Assembly (NCBI GenBank): GCA_030699355.1
Contig: JAUYMZ010000407.1
Coordinates: 1 to 38,424, forward strand
Length of the DNA stretch: 38,424 bases
Source of the DNA: Bacteroidota bacterium
GTDB lineage: Bacteria; Bacteroidota; Bacteroidia; UKL13-3
Direction: 5' to 3'
Both the position numbers and the translations under genes were made by a program. This document shows, piece by piece, positions 1 to 38,424 of this stretch; position 1 is the first letter of the stretch, and each line of letters starts with the position of its first letter. The notes under the pieces were generated by a model. It saw only the letters and a program-made list of their open reading frames with translations, was not told the origin of the DNA and ran no database searches.

Positions 1-1
1 A

Positions 2-181
2 AATTTAATTTCTGTTACCCTTCCCCGAGAAGATATAGCCAATATTGTTGGTACAGCTACCGAAACCGTTATCCGTTTATTGTCGGAGTTTAAGGGGGAT
101 AAGCTCATAGACATGGAAGGCAAAAAAATACGCATCTTAAATAAATCTGCCTTAGAGCGCATTTCGCATGCCTCTGTATAA
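2..181 (+). CDS. Crp/Fnr-family transcriptional regulator, C-terminal HTH (partial; 5' end lies outside the window)
   Basis: Hand translation of frame 2 gives NLISVTLPREDIANIVGTATETVIRLLSEFKGDKLIDMEGKKIRILN...*, a Crp HTH (REDIA..VGTATETVIR). It precedes the cbb3 cluster and is absent from the ORF track. Confidence 0.92.
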   Translation, partial: NLISVTLPREDIANIVGTATETVIRLLSEFKGDKLIDMEGKKIRILNKSALERISHASV

Positions 182-196
182 TCGGCTTTAGATTTA

Positions 197-263
197 CATG
201 ATATTTATCATGGCCAGTTTTGAGATTGGTCATGTTTTTGTTTAGCGTGCCTCATTATTTTTG
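197..263 (+). promoter_or_regulatory. Tandem FNR-like boxes plus Bacteroidota -7 element upstream of usp-ccoI-ccoS
   Basis: ATGAT-ATTT-ATCAT (198-211), TTGAG-ATTG-GTCAT (220-233) and TATTTTTG (256-263). The same spacing recurs upstream of ccoN. Confidence 0.75.
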
Positions 264-282
264 AAAATAAAATAATTGAGAC

Positions 283-1119
283 GTGGTAAGAAACATGCTT
301 TTATTAATGGATGGAACAACAGACGCAGAGCGTTTGTTAGATTGTTCTATCAAAATATTTCACAATCAACAAGATCATTTTAATGGCGCTTTTGTAGATG
401 GAATAAGTTCTAGCAACCTAAACAAAGTGTTTGATAGCAAGGCGCATTTAAGCAGTAGGTTTACGCGTTCAGAAATAATTGAAAAAATATTACATACCGA
501 TTTAAACAACAGCAATGAGTTTATAGATCGTTTTGTTAAAAAGTGCGAAGAGTTAAATCTGCGCACCAAAGTATTTATTGGCGAAGAAGAATCGAATGAT
601 GATTTGCTTAAAGAGAGTATGTTTAACGACTTATTCTTAATAGGAAAAGACATTTTTAGGAAGCCCAATGTTTCGCGTCAATCTTTTGATGCAATAGAAT
701 CGTTGATGCGCAATACCAAATGCCCTATTGTTCTTTTGTCTTGCGAGCAAGTTTCATTTCAAAACGTGGTATTAATCTATGACGGCAGTAAACGCTCCTT
801 CGATGCCATTAAATTATTTATGTATTTAATGAGTGATGCCATACAACAGAATAAACTTATTTTAAATGTGGTTGTAACCGATAATAGCTCTCAAAATGAA
901 AAAGGTGTTATCGATTATTTAAAAAATTATAAGCTTAATTTCTCTATCAATAGGGTATATCCAGAAAATTATTATACAGAGTTATTGAGTCTTTTGGTGA
1001 GTTTAAATTCGTTTTTACTGGTTACTGGGGTAAATAGAAACGATATTTTAGAAGACCTTATTTTTAATAAGGAAAACTCCTTTTTTATGCATGGACAACG
1101 TTCCATCTTTTTTGGATAG
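283..1119 (+). CDS. Universal stress protein (USP)-like, two-domain
   Basis: N-terminal 'NMLLLMDG', central 'DLFLIG...LMRNTKCPIVLL', second-domain 'NVVLIYDGSKRSFDAI'. Located in an FNR-type cluster; GTG start. Confidence 0.75.
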   Translation: MVRNMLLLMDGTTDAERLLDCSIKIFHNQQDHFNGAFVDGISSSNLNKVFDSKAHLSSRFTRSEIIEKILHTDLNNSNEFIDRFVKKCEELNLRTKVFIGEEESNDDLLKESMFNDLFLIGKDIFRKPNVSRQSFDAIESLMRNTKCPIVLLSCEQVSFQNVVLIYDGSKRSFDAIKLFMYLMSDAIQQNKLILNVVVTDNSSQNEKGVIDYLKNYKLNFSINRVYPENYYTELLSLLVSLNSFLLVTGVNRNDILEDLIFNKENSFFMHGQRSIFFG

Positions 1120-1123
1120 AGAC

Positions 1124-3544
1124 ATGGAATTAGTAGAAAAAAGAAAACAAACCAGCTGTTTTCATTGCGGAGATTCTATCTCTGGAAAAGCATTACTCTA
1201 CGATGAAAAAAGTTTTTGTTGTGCAGGGTGTGAGGGAGTGTATACTTTGTTATCGCAAAATAATTTATGCGATTATTATTCGATAGAGTCGGCACCTGGT
1301 TTAACACAAAAGAATCCTGTATCGGCTGTTAAATTTAATTATTTAGAGGATGCCCAAATACAGGCTCAGCTGATACAATATAGAGATGCCCAAATTTCGC
1401 GCATTACGTTTCACATGCCAACCATGCATTGCAGCAGCTGGATTTGGTTGTTAGAAAGTTTATATAAAATAAACAAAGGGGTTCAAAATTCTCGCGTAGA
1501 TTTTTTAAAGAAGCAGCTGAGTGTTACCTTTAATCATTCCATTATTAGTTTGCGCCAATTGGTAGAGTTGCTTAGTTCTTTAGGATATGAGCCCTCGCTA
1601 AACATGAACGATTTAACAGAAAAAAAGGTAGAACAATCGAACCGCAGGTTATTGTATCAAATGGGGGTTGCGGGCTTTGCCTTTGGAAACATCATGTTAA
1701 TTAGTTTTCCTGAGTATTTTGGTTTAGATAGTCTTTCTCACCATTCCTTTTCTCGTTTATTTGGATACTTAAATATGGTATTGGCAATACCTGTTTTTTT
1801 ATATGCCGCGCAAGATTATTTTATATCTGCGTATAAAAGTATCAAGCAAGGAATTATCAATATTGATTTTCCGCTTGCCCTAGGTATTGTTGTGATGTTT
1901 TTTAGAAGCTCATTTGAGGTTATTTCTCAAACGGGAATTGGTTTTTTTGATACCCTTGCCGGATTGGTTTTCTTTTTATTATTGGGTAAATGGGTTCAGC
2001 AGAGAACCATAGATACCTTATCCTTTGAGCGCGATTATACTTCCTATTTTCCGGTAGCCGTATCTGTAATTAAAGGCGAAATGGAAACTACGGTTCCCGT
2101 AACTCAACTGAATATTGGAGATAGAATTTTAATAAGAAACAACGAAATTATTCCTGCCGATGCCATATTACTTAAGGGCAACGCGCAAATAGATTTTAGT
2201 TTTGTTACAGGCGAAAACGATCCCATAGAAAAAGTGTATGGAGAAATTATTTACGCGGGTGGCCGACAAGTTGGTGGAAGCATAGAATTGGAAGTTTGTA
2301 AGAGTGTTTCGCAAAGTTATTTAACGCAGTTGTGGAATAGCGATCATTTTGCAAAAGCGGGCGAAAGTAAGATGCAATCTTTTCAATCGCTCGTAAGTAA
2401 ATATTTTACCATCGCCTTGTTGGCTTTGGCTTTTGGTTCAGCCATTTTTTGGCTTTGGTTCGACCCAAGTAAAAGTATGTCGGCATTTACGGCTGTTTTA
2501 ATTATAGCTTGTCCTTGTGCCTTGGCTTTATCTTCTCCATTTGCTTTAGGCAATGCCATGCGCATGTTGGGAAGGGCAAAGTTTTATTTAAAATCTCCGG
2601 GTGTTATAGAAAAAATGGCCAAGATAGACCATTTGGTTTTTGATAAAACAGGAACCTTAACACAAGCCACGGAGGCAAAAATTTCCTTTGAAGGCGAAAC
2701 GCTTTCAGCGCTTACTAAGCAGCAAATAGCCGCGCTGTGTATACATTCTGTGCATCCATTGAGCAAGCAAATTTTAAGTTATTTGGCTGTTTCTACTGAG
2801 GGCAAACGTATGGCAACAGATTTTACCGAAACAGTTGGTAAGGGTTTGCAAGCGCAGGTAGATGGGGTACCTGTTGTGGTTGGTTCAGCCCATTTTATTG
2901 CCTTGGCTGAACCAAATGTAAAAGGAGATTTGAATACTTCTGTGTATGTAAAAATTGCAGGGAAAGTGCTTGGCAGATTTGTGATTGCCAATGCCTACAG
3001 AGAAAATTTAGCTGAGGTATTGAGTGGTTTAAGTGCCGGACATAAATTAAGTTTATTAAGTGGTGATAATGATTCGGAGCGTGCGCGTTTGAGCAAGTAT
3101 TTTCCAGCGCAAGCCCAAATGCTTTTTGGGATGAGTCCTTCGGAGAAAATGTTGTACATACACCAATTAAAAGAGAATGGAGAGCATGTGGGCATGATTG
3201 GCGATGGTTTAAATGACGCAGGTGCTTTAAAGGTGGCCGATATTGGCATTTCGGTTTCAGAAAATACCGCTCATTTTACACCCAGTAGCGATGCCATTAT
3301 GGATGCCAGTTCTTTTGCTAAGCTGAACCAATTTTTTACCTATGCCAAAGGAACTTTAAAGGTAATTCACATCAGTTTTGTAATATCATTGATATATAAT
3401 TTGGTGGGTTTAAGCTTTGCCATACAAGGTGTTTTGTCTCCATTAATAGCTGCTATCTTAATGCCAATAAGCAGCATAAGTGTAATTGTTTTTACAACGG
3501 CAGCCACTTATATATTGGCACAAAAAAATAACCTATTTAAATAA
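1124..3544 (+). CDS. ccoI: Cu-translocating P1B-type ATPase for cbb3 assembly (CcoI/FixI)
   Basis: N-terminal CFHCG..FCCAGC, TGE, CPC, DKTGT, HP, GDGLND and YN/MPxSS motifs. ATG 1124 is preferred to 1091, which overlaps the USP gene. Confidence 0.93.
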   Translation: MELVEKRKQTSCFHCGDSISGKALLYDEKSFCCAGCEGVYTLLSQNNLCDYYSIESAPGLTQKNPVSAVKFNYLEDAQIQAQLIQYRDAQISRITFHMPTMHCSSWIWLLESLYKINKGVQNSRVDFLKKQLSVTFNHSIISLRQLVELLSSLGYEPSLNMNDLTEKKVEQSNRRLLYQMGVAGFAFGNIMLISFPEYFGLDSLSHHSFSRLFGYLNMVLAIPVFLYAAQDYFISAYKSIKQGIINIDFPLALGIVVMFFRSSFEVISQTGIGFFDTLAGLVFFLLLGKWVQQRTIDTLSFERDYTSYFPVAVSVIKGEMETTVPVTQLNIGDRILIRNNEIIPADAILLKGNAQIDFSFVTGENDPIEKVYGEIIYAGGRQVGGSIELEVCKSVSQSYLTQLWNSDHFAKAGESKMQSFQSLVSKYFTIALLALAFGSAIFWLWFDPSKSMSAFTAVLIIACPCALALSSPFALGNAMRMLGRAKFYLKSPGVIEKMAKIDHLVFDKTGTLTQATEAKISFEGETLSALTKQQIAALCIHSVHPLSKQILSYLAVSTEGKRMATDFTETVGKGLQAQVDGVPVVVGSAHFIALAEPNVKGDLNTSVYVKIAGKVLGRFVIANAYRENLAEVLSGLSAGHKLSLLSGDNDSERARLSKYFPAQAQMLFGMSPSEKMLYIHQLKENGEHVGMIGDGLNDAGALKVADIGISVSENTAHFTPSSDAIMDASSFAKLNQFFTYAKGTLKVIHISFVISLIYNLVGLSFAIQGVLSPLIAAILMPISSISVIVFTTAATYILAQKNNLFK

Positions 3545-3550
3545 TCGTAT

Positions 3551-3757
3551 ATGAATATCATTTTTATGTTGATTGGGGTAAGTCTTTTAATGGCTTTGGG
3601 ATTCTTACTTGCCTTTGTGTGGTCTGTTAAAAGCGGACAAATGGAGGATGATTATACCCCTTCTGTTCGCATGTTGTTTGAGGATAAACCGCTATCTACA
3701 GAATTGAGCGCAAATAACGAAAAAATAAATGCTGATAAAAGTCAGCCTGAATTATAA
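3551..3757 (+). CDS. ccoS: cbb3 oxidase maturation protein CcoS/FixS
   Basis: Single TM helix followed by FVWSVKSGQMEDDYTPSVRMLFED. Confidence 0.93.
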   Translation: MNIIFMLIGVSLLMALGFLLAFVWSVKSGQMEDDYTPSVRMLFEDKPLSTELSANNEKINADKSQPEL

Positions 3758-3797
3758 GTTATGTCATTTTTCTGTCTGGAATACGACAATATTTTTG
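3731..3797 (+). promoter_or_regulatory. Tandem FNR-like boxes plus -7 element of the ccoNOQP promoter (overlaps the ccoS 3' end)
   Basis: CTGAT-AAAA-GTCAG (3732-3745), ATAAG-TTAT-GTCAT (3754-3767) and TATTTTTG (3790-3797). Confidence 0.72.
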
Positions 3798-3822
3798 GTA
3801 CATCAAAATCAAACAAGAATCT

Positions 3823-5952
3823 ATGCAAGTTGAAAACTTTAACTACGACAACCGGGTAGTCCGGAACTTCATTATAGCCTCAGTAATCTTTGGCGTAGTG
3901 GGTATGTTGGTGGGCTTAATTGCAGCAATACAGCTCTATTACCCTGCCTTCAATTTTAATTTACCTTATACCTCTTTTGGTAGAATAAGGCCATTACATA
4001 CCAATGCAGTTATTTTTGCCTTTGTGGGTAATGCTATTTTTGCGGGAGTATATTACTCTCTTCAACGTTTATGCAAGGCCAGGTTATTCAGCGATTTCTT
4101 AAGTAATTTTCACTTTTGGGGTTGGCAGTTAATTATTCTTGCGGCAGCCATTACGCTTCCTTTAGGATTAACAACTTCTAAAGAATATGCAGAATTAGAA
4201 TGGCCAATAGATATTGCTATTGCTTTGGTTTGGGTGGCTTTTGGTGCGAATATGATTGGTACTATTATTAAACGCAGAGAGCGTCATATGTATGTAGCTA
4301 TCTGGTTTTATTTGGCTACCTTTATTACTGTTGCGGTATTACATATTGTAAATTCATTTGAATTACCAGTAAGTTTGTTTAAAAGCTACTCGGCCTACGC
4401 AGGTGTGCAAGATGCTTTGGTACAATGGTGGTACGGACATAATGCGGTGGCGTTTTTCTTAACTACGCCTTACCTGGGTATGATGTACTATTACTTACCA
4501 AAAGCAGTTAACCGTCCGGTTTATTCGTATAAATTATCTATTTTACACTTTTGGACATTAATCTTTTTATACATTTGGGCTGGTCCGCATCACTTGTTAT
4601 ATTCTAGCTTACCAGATTGGGCGCAGTCTTTAGGTGTGGTATTTTCTATTATGTTAATTGCTCCATCTTGGGGTGGTATGATTAATGGATTATTAACTTT
4701 AAGAGGTGCTTGGGATAGGGTAAGAGATGAGCCAGTTTTAAAGTTTTTTGCCGTGGGTGTAACTGCTTATGGTATGGCTACTTTTGAAGGTCCGTTATTA
4801 AGTTTAAAGAATGTGAATGCCATTGCGCACTTTACAGATTGGATAGTTGCCCACGTACATACAGGCGCTTTGGGATGGAACGGATTAATGACATTTGGTA
4901 TTTTCTATTGGTTGGTTCCTAAAATTTATGGTACTAATTTATATTCAAAATCTTTGGCTAATACCCATTTCTGGATTTCAACTTTAGGTATATTGTTCTA
5001 TGCTATTCCAATGTATTGGAGTGGATTTGCTCAAGGTATGATGTGGAAAGAGTTTTTACCAGAAGGGATGTTAAAGTATCCTAACTTTTTAGAAACAACC
5101 CTACAGGTAATTCCAATGCACATGATGCGCTCTATTGGTGGTACATTGTTCTTAAGTGGTTTGTTTGTTATGATTTATAACTTAATGAAAACTGCGGCTA
5201 TGGGCAAGTTAATTGCAAATGAAGCAGCATCTGCTCCAGCCTTAGAAAAAGAATATGTAGCAGAGGGTGCAAATAAATACTGGCACAAAGTTTTTGAACG
5301 TAAACCAGTAACTTTTGCTGTATTAACTGTAGTGGCTGTTTTAATTGGGGGTATGGTAGAAATTATTCCTATGTTAACCATTAAATCAAATGTAATTACC
5401 ATTAGCAGTGTTAAACCTTATACTCCATTAGAGTTACAAGGAAGAGATATTTATATTAAAGAGGGTTGCGTTGGCTGTCACTCACAAATGATTAGACCAT
5501 TTAGAAGTGAAACTGAGCGTTATGGCGAGTATTCTAAATCGGGCGAGTATGTATATGACCATCCGTTCTTATGGGGCTCTAAACGTACCGGACCAGATTT
5601 AATGCGCTTAGGTGGCAAGTATCCAGATAGCTGGCATTATAATCACATGATTGATCCTAGGTCTATGTCGCCAGGTTCTATTATGCCTGCTTATCCTTGG
5701 TTAGCAGAAAATGATTTGAACACCAGCAATACCGCCGATAAAATTAATGCCATGCGTACCTTAGGTGTTCCTTACGAAAAAGGTTTTGAAAGGGAAGCAG
5801 AAGCACATTTGATGGCTCAGGCTAAAAAGATTGCAGATGGCTTAACCAAAGAAGGATATCCTGTTGAGGCCAATAAAGAAATTATCGCTTTAATAGCCTA
5901 CATGCAAAGACTAGGTACCGATATCAAATTAAATAATACAGCAAGTAAATAA
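3823..5952 (+). CDS. ccoN: cbb3-type cytochrome c oxidase fused subunit I/II (CcoNO)
   Basis: RPLHTNAV, QWWYGHNAV, WAGPHH and AHVH heme/Cu ligands. C-terminal CcoO domain with CVGCH, GSKRTGPDL and SIMP. Confidence 0.97.
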   Translation: MQVENFNYDNRVVRNFIIASVIFGVVGMLVGLIAAIQLYYPAFNFNLPYTSFGRIRPLHTNAVIFAFVGNAIFAGVYYSLQRLCKARLFSDFLSNFHFWGWQLIILAAAITLPLGLTTSKEYAELEWPIDIAIALVWVAFGANMIGTIIKRRERHMYVAIWFYLATFITVAVLHIVNSFELPVSLFKSYSAYAGVQDALVQWWYGHNAVAFFLTTPYLGMMYYYLPKAVNRPVYSYKLSILHFWTLIFLYIWAGPHHLLYSSLPDWAQSLGVVFSIMLIAPSWGGMINGLLTLRGAWDRVRDEPVLKFFAVGVTAYGMATFEGPLLSLKNVNAIAHFTDWIVAHVHTGALGWNGLMTFGIFYWLVPKIYGTNLYSKSLANTHFWISTLGILFYAIPMYWSGFAQGMMWKEFLPEGMLKYPNFLETTLQVIPMHMMRSIGGTLFLSGLFVMIYNLMKTAAMGKLIANEAASAPALEKEYVAEGANKYWHKVFERKPVTFAVLTVVAVLIGGMVEIIPMLTIKSNVITISSVKPYTPLELQGRDIYIKEGCVGCHSQMIRPFRSETERYGEYSKSGEYVYDHPFLWGSKRTGPDLMRLGGKYPDSWHYNHMIDPRSMSPGSIMPAYPWLAENDLNTSNTADKINAMRTLGVPYEKGFEREAEAHLMAQAKKIADGLTKEGYPVEANKEIIALIAYMQRLGTDIKLNNTASK

Positions 5953-5959
5953 TAATATT

Positions 5960-6121
5960 ATGTTCAAACAACATATTCAAAGCATGGTGGGAATTGAATC
6001 AGGATACCTGATATTTTCACTCATCGTTTTTCTTTCGTTTTTTCTAGGAGTTCTTTGGTGGGTGGTAAAAGCGGATAAGAAATATATCAAGGATATGGAA
6101 CAAAAACCATTTGAAAATTAA
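5960..6121 (+). CDS. ccoQ: cbb3 oxidase subunit CcoQ (53 aa, not in the ORF track)
   Basis: Hand translation: MFKQHIQSMVGIESGYLIFSLIVFLSFFLGVLWWVVKADKKYIKDMEQKPFEN*. One TM helix, located between ccoNO and ccoP. Confidence 0.88.
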   Translation: MFKQHIQSMVGIESGYLIFSLIVFLSFFLGVLWWVVKADKKYIKDMEQKPFEN

Positions 6122-6125
6122 AATT

Positions 6126-7010
6126 ATGATGAAGCATAAATTAGTTTCTGTGTCGGCTTTTCTTTTATTAGCTAGCACAATATCTGCACAAACTGGCAGT
6201 ATTGCCGCAGCAGAACCATCTATTATTGGCTTATCAAGTATATTGATAGCTGTGAATGTAGTTCTTCTTGTATTTGTATTATTCTTATTGGGTACATTAA
6301 CTTCTGCTATCCAAAGATTACGCTCAGGAGAAACAGAAAAAGTTCAATTAAGTTGGTGGGATAGGTTTGCTGCCCTTAAATCTGATAAAACAGAAGAAGA
6401 ACTTAGATTGGATGAGGATTATGATGGCATTCATGAATTGGATAATCCAACGCCGCCTTGGTTCAACTTTATATTCTATACGTCTATTATTGCTGCAGTA
6501 TTGTATTTATTAAACTACCATGTTTTAAAAATTGGTAACTTACAAGAAGCAGAATATACCGCCGAAGTTGCCCAATCTAAAGCTGAAGTGGATGCTTATT
6601 TAAAAACTTCTGGTAACCAAGTAGACGAGAATAATGTGCAGTATATTACCGATACCAAAGTTTTGGCAGAGGCCCAAACCATGTATGCAGAAAAATGTGC
6701 TGTTTGTCATTTAGCCGATGGTGGGGGCGTGGTTGGTCCAAACCTTACCGATGCTTATTGGTTGCATGGTGGAGATATTCAATCTATCTTTAAAACCATT
6801 AAATACGGTGTTCCTGCCAAAGGGATGATAGCTTGGCAAAATACCTATAGTGGCAAACAAATGGAAGCTTTAGCTTCTTATGTAAAATCTTTACAAGGCA
6901 CTAAACCTGCTGTTGCAAAAGAACCGCAAGGAGAGTTATACAATGAAGGGGGTGCTGTTGCAGCAGATTCTACTGCTACCACTGCCATGGTTTCTGAATC
7001 TTCAAAATAA
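6126..7010 (+). CDS. ccoP: cbb3 oxidase subunit III (CcoP), monoheme
   Basis: YDGIHELDNPTPPW N-terminal motif, CAVCH, GPNLTD and KGMIAW. Confidence 0.94.
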   Translation: MMKHKLVSVSAFLLLASTISAQTGSIAAAEPSIIGLSSILIAVNVVLLVFVLFLLGTLTSAIQRLRSGETEKVQLSWWDRFAALKSDKTEEELRLDEDYDGIHELDNPTPPWFNFIFYTSIIAAVLYLLNYHVLKIGNLQEAEYTAEVAQSKAEVDAYLKTSGNQVDENNVQYITDTKVLAEAQTMYAEKCAVCHLADGGGVVGPNLTDAYWLHGGDIQSIFKTIKYGVPAKGMIAWQNTYSGKQMEALASYVKSLQGTKPAVAKEPQGELYNEGGAVAADSTATTAMVSESSK

Positions 7011-7030
7011 AATAATGAGAATTCAATTGT

Positions 7031-7078
7031 AAAAGTTTGGTGGTTTGCAGAAAAAAAGCAAACCACCAAACTTTTTTT
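7031..7078 (+). terminator. Intrinsic terminator or stabilising hairpin between ccoP and ccoG
   Basis: Perfect 18-bp inverted repeat AAAAGTTTGGTGGTTTGC (7031-7048) / GCAAACCACCAAACTTTT (7058-7075) ending in a T-run. Confidence 0.75.
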
Positions 7079-7090
7079 AATTATACGCAC

Positions 7091-8503
7091 ATGAATGAAG
7101 CAAGCAAAATAGCCGATGAACATTTTAGGGATGAATTAGGCAATGTAGATAAAAAGGGTAAACGTTTATGGATTTTCCCTAAAAAACCGAAAGGGCAATT
7201 CTACAATTATAGAACTTGGTTTAGCTGGTTTTTAATGGTATTAATGTTTAGTGGTCCCTTTTTAAAATTTGAGGGTAAGCCGCTTCTTTTATTAAATGTT
7301 TTAGAAAGAAAGTTTATCGTTTTTGGAATGGTTTTTTGGCCGCAAGACCTCAATCTGTTCGCTATTCTAATGCTTTCTTTTGTGCTGTTTATTGTTTTAT
7401 TTACAGTTCTTTTTGGCCGGGTTTGGTGCGGTTGGGCCTGCCCTCAAACCATATTTATGGAAATGCTCTTTCGTAAAATTGAGTATTTTATTGATGGCGA
7501 TTATATCCAACAAAAAAAGTTGGCTAACCAAGATTGGAACACAGAAAAAATAACCAAACGTGCCATTAAACATATTTTGTTTTGGATTTTATCTTTTGTA
7601 ATTGCCAACACATTTTTAGGATATATTATTGGCATAGACCAACTCAAATTATTAGTAACCGACGGGCTTTTTGCGCATGTAGGTAAACTTACTTCTTTGT
7701 TGATTTTTACTACTGTTTTCTATTTTGTTTTTGCCCACCTGCGCGAATTGGTGTGTATTTTCATCTGCCCTTATGGTCGCTTACAAGGACTCATGCTCGA
7801 TAAAAATTCGATGGTGGTGGCTTACGATTTTGTACGTGGCGAACCCCGCGGAAAAATGAAAAAAGAGGAGGTAAATACCCATGGCGATTGCATAGATTGT
7901 AAATTGTGTGTGAACGTTTGTCCTACCGGCATCGATATCAGAAATGGTACTCAATTAGAATGTATTAATTGCACCGCTTGTATTGATGCCTGCGATGAAG
8001 TAATGCTTAAAATTGAAAAGCCAAAAGGGCTTATTCGTTTTGCTTCTTTAAATAATATTACAGAGGGTAAAAAGCTCGGTTTGAACCTAAGAAATGGTGC
8101 TTATACCGTTGTATTGATGGGCTTGTTGAGTGTGTTCTTTTATATGCTAATTACCAGAAAACAGATTGAAACAACGCTGCTAAGAACGCCCGGAATGTTG
8201 TTTCAAAAACAAGCAGATGGTAAAATTAGCAACCTGTACAGCATTGAGTTTGTAAATAAAACTTTTGATGAACTTCCTATAGAATTAAAATTGATTGAAC
8301 CCAAAGGTGAAATAAAATTGATTGATGGCGAAAAAGTAATAGTGCACAAAGAAAGTATTGGTAAAACTTCATTCTTTTTAGTGCGAGATGCCAAAGAAAT
8401 TACTAAAATTGCAACACCGGTAGTTATTGAGGTTTCGAGTAATGGAAAGTTAATAGAAACCATGAAATCTTCTTTTAATGGGCCGGTAACACAAGGAGAA
8501 TAA
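7091..8503 (+). CDS. ccoG: cbb3 accessory 4Fe-4S protein CcoG/FixG
   Basis: GRVWCGWACPQT, CPYGRLQ, CIDCKLCVNVCPTGIDIR and CINCTACIDAC. ATG 7091 is preferred because the GTG at 7037 lies in the hairpin. Confidence 0.95.
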   Translation: MNEASKIADEHFRDELGNVDKKGKRLWIFPKKPKGQFYNYRTWFSWFLMVLMFSGPFLKFEGKPLLLLNVLERKFIVFGMVFWPQDLNLFAILMLSFVLFIVLFTVLFGRVWCGWACPQTIFMEMLFRKIEYFIDGDYIQQKKLANQDWNTEKITKRAIKHILFWILSFVIANTFLGYIIGIDQLKLLVTDGLFAHVGKLTSLLIFTTVFYFVFAHLRELVCIFICPYGRLQGLMLDKNSMVVAYDFVRGEPRGKMKKEEVNTHGDCIDCKLCVNVCPTGIDIRNGTQLECINCTACIDACDEVMLKIEKPKGLIRFASLNNITEGKKLGLNLRNGAYTVVLMGLLSVFFYMLITRKQIETTLLRTPGMLFQKQADGKISNLYSIEFVNKTFDELPIELKLIEPKGEIKLIDGEKVIVHKESIGKTSFFLVRDAKEITKIATPVVIEVSSNGKLIETMKSSFNGPVTQGE

Positions 8504-8508
8504 AAAGT

Positions 8509-8928
8509 ATGAAATTAAATTGGGGTGGCAAATTGTTCATTTTTGCACTTATGTTTATGATTTTTGTAGTAAGCATGGTGGTGGTAATCTCTAAACAAGA
8601 TATGCCTTTGGTAGAACAAGATTATTATGAGCGTGGGCAGAATTATCAAAAGGAAATAGATAACAATGCCAATATGGATACCACTGTTCAAATGAATGTT
8701 GTTGGAAATACACTGGAAGTTTATGCTTCAGCATCTATACCTAATGCTAAGATTAAATTTTATCGTCCGTCTAATTCAGAGCTAGATAAAAACTTTTCAA
8801 CTCAATTAATGGGGGGTAAAAAAGAAGTATACGATTTATCGAACCTAGATAAAGGAAAATGGGTGCTCTCTGTTGTTTGGATGCGGGCAGACAAGGAATA
8901 TAAATTAACGCGCGACTTCGAACGTTAA
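8509..8928 (+). CDS. ccoH: FixH/CcoH-family protein
   Basis: MKLNWG, a TM helix, LVEQDYYE and FYRPSN..LD; follows ccoG. Confidence 0.88.
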   Translation: MKLNWGGKLFIFALMFMIFVVSMVVVISKQDMPLVEQDYYERGQNYQKEIDNNANMDTTVQMNVVGNTLEVYASASIPNAKIKFYRPSNSELDKNFSTQLMGGKKEVYDLSNLDKGKWVLSVVWMRADKEYKLTRDFER

Positions 8929-9617
8929 TGTTATTTCTTACCGCATTTTTAACAGGCTTGTTTGGGAGCTTTCATTGTGCCGGTATGTGCGGCCCAATTG
9001 CCTTTGCTTTGCCTGGCAGTAAAGACCAAGGCTTCCTGTTTTACCTGGGCCGACTATTATACAATTTTGGTCGTATTCAAAGTTATGCCCTGTTAGGTTT
9101 AGTTTCTGGAGCTTTTGGCTTAGGCGTTAAATTGGCTGGGGTGCAGCAAGGTTTAAGTATAAGCATTGGTGTGCTTATTATACTCTCTGTTGGGTATTCG
9201 TATGGGATTAAAAAGGGGAGGGGATTTACTTTATTTTCTCTTTTATCCGGTAAATTCATTCAAAAATTGTTTCAAACCAAAAGTGTTTTTGCGCCTTATT
9301 TCATTGGTGTTTTAAACGGCTTTTTGCCATGTGGTTTTGTGTACATAGCCATTTTGGGTGCCACGGTTACCCAAAATGTTTGGGATGGCGCTTTATTTAT
9401 GGCTTGTTTTGGTTTAGGAACTTTGCCCATGATGTACGGAGTTTCTGTTATTGGCCAATTTTTAAGTCAGAAAATGCGCAGTAGTTTGGTCAAATTAAGT
9501 CCAGTTTTTGCCATTCTTATTGCTTTGTTATTTATCCTCCGCGGATTAAATTTAGGAATCCCTTATGTAAGTCCCAAATTGGTTCAGCCCAATGCCAACA
9601 TAGAAAACTGCGAATAA
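8928..9617 (+). CDS. DsbD_2 / TauE-SafE-like membrane protein (cbb3 assembly)
   Basis: GSFHCAGMCGPI, YNFGRI, LNGFLPCGFVY and FGLGTLP motifs. Confidence 0.88.
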   Translation: MLFLTAFLTGLFGSFHCAGMCGPIAFALPGSKDQGFLFYLGRLLYNFGRIQSYALLGLVSGAFGLGVKLAGVQQGLSISIGVLIILSVGYSYGIKKGRGFTLFSLLSGKFIQKLFQTKSVFAPYFIGVLNGFLPCGFVYIAILGATVTQNVWDGALFMACFGLGTLPMMYGVSVIGQFLSQKMRSSLVKLSPVFAILIALLFILRGLNLGIPYVSPKLVQPNANIENCE

Positions 9618-9709
9618 TATTACCTGTATTTGGTTTACATACAGAACTTCTATTACTTTACGCGCTCAAATGATGGATTTTGTGGCTTTAAATACTAATT
9701 TATTTTTAC

Positions 9710-10828
9710 ATGTTACGCCTGCTTATTGATGATGAAATCTTTATTTATCAGAGATTTGGCGGGGTTTCGCGTATTTTTTCTGAGCTCCTCAAACGCCTAC
9801 CCAATGAAAAGGATATTGAATTAAACTTTGCTTCAACCTATTCAGAAAATGAATATTTAAATGAACTCAAACGCACCCAATATCCGCCTTTTTTAAAGAA
9901 TTTTTCCTTCCCTTTAAAAGGAAAAATAATGCGGGCTTTGCTTAAATTTATCAATCACCAACATGTTGTAAAGCAATTGGGTTCAGGGAAAATAGATGTT
10001 TTTCACCCCAGTTTTTACGAAGATTATTATGTAAACGTGCTTCAAAATTCGCCTACCAAATTGGTGTTTACAGTGCACGATTTAATCCATGAAAAGTTTC
10101 CATCTAACGGTTCAGACAAAAGAATGGCGCAAAAAAAAGCAGCCAATATTGCTTGTGCCCAAAGAATTATTGTGGTTTCTGAGCATACTAAAAAAGATTT
10201 ATTGGAGCAGTATCCAAATGTTAATCCAGCTATTATTAGTGTAATTTATTTGGCTCATTCGCTTCCGGTTTTGTCTGAACCAATTGAAGATTTGCCCAAA
10301 AAATACATCTTATTTGTTGGAGAAAGAGCGGGCTATAAAAATTTTAAGCAGCTTTTGGAAGCCTTTGCCGAAGTAAGTATTTCACATCCCGATTTACATT
10401 TATTTTGCGCAGGCAGTCGCCCCTTTTCGGCCGCCGAAAAAGCCTTTTTAGCAGAGGCACAATTAGAACAAAAAGTAAAACAGCAGCCGCTGAGTGAAAA
10501 GCAATTAAAATATGCCTACGAAAATGCCTTGTTATTTGTATTTCCATCTTTATACGAAGGATTTGGAATACCCGTTTTGGAGGCATTTGCCACAAAAACG
10601 CCTGTTTTAATTAGCAATCGCTCTAGTTTACCAGAAGTAGCACAAGGTGCTGCCCAGCTTTTTAACCCAGATGAGCCCGGCGATTTAAGCAAACAATTAA
10701 AATCCTTATTAAATGATGTTAATTTGCGCCAACATTTGATAGCGTTGGGAAGTAATAGGGTGAAAGATTTTAGCTGGGAAAAACATTATGCCAAAACCTT
10801 AGAAGTATACCACTCTTTAAGCTTATAA
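9710..10828 (+). CDS. Glycosyltransferase family 4 (GT-B)
   Basis: QRFGGVSRIF, TVHDLIHE, FVGER.GYKNF and FPSLYEGFGIPVLEAF. Confidence 0.92.
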   Translation: MLRLLIDDEIFIYQRFGGVSRIFSELLKRLPNEKDIELNFASTYSENEYLNELKRTQYPPFLKNFSFPLKGKIMRALLKFINHQHVVKQLGSGKIDVFHPSFYEDYYVNVLQNSPTKLVFTVHDLIHEKFPSNGSDKRMAQKKAANIACAQRIIVVSEHTKKDLLEQYPNVNPAIISVIYLAHSLPVLSEPIEDLPKKYILFVGERAGYKNFKQLLEAFAEVSISHPDLHLFCAGSRPFSAAEKAFLAEAQLEQKVKQQPLSEKQLKYAYENALLFVFPSLYEGFGIPVLEAFATKTPVLISNRSSLPEVAQGAAQLFNPDEPGDLSKQLKSLLNDVNLRQHLIALGSNRVKDFSWEKHYAKTLEVYHSLSL

Positions 10829-10830
10829 AA

Positions 10831-11409
10831 TTGAAGGTTTTACTCATAGATAACTACGATTCGTTTACGCATATCTTGCGTGATTATATTGTGCAAACAG
10901 GCGCCAACTGCGATTTGTATAGAAACGATGAGCGTATTTTATTGTCGTTACTGCCAGAAAATTATGATGCTTTGGTAATTAGTCCGGGACCAGAAACCCC
11001 GGTAAAAGCGGGATTGTTAATGCAAGTTTTGCCTACTTGGTTAGAAGCCCTTCCCGTGTTGGGTGTTTGTTTGGGGCATCAAGCCATTGGGGAATACTAT
11101 GGTGCAAAATTGGTTCAGGCCAAACGACCAAGGCATGGAAAAGTAGATGAAATGAACCATTTGGGTGGTTTATTGTTTAAAGGAGTACCTAAAATATTTA
11201 AGGCTACCCGTTACCACTCGCTTATTTTGCAGCATTTGCCCGATTCTTTGATAGGTAATTGTTGGAGTAAGGATGAGTTGATGGCTTTGGAGCATAAAAC
11301 CCTGCCAATTTATGGATTGCAGTTTCATCCAGAGAGCTGCGAAACAGAATTTGGCTTGACCATGATAAAAAACTTTTTAGATTTGGTGAAAAAAGATAGA
11401 CGATTCTAA
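10831..11409 (+). CDS. trpG: Aminodeoxychorismate/anthranilate synthase component II (class I glutamine amidotransferase)
   Basis: IDNYDSFT, ISPGP, GVCLGHQ, RYHSL and QFHPES; TTG start. trpG cannot be distinguished from pabA here. Confidence 0.88.
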   Translation: MKVLLIDNYDSFTHILRDYIVQTGANCDLYRNDERILLSLLPENYDALVISPGPETPVKAGLLMQVLPTWLEALPVLGVCLGHQAIGEYYGAKLVQAKRPRHGKVDEMNHLGGLLFKGVPKIFKATRYHSLILQHLPDSLIGNCWSKDELMALEHKTLPIYGLQFHPESCETEFGLTMIKNFLDLVKKDRRF

Positions 11410-11444
11410 GATTTGTTTATATTTGATTAAGAATAATAATTTGA

Positions 11445-12212
11445 ATGGAATACAATATTCGCAAAGAAGGTAAATTCAATTACATTGATGAAGGTGAAGG
11501 AGAGGTTCTTGTTTTGTTGCATGGACTCTTTGGCGCCTTGAGTAATTGGAAGGATGTTTTAAATCATTTTAGCAAAAATCACCGGGTGGTTATTCCCTTG
11601 ATGCCCATTTTTGAAATGAACATTTTAAAATTAAGCGTGGAAGGCTTGGCCAACTTTATTCATGACTTTATTGAGTTTAAAGGTTTTACTAAAGTTCATT
11701 TGTTGGGAAATTCTTTGGGCGGGCATGTAGCTTTGGTGTATATAAAAAAGCACCCAGAAAATGTGCAAACGCTTTTACTAACTGGAAGTTCGGGCTTATA
11801 CGAAAATGCTTTTGGGGCATCGTATCCCCGCAAAGGCGATAAGCAATATTTAAGAGACCGAATAAGTTTAACCTTTTACGACCCTTCTACCACTACCGAT
11901 GAATTGGTGGAAGAGGTGTATGGCATTATACAAGATAAGGGTAAGTTATTGCGCATTTTAACCATGGCAAAATCTGCTATTAGACATAATATGCGGAAAG
12001 ATTTGCCCAATTATCAGATGCCTGTTTGTTTAATTTGGGGTAAACAAGATACAGTAACACCGCCAGAAGTTTGCGAAGAATTTCACAGTTTGTTTCCAAA
12101 TTCTGAAATGCATTTTATAGATAAATGCGGCCATGCACCCATGATGGAACACCCGCAAGAATTTAATATGCTAGCCGATCAATTTTATAAAAAACATATT
12201 CCCATTCAATAA
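11445..12212 (+). CDS. Alpha/beta-fold hydrolase
   Basis: LLHGLFG, GNSLGG nucleophile elbow, WGKQD and CGHAP. Confidence 0.9.
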   Translation: MEYNIRKEGKFNYIDEGEGEVLVLLHGLFGALSNWKDVLNHFSKNHRVVIPLMPIFEMNILKLSVEGLANFIHDFIEFKGFTKVHLLGNSLGGHVALVYIKKHPENVQTLLLTGSSGLYENAFGASYPRKGDKQYLRDRISLTFYDPSTTTDELVEEVYGIIQDKGKLLRILTMAKSAIRHNMRKDLPNYQMPVCLIWGKQDTVTPPEVCEEFHSLFPNSEMHFIDKCGHAPMMEHPQEFNMLADQFYKKHIPIQ

Positions 12213-12875
12213 ATGTTTGCCAATCAATTTATTTCAAATGAAATCTTCCCTTTAAAGAAGTCGGATTCTGTGGCTTCTGCCGAGGTGTTTATGCAAGATT
12301 GTATGGTAAAAGAGCTGCCCATTGTAGAAAGTGGAAAGATTTTGGGCATGGTTAACGAATCTATTCTTCAAAATACAGAACAAACACGAGTGGAAGATTG
12401 CATGAACTTGCAAATAGATACTTACACCATTCACGAGTTTGCGCATTACTTTGAATTGTGGCAACGCTTTGAGTTAACAAAATTCGATAGTTTGGCCTTA
12501 ATTAATTCGGAACAGCAATTTAAAGGAATTGTTGCAGCAAAAGATATTTTAAAGCATTCTTATGGCAAATTGGCTTTGGCACAAGAAGGCTCTTTTTTGA
12601 TTATTGAAGTTTCGGCTATACAATATTCCTTAGCAGAAATTGCCCGAATTTGCGAAAGCAACGATGCCAAAATTTTACACCTCATGGTTGAACCAAAAGG
12701 AAACGACAACAATGCCCTGCATGTTTCTATTAAATTAAATAAACTCTATCTCAACCATGTTATGGCTAGTTTAGATAGATTTGGTTACCATGTAATTCAC
12801 ACCAATTCGCCGCTCGATCCCAACCATAGCTTGGATGATAGGTACAATTGGCTACTCAAATATTTGAATACATAA
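12213..12875 (+). CDS. CBS-domain protein (AcuB-like, C-terminal ACT-like domain)
   Basis: ELPIVE..ILGMV, FKGIV and YSLAEIARICESNDAK; conserved position before nadK in Bacteroidota. Confidence 0.82.
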   Translation: MFANQFISNEIFPLKKSDSVASAEVFMQDCMVKELPIVESGKILGMVNESILQNTEQTRVEDCMNLQIDTYTIHEFAHYFELWQRFELTKFDSLALINSEQQFKGIVAAKDILKHSYGKLALAQEGSFLIIEVSAIQYSLAEIARICESNDAKILHLMVEPKGNDNNALHVSIKLNKLYLNHVMASLDRFGYHVIHTNSPLDPNHSLDDRYNWLLKYLNT

Positions 12876-12878
12876 AAG

Positions 12879-13772
12879 ATGCAATTAGCCATTTTTGGAA
12901 AATATTTTAAGGAAGAAAAATTTGAAGAGATTCAGCAATTTTTTGATGTGCTGGTGCAACAAAATATTCCTTTTACTATTTATAGAAAGTACTACGAAGA
13001 CTGCCTAAGAAATGGCTTACACCTGCCTTTAAATCTAAAGGTTTTTAACGATTACGATGATTTTAACGCGGCTGAAACCGATTTTTTTATCAGCATAGGC
13101 GGCGATGGAACTATTTTAAATAGCCTCGAAATTATTCGGCAACATGCCGTTCCGGTGGTGGGCATAAATACAGGCAGATTGGGTTTTTTAGCAGGTGTTG
13201 CCGCTTCGGATGCCCACTTATTAGTAGCGCAATTAGACCACGGCGCTTTTACCATAGACAAAAGAACTTTGCTAGAATTAAGTTCTAATAAAAATATGTT
13301 TGGCGGCGTAAAGTATGCCCTAAACGATTTTGTGGTGCATAAAAAAGACAGCTCTAGCATGATTACCATTCACACCTATATTAATGGCGAATTTTTAAAT
13401 TCGTATTGGAGTGATGGTTTAATAATCTCTACCCCAACAGGTTCTACCGGATATAATTTAAGCTGTGGCGGCCCCATTTTGTATCCATCTTCCCAAAGTT
13501 TTGTAATTACGCCTATTGCCCCACACAATTTAAATGTGCGGCCCATGATTATTTCCGACCAAAATGTAATTTCTTTTGAGGTAGAAGGTAGAAGTTCCAC
13601 TTTTTTGGCCACCCTCGATTCGCGCTCTGAAAGCATTAATACCAGTACCCAAATAGCGGTAAAAAAAGCAGATTTCTGTCTGAACCTAATTAGATTAGAC
13701 GGAGATAATTACCTCAAAACCCTGCGAGAAAAATTGATGTGGGGATTTGATAATAGAAATTTTAGGAACTAA
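12879..13772 (+). CDS. nadK: NAD kinase
   Basis: GGDGT, GINTGRLGFL, ALND and DGLIISTPTGSTGYNLSCGGP. Confidence 0.95.
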   Translation: MQLAIFGKYFKEEKFEEIQQFFDVLVQQNIPFTIYRKYYEDCLRNGLHLPLNLKVFNDYDDFNAAETDFFISIGGDGTILNSLEIIRQHAVPVVGINTGRLGFLAGVAASDAHLLVAQLDHGAFTIDKRTLLELSSNKNMFGGVKYALNDFVVHKKDSSSMITIHTYINGEFLNSYWSDGLIISTPTGSTGYNLSCGGPILYPSSQSFVITPIAPHNLNVRPMIISDQNVISFEVEGRSSTFLATLDSRSESINTSTQIAVKKADFCLNLIRLDGDNYLKTLREKLMWGFDNRNFRN

Positions 13773-13855
13773 ATTTTATTGGGTTTTTTTGTATCATTTT
13801 CAGAATACTATGCGTTATTCTTGCGGGTTTCCCAAAAATCAGTATTTTTGCTTTT

Positions 13856-14785
13856 ATGGATAGTTTGAAAAGAAAATTATTATTCGTTTTTACGCTCATT
13901 AGTAGCCTGATAGTTAGCGCACAACAAGTTGAAGTTGGACTTATGTTGGGTGCGTCCAACTATTTAGGAGATTTGAGTAATGAAACTTTTGTGATGAAAC
14001 AGACCCATTTTTCGGGTTCATTGTTTGGTCGCTACAATTTTTCACCCCGTTTAGCCCTGAAAGGAAACTTCGCTTATGGCAGAGTTTCTGGCGACGACAA
14101 AAACTTTGTTTCTGAGAAAAGAGATTACGTTTTGAACCAAAATTTGGTGAAGGATTTTGAGTTTAACAAATATAGAAACTTAAATTTCGTTTCTGATATT
14201 TATGAATTCTCTATGCATGGAGAATTTAACTTATTACCCAACGACCTCAATGCCTATAATTCTAGGCCTTTTGTGCCTTATGTGTTTTTGGGAATAGGCA
14301 TTTTCAACTTTAACCCTAAAACAAGCTACAACAATACTACGGTAGAGTTGCAGCCAGTTGCCACCGAGGGTCAAGGGTCTACTACTTACAACGATTTTAA
14401 AAAGTACAACCTTACCTCAATTTGTATTCCTGTTGGTTTAGGGTTCAGACAAAAAATTGCCGATGACTTCTTTTTAGGAGTGGAGGCAGGTGTTAGGTTT
14501 ACCAGCACTAATTATTTAGATGATGTAGGTGGGGTATATGGAAGTCGCTCTGTAATTAGCGGCGCAACCGGCAGAACAGGCTTACATTTATCTGACCGTT
14601 CTTGGGAGTTAGCTCCAAGTTCCGACCCTATTAATAATCCCAATCCGCTTTCGGAAGCCTATGTTTTTAATGAAGGCGACAAACGAAGCATGAAAGAAAC
14701 CTTTAAGAACGATATGTATTTTATGGTTGGTATTACCTTATCATACACCCTTCGCTTTAGGGGACAGGGTTGCCCTCAATTTTAG
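13856..14785 (+). CDS. Outer-membrane beta-barrel, DUF6089/PorG-like (copy 1)
   Basis: Signal peptide, GASNYLGDL, RNLNF.S and TNYLDDV; lies between nadK and uppS. Confidence 0.78.
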   Translation: MDSLKRKLLFVFTLISSLIVSAQQVEVGLMLGASNYLGDLSNETFVMKQTHFSGSLFGRYNFSPRLALKGNFAYGRVSGDDKNFVSEKRDYVLNQNLVKDFEFNKYRNLNFVSDIYEFSMHGEFNLLPNDLNAYNSRPFVPYVFLGIGIFNFNPKTSYNNTTVELQPVATEGQGSTTYNDFKKYNLTSICIPVGLGFRQKIADDFFLGVEAGVRFTSTNYLDDVGGVYGSRSVISGATGRTGLHLSDRSWELAPSSDPINNPNPLSEAYVFNEGDKRSMKETFKNDMYFMVGITLSYTLRFRGQGCPQF

Positions 14786-14790
14786 TTAGA

Positions 14791-15582
14791 ATGAAAAACG
14801 GGCTTCTATTATTATTATTCCTTTGTTTCAATTTGCTGAGCCAAGCCCAAAAAACTGAGTTGGGTATTCAGTTGGGTGCAGGCACCTATTACGGTGATTT
14901 AGCGCCCAGTGTAAGTTTTAACGAAACACACCCAGCGGGAGGAATATTTATTAGAAGAAATTTGAATAATACTTGGGCTTTCAAAACAGAATTAAATAGG
15001 TATACGGTTTCTGGAAACGACAATAATTTTGCCTACAATGCGGCCAGAAACTTGAGTTTTCAAAGTCATATCAATGAGGCAGCCATGCTTATTGAGTTTA
15101 ATTACCTAAAATATGGTCCGTATGTATTAGATAAGAAATATACATCTTATGTTTACGTAGGTGTAGCAGGGTTTCAATACAATCCGCAAGCCCAATTGCG
15201 CGGGGTTTGGTACGATTTAAGCGATTATAGAACCGAGGGAGTTTCGTATAGTAAATTGGCCATGGCCATTCCTTTTGGCATTGGTTTTAAATACATGGCA
15301 AGCAAAAAATTTGCCTTTGAATGTCAAGTTGGATTTAGAAGAACATTTACCGATTATTTAGACGATGTGAGTACTGTTTACCCAGATGTGGTAGCCAGGT
15401 TTGAACAAAGTGGATTAATTGGTGCCACATTAACCGATAGGTCCATAGAAAAAGAAGGAATACCAAGTTATAAATTGGGGTATAAAAGGGGCGACCCCAA
15501 CACGAAAGATTGGTATATGAGTTTTACCATTGGTTGTGCCATGCGACTCAATACCAGATCTAAATGTGCAAGATTTTTTTAA
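14791..15582 (+). CDS. Outer-membrane beta-barrel, DUF6089/PorG-like (copy 2)
   Basis: Signal peptide, GTYYGDL, RNLSFQS, TFTDYLDDVS and RGDPNTKDWY; ATG 14791. Confidence 0.78.
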   Translation: MKNGLLLLLFLCFNLLSQAQKTELGIQLGAGTYYGDLAPSVSFNETHPAGGIFIRRNLNNTWAFKTELNRYTVSGNDNNFAYNAARNLSFQSHINEAAMLIEFNYLKYGPYVLDKKYTSYVYVGVAGFQYNPQAQLRGVWYDLSDYRTEGVSYSKLAMAIPFGIGFKYMASKKFAFECQVGFRRTFTDYLDDVSTVYPDVVARFEQSGLIGATLTDRSIEKEGIPSYKLGYKRGDPNTKDWYMSFTIGCAMRLNTRSKCARFF

Positions 15583-15610
15583 TAGTGAGCTGGCTAGCGA
15601 AGAGAATAAC

Positions 15611-16354
15611 ATGAGTTTGAAAGATAAGTTAATAGCAGATAAAATGCCCCAACACATTGCCATTATTATGGATGGTAATGGAAGATGGGCAAAAGGTAAG
15701 GGGAAGTTTAGAATCTTTGGACATCAAAATGGTGTTTCAACCGTAAAAACGATTACGGAAGCTTGTGCAGAAATTGGGGTGAAGTACTTAACTTTATATG
15801 CTTTTTCAACAGAAAATTGGAGCAGGCCAGCTATTGAAGTGCGCGCTTTGATGGAATTATTGGTAGATACCATGCGCAAAGAATTGCCTACGCTAATGAA
15901 AAACGGTATTCGTTTATCGTTTATAGGAAACCAAAGTGATTTACCTGAAAAATGCCAAAAGCAAATTCAAGTAACCATGGAAGAAACCAAAGATAATAGC
16001 CGCATGAACCTAGTTTTGGCACTGAGCTATAGCGCGAAATGGGATTTGGTTCAGGCCGTAAAAAATATTAGCTTAGATACCTTAGCAGGCAAAATTGATG
16101 CTGCCGATATCAACGATAAATTAATAGACAAATACCTCTCTACCCATTGGATGCCACACCCAGAATTGTTAATAAGAACCAGCGGCGAAAAAAGAATTAG
16201 TAACTTTTTGCTATGGGAAATCGCTTATAGTGAGCTGTACTTTACAGAAAAATTATGGCCCGATTTTACAAAAGAGGATTTATATGATGCGATTTATGAT
16301 TTTCAAAACAGAGAAAGACGATTCGGTAAAACGAGTGAGCAATTAAGTAGTTAA
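15611..16354 (+). CDS. uppS: Undecaprenyl diphosphate synthase (isoprenyl transferase)
   Basis: HIAIIMDGNGRWA, YAFSTENWSRP and IRTSGEKRISNFLLWE; ATG 15611. Confidence 0.96.
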   Translation: MSLKDKLIADKMPQHIAIIMDGNGRWAKGKGKFRIFGHQNGVSTVKTITEACAEIGVKYLTLYAFSTENWSRPAIEVRALMELLVDTMRKELPTLMKNGIRLSFIGNQSDLPEKCQKQIQVTMEETKDNSRMNLVLALSYSAKWDLVQAVKNISLDTLAGKIDAADINDKLIDKYLSTHWMPHPELLIRTSGEKRISNFLLWEIAYSELYFTEKLWPDFTKEDLYDAIYDFQNRERRFGKTSEQLSS

Positions 16355-16355
16355 T

Positions 16356-18917
16356 ATGAACCAAAAGAGTCTATTATATTTGGTGCTGTGTTTGCTTCTA
16401 GCTTCACAATTTACCTATGCGCAAAATCAAGTGTCTAAAGATGATACCTTGGCGGCAAAATCTAAGGATGCTTATTTTAATATGAACTACAATAACCCTC
16501 GTCAATACATTATTGGTGGGGTAGATATTGTTGGAACCGAGTATTATGATAAAAGTGTGCTCGTTGTTTTAAGTGGTTTGCAGGTTGGACAAAAAATAAG
16601 GATTCCATCTGAAGACATTACTAAGGCCATCAATAATTTATGGAAACAAAAGTTGTTTGAAGACGTACGATTATTGGTAAGCAAAATTGATGATGATGAG
16701 ATTTTCTTTGAAATACAAGTGAAAGAAAAACCCCGCTTATCTAATTTTACCATTAAAGGGTTAAAGAAAAGTAAAGCAGAAGAATTACGCGAGGCGCTAA
16801 CTTTGAAGGCCGGGCAGATTATTACCGAAAACGTATTAAATAGCACCAACCGAGAGATTAAATTGTTTTACGAAGAAAAAGGATTTTTAGATGCTTATGC
16901 CACTTTTGAGCAAATTCCAGACGATTTAAAACGAAATACGGTTAAGCTAAGAATTAATGTAGATAGAGGAAAAAAAGTGACTATTTCTCAACTTACTTTT
17001 TCGGGTAATACTACCATAGAATCTAAGAAGATTAGAAAAGTAATGAAAGATACCAAGCCAAAGCGTTTCTTCTTTACCAAATCTAAATACATTGAAGAAA
17101 AATATGTAGAGGATAAGCAGAAAATTATAGACAAATATTTGTCGATGGGTTACCGAGATATACAGGTAGTTTCCGACTCTATTTGGCGCGATAAAAAAGG
17201 AGTGCGCATTCATGTTAACCTTTTTGAAGGAAGGAAATATTACTTTAGAAACTTAACATTTGTAGGAAACGCAAAATATAAATCGGAAGACTTACACAAA
17301 ATTTTACGCATTAGGCCAGGTGATGTTTACGACCAATCTATCTTAGACCAACGCTTAAATATGAGTCAGGATGGCGGTGATATTAGCACGCTTTACATGG
17401 ATGATGGTTATTTGTTTTTTAGGGTTGAACCCATAGAAGTGCTTATAGAAAATGATTCGATAGACATTGAAATACGCATTGCAGAAGGTACGCAGGCATA
17501 CATAAACATGGTTACGGTAAAAGGAAATTCTAAAACCAGCGACCATGTAATTTTAAGAGAATTACGCACCAAGCCGGGTATGTTATTTAGTAGAAGTGAT
17601 GTTACACGTTCCTTGCGCGAACTTTCGCAAATTGGGTATTTTAATCCAGAGGCTTTAAATGTAAACCCAGTGCCAAACCCGGTTACAGGAACTGTTGATA
17701 TTGAATACAAAGTAGAAGAGAGGCCAAACGACCAGATTGAATTAAGTGGTGGTTGGGGAGCAGGATTTGTGGTAGGAACTTTAGGTTTAACCTTAAATAA
17801 TTTTTCTGCCAGAAAAGCACTCGAAGCAAAAAATTGGGCACCTATTCCAAGTGGTGATGGTCAACGACTTTCTTTACGCGCACAAACAAATGGAACCTTT
17901 TTTCAATCGTATTCGGCTAGTTTTACCGAGCCATGGTTGGGTGGTAAAAGGCCAAATGCCCTTACTGTTTCTTTGTTTCATTCTATCCAATCAAACGGCC
18001 GCCAAGGAGAGCTGCGCTCTGGCTTATATACAACAGGGGTAATGGTAGGTTTGGGTAAAAGATTACGCTGGCCCGATGACTTTTTTACGCTTCATTACCA
18101 ATTGGGATATCAATTATATAACAATGATCCAGATATTGCGGGCAATGTGTTTTGGTCTACCATTCCAACGGGTAAATCAAATAATTTAAGTTTTAAGGTT
18201 ACCTTGGGTAGAAACTCTTCCAACCAATTAATTTATCCGAGTGCCGGTTCAAACATAACCATGTCTATGCAGGTTACGCCGCCGTATTCCATGTTTAATG
18301 GCGTAGATTATACCAAGGCAGATGCCATAAATAAAACCAAATGGCTCGAATTTTACAAATGGAAGTTTGATGCTACCTGGTTTAATAAATTGGCCGGCGA
18401 TAAGCGCCCATTGGTATTAATGACCCGCATAAACTTTGGGTATATTGGGGCATTTAATCAAGCCAAAGGCATTACGCCATTTGAGCGCTTTTGGGTAGGT
18501 GGTTCAGGACTTACAGGTTTTAATTTAGATGGCAGGGAGTTGGTGGCTTTGCGTGGATATCAAGATAATTCTTTAACCCCTTTTGCTTTAAATCCACTTA
18601 CGGGAAATGTGCAGCAAACGGGAGCTTCCATATACAACAGATATACAATGGAGTTAAGGTATCCAATCTCATTAAATCCACAAGCTACCGTGTTTCCATT
18701 GGTTTTTGCTGAAGCTGGTGGTACTTGGCTCGATCCAAAAAAATTCAATCCGTTTGAGGTTAATCGTTCTTATGGTGTGGGTGTTCGTATATTTTTACCT
18801 ATGTTTGGTATGATTGGGTTAGATTATGGTTGGGGTATCGATTTACCGCCTAATCATCCTAGTCCGGCCAATGTAAATGGCGGTAATTTTCACTTTTTAT
18901 TGGGACAACAATTTTAA
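16356..18917 (+). CDS. bamA: Outer membrane protein assembly factor BamA
   Basis: POTRA repeats (GNSKTSDHVILREL), barrel with ALRGY lid loop, and C-terminal FHFLLGQQF. Confidence 0.95.
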   Translation: MNQKSLLYLVLCLLLASQFTYAQNQVSKDDTLAAKSKDAYFNMNYNNPRQYIIGGVDIVGTEYYDKSVLVVLSGLQVGQKIRIPSEDITKAINNLWKQKLFEDVRLLVSKIDDDEIFFEIQVKEKPRLSNFTIKGLKKSKAEELREALTLKAGQIITENVLNSTNREIKLFYEEKGFLDAYATFEQIPDDLKRNTVKLRINVDRGKKVTISQLTFSGNTTIESKKIRKVMKDTKPKRFFFTKSKYIEEKYVEDKQKIIDKYLSMGYRDIQVVSDSIWRDKKGVRIHVNLFEGRKYYFRNLTFVGNAKYKSEDLHKILRIRPGDVYDQSILDQRLNMSQDGGDISTLYMDDGYLFFRVEPIEVLIENDSIDIEIRIAEGTQAYINMVTVKGNSKTSDHVILRELRTKPGMLFSRSDVTRSLRELSQIGYFNPEALNVNPVPNPVTGTVDIEYKVEERPNDQIELSGGWGAGFVVGTLGLTLNNFSARKALEAKNWAPIPSGDGQRLSLRAQTNGTFFQSYSASFTEPWLGGKRPNALTVSLFHSIQSNGRQGELRSGLYTTGVMVGLGKRLRWPDDFFTLHYQLGYQLYNNDPDIAGNVFWSTIPTGKSNNLSFKVTLGRNSSNQLIYPSAGSNITMSMQVTPPYSMFNGVDYTKADAINKTKWLEFYKWKFDATWFNKLAGDKRPLVLMTRINFGYIGAFNQAKGITPFERFWVGGSGLTGFNLDGRELVALRGYQDNSLTPFALNPLTGNVQQTGASIYNRYTMELRYPISLNPQATVFPLVFAEAGGTWLDPKKFNPFEVNRSYGVGVRIFLPMFGMIGLDYGWGIDLPPNHPSPANVNGGNFHFLLGQQF

Positions 18918-18926
18918 TTTTAAAGT

Positions 18927-19520
18927 ATGAGAAAGATTGTTTTAGGATTGCTAATGCTAGCATTCGGTTTGAACCAAAGTTATGCGCAGCGTTTTGCGTA
19001 TGTAGACACAGAATATATTTTAGACATGCTTCCCGAGTATAAATCGGCGCAAAAGCAATTGGATTTAATTGCCGAAACTTGGCAAAAGGAAGCGGAAGAG
19101 AAAAAAGCTGAAATTGATAAAATGTTGCAAGATTTTCAAGCAGAGCAAATTTTATTAACCGCCGAGCTAAAGAAAAAGAAAGAAACCGACATTAAGTTAA
19201 AAGAAGCTGAACTGAAAGAGTTTATGAATAAAAAGTTCGGTTATGAAGGCGAATTATTTAAGAAAAGACAAGAATTAGTGAAGCCAATTCAAGATAAAGT
19301 TTTTGATGCATGCCAAAACATTGCAAAAAAAAGTGCCTTAGACTTTATATTTGCCAAGGGAGGAGAAATGATAATGATGTACAGCAATGCTCGATATGAT
19401 AAAAGCGATGAAGTACTCATAGAGTTAGGCGTAAATGTGACCAAAAACAAAGGAAGCGCGCCTGAACAAAATTCAGCTCCAAACAATGGCCCAACTCAAC
19501 GACCAGGTGGAGGAAGGTAA
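18927..19520 (+). CDS. skp: OmpH/Skp periplasmic chaperone (copy 1)
   Basis: AQRFAYVDTEYIL, coiled coil and LVKPIQDKV. Confidence 0.9.
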   Translation: MRKIVLGLLMLAFGLNQSYAQRFAYVDTEYILDMLPEYKSAQKQLDLIAETWQKEAEEKKAEIDKMLQDFQAEQILLTAELKKKKETDIKLKEAELKEFMNKKFGYEGELFKKRQELVKPIQDKVFDACQNIAKKSALDFIFAKGGEMIMMYSNARYDKSDEVLIELGVNVTKNKGSAPEQNSAPNNGPTQRPGGGR

Positions 19521-19566
19521 TTGGCACGATTTTAGAATACGAAATAATAATAAATAAAACAGAAAA

Positions 19567-20079
19567 ATGAAGAACATGTTAAAATCTATGGTTGCCTTGT
19601 TTGCTATCTTAATATTGGCAAGCAGCAACGTAAATGCTCAAAAATTTGGTTATGTAGACTTGCAAGAATTAATGCAATTAATGCCAGAATACAAAAAAGC
19701 CAATACAGATATGGAAGCTTTTGGAAAATCGTTGGAAGATGAGTTGAAAAAATTAAGCGATGAATTTCAAAAGAAAGTGGCCGATTACCAAAAAGGTGAA
19801 AAAACCATGAATGAAGCTATCCGCGATTTAAAACAAAAAGAATTGCAAGATATGCAAAGTCGTATCCAGGAGTTTCAACAAGCTGCTCAAGAAAATATAC
19901 GTAAAAAAGAAGCTGATTTGTTAAAGCCAATTATCGAAAAAGCAAAAACTGCCATTAGTCAGGTTGCCAAAGAAGGTTCTTATAGCTATATTTTTGATAG
20001 CAGCGTGGCTGGTTTCTTATACAAGCCAGAAGGCGATAATGTATTAGCCGCAGTTAAAAAGAAGTTAGGAATTATTTAA
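19567..20079 (+). CDS. skp: OmpH/Skp periplasmic chaperone (copy 2)
   Basis: AQKFGYVD, LLKPI, YSYIFD and VKKKLGI. Confidence 0.9.
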   Translation: MKNMLKSMVALFAILILASSNVNAQKFGYVDLQELMQLMPEYKKANTDMEAFGKSLEDELKKLSDEFQKKVADYQKGEKTMNEAIRDLKQKELQDMQSRIQEFQQAAQENIRKKEADLLKPIIEKAKTAISQVAKEGSYSYIFDSSVAGFLYKPEGDNVLAAVKKKLGII

Positions 20080-20094
20080 TTATCGATTTTTTAG

Positions 20095-20137
20095 AAGAAA
20101 AGCCGATTCCCATTTGGGTATCGGCTTTTCTTTTTTT
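20095..20137 (+). terminator. Intrinsic terminator after skp
   Basis: AAGAAAAGCCGAT..CCC/GGG..ATCGGCTTTTCTT stem followed by a T-run. Confidence 0.85.
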
Positions 20138-20150
20138 ATCTTGCCCTATC

Positions 20151-20990
20151 ATGAACCATACTTTTAAAGCAAATCAACCCATCGGAATTTTTGATTCTGG
20201 TATTGGTGGACTTACCGTTGCGCGCGCCATAACCAAGTTATTGCCCAATGAGCAAATCATCTATTTTGGTGATACCGCCCACATGCCTTATGGCGAGAAA
20301 AGTGCGGAGGCCATTAAGCATTATTCTATCAAAATTGCAGAGTTTTTGAAGTTTAAAAATTGCAAAATGATTGTAATTGCCTGTAATACTGCCTCTGCTG
20401 CTGCTTATAAATCGGTGGTAAAAAGTACTGGCATGAAAGATTTGGTGGTAAATGTGATAGACCCGGCGGTAGATTATGTAGTAAAAAATCATTACCGACA
20501 AAAAGTGGGGGTTATTGCTACCAAGCGTACCATTAGTTCTAATGTATATGCTAAGCGCATTGAGACTTTAGATCCTGTTTCTGATGTAGTACAATTGGCA
20601 ACACCCTTGTTGGCACCTATGATTGAAGAAGGATTTTATAATAATAAAATCTCGCAAACCATTATTAATAGCTATCTATCTAAATCCAAATTGAGTAAAA
20701 TAGATGCCTTAATATTGGGCTGTACACACTATCCACTTATTAAAGGGGAGATTCAAAAGTTTTATGGTAAATCGGTAGAGGTTATTGATAGCAGCGAGAT
20801 TGTGGCTTTATACGTGAAGCAAGTATTAGAAAAACACCAACTATTGAACGATGCCAAAAGCAGCGTGTTTAGTTTGGGTAAAAAGTCTCAATTTTTTGTA
20901 AGCGATTACACCCAAAGCTTCGAAGAAACTAGCAAGATTTTCTTCGACGAAAAAGTGAAGTTGAAACAGTTTAATATTTGGGAGGAGTAG
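20151..20990 (+). CDS. murI: Glutamate racemase
   Basis: IGIFDSGIGGLTV, PYGEKS, IACNTAS and LGCTHYP. Confidence 0.96.
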   Translation: MNHTFKANQPIGIFDSGIGGLTVARAITKLLPNEQIIYFGDTAHMPYGEKSAEAIKHYSIKIAEFLKFKNCKMIVIACNTASAAAYKSVVKSTGMKDLVVNVIDPAVDYVVKNHYRQKVGVIATKRTISSNVYAKRIETLDPVSDVVQLATPLLAPMIEEGFYNNKISQTIINSYLSKSKLSKIDALILGCTHYPLIKGEIQKFYGKSVEVIDSSEIVALYVKQVLEKHQLLNDAKSSVFSLGKKSQFFVSDYTQSFEETSKIFFDEKVKLKQFNIWEE

Positions 20991-21008
20991 GTTTTTGGAT
21001 TGTTGCTA

Positions 21009-21677
21009 ATGAGAAATTTTACATCCATATTTATAGGACTACTTGGAATATTTATTTCATGTGGAGATTCCTCTTCCTCTACAGGATGCGGTACGGATTT
21101 TTTTTCGAATGAATACTCTGTTGGTTCTATTGATTTAGATTCAGTCACTAATCATTGGATGCTTCCTAAAAACATGAGTTCATTGTTGTTTAAAAATTCT
21201 AATGGTGGTGAATTTAGATTTGATGTTAAGAATTTTGGCCCTTTTAATAAACGTTATAATTTGTTTTTAAATCAAAAAGTAACTGGTCCTTGCGTAAGAA
21301 AGGATTATGTTTATGTAAATTCTACCTATAAATCATCACAAATTGGGAGTATTGATGTTCCTTTTATAATTAATATTGAGCAGCTAAAAAATATTGATGA
21401 AAGACGATTTACAGATACCCTCGATCTTTCCTTGGCCAAGATAAAAAGAATATCCGATCGGATTAAAGTACGAATTGGATATAGCGAGGCATTTTTCAAA
21501 ATACCAGATTCAAGCAGCTACTTAATTCCTAGTTTGCAATTAGTTGATTCTATATATTCCAATGTTTATGCAGTGCCAACAGAATTAAATATGGGCTTAG
21601 ATTATGTTTACTTTCAACGTGATTATGGTATTTTAGGGTTTAAATTTTCAACGAATGAAATATGGGTTCGAAAATAA
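21009..21677 (+). CDS. Hypothetical lipoprotein
   Basis: MRNF, a hydrophobic stretch and the IFISC lipobox; AT-rich; no family recognised. Confidence 0.7.
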   Translation: MRNFTSIFIGLLGIFISCGDSSSSTGCGTDFFSNEYSVGSIDLDSVTNHWMLPKNMSSLLFKNSNGGEFRFDVKNFGPFNKRYNLFLNQKVTGPCVRKDYVYVNSTYKSSQIGSIDVPFIINIEQLKNIDERRFTDTLDLSLAKIKRISDRIKVRIGYSEAFFKIPDSSSYLIPSLQLVDSIYSNVYAVPTELNMGLDYVYFQRDYGILGFKFSTNEIWVRK

Positions 21678-22306
21678 TTTACTTATGTATTTTGGTGCCT
21701 TTCTTTTTTGTTTCTTGCGGTTGTCCAGAAGAGGACGATATTATTTCTACACGCACTAGCGAACAAAAAGTTTGGCTTTCAGAGGCGCCAAACGATACCT
21801 CAATTATTTATGTGAAATCATCCAATGGACTTTCAGATATTTTTATTATTTATTTTGGAAAAACCGAAAGAAAGGATAAAACTGGAAATACTTGTTCAGC
21901 TCAAGAGGTAACTGAAAAGATTCACTTAGAATATTTTTCAGGCATTGCTGGATACTATTTTTACTTTGATATTTTTCGAAATAATAATTCTTATGTTCTA
22001 AACACAGAGGTAAAGTTGGGAGGGAGTATAAGTAGTTTTTCGTCTAGAATTATGGTGGATATTGATAATCCAAATAATATAAAAAGTGCTTTTTTTTACC
22101 CTTATTCCTCCAATATTGATAAAGGGTATTTATTTTATGGAGATTCTGTAATTAATGGAAAATCATATTCAGATTTATATATAATGAATTTACCCTATAA
22201 CGAAGAGGTGAAACCATTAACTATTACTCAATTTATTATTTCAAAAAGGAAAGGGTTAGTGGCTTATAAAACTAAGAATGGAGCGGATTGGTATTTAGAA
22301 CTTTAA
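21662..22306 (+). CDS. Hypothetical lipoprotein (divergent paralog of the upstream gene)
   Basis: Lipobox FFVSC; shares xSNG and C-terminal G[IL]xxxK...W motifs with its neighbour. Confidence 0.7.
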   Translation: MGSKIIYLCILVPFFFVSCGCPEEDDIISTRTSEQKVWLSEAPNDTSIIYVKSSNGLSDIFIIYFGKTERKDKTGNTCSAQEVTEKIHLEYFSGIAGYYFYFDIFRNNNSYVLNTEVKLGGSISSFSSRIMVDIDNPNNIKSAFFYPYSSNIDKGYLFYGDSVINGKSYSDLYIMNLPYNEEVKPLTITQFIISKRKGLVAYKTKNGADWYLEL

Positions 22307-22316
22307 TTGTCTTTTT

Positions 22317-24311
22317 TCAAAAGGATTGTTTCCCATAAAACCGATGCATACTTATGATGTGCGGGATGCTGAGGCAAGATAACAGGATGAAAAAGATACC
22401 TAGGTAAATTTCTTGGTAATAGCTTGTAAATAGGGCTATAATTATAGCACCACCTAGGCTAAAGGGCAGTGATTGAAGCCATAGGATTTTTGGTTTTATG
22501 TGGAGTTCTTGTTTTAAATGACTCCAACCATGTAAGCTGTGCTGAAATATAAAGTAAATTCCAAAAGTGATAAGCAAGGGTAAAAAACTAGCCAACAAAA
22601 GATAGCTTAAGGTTAATGCCATTTGCTTTGATTTATACAAATAGATATAGGCTGAACCTATTCCTATAAAAGCGGTTTTGATGATCCATAGGCCGCTTGC
22701 TGATACCTCTGCTAATACCTCATTTGTTTTTAATAAGCTAATATGTTTTAATATCATCTTGGTTTCTTCGAAGTGGCCTGTTAGCATCACCATTAAAATG
22801 GTAAAACCCCACAGAAATGTTTGGGTCGACCCAACCAACCCCCATTCTTTAAAATCTGCTTGTCCGAAATGCCACGCCGAATAAAAGATAAATAGGAGTA
22901 GGGCAAAGTCGGGAATAAGGTACCAAAGCACACCAATGCCCGCTGCTTTAGATAAATACTTTATAATAAATGGCAATAGAAAGTACTTGCTTGCTGGTTT
23001 TTTGCTGGTAAGATGATCGAGGGCACCGTGGGTTAAACCAATAAACAAAAAGCCAAGCGCTAAGATACCCCAACTTAATATTTCGAAATGGAGTGCTTGT
23101 AGGAGGATGGCCAAGCAGGTGGCGATGCTTGCTATGCTTACCGGAGCTATTTTCCTGGCTAAGAAAGCAATATCTTTAAGGGCAAATTGTAAGAACAGCA
23201 AGATGGGTAAACGACAAAATATTTTTAATTCTTGCGCCATTGTGGTTCTCTCGTTTAAAAAGGATAATACCCTTTTAGTTTCTATGGCAGTAAATAATTG
23301 GGTAAAAATTACCTTTCCTTTTTCTGGTTTTAATTCTAATATTTTTAAAAGCAATCTATCGTAAAAGGCAAATCTTTTTGCTTTGGGTTTTTCGGCCAAA
23401 GGCTGATTTTGGGCAATGGATTGGCTTAACTCGTTTGCATGAATGGCCATTGCGTGAAAGGCGTAGCCTGTAGTTGGTTTAATTAAATTGGCTTTAGCGC
23501 CAGTGAATATCCAATTAGGGTGAATTTGTTTATGGGTAAGGCTGGCCGACGACATAGGAATAATGCCTTTTTCTGATTCTATAACGCGGTAGGATAAACC
23601 TTTTTTTTGGAGTTGCTCTTTTAAAATTAACTCGGCTTGTGCTTGGGTAATAGGTTCAGACCCAAAACAAGTTACCTCAAACAATGCGTGATTTTTGGAG
23701 AAAGGCAGCACATACAAAAATTGGCAACTGTTGTTTTGCGGGATATCAAAATCCATCATTGTAACGGCTTTGTTATCTATTTCTCCCGCTATAATTTCTA
23801 CTTCCAAACCATAGAAGGATTGGTATAAATGACTTTCGTTTTTTTGTGGCGCTTGGTACTTTGTTAGGCTGCTATCAAATACTTTTTTGGCAATGATGCT
23901 TGTGTTATCCAAAGTGAGTTGGAACGAGTTATCAATCACTTCTAATTTACCATCAAAAGAGGTTTCAAAATAGGTATGATTAATTTGAGGTAAAACAGAT
24001 TTAACCTCATTGTAAACATCAATACCTCTTATGTGTAAATAGCTCAAAGGAGAAATGGTTTCAAGGTTTTTACCAACCCTAATTTCATCCCATTGATACT
24101 TTACTAAGTGTTGAAGATTTAGTTTTTCGAGTTCATATTTATCCGACCAAAAGCAGAATGTTCTGTCGTTTACGTTTTTCTTTTGGGGTTCTATGATGGC
24201 TATTTGTTTATGGGCAAATAGATTTTTCTTAAACATGTTTAATAGCAACAAGCTATTGGCTGCTCCCAATCCAATGAATAGGTAATCAACTTTGTATAAC
24301 TTGTTTGCCAT
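22317..24311 (-). CDS. crtY-blh: Fused lycopene beta-cyclase (CrtY) / Brp-Blh beta-carotene 15,15'-dioxygenase
   Basis: aa 1-~380: GLGAA Rossmann motif, DRTFCFW, MMDF, FLYVLPFS..ALFE, EKGIIPM, KPTTGYAF and RFAFYDRLLL. aa ~390-664: polytopic, with GLTHGALDH, SAWHFGQAD, QHS and LSIPH. Single open frame. Confidence 0.9.
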   Translation of the reverse strand: MANKLYKVDYLFIGLGAANSLLLLNMFKKNLFAHKQIAIIEPQKKNVNDRTFCFWSDKYELEKLNLQHLVKYQWDEIRVGKNLETISPLSYLHIRGIDVYNEVKSVLPQINHTYFETSFDGKLEVIDNSFQLTLDNTSIIAKKVFDSSLTKYQAPQKNESHLYQSFYGLEVEIIAGEIDNKAVTMMDFDIPQNNSCQFLYVLPFSKNHALFEVTCFGSEPITQAQAELILKEQLQKKGLSYRVIESEKGIIPMSSASLTHKQIHPNWIFTGAKANLIKPTTGYAFHAMAIHANELSQSIAQNQPLAEKPKAKRFAFYDRLLLKILELKPEKGKVIFTQLFTAIETKRVLSFLNERTTMAQELKIFCRLPILLFLQFALKDIAFLARKIAPVSIASIATCLAILLQALHFEILSWGILALGFLFIGLTHGALDHLTSKKPASKYFLLPFIIKYLSKAAGIGVLWYLIPDFALLLFIFYSAWHFGQADFKEWGLVGSTQTFLWGFTILMVMLTGHFEETKMILKHISLLKTNEVLAEVSASGLWIIKTAFIGIGSAYIYLYKSKQMALTLSYLLLASFLPLLITFGIYFIFQHSLHGWSHLKQELHIKPKILWLQSLPFSLGGAIIIALFTSYYQEIYLGIFFILLSCLSIPHIISMHRFYGKQSF

Positions 24312-24325
24312 GTTTTAGGTAATAA

Positions 24326-24359
24326 AATAGGGATATACTTGTGAAAATATATCCCTATT
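24326..24359 (-). terminator. Hairpin between the rhodopsin gene and crtY-blh
   Basis: 12-bp perfect inverted repeat AATAGGGATATA / TATATCCCTATT with a 10-nt loop and a U-rich tail on the minus strand. Confidence 0.6.
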
Positions 24360-24373
24360 CATATTTGTAAAAA

Positions 24374-25093
24374 TTAGTCCTCAGCGTTTCTACTTAAAGT
24401 GTAAATAACTAAACCAAAACCAATTTTGTTGATGGCATCAGCGATGTTGTATACGATGTCCATAGCATGAGTTGCTGCGGCAGGGTCGCTTACCAATTGA
24501 ATACCGAATAATCCACCTGGGGTTCCAAGGATATAACCTAAAGGATAAATAGCCCAACCAACCAATACGAACCAAGCCAATACTCTTGTAGCTTTTGCTA
24601 CTTGTACGCCAGCTGATTGAGATAGTTTTGCAACTTCACCAAACCAGATTAAGTAAACGATGTAGAAATAAGCGGCACCTGAGATAACACCCCAGAGAAC
24701 ACTGTTTTCTCTGTCGATAGTTTCACCAAAATAACCTGTTACCAACATCACTAAAGAAGCGGCGATAAGTTTCCACAATAATCCAATTTTAGCGCCGGCT
24801 TTCTTGGTAATTAAGTAGAATTCAACACACATCAAAGGTACAGTAAGAATCCAATCTACGTATCTAAAGAATGTTGGCGAATCGCCCGTTGCGAGGTTGT
24901 AGCCTCTCATGTAATAGTAATGTACAGCAGCAATAAAGGTAATTAAACCTGATACTAAAACTGAAGTACGCCATTTTTGAGGAGTGTTACCTAGCTCAAA
25001 AAAGAAGAAAACAGACGCGGCCATCATGGCCATTGTTCCGATAAAAAATGTGAATGCCACATAATTATCGCTAGCGATTTTTAAATGTTCCAT
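24374..25093 (-). CDS. Proteorhodopsin (DTE proton pump, Met at the spectral-tuning site, so green-absorbing type)
   Basis: 7-TM protein. RYVDWILTVPLMCVE gives R77, D80, T84, M88 and E91; also H58 and helix G DAINKIGFG (D219, retinal-binding K223). Confidence 0.96.
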   Translation of the reverse strand: MEHLKIASDNYVAFTFFIGTMAMMAASVFFFFELGNTPQKWRTSVLVSGLITFIAAVHYYYMRGYNLATGDSPTFFRYVDWILTVPLMCVEFYLITKKAGAKIGLLWKLIAASLVMLVTGYFGETIDRENSVLWGVISGAAYFYIVYLIWFGEVAKLSQSAGVQVAKATRVLAWFVLVGWAIYPLGYILGTPGGLFGIQLVSDPAAATHAMDIVYNIADAINKIGFGLVIYTLSRNAED

Positions 25094-25310
25094 TTGTGTT
25101 TTGTTTAATTTTTGTCAATAAAAGTTCAACAAAACCTGTTTTCAAATTGTTTTAATTTTTTTAAAATTAATTTGGATAAATCTTATAAAATGCCTATTAA
25201 ATCTCACTTTTTGACTCAAAAAAAATATTTTAACATTGAAAATCAAATATTTAAAATTCTTTTATTTGTATACTTTTCGCGTAAATATGACACAGCGTTC
25301 AACTGGGATT

Positions 25311-26774
25311 TCACTTAAAGCACAAGTTTTGCAATTGAGTGAAGGTTTGAGAATCGGCGAGGTTATATGATTTCCAGGAGTAATTTTTCTTTTCGTCGCT
25401 TAAAACATGGTAAAAAATTTGGGCTTCTAAGCGGCACATTTCTGCGCTTTCACCACTAGATTTATTGGTTTCATACCAATAGGAGGCAAGAGCGGGGTAG
25501 GCCGAGTAAGATAATTTGTAGAGATATTTGGTATCGGCTATTTTATTGGTTTGAAGCGAATAATTGATGTGATGTTGGGCAATGTGTTTGTCCCAATTTA
25601 TGGTGCTGGCGCCTATCAAAAGTGTATACCAAATAAAAGAATTGGTTCGAACCAAAAAGTAGTTGCTGCGTTGGTATTGAATTTTATAAAATGTAAGGAA
25701 TAAACCAATGATTGAGCAGGCCAGAAAAAAGTAAACACCAATGCGTTTGTAGGTATATAATTCTGTTTCGTGGATGTACAAATAGTTTCTGTAAGCAGCG
25801 GTTAAAATTAACCAGACATTTAGGGCAATCCAAATATAGCTGAGTGTTTTTGTATGCGAATTTTGGTTAAAATTTTGGCTGCCTCTAAATACCCACAAGA
25901 TAATGGAAACGGCAAGAATGATAGACCAAATGAGCGCGTCTACACCTTGGTGAACATATTCAGAATAGCTAAGTCCTTGAGGCATTATTTGATTGGATAG
26001 GTGGTAGGTATCTATTAGGTTTACGAGCAGCAATAATAGGTTCAAGCCGAAAAATATTATTTTGGCCATAAATTGTTCGGTTGTTTCTGTTATGGCAATT
26101 CCAAGAATAGCGTAAGATTTGTATGCTGATTTAGCCAGATAATTTCCCAATTTTGATTCGCTTTGGGCAAGTTTGTTTAGGATATAAGGTTTGAAAAAAG
26201 TACTTAGTAGAAAAACGCCAAATAGGTAGTGAATGATAAGGGGTAGGGAGATAAATTCTGTGTTTAAATTTTTAATGAATTGGTCGAAGCCTGCGCTCAT
26301 ATTTCTATATATGGCAAAGAAAATTATAAAAATGAGGGCACTAAAAATTCCAGCAAATTTGTAATTGATATTTTTCTCGGTAGGTATTTCATCTTGGTTT
26401 GTTTGTTGGGCTGTTTTATTAAACATGGCAATAAATTTTATGAAAGGTGTGCTAATCCAAGCATACAATGCATGCAGCAGATTGCTGATTAAATTTTGAT
26501 TTTCTACCACAAGGTTGATGGAGAGCATAAGCAGGGCAGTAATGTTGGCAAGTATGGATAAAAAGTGCCCGTGGAGGAGCGCGGCTGTGGAAGAGAGCAG
26601 GGCGGCAGCACTAAAAATTAGATTGGATTTAAGGAGCATTTTTTGCGGATGAATCCAGCATTGGAGGCCAATGAGGATGATATTTAAAAGCAAAATGTTT
26701 ACCCCAATTCCTTCTTGGTAAATTAAAAATGTGTAGGCTATGCCTGCTGCTAAACTGATTTTGTTGGTTTTCAT
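25311..26774 (-). CDS. DUF4173/DUF4153-family polytopic membrane protein
   Basis: YSEYVHQGV, RNYLYI, TYKRIGV and YLYKLS motifs. ATG 26774 is preferred because 26810 lies inside the operator. Confidence 0.8.
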   Translation of the reverse strand: MKTNKISLAAGIAYTFLIYQEGIGVNILLLNIILIGLQCWIHPQKMLLKSNLIFSAAALLSSTAALLHGHFLSILANITALLMLSINLVVENQNLISNLLHALYAWISTPFIKFIAMFNKTAQQTNQDEIPTEKNINYKFAGIFSALIFIIFFAIYRNMSAGFDQFIKNLNTEFISLPLIIHYLFGVFLLSTFFKPYILNKLAQSESKLGNYLAKSAYKSYAILGIAITETTEQFMAKIIFFGLNLLLLLVNLIDTYHLSNQIMPQGLSYSEYVHQGVDALIWSIILAVSIILWVFRGSQNFNQNSHTKTLSYIWIALNVWLILTAAYRNYLYIHETELYTYKRIGVYFFLACSIIGLFLTFYKIQYQRSNYFLVRTNSFIWYTLLIGASTINWDKHIAQHHINYSLQTNKIADTKYLYKLSYSAYPALASYWYETNKSSGESAEMCRLEAQIFYHVLSDEKKNYSWKSYNLADSQTFTQLQNLCFK

Positions 26775-26790
26775 TTTTTTTGTATTATTT

Positions 26791-26813
26791 AAAAGTGCTT
26801 TGAGTTTCAAAGT
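26791..26813. promoter_or_regulatory. Palindromic operator upstream of the DUF4173 gene
   Basis: AAAAGTG-CTTTG-AGTTT-CAAAG; a second copy lies at 27787-27808. Confidence 0.7.
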
Positions 26814-26834
26814 AAATGGGTAAAAAAATATAGT

Positions 26835-27134
26835 TTATGATTTCAGTAATTTTTCGAGGGCATTTAGGTGAACTTTAAATTCGGCCTTACCCAGTTTGCT
26901 TGCCTCAAAAACGGTATGTGGTTTTTTGCCAATAAAGTTTTTATGAACCAGCACATATTCGAGTTTTTCGAGGGCACTAATATGACTGGCTAAATTGCCA
27001 TCTGTAAGATTTAGAAGCTCTTTCATGGTATTAAAATCTACCTGGTCGTTTACCATTAGCACCGACATGATTCCGAGGCGAATTCGGCTTTCGAAGGCCT
27101 TATTTAATTGCGCTATGTTAAAAGAATTTGCCAA
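26835..27134 (-). CDS. Winged-helix transcriptional regulator (ArsR/MarR-like, HTH_34 type)
   Basis: LNKAFESRIRLGIMSVL, LTDGNLASH, K.FIGKKP and HLNALE. The probable TTG start at 27134 avoids overlap with the upstream gene. Confidence 0.88.
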   Translation of the reverse strand: MANSFNIAQLNKAFESRIRLGIMSVLMVNDQVDFNTMKELLNLTDGNLASHISALEKLEYVLVHKNFIGKKPHTVFEASKLGKAEFKVHLNALEKLLKS

Positions 27135-27142
27135 AATACTGC

Positions 27143-27784
27143 TTATTTTTTTTCGAAAGTAAAATAGGCGATGGTGCCATAAATAATATGAACTAAACCA
27201 AAACCCAATGCCCAAAATAGGAGTCCGTGGTTTATAAAAACAGCGGCAAGTAAGCCAAGGCTAATCTGAACCAAACCCAGGTATTTAATATGCTCAAAAG
27301 TATATTTACTGGCATTTACAAGAGCTAGTCCGTAAAACACCAAAGTAGCAGGAGCCACCATTCCGGTATATCCTTGAACTACCATAATAAGGCAAAACAT
27401 ACCGCCTGTTGCCAAGGGAATAGCCATATTGTACATGAGTTGTTTACCAGAGTTTGTCCAAACTTTTTCGCCCGCTTTTCTTGCTTTTTTAACAGTGAGG
27501 TAAGTTGAGGTAAAAAGCGATAATACCAAAACCGATAAGGCGTCTATTAAGAAGAAGGTAACAAAGGGCATATTCATTTCTCCTTTTTCGTTTTTAGCAT
27601 ATTCAAAGTAGGGCAAATTGCCATGTTTGGTTTGTAAATAAAGATAGGCAGCTGCTGCACCCGCCAATGCAAATAATCCAACAAAAACACCCGACAGGCC
27701 ATTTAATGATAAAAAACGAGATGAGCGTTCCATCATTTTGCGGATGTCGTGGAGGGCTTCTAATTGTTCTTCGGTATTCGACAT
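27143..27784 (-). CDS. Conserved hypothetical membrane protein (partner of the wHTH regulator)
   Basis: IRKMMERSSRFLSLNGLSG, FYGLALVNASKYT and WALGFGLVHIIYG; about 6 TM helices. Confidence 0.82.
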   Translation of the reverse strand: MSNTEEQLEALHDIRKMMERSSRFLSLNGLSGVFVGLFALAGAAAAYLYLQTKHGNLPYFEYAKNEKGEMNMPFVTFFLIDALSVLVLSLFTSTYLTVKKARKAGEKVWTNSGKQLMYNMAIPLATGGMFCLIMVVQGYTGMVAPATLVFYGLALVNASKYTFEHIKYLGLVQISLGLLAAVFINHGLLFWALGFGLVHIIYGTIAYFTFEKK

Positions 27785-27786
27785 AT

Positions 27787-27811
27787 AAAAGTACTTTGAA
27801 CTGCAAAGCTA
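27787..27811. promoter_or_regulatory. Palindromic operator overlapping the -7 promoter element
   Basis: AAAAGTA-CTTTG-AACTG-CAAAG. Minus-strand TAGCTTTG (27804-27811) matches TAnnTTTG. Confidence 0.72.
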
Positions 27812-28085
27812 ACTTTGATTTTTATATTTCCAAATTTTGGTTCAAAATAAATTCATATTAAAAATTGTAAAAGAAAAGGGTAACCCAAACAGCCAATTAA
27901 TTTTTCTTAAATACCGGATTTTATTTAAACCAGCTCTCTATTCTGGGTTTATGTTTTGCAAAGGTTTGATAGTTAGTTTAAAGCAAAAGTAGGTATCAGA
28001 AATGTTTCGTTCTAGAAAGCTGGAATATGCCCTGTTATCTATCTGGCATTTGTACCATACTTGTTCTAAGGTGCTTTATAAAACA

Positions 28086-28145
28086 TTATTTTAGTGGACA
28101 CTTAAAATGCTATGCATGGTTTTATTGAAGTGTCCACTAAAATAA
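28086..28145. repeat. Perfect 18-bp inverted repeat with a 24-bp spacer upstream of ORF6N
   Basis: TTATTTTAGTGGACACTT (28086-28103) / AAGTGTCCACTAAAATAA (28128-28145). Confidence 0.85.
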
Positions 28146-28186
28146 CATCTGTAACATTAAGAATCAATTAATCGAAAAAAATCTAT

Positions 28187-28708
28187 ATGAGTAAAAAGAA
28201 TGAGCTTCTAATTCAAGAGCGAATTACAAAGGCTATTTATGTAATTCGGGGGCAAAAAGTAATGATAGATAGTGAATTGGCTGAAATGTATGAGGTTGAA
28301 ACGAAAGTTTTAAATCAGGCAGTAAAAAGAAATATTTCACGCTTTCCTGAAGATTTTATGTTTCAATTGTCCATAGAAGAATGGGAAAACTTGAGGTCGC
28401 AATTTGCGACCACAAGTTGGGGAGGTAGAAGAACACCTCCATATATGTTCACCGAACAAGGTGTTGCCATGCTTTCATCTGTGCTAAATAGTCAAATAGC
28501 TATTCAAGTAAATATCTCAATTATGCGGGTATTTGTGAATATGCGGCAATGGGCTAGCAATTATGAAGAACTGGTTAAGAAAATTGATGAAATAAACCTA
28601 ACCCAAGGGGAGCATAATGAACATATACGTAATATCTATCAAATTATCGAAGATTTGGTTCAGCCATCATTTACAGAAAGGAAGCCAATTGGATTTAAAA
28701 GAGCATAA
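28187..28708 (+). CDS. ORF6N-domain DNA-binding protein
   Basis: IYVIRGQKVMID..LAEMYEV, LNQAVKRN..RFPEDFMFQL, PYMFTEQGVAMLSSVL and RKPIGF. Confidence 0.92.
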   Translation: MSKKNELLIQERITKAIYVIRGQKVMIDSELAEMYEVETKVLNQAVKRNISRFPEDFMFQLSIEEWENLRSQFATTSWGGRRTPPYMFTEQGVAMLSSVLNSQIAIQVNISIMRVFVNMRQWASNYEELVKKIDEINLTQGEHNEHIRNIYQIIEDLVQPSFTERKPIGFKRA

Positions 28709-28758
28709 TCGTGGTAAACCAATAACATAATATTAAATAGTTTTTGTGCTGAACCGAT

Positions 28759-28822
28759 AATACCGAATGCATATCTGTAATAGTCCAATATAATTGGACT
28801 AAACATCTATTGCGTCGGTATT
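28759..28822. repeat. Long imperfect hairpin between the ORF6N copies
   Basis: Outer stem AATACCGA/TCGGTATT; inner stem TAGTCCAAT-ATA-ATTGGACTA (28781-28801). Confidence 0.65.
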
Positions 28823-28928
28823 TACCATGTATGTTTTGGTCTAAATTATAAATCAAATTGGTATAATTATCATAATACTAGGATAGTAAAGAAGAATTTT
28901 ATATAAAAAGTATGAATATTTTAAATAG

Positions 28929-29229
28929 GGTTTTATTGATGTGGCAAACAGCATCTGTAGCATTAAGAACCAATTAATCGAAAAAAAACTATATGAGTAA
29001 AAAGAATGAGCTTCTAATTCAAGAGCGAATTACAAAGGCTATTTATGTAATTCGCGGACAAAAAGTAATGATAGATAGTGAATTGGCTGAAATGTATGAG
29101 GTAGATACGAAAGTTTTAAATCAGGCAGTAAAAAGAAATATTTCACGCTTTCCCAAAGATTTTATGTTCCAACTTAGTGCCAATGAATGGGAAAACTTGA
29201 GGTCACAAATTGTGACCTCAAGTTGGGGA
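28929..29229 (+). repeat. Direct duplication (~300 bp) of 28118-28423, covering the ORF6N leader and 5' half
   Basis: Near-identical leader (CATCTGTA.CATTAAGAA.CAATTAATCGAAAAAAA.CTATATG) and first 79 codons. Confidence 0.92.
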
Positions 29230-29232
29230 TGA
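28993..29232 (+). pseudogene. Truncated ORF6N paralog (79 aa)
   Basis: Nearly identical to the first 79 aa of 28187-28708. It stops at SSWG*, and the remaining ~94 aa are absent. Confidence 0.8.
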
Positions 29233-29248
29233 GGGAGGAAGTATTTTC

Positions 29249-30913
29249 CTACGACAAATTCACAATTTCGCCATTTACAAAATCGATGATGTTGGCGGCG
29301 GGTTCTTTGGGTAAGCCTGGCATACGCATAATTTCGCCGGCTACTGCTACCACAAAGCCTGCGCCGTTGTTTATTACCAAGTTTTCGATGTGTATGTTAA
29401 AGCCTTCGGCAGCTCCTACTAAAGCGGCATTGTCTGTAAAGCTAAACTGGGTTTTGGCTATACATACAGGCATCGCATCGCCTCCTAATTCTTTGATTTT
29501 TTTGAGCGCAGTCTTGGCGTTCTTGCCAAAAGTAATGCTGCTGCCTTTGTATATTTTGGTGACAATCTTCTTGATTTTTTCTTCAATTGGATCAGCCATT
29601 TCATAGGTGTGTATAATGGGTTTAGACGGATTGTTCTCTACAATCTCCACAACCTTTTTAGCCAATGCCACTGCGCCCTCTCCGCCTTTGGCAAAGCCTT
29701 CGTTAATGGCAAAATGGGCGCCTTTTTCTTTGCACCAATTTTCTATATAACTAATTTCCTCCTCCGTATCAAAGCCAAATTTGTTTAAAGCCAATACCAC
29801 AGTCTGACCAAATTGTTGCAAGTTTTCTATGTGGCGTTCTACGTTTTTAATTCCTGCTTTTAATCCTTCTAAGTTGGGTTGCTTTATTAATTTCTCATCC
29901 ACCTTTCCATGCAATTTAATAGACTGCGTGGTGGTAACCAATACCGTTGCTTTTGGCGCAATACCTGCGGCTCTGCACTTAATGTTTAAGAATTTTTCGC
30001 CCCCTAAATCGCTGCCAAATCCGGCTTCGGTTACGGCGTATTCGCCAAATTGCATGGCTGCTTTGGTGGCCATAATACTGTTGCATCCGTGGGCAATATT
30101 GGCAAAGGGTCCGCCATGTATAAAAGCTGCGCCGCCCTCTATGGTCTGAACCAAATTTGGGTTCACGGCATCTTTCAATAAAGTAACAATGGCACCCGCT
30201 ACGCCTAAGTCTTTTACATAAAAAGGTGTGCCATCGTATTTGTATCCAATTAAAATATTTTCGATGCGTTTTCTTAAATCATCCATCGAAGTAGCCAAGC
30301 AGAAAATGGCCATAATTTCGCTGGCGGGTGTAATATCAAAGCCCGTTTCTGTAGGAATGCCATTGCTACTTCCGTTCAGGCCACTAAGCATGTAACGCAG
30401 ACTTCTATCGTTTACATCCAATACCCTGCGCCATACTATTTGCTTTAAACCATTGGGGTTATTTTTATTAAAATATTGGTAGTTATCTATCAAAGCAGCC
30501 AAGGTATTATTGGCCGAAGTTATCGCATGAAAATCACCTGTAAAGTGCAAGTTGATATCTTCCATGGGCAATACCTGCGAGTAGCCACCGCCTGCGGCGC
30601 CACCTTTCATACCAAAAACCGGACCTAAACTAGGTTCACGCAAAGCTACAATGGCTTTTTTGCCAATTTTATTTAAGCCCTGAGCCAAAGCAACCGAGGT
30701 AGTTGTTTTACCAGAGCCACTTTTGTTTGGAGTAGTGGCCGTAACCAAAATTAAATTACTTTGAGCAATTTTTGCTTCATCCATTTGGTAAGCAACTTTG
30801 GCTTTGTATTTACCGTATTGCTCCAATTGGTCTTCGTTTACACCAATTTTGACTGCAATGTTTTGAATAGGTTCAAGCTTTACTTCACGCGCAATTTCAA
30901 TGTCTGATTTCAT
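29249..30913 (-). CDS. fhs: Formate--tetrahydrofolate ligase
   Basis: MKSDIEIA, GKTTT, LREPSLGPVFGMKGGAAGGG, INLHFTGDFHAI, GPFANIAHGCNS, CIAKTQ and MRMPGLP. Confidence 0.96.
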   Translation of the reverse strand: MKSDIEIAREVKLEPIQNIAVKIGVNEDQLEQYGKYKAKVAYQMDEAKIAQSNLILVTATTPNKSGSGKTTTSVALAQGLNKIGKKAIVALREPSLGPVFGMKGGAAGGGYSQVLPMEDINLHFTGDFHAITSANNTLAALIDNYQYFNKNNPNGLKQIVWRRVLDVNDRSLRYMLSGLNGSSNGIPTETGFDITPASEIMAIFCLATSMDDLRKRIENILIGYKYDGTPFYVKDLGVAGAIVTLLKDAVNPNLVQTIEGGAAFIHGGPFANIAHGCNSIMATKAAMQFGEYAVTEAGFGSDLGGEKFLNIKCRAAGIAPKATVLVTTTQSIKLHGKVDEKLIKQPNLEGLKAGIKNVERHIENLQQFGQTVVLALNKFGFDTEEEISYIENWCKEKGAHFAINEGFAKGGEGAVALAKKVVEIVENNPSKPIIHTYEMADPIEEKIKKIVTKIYKGSSITFGKNAKTALKKIKELGGDAMPVCIAKTQFSFTDNAALVGAAEGFNIHIENLVINNGAGFVVAVAGEIMRMPGLPKEPAANIIDFVNGEIVNLS

Positions 30914-31055
30914 AATTTGTTTGGTATTGTTTAGTGTCAAATTAATGCTTTAAATTTGGAAATAGCAAAGTGTAAAAAGCAATTTCATTTGATTTTTGTC
31001 ATTTTTGGTATTTAAAAAACAAGCTAATGTTTACATTTGAGAAAGTTTAAAAAGA

Positions 31056-33482
31056 ATGGAAATAGCAATTTTGTTATTTGTTGTGGGACTTATGTTTTAT
31101 CACCAAGCGGTGTTAAAAGGGAAACTCGAGTCTATGCATGGCCGAATTTGGGAGGCAGAAAATGCCTTACATGCAATAAAAAGGCAGCTAGAAAAGTCGG
31201 TTCAAACCGAAACCAAAAGCAATATACCGCCACCCCCAACTGAACCCATAAAAGAAGAAGTTGTGGTGCCTCCATTATCTACTTTTAAAACCATTGGTTA
31301 CACAGAAGTAGAAGAAATAGAAATGCAGGTTGAGCCTCCTGTTTCCGAGCCATTGGCTGCCTATGAGCAAACAGAATTGCCTGTTGTTGAAGAGCCAGAA
31401 GAAACGCTTTCGTGGTATGATAAATTTAGCAAAAATAACCCAGATTTGGAGCGATTTATTGGTGAAAATTTAATCAGTAAAATTGGTATTGCCATTTTGG
31501 TTTTGGGCATTGGTTATTTTGTGAAATTTGCCATCGATAAAAATTGGATAAACGAAATTGCCCGCGTAGGAATTGGTATTTTAGCCGGTGGCATTGTGTT
31601 GGGTTTTGCTCATTATTTGCGGGCTCAGTTTAAAGCTTTTAGCAGTGTTTTAGTAGCAGGCGGAATTTCGGTGTTTTACTTTACCCTTGGCATTGCTTTT
31701 CAAGAATATCATATTTTTTCGCAAACCATAACCTTTGTTTTACTTACTGTTGTTACGGCCTTTAGTGTATTTATTTCATTGGCTTATGATAGGCAAGAAT
31801 TGGCCATTTTATCTGTAATTGGCGGCTTTGCCGCGCCGCTTATGGTGAGCACAGGCGAAGGAAATTACATCGTTTTATTTAGCTATTTATTGCTCCTAGA
31901 TGCCAGTTTATTGGTGCTGGCATTTTACAGAAATTGGTCGGTTTTAAACGGCGTTACCTACCTGCTTACTGTTTTAATGTATGGCATTTGGCTGAACCAA
32001 AAAGTGTTGCAACAAGAAGTTTCAGAAGCCATCCCTTACTTGGGAGCATTGCTTTTTGCCGCTGCCTTTTATGTTATATTTACCTTCAGTAATTTAATTA
32101 ATCAGGTAAAAGAAAAGCAAGCTTTTAGGAGCTACGAATTAAGTTTAATTATAAGCAATACTTTTTTGTTTTTTACTTGCGGTATGCTGGTGCTAAACGT
32201 ATATAATCCGCAGCTAAAAGGAATATTTACTTTGCTTTTGGCCCTATTTAATTTTGGCATTACCTATTATATTCATGGCAATACTAAGGTAGATAAAAAT
32301 CTTTTTTACTTATTGGTTGGATTAACCTTAAGCTTTGTTACCCTTGCCGCGCCATTACAATTGGATGGCAATTATATTACCTTGTTCTGGGCGGCCGAGG
32401 CAAGCTTATTATTGTGGTTATCTCAAAAATCGCAGTTGAGCATTTATAGGTTTGTTTCTATTCCTATTTTGCTCTTGGGTATTATAAGCATGCTGATAGA
32501 TTGGAACCAATTGTATGCCGGCGATGAAATTTTACGTCCTGTATTTAATGCAGCTGTTATAAGCTCTGTTAGTATCATCATCAGTTTGTTTGTATACCTA
32601 CGCCTATTAAAACAAGATACAGAACCAAGTTATCATTTTATGGGAATGGCAATGCAACAAGCACAACAAAGCAAATGGATACAATATTTACTTTTGCCAA
32701 TTTTGTATTTCGCAGGCTTTTTTGAATGTCAGTACCACGTGTACACTGTGTTTGAATTTAGCCTACAAGCAGAATCATTTTTGTTGTTGTACCACCTCCT
32801 TTTTGTGAGTATTTTATTTTACCTATACGGCAAACAAAAAGGGTATCTATATGCCAATGTTGTAATGGTGTTGGGATTGCTGAGTTTGGTCGGGTATAGT
32901 TACTATTTTGGCATTGCTTATATCCGTGAAATTAATTTTATCATAGGAGCCAAAGGTGGAACAGCTTATGCCTATTGGGCACATTACCTCTGCCTTGTTC
33001 CGTTTGTGCATCAAATGTTTATTTTGTACCCAATCTTAAAGCAAAAATGGTATACAGCCACGGCTTGGGTATTCACCATTATGTTGTGTTTTTTACTCAG
33101 CGCCGAATTACAATGGCAAGGATTATTCTCTAATTTATCGGAGCTAGTTGCGGCACAAAACTCCTCAGAAGATGCGTATTATTTAGCCGTACAAATGAAA
33201 CAAAGTATGAATAAAACTGCCTTTCCAATTTTGTGGGGATTATTGGCTTTTGTTCTCCTCAGTTTTGGGATTAAACGTGCCTATAAACCGCTGCGTATTT
33301 CGGCCTTGGCCCTAATTGGAATTACCATTTTAAAACTGTTTTTATACGATATCAAAAATGTTTCTGAAGGTGGCAAAATTGCAGCTTTTATTTTGTTGGG
33401 ATTGGTTTTGTTGGTTATATCGTTTACCTATCAAAAAATTAAATCTATCATTTTAGATGAAGAAAGCAAAGCAGATGAATAA
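31056..33482 (+). CDS. DUF2339-family large membrane protein
   Basis: LERFIGENLISKIG, GGFAAP, WAAEA and KLFLYD...KIAAFILLG. Confidence 0.88.
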   Translation: MEIAILLFVVGLMFYHQAVLKGKLESMHGRIWEAENALHAIKRQLEKSVQTETKSNIPPPPTEPIKEEVVVPPLSTFKTIGYTEVEEIEMQVEPPVSEPLAAYEQTELPVVEEPEETLSWYDKFSKNNPDLERFIGENLISKIGIAILVLGIGYFVKFAIDKNWINEIARVGIGILAGGIVLGFAHYLRAQFKAFSSVLVAGGISVFYFTLGIAFQEYHIFSQTITFVLLTVVTAFSVFISLAYDRQELAILSVIGGFAAPLMVSTGEGNYIVLFSYLLLLDASLLVLAFYRNWSVLNGVTYLLTVLMYGIWLNQKVLQQEVSEAIPYLGALLFAAAFYVIFTFSNLINQVKEKQAFRSYELSLIISNTFLFFTCGMLVLNVYNPQLKGIFTLLLALFNFGITYYIHGNTKVDKNLFYLLVGLTLSFVTLAAPLQLDGNYITLFWAAEASLLLWLSQKSQLSIYRFVSIPILLLGIISMLIDWNQLYAGDEILRPVFNAAVISSVSIIISLFVYLRLLKQDTEPSYHFMGMAMQQAQQSKWIQYLLLPILYFAGFFECQYHVYTVFEFSLQAESFLLLYHLLFVSILFYLYGKQKGYLYANVVMVLGLLSLVGYSYYFGIAYIREINFIIGAKGGTAYAYWAHYLCLVPFVHQMFILYPILKQKWYTATAWVFTIMLCFLLSAELQWQGLFSNLSELVAAQNSSEDAYYLAVQMKQSMNKTAFPILWGLLAFVLLSFGIKRAYKPLRISALALIGITILKLFLYDIKNVSEGGKIAAFILLGLVLLVISFTYQKIKSIILDEESKADE

Positions 33483-34716
33483 AGTACTTGCCTCCCTATT
33501 ATTATTTTTTATCGGTCTGAACCCAATCTTTGCGCAAGATTTTTCGCGGGTTTATGCAGTAGAAAAAGTGGAGAAATCTGCTTGGTATAAAATTCCACTA
33601 AATGAAGATTTGTTGGGAAATGCCAAGTTTGATTATACGGATATTAGGCTGTTTTCAACAAATGATTCGTTGCTAGAAATACCCTATCTCCTACAAGAAG
33701 AATTGCCTCAAACCCCTAGCACTTGCTTTGTGCCGTTTGGCATAGAAGTTACCAGTCAAAAAGGGGTGCAGCAAGTTTTGGTTCAAACCGATGGAAGCAA
33801 TTTAAACACTTTGTTGTTAAAGGTAGGTAACCATAAAAATGCCCGTGTCTTTAGTTTGGCTGGCAGCCACGATAAGAAAGAGTGGTTTGGGATTTCTGAT
33901 AGCGAGTTTTTGCCTGTTACCTTACAAAATTTGGAGACTTTTTATTGGCATCGCTTATATTTTCCAAGTACTAAATATGCCTTTTTGCGTTTGCAGTTTT
34001 TAGATTCTACTCAGGCAAAAATTGAAATAATTTCTGTGGGAGGCAGTGTGTTTTCGAAGGCTGAAAAGCAGCCTATTTTACCATTGGTGGGTATCCAATA
34101 TTTAATTGAACATTTGCCCAATAAAACAAGTATGATTAAGGTGTTTTCAAAGCAAAAACAATGGATTCATCAAATGGCATTTAGCATCAAGAATCCAATG
34201 TTTTATTCTCGTGAGGTGAGTTTATATACCAAAGAATTGGTTCAAGCCAAAAGAAGAAAAAAGGTATGGCAAGAAACAGGTGTGGGGCATTTTGAATTGC
34301 GTGCTCATTCTAATCAATCTTTTGCTTTGAACCATTACCTAGACGATACTTTGTATATTGCCATAGATAACCAAGATAATATGCCTTTGCCTATAGCCGA
34401 AATCTTGTTTTTTCAGCGTGCAATTCATTTATTTGCCTATTTGGAGGAAGATAAATTATACTTGCTTAAGTGTGGCAATACAGCCCTTTCAAAACCCCAA
34501 TACGACCTCAGTTCTTTTGCTAAGCTTATTCAAGATTCTGTGGCGCGCAGCCTGCATTATTCTTTGGTTCCTACTACTACTGAAACTCAAATTGCCGTAA
34601 AGGAAGTTCCTTTTTATGAGCAAAAATATTTTTTATGGATATGTATATTCGTGGGGGCAATTACCCTATTTTTCTTTTCTTGGAAATTGCTCCAAGAAAA
34701 GAAAAATGGCGAATAA
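33475..34716 (+). CDS. Hypothetical exported, C-terminally anchored protein (DUF3999-like partner of DUF2339)
   Basis: Signal peptide, DIRL, IDNQDNMPL, PQYDL and a C-terminal TM helix; overlaps the DUF2339 stop. Confidence 0.7.
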   Translation: MNKVLASLLLFFIGLNPIFAQDFSRVYAVEKVEKSAWYKIPLNEDLLGNAKFDYTDIRLFSTNDSLLEIPYLLQEELPQTPSTCFVPFGIEVTSQKGVQQVLVQTDGSNLNTLLLKVGNHKNARVFSLAGSHDKKEWFGISDSEFLPVTLQNLETFYWHRLYFPSTKYAFLRLQFLDSTQAKIEIISVGGSVFSKAEKQPILPLVGIQYLIEHLPNKTSMIKVFSKQKQWIHQMAFSIKNPMFYSREVSLYTKELVQAKRRKKVWQETGVGHFELRAHSNQSFALNHYLDDTLYIAIDNQDNMPLPIAEILFFQRAIHLFAYLEEDKLYLLKCGNTALSKPQYDLSSFAKLIQDSVARSLHYSLVPTTTETQIAVKEVPFYEQKYFLWICIFVGAITLFFFSWKLLQEKKNGE

Positions 34717-34717
34717 C

Positions 34718-35959
34718 TTATTGTAAATTCAGGATGGTTTCTTCTATAATATCGCAGGCCTCGTTTACCTGAGCTTCATTAATAACTAGTGGCGGGGCAA
34801 AACGGATAATATCGCCATGGGTTTGTTTGGCCAATAAGCCATTTTCTTTGAGTGCTTTGCAAACATCGTAGGCTGTTTTGCCATTGCCAAAAGGTTTAAT
34901 GATAATGGCATTTAACAATCCACGACCTCTTACCAAACTAATTAAAGGAGATTTTTCTTTGAGTTTTTCCATACGGGCTCTAAAAATTTGGCCCATTGAA
35001 AAGGCATTCTCTGCTAATTTCTCATCTAATAAAACTTGCAATGCCGCTATGGCAACGGCGCAAGCCAACGGATTTCCACCATAAGTAGAGCCATGTTCGC
35101 CGGGTTTAATGGTAAGCATTACTTCGTTGCTTCCCAAAACAGCCGAAACCGGAAGGGTGCCACCCGATAGTGCTTTGCCTAAAATTAACAAATCAGGTTT
35201 TACATTTTCGTAATTGCAGGCCAACATTTTGCCTGTTCTGCATAAGCCTGTTTGCACCTCATCGGCTATCATTAATACCTTGTATTGGCTACATAATGCT
35301 CTTACCCCTTTTAAATATCCTTCGTCTGGAACCACTACGCCTGCTTCGCCTTGAATGGGTTCAAACATAAATGCAGCAATGTTTGGATTGGCTTTAAAAG
35401 CGTTTTCTAAGGCACTTAAATCATTGTATGGGATAAGGCTAAAACCTGGCATAAATGGTCCGAACCTATCATAACTGCTGGGGTCGCTGCTAGAGCTAAT
35501 GGCGGCCATGGTTCTGCCCCAAAAGTTGCCTTCTACAAACAGCACATGCGCTTGGTTCTCGGCCACTTTTTTAACATCGTAGGCCCATCTTCTGGCGAGT
35601 TTAATGGCAGTTTCGCCTCCTTCTACGCCCGTGTTCATGGGTAGTACTTTGTCGAAACCAAAATAGTGGGTGATATATTTTTCGTATTCTCCTAATAAAT
35701 TATTGTGAAACGCCCTGCTGGTTAGGGTAAGTTTTTGGGCTTGGGTAATGAGTGCATTTACAATACGTGGGTGACAATGCCCTTGGTTTACGGCACTGTA
35801 TGCAGAAAGGAAGTCTAAGTATTTTTTGCCTTCTACATCCCAAACATGCACTCCTTCTCCCTTTTCTATCACCACAGGAAGTGGGTGGTAATTGTGCGCA
35901 CCATGTTCTTCTTCTAGCGCGATATAATAAGCAGCCGATTTTTTTGCTAGTTCATTCAT
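34718..35959 (-). CDS. rocD: Ornithine--oxo-acid aminotransferase
   Basis: [48 protein letters not shown] and [10 protein letters not shown]. Confidence 0.95.
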
Positions 35960-35991
35960 GCCTCAAAGGTAACACCTAAACCCCTAAGGAA

Positions 35992-36022
35992 CAAAAAAGC
36001 CCCGATAAACGAGGCTTTTTTG
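35992..36022 (-). terminator. Intrinsic terminator of the T9SS cargo gene
   Basis: Minus strand reads CAAAAAAGCCTCG-TTTAT-CGGGGCTTTTTTG. Confidence 0.82.
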
Positions 36023-36039
36023 ATGGGTTATTTCTCTAC

Positions 36040-37305
36040 TTAATTTTTAATGATGCGTTTGGTTTGGGTAGTTTCGCCGTCTTGTATGCGAATAAAATAA
36101 ACTCCTTTGCTTAAATGTTGGGTGTCTATTTCTACTTTTTCATTTACCTCACCTTGGATAGAAATTTTGGTTTTACCTGTAATATCTATTACCTCAGCAG
36201 TAATGGCTCTGTTTAATTGATTAGATTGTAGGCTAATGGTATTGGTAAATGGGTTTGGACTAACACTTATTTCAATCATGTCTGAACCAACTGTTATTAT
36301 TTGAGAATAGCTGCTTTTGCCATCCATGTCGATTTGTTTTAAGCGATAGAATGTTTTGGCTCCATTGATTTGATTATCGAAAAAAGAATACTGAATGCGC
36401 TTTTGGCTATTACCGCGACCAGCTACAAAGCCAATTTTTTCGAAACTTTCGGCATTTTCACTTTTTTCAATTTCAAAACCTTTGTTGTTTATTTCGCTGC
36501 TGGTTGTCCAGCTAAGTTTGTTGCCATTTTCGCTAGCAAAACCTTCAAAGCTGCTTAAGGTAACAGGTAACGGACCATCGTTCCAATTGGTGGCTAAGCG
36601 CATTCCGCCAATTCTTACAGTGGCTGCATTGCTTGCCGAGCCTTGGCGCAAAGATACTCTTCCAATGCTTGGTGAGGCCATATTACTAGTGGCATTAGAA
36701 CAAAACGAAGTTGGTGTGGCAGGCATGCTGCTTGGCACGCCGCTATTAAATACGTATAAATATACAGAATCATCTGTATTTGAGGTGGTCGTATTAAATA
36801 CATAGCGTACCACAAATAGTTGGGTTTGGTTTAAAGCAAAAGAATCTGCAGAATAGGCAGGTGTTTCTGTCCAGCGGTTCATAGCTACTCTGTAATAACC
36901 CGGGCTGCTCAATCTGGCAAACAACCTACCATGCAAATTTGAGGTGCTACTAGATGGTAAAAAGGCTAAAAAATAATCTCCTGCAGTTTGGGCCGAACTA
37001 AAATTTGCCATAAAGCTTAAAAATACTTGTCCGGTGTTTACCCCGCCCGCCAATGTAAGGTCTCTGTATATATCTTGTCCAGAAGTAATAAGATTAGCAG
37101 CTGCACCCATACCAGATGCCACATATCCAGGGTAAACTAAAGCAGGTGTGCTTTTTAAAATAGGGTTGGTAGCAGTAGTGCCAATTTGTGTCCAACCGAT
37201 GCTGGTTAATGTGTCATTTGAGCCAGCAAAATTATCCATTAAATAAGTTTGCGCATACGTATTTGTAAACCCTAAGGTTGTTAAAAATAAGAATAGTTTT
37301 TTCAT
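36040..37305 (-). CDS. Secreted protein with a T9SS type A sorting domain
   Basis: Signal peptide, a PLPVTLSSF Ig-like module (WTTSSEINNKGF, YRLKQIDMDG) and a CTD (SPNP..KGVYFIRI..KRIIKN). Confidence 0.9.
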   Translation of the reverse strand: MKKLFLFLTTLGFTNTYAQTYLMDNFAGSNDTLTSIGWTQIGTTATNPILKSTPALVYPGYVASGMGAAANLITSGQDIYRDLTLAGGVNTGQVFLSFMANFSSAQTAGDYFLAFLPSSSTSNLHGRLFARLSSPGYYRVAMNRWTETPAYSADSFALNQTQLFVVRYVFNTTTSNTDDSVYLYVFNSGVPSSMPATPTSFCSNATSNMASPSIGRVSLRQGSASNAATVRIGGMRLATNWNDGPLPVTLSSFEGFASENGNKLSWTTSSEINNKGFEIEKSENAESFEKIGFVAGRGNSQKRIQYSFFDNQINGAKTFYRLKQIDMDGKSSYSQIITVGSDMIEISVSPNPFTNTISLQSNQLNRAITAEVIDITGKTKISIQGEVNEKVEIDTQHLSKGVYFIRIQDGETTQTKRIIKN

Positions 37306-37496
37306 ATGTGTTTAAAATTAGTGTTTCAAGGCAAAAATCTGTTACAAAGAAAAGGAAAATAGATAAGAAATAGTATCAGATTTTAAATCTCATACTAATT
37401 TAACACAGAAATTTCCTAAAAGTAGGATTCTTTAAAACACTTAATAATGGCTCCCTTAAATATTAACTAACCTTTGTTTTTAGGATTTATAAGAAA

Positions 37497-37766
37497 ATGA
37501 GAGTAGGCATAAAGTTTACTGGTATTAAGGTTGACGGAGATTTAATAATTGATGGGCATCATCGATTTTTGGCGTCTATCTTGGCTGGTTTTGATCTTGA
37601 AAAATTCCCTTCATACAAAACTTCTGTTACTAATTTTATTAAATGGGAAGATGTTGAATTTGTTTATGAAGACTGGGATACAATGGCTAAAATTGAGTAT
37701 TTAAATAGGATAGATGCTGAAAACAATGGAATAACTTTAGAGGAATTAACTGTACTACTAAAATAA
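37497..37766 (+). CDS. ParB/Srx-fold small protein, possibly 5'-truncated
   Basis: IKVDGDLIIDGHHRFLAS motif. The frame stays open only about 10 codons upstream (..RIYKK-M). Confidence 0.55.
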   Translation: MRVGIKFTGIKVDGDLIIDGHHRFLASILAGFDLEKFPSYKTSVTNFIKWEDVEFVYEDWDTMAKIEYLNRIDAENNGITLEELTVLLK

Positions 37767-37784
37767 TTTTTGTAAGTTCGTAAG

Positions 37785-38249
37785 ATGTTAATCTTCTTAG
37801 ATATAGATGGTGTGATGGTTCCAATTAAAAGTTAGAAAAATCCTATTTTATTAAGTGATGGGTTTCCAGATTTTAATGAGAAAGCAGCAATGGTGCTGGG
37901 GAATATTATTGGCAATAACAGCAAATTAATACTAACCACCTCTCATAAAAGTCGTTATTCTGTTTTAGAGTGGAAAAATGTGTTTTAAAAAAGAGGCATT
38001 ATCGTTAATAATATTGATAAATTGGATGAAAGTCCATTTTGTACAAGTAGAAAAGATGAGCTAATAAATTGGTTTAAAACACATTCTGTTGATGAGGAAT
38101 ATATTATAATTGATGATGACAAGTCACTAAACGATTTGCCATCTTATATGAAGAAAAATTTAATCTTGTGTAGTTCTATGATTGGACTAACAGAAGATCA
38201 TCTTAATGAAATAAATTCAGTCTTAAACCAAACCACATCTAAAACTTAA
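37785..38249 (+). pseudogene. HAD-domain protein (HAD_SAK_2-like) with two in-frame stops
   Basis: One frame reads MLIFLDIDGVMVPIKS*(TAG 37833-37835)KNP...LTTSH...WKNVF*(TAA 37986-37988)KRG...YIIIDDD...GLT. Confidence 0.82.
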
Positions 38250-38284
38250 TCCCGCATGGGCGGGACTTCGCTAGCGCTCAGCAC
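38250..38284. repeat. REP-like palindromic element truncated at the IS end
   Basis: TCCCGC-ATGG-GCGGGA hairpin, then CTTCGCTAGCGCTCAGCAC; GC-rich in an AT-rich context. Confidence 0.45.
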
Positions 38285-38424
38285 TGTGGTCTCATGAAAT
38301 AAGTTTACATAAAGTTTGTTGAAAACTTTTAAAAAACAAGTAGATTTATGAGAAAATTTAAAAAAGTGAGGCGAACATTTAGCACAGAATTTAAGAAAGA
38401 AAAGGTAGGTCTTATTGAGCAAGG
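38285..38424 (+). mobile_element. Left end of an IS3-family element (putative IRL plus start of orfA; runs off the window)
   Basis: TG-initiated TGTGGTCTCATGAAATAAGTTTACA, followed by an orfA-like start at 38348. Confidence 0.65.
38348..38424 (+). CDS. Transposase OrfA N-terminus (partial)
   Basis: MRKFKKVRRTFSTEFKKEKVGLIEQG matches the RRxFSxEFK start of HTH_Tnp_1. Confidence 0.72.
   Translation, partial: MRKFKKVRRTFSTEFKKEKVGLIEQ

What the first reader, a model, noticed from the sequence alone, without database searches (positions are those of the whole stretch)
22317..24311. Single-polypeptide lycopene-to-retinal enzyme: CrtY cyclase fused to Blh dioxygenase
Seen: one 664-aa frame holds a complete soluble FAD-dependent CrtY-type cyclase (with the presumed catalytic Glu in ALFE212) joined near 23150-23170 to a complete membrane Blh with four His-containing motifs. 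There is no stop or residual Met at the junction. Known: CrtY makes beta-carotene and Blh cleaves it to retinal; they are normally separate genes. Inference: the fusion tethers the cyclase to the membrane and channels beta-carotene to retinal, away from hydroxylases and from the monocyclic (myxol/flexixanthin-type) pigment pathways of many Bacteroidota. I know of no biochemical characterisation, though homologous fusions may exist in databases.
Basis: partly seen in the sequence, partly recalled or inferred. Interest (0 to 1): 0.85.

Follow-up and report, generated by a model that had tools for sequence, protein, structure and literature searches.

The report
Fused lycopene cyclase–retinal-forming dioxygenase beside proteorhodopsin
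One gene joins the enzyme that makes beta-carotene to the enzyme that cuts it into retinal, directly behind a light-driven proton pump; the join is real and common in uncultured freshwater Bacteroidota but seems never to have been studied.

Summary
It encodes 664 aa. Pfam finds Lycopene_cycl at residues 9-371 and BCD/Blh at 420-655, both far above cut-off.

The join is not an artefact:
- Contigs from two other studies cross it without gaps.
- All 120 listed database homologues carry both domains.
- All 80 fetched genome loci hold one open frame across both halves.

The fusion is head-to-tail with essentially no linker, at about residues 382-385. On a CrtY-domain tree the fused forms sit on one side of a branch. 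Their sister is a split rhodopsin-crtY-blh operon whose crtY stop overlaps the blh start.

A DTE-type proteorhodopsin lies directly upstream, followed by a terminator-like hairpin that recurs in related loci. The genome also holds a second cyclase (CrtYcd type), a CrtZ-like hydroxylase, CrtD and CruF on other contigs. This points to a separate, probably monocyclic, pigment branch.

Best reading: a dedicated, membrane-anchored retinal branch for the neighbouring rhodopsin. Substrate channelling is untested. Ten literature searches found no description of this fusion. I rate it a new variant of a known kind, of moderate interest.

The parts
22317..24311 (-). crtY-blh fusion ORF, 664 aa plus stop
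   Evidence: ORF and translation; both Pfam domains; AlphaFold2 model, mean pLDDT 91.3, pTM 0.82.
23160..24311 (-). CrtY-type FAD-dependent lycopene cyclase half, residues 1 to about 384. Its last helix (370-385) is hydrophobic.
   Evidence: Pfam PF05834 at 9-371. G14/G16 and E212 are invariant. Foldseek's best PDB matches are geranylgeranyl reductases and p-hydroxybenzoate-hydroxylase-type flavoproteins. Unfused CrtY end at projected residue 384 (median). Helix 370-385 packs on residues 156-158 and 316-338 of this half.
23157..23168 (-). Fusion junction, residues about 382-385. No linker: a four-residue turn (RKIA, 386-389) leads into the first Blh membrane helix.
   Evidence: projected ends of 24 unfused CrtY and 13 unfused Blh; helices 370-385 and 390-406; contigs of two other studies cross it without gaps.
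22320..23159 (-). [quoted passage not shown] It is a bundle of about nine to ten membrane helices.
   Evidence: PF15461 at 420-655. TIGR03753 scores 121.1 against cut-off 95.25. H428, H481, H591 and H651 are invariant. Helices and hydropathy.
23667..23669 (-). Codon 215, TGT (Cys). Arg stands here in at least 90% of 132 fusions. Related strains read CGT.
   Evidence: A to G at 23669 in runs X3 and X4. Arg in 37 of 38 fused rows, but mostly V or L (19 of 24) in unfused CrtY, so the residue is specific to the fused clade.
24321..24365 (-). Terminator-like hairpin with a T-rich tail, between the rhodopsin stop and the fusion start. About 10 nt separate it from the ATG.
   Evidence: window fold -18.5 kcal/mol; window z = -7.3 against 500 shuffles. 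An equivalent hairpin has z <= -3 in 48 of 58 related loci and is present in the split sister operon L093. The simple terminator scan did not flag it.
24374..25093 (-). Proteorhodopsin-type proton pump, 239 aa, directly upstream on the same strand
   Evidence: PF01036, 143.9 bits. The sequence shows D..T..E in RYVDWILTVPLMCVE and a Lys in DAINKIG. Reading these as the DTE motif and the Schiff-base Lys is from recall.

Best explanation
This is a genuine bifunctional gene. An N-terminal, cytoplasm-facing, FAD-type lycopene beta-cyclase (CrtY) is joined without a linker to a C-terminal membrane-embedded Blh dioxygenase.

Origin: it arose by loss of the stop/start overlap in a rhodopsin-crtY-blh operon.

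Proposed mechanism:
1. The cyclase closes the ring(s) of lycopene, or the second ring of gamma-carotene, at the membrane surface.
2. The attached Blh cuts the resulting beta-carotene at the 15,15' bond into two retinals.
3. The retinal loads the proteorhodopsin encoded immediately upstream.

The host's pigment branch uses a different cyclase (CrtYcd type) together with CrtZ, CrtD and CruF, so this gene is a dedicated retinal branch. It is probably expressed at a low level by read-through of the hairpin behind the rhodopsin gene.

What is shown: the architecture, its conservation, its origin and the gene context. What is inferred: both activities, the topology, the low expression, and any benefit of the fusion (fixed 1:1 stoichiometry, co-localisation, possible channelling).
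For: Identity of the two halves:
- Both Pfam domains score far above cut-off. The Blh half also passes NCBIfam TIGR03753.
- The family-wide core is kept. G14, G16, E212, E247 and D318 stand in all 38 fused rows; E212, E247 and D318 also in all 24 unfused CrtY rows, and G14/G16 in 21 of 24 (the other three are gaps). H428, H481, H591 and H651 stand in all 38 fused and 14 unfused Blh rows.
- A 2026 preprint (passages read) places His-21/78/188/256 of the characterised Blh in one plane as the likely iron site. The order and spacing match the four His here (spacings 53, 110, 60 against 57, 110, 68; my mapping).

The fusion is real:
- All 120 listed homologues, at 43-100% identity, carry both domains.
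- All 80 genome loci give a single match; in the 73 not cut short by a contig end the open frame is 645-720 codons.
- Contigs from other studies cross the junction without gaps.
- The AlphaFold2 model is confident as a whole (pLDDT 91.3, pTM 0.82).

Origin:
- In a tree of 62 CrtY domains the 38 fused rows lie on one side of a branch (SH-aLRT 98).
- Their sister (SH-aLRT 99) is the split operon L093, where the crtY stop and blh start overlap in TGATG.

Link to rhodopsin:
- A rhodopsin lies upstream on the same strand in 59 of 80 loci. Five more have one elsewhere in the locus. Seven of the 16 without one have little or no upstream DNA.
- G099 and G171, whose fusion has no rhodopsin nearby, carry a rhodopsin on another contig.

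Second pathway:
- The fusion is the genome's only PF05834 hit above cut-off and its only BCD hit.
- Elsewhere the genome holds a CrtYcd-type cyclase next to a CrtZ-like hydroxylase, a CrtD equivalog (658 bits, cut-off 500), a CrtID equivalog (727.2 bits, cut-off 640), crtB and idi, and a CruF-family hit.
- All 5 other genomes checked that have a rhodopsin-linked CrtY also have a CrtYcd-type cyclase.
- Klassen 2010 (passages read) calls the single-peptide Bacteroidetes CrtYcd of Algoriphagus a monocyclase.
- The preprint reports that Blh does not cleave lycopene, cleaves gamma-carotene into retinal plus an acyclic analogue, and cleaves zeaxanthin poorly. A bicyclase placed beside Blh would therefore double the yield of true retinal.

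Domain boundary: complex prediction on the halves cut at 368/369 scored 0.66, with the best of 3 controls at 0.00. That mark was reached by 58 of 80 solved complexes and 2 of 110 mismatched pairs. The runs agreed in 100% of contacts and the partner's pLDDT was at least 79. The confident contacts involve only residues 369-384 of the partner. This shows that helix 370-385 belongs to the cyclase fold. It does not show that the cyclase docks on the Blh bundle.
Against: - No activity was measured.
- The cyclase half is divergent: 93.8 bits against a cut-off of 209.5 for TIGR01790, and 57.5 against 215.2 for the CrtY equivalog.
- This allele has Cys where 37 of 38 fused relatives have Arg. Related strains read Arg, so this copy could be impaired.
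- No confident contact between the cyclase and the Blh helix bundle proper was predicted, so there is no structural support for a closed channel.
- Split crtY/blh operons persist in related lineages, including the genus that also holds fused G171. The fusion is therefore not required for function.
- The CruF-family match has one TAA inside the matched stretch; I did not examine this.
- That the host CrtYcd is a monocyclase is inferred from another organism.
Confidence: 0.8

Rival explanations
1. The fusion brings no kinetic benefit. It is a near-neutral result of losing the one-base stop/start overlap between two translationally coupled genes, and is kept only because co-expression was already 1:1. 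There is no channelling.
For: - The sister operon and 13 other genomes keep crtY and blh as adjacent separate genes, some with overlaps of a few bases.
- In G208 the two are in frame, separated only by TGA TTC.
- No cyclase-to-Blh-bundle interface was predicted with confidence.
Against: - The fused state is kept across a clade that has diverged to 35-36% identity, with no reversion among the 38 sampled rows.
- The junction has no linker, and R215, H513 and H598 are conserved only in the fused clade, which hints at co-adaptation.
Confidence: 0.3
2. The cyclase-like half no longer cyclises lycopene. It serves Blh as a flavin-binding accessory or membrane scaffold, or acts on another substrate, and beta-carotene comes from the CrtYcd-type cyclase.
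For: - The cyclase half scores below both NCBIfam lycopene-cyclase cut-offs.
- A second cyclase is present in this genome and in 5 of 5 others checked.
- This allele carries R215C.
Against: - All family-wide invariant residues of 24 unfused CrtY, including E212, are kept in 38 of 38 fused rows.
- Pfam score is 148 bits over nearly the whole model, positions 1-373 of 380.
- The unfused sister gene is an ordinary crtY in a rhodopsin-crtY-blh operon.
Confidence: 0.1
3. The long frame is an assembly or sequencing artefact that joins two separate genes.
For: The genome is a fragmented assembly of 478 contigs. The run holding 0.94 of the sampled words covers the gene only in four short contigs.
Against: - Contigs of two other studies span the junction without gaps.
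- All 80 genome loci and all 120 listed proteins from many sources have the same continuous architecture.
Confidence: 0.01

Closest known systems
Separate crtY and blh genes of proteorhodopsin photosystem operons, including the Bacteroidota rhodopsin-crtY-blh operons found here (L093, L097, L098)
   Same: Same two enzyme families in the same order (crtY then blh), with the same link to a rhodopsin. A terminator-like hairpin follows the rhodopsin in L093. Rhodopsin-blh adjacency in marine Flavobacteriia is in print (PMC5932025, passages read).
   Different: In those operons there are two polypeptides, with overlaps of a few bases (1-nt TGATG in L093 when read from its ATG). Here there is one polypeptide with no linker.
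Thecamonas trahens CrtI-CrtB-CrtYc/d-Blh four-domain protein (Rius et al. 2023, PMC10016063; passages read)
   Same: A natural fusion that places a lycopene cyclase directly before a Blh domain.
   Different: It is eukaryotic and has four domains. Its cyclase is the unrelated membrane CrtYc/d type, not the soluble FAD-type CrtY.
Other natural carotenoid-enzyme fusions: fungal CrtYB, thraustochytrid CrtIBY, verrucomicrobial CrtIB (PMC10284914, passages read)
   Same: Consecutive pathway enzymes joined in one chain. The CrtIB case also sits in a rhodopsin gene cluster.
   Different: Different enzyme pairs. That paper's list of known natural fusions does not include CrtY-Blh.
Characterised stand-alone Blh of uncultured marine bacterium 66A03 (Kim et al. 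2009, as described in the 2026 preprint)
   Same: Four His in the same order and similar spacing, and a bundle of about nine membrane helices.
   Different: The fused clade has extra conserved His (H513, H598) that are absent from most unfused Blh, plus the N-terminal cyclase.

Membership tests
CrtY/CrtL-type FAD-dependent lycopene cyclase (Pfam PF05834) | Match to the family profile above its curated cut-off | tested here: met
   148.3 bits against 23.4, model positions 1-373 of 380.
CrtY/CrtL-type FAD-dependent lycopene cyclase (NCBIfam TIGR01790, TIGR01789) | Score above NCBI's subfamily and equivalog cut-offs | tested here: not met
   93.8 against 209.5, and 57.5 against 215.2. This is a divergent member, so I do not file it as an equivalog of CrtY.
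CrtY/CrtL-type FAD-dependent lycopene cyclase | N-terminal dinucleotide-binding Gly motif and flavoprotein fold | tested here: met
   G14 and G16 are invariant in 132 of 132 fusions. The best PDB fold matches are geranylgeranyl reductases and PHBH-type flavoproteins (E down to 1e-11, target TM 0.5-0.57).
CrtY/CrtL-type FAD-dependent lycopene cyclase | Conserved acidic residue in the L-x-E-x-T motif (its catalytic role in plant cyclases is recalled, not from a call) | tested here: met
   E212 is present in 38 of 38 fused and 24 of 24 unfused CrtY rows.
CrtY/CrtL-type FAD-dependent lycopene cyclase | Converts lycopene to beta-carotene | not testable with these tools
   Needs expression in a lycopene-producing host.
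[quoted passage not shown] | Match above curated cut-offs | tested here: met
   PF15461: 103.7 against 28. TIGR03753: 121.1 against 95.25.
[quoted passage not shown] | Four conserved His proposed as iron ligands | tested here: met
   H428, H481, H591 and H651 are invariant in 132 of 132 fusions and 14 of 14 unfused Blh. Their correspondence to His-21/78/188/256 is inferred from order and spacing.
[quoted passage not shown] | Multi-pass helical membrane protein | tested here: met
   The model shows helices from 390 to 660, with hydrophobic stretches. The preprint reports nine helices for the reference Blh.
[quoted passage not shown] | Cleaves beta-carotene to retinal | not testable with these tools
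   Needs an assay.
Proteorhodopsin-type proton pump (the neighbouring gene) | Bac_rhodopsin profile match, carboxylate donor/acceptor motif and retinal-binding Lys | tested here: met
   PF01036, 143.9 bits. D, T and E in RYVDWILTVPLMCVE and K in DAINKIG are read. The meaning of the motif is recalled.

The most novel reading that the evidence does not exclude
The zero-linker fusion is a true 'retinal synthase'. It takes lycopene or gamma-carotene out of a monocyclic pigment pathway and passes beta-carotene from the cyclase to the Blh cavity without release. This would shield beta-carotene from CrtZ and prevent formation of acyclic retinal analogues. On this reading the single invention let proteorhodopsin phototrophy spread through freshwater Bacteroidota whose own carotenoid pathway does not make beta-carotene.
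Probability: 0.3. Interest if true: 0.6.

Novelty: new variant of a known kind. Interest (0 to 1): 0.45.

Why it matters
Retinal supply limits rhodopsin phototrophy. This gene would turn lycopene into the chromophore in a single polypeptide, in a host whose main carotenoid pathway probably bypasses beta-carotene.

Nature also supplies the comparison needed to test it. Fused and split versions of the same operon exist in sister lineages. They allow a direct test of whether fusing consecutive membrane-pathway enzymes gives channelling, a question that metabolic engineers currently address with artificial fusions.

The gene is also a compact part for microbial retinal production and for rhodopsin-based tools.

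It is not a new enzyme chemistry, and databases already hold hundreds of copies.

Tried and rejected
Literature. Ten searches used crtY, blh, lycopene cyclase, Brp/Blh, fused/fusion, rhodopsin and Bacteroidota family names.
- None turned up a description of a bacterial CrtY-Blh fusion.
- The exact phrases 'blh fused', 'fused to blh', 'fused with blh', 'blh fusion' and 'crtY-blh' had zero occurrences in the papers listed. One search listed 25 of 59 hits, and all 25 matched only the fungal 'bifunctional lycopene cyclase'.
- Only open-access papers and bioRxiv are searched, and supplements are closed. Klassen's Table S2 of fusion proteins and the supplements of Rius et al. could mention the fusion.
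- I read passages only, not whole papers.

Tools that gave nothing usable:
- No RNA holder was listed for the stretch, so nothing can be said about expression.
- The consensus terminator scan did not flag the hairpin behind the rhodopsin. I attribute this to its loop limit of 8. The fold draws a 4-nt loop by adding A-U/G-U pairs, while the uninterrupted 12-bp arms leave 10 nt between them. RNA folding against shuffles did find the hairpin. Those were mononucleotide shuffles, a weaker control than dinucleotide ones.
- Foldseek against PDB listed only flavoproteins matching the N-terminal half; none of the listed titles is a Blh-type protein. The preprint states that no Blh structure is solved.

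Complex prediction passed, but its interface is the cyclase's own last helix, because I cut at 368/369, inside that fold. I reject it as evidence that the cyclase docks on the Blh bundle.

Ideas considered and dropped:
- R215C as a knock-out of a catalytic residue. Arg215 is specific to the fused clade; unfused CrtY mostly have V or L there.
- Recent horizontal spread as the reason the rhodopsin is so similar between loci. Third-codon positions are only about 44% identical, which points to old divergence under strong purifying selection.

The 'starts at query pos 385' lines result from how I cut the query and carry no information. One search gives the real projection.
Full report
**Observation.**
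The frame at 22317-24311 is open only on the minus strand and encodes 664 aa. Pfam finds Lycopene_cycl at residues 9-371 (148.3 bits, cut-off 23.4) and BCD, the Brp/Blh dioxygenase family, at 420-655 (103.7 bits, cut-off 28). NCBIfam confirms the Blh half (TIGR03753, 121.1 against 95.25). It places the cyclase half well under its lycopene-cyclase cut-offs (TIGR01790, 93.8 against 209.5; TIGR01789, 57.5 against 215.2). The cyclase half is therefore a divergent family member.

**The join is real.**
Logan contigs of four public runs were laid on 22317-25093.
- Run X3 (another study) has a 1424-base contig covering 22375-23798, with 27 substitutions and no gaps.
- Run X4 (a third study) has a 2243-base contig covering 22330-24572, with 65 substitutions and no gaps.
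- No insertion or deletion was reported in any run.
- X1 holds 0.94 of the sampled words and may be the source sample. It covers the gene in four short contigs, one of which (23135-23388) crosses the junction.

A word-seeded search of 5.8 billion proteins gave 463 hits among the 8000 candidates scored. All 120 listed hits carry both Pfam domains, are 643-751 aa long, and are 43-100% identical to the query. Sources name them 'lycopene beta-cyclase' or 'Brp/Blh family ... /lycopene cyclase-like protein'.

A scan of one genome per species found 502 loci encoding a relative. The best 80 were kept. All 80 give a single tblastn match in one open frame; in the 73 not cut short by a contig end that frame is 645-720 codons. 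By their record titles they are almost all metagenome-assembled Bacteroidota: Chitinophagaceae, Sphingobacteriales, Flavobacteriales including Vicingaceae and Crocinitomicaceae, Saprospirales and Cytophagales. A few bins carry labels from other phyla. How many of the other 422 loci are fused was not examined.

**Anatomy.**
An alignment of 132 fusions has these invariant positions:
- Cyclase half: G14, G16, C53, W55, E212, E247 and D318.
- Blh half: H428, H481, H513, H591 and H651.

I compared 38 fused rows with unfused relatives: 24 CrtY and 14 Blh taken from other Bacteroidota genomes.
- The cyclase core, including E212, is shared by all 24 unfused CrtY.
- Exactly four His (428, 481, 591, 651) are shared by all 14 unfused Blh.
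- H513, H598 and R215 are conserved only in the fused clade.

A 2026 preprint on Blh (passages read) reports that His-21, 78, 188 and 256 lie in one plane in the predicted structure of the characterised enzyme, which has nine membrane helices. The order and spacing agree with the four His here.

AlphaFold2 with the 132-row alignment gives mean pLDDT 91.3 and pTM 0.82. The model has a mixed alpha/beta domain up to about residue 385, followed by helices from 390 to 660. Foldseek matches the first domain to geranylgeranyl reductases and p-hydroxybenzoate-hydroxylase-type flavoproteins.

**The junction.**
Projecting the ends of unfused proteins onto the query places CrtY C-termini at residue 384 (median; range 378-401; n=24). 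It places Blh N-termini at residue 382 (median; range 378-385; n=13). The two are therefore joined head to tail with no linker, at window 23157-23168.

I ran complex prediction on the halves cut at 368/369.
- Score 0.66; best of 3 controls 0.00.
- That mark was reached by 58 of 80 solved complexes and 2 of 110 mismatched pairs.
- The runs agreed in 100% of contacts, and the partner's pLDDT was at least 79.
- All confident contacts on the partner side are residues 369-384, against 156-158 and 316-338 of the cyclase.

This shows that hydrophobic helix 370-385 is the last helix of the cyclase fold. I had cut inside that fold. It is not evidence that the cyclase docks on the Blh bundle. After that helix come four residues (RKIA) and then the first Blh membrane helix. 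The two positive charges in this turn fit a cytoplasmic location, which a flavin-dependent cyclase needs; that topology is inferred.

**Origin.**
A profile of 29 fusions was searched in 401 Bacteroidota genomes, including the window's own.
- 124 of 401 genomes had a match.
- Only three had an uninterrupted full-length match: G000, G099 and G171.
- Most matches are separate crtY genes of about 360-420 codons.
- 14 genomes have crtY followed directly by blh as separate genes.
- In L093, L097 and L098 the order is rhodopsin, crtY, blh on one strand, with called crtY/blh overlaps of 4, 14 and 14 bases.
- In L093 the crtY stop and the blh ATG overlap in TGATG. In L096 the genes are in frame, separated by TGA TTC.

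I built a quick maximum-likelihood tree of 62 CrtY domains. The rows were:
- 36 of the 132 rows of A2, namely the first four and then every fourth;
- the two fused genes from G099 and G171;
- 14 adjacent-split CrtY;
- 10 solitary CrtY.

All 38 fused rows fall on one side of a branch (SH-aLRT 98). L093's CrtY is their sister (SH-aLRT 99). The root is unknown, the method was the quick one, and five long branches were flagged, including both L094 and L095. A single origin from such an operon is therefore supported but not proven.

**Context in the window.**
The gene directly upstream on the same strand (24374-25093) is a 239-aa rhodopsin (PF01036, 143.9 bits). It has D, T and E in RYVDWILTVPLMCVE and a Lys in DAINKIG. 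By recall this is the proton-pumping proteorhodopsin pattern.

The 62-base spacer folds into a long hairpin followed by a T-rich tail (-18.5 kcal/mol; z -7.3 against 500 shuffles). About ten bases remain before the ATG of the fusion.

Among the 80 related loci:
- 59 have a rhodopsin upstream on the same strand, and 5 more have one elsewhere in the locus.
- 7 of the 16 without one have little or no upstream DNA.
- Of 58 spacers folded, 48 have z <= -3 against mononucleotide shuffles.
- Of the ten others, five show the hairpin within a longer spacer. In the other five my start-codon call cut the spacer short, and in at least two of these (L024, L080) the first arm is recognisable.
- The stem sequences differ between loci while the structure recurs.
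- The split sister operon L093 has the hairpin too.

I infer strong rhodopsin expression with weak read-through into the enzyme gene. No RNA data were available.

**Context in the genome.**
The assembly has 478 contigs and is estimated 97.3% complete. The fusion is its only PF05834 match above cut-off and its only BCD match. Other contigs hold:
- a CrtI/CrtID-type desaturase (NF058655, 727.2 against 640), a phytoene synthase, an IPP isomerase, and a CrtD equivalog (NF042421, 658 against 500);
- a 228-aa CrtYcd-type cyclase (two PF18916 repeats) next to a 157-aa fatty-acid-hydroxylase-family protein that I take to be CrtZ-like;
- a CruF-family match (PF04240, 83.7 bits, with one TAA inside the matched stretch; not examined).

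CrtD and CruF act on an acyclic end (established knowledge, recalled). Klassen 2010 describes the single-peptide CrtYcd of Algoriphagus as a monocyclase. The host's pigments are therefore probably monocyclic, and beta-carotene is probably not a normal intermediate.

The preprint reports how Blh treats other carotenoids:
- It does not cleave lycopene.
- It cleaves gamma-carotene to one retinal plus one acyclic analogue.
- It handles zeaxanthin poorly.

A bicyclase tied to Blh would thus raise the yield and purity of retinal. All five other genomes checked that have a rhodopsin-linked CrtY (fused G099 and G171; split G311, G387 and G235) also carry a CrtYcd-type cyclase and a rhodopsin.

**Caveat on this allele.**
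Codon 215 is TGT, Cys. 37 of 38 fused rows have Arg there, and the 95-99% identical strains in runs X3 and X4 read G at 23669, which gives Arg. In X1 one contig ends at 23668, which may mark a variant site. Arg215 is not conserved in unfused CrtY, so the effect of the substitution is unknown.

**Comparison and novelty.**
The enzymes, their order and their link to rhodopsin are textbook. What differs is the single polypeptide.

Natural carotenoid-enzyme fusions in print include CrtYB, CrtIBY and CrtIB (PMC10284914), and the eukaryotic CrtI-CrtB-CrtYc/d-Blh of Thecamonas (PMC10016063). That last cyclase type is unrelated to the one here.

Ten searches of the open literature found no description of a bacterial CrtY-Blh fusion. 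Supplements could not be read. Databases already hold hundreds of copies with automatic names.

I rate it a new variant of a known kind. It is of moderate interest, mainly as a natural fused-versus-split pair for testing channelling and as a compact retinal-synthesis part.

Noticed in passing
window 24312-24373 (-); loci L013-L092 and L093: A terminator-like hairpin with a T-run follows the rhodopsin stop codon in the window, in 48 of 58 related spacers (z <= -3), and in the split sister operon. The stem sequences differ but the structure recurs. In the window it leaves only about 10 nt before the next start codon.
   Followed up: partly
window 24374-25093 against loci L013-L092: The rhodopsin is far more conserved than the enzyme beside it. 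Over 60 loci, median identity is 91% for the rhodopsin and 43% for the fusion. Third-codon positions of the rhodopsin are only about 44% identical, which indicates old divergence under very strong purifying selection rather than recent transfer.
   Followed up: partly
window 23667-23669 (-): Cys215 (TGT) stands where 37 of 38 fused relatives have Arg. Runs X3 and X4 read G at 23669, giving Arg. A contig of the near-identical run X1 ends at 23668, which may mark a polymorphic site.
   Followed up: partly
L096 (G208:C45), junction near 2913-2917: crtY and blh are in the same frame, separated only by TGA TTC before the ATG, so one substitution would fuse them. This CrtY lies far from the fused clade on the tree, so a second, independent fusion would be easy.
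   Followed up: partly
L009 (G000:C82) 7205-7696 (+): A 163-aa ORF between the phytoene synthase and the IPP isomerase matches no Pfam or NCBIfam family. It may be an unrecognised carotenoid-pathway protein.
   Followed up: no
window 25311-27215 (-): Upstream of the rhodopsin lie a 499-aa DUF4153 membrane protein and a 126-aa winged-helix HTH_34 protein on the same strand. Whether they regulate the rhodopsin unit was not examined.
   Followed up: no
window 28187-28708 (+): A 173-aa ORF6N / phage Rha-like regulatory domain protein sits about 3 kb from the rhodopsin. It is a possible remnant of a mobile element.
   Followed up: no
L009 (G000:C82) 439-774 and 8283-8630: PemK/MazF-like and HigB-like toxin-antitoxin toxin genes flank the crtD / TonB-receptor / crtI-crtB-idi cluster on its short contig.
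   Followed up: no
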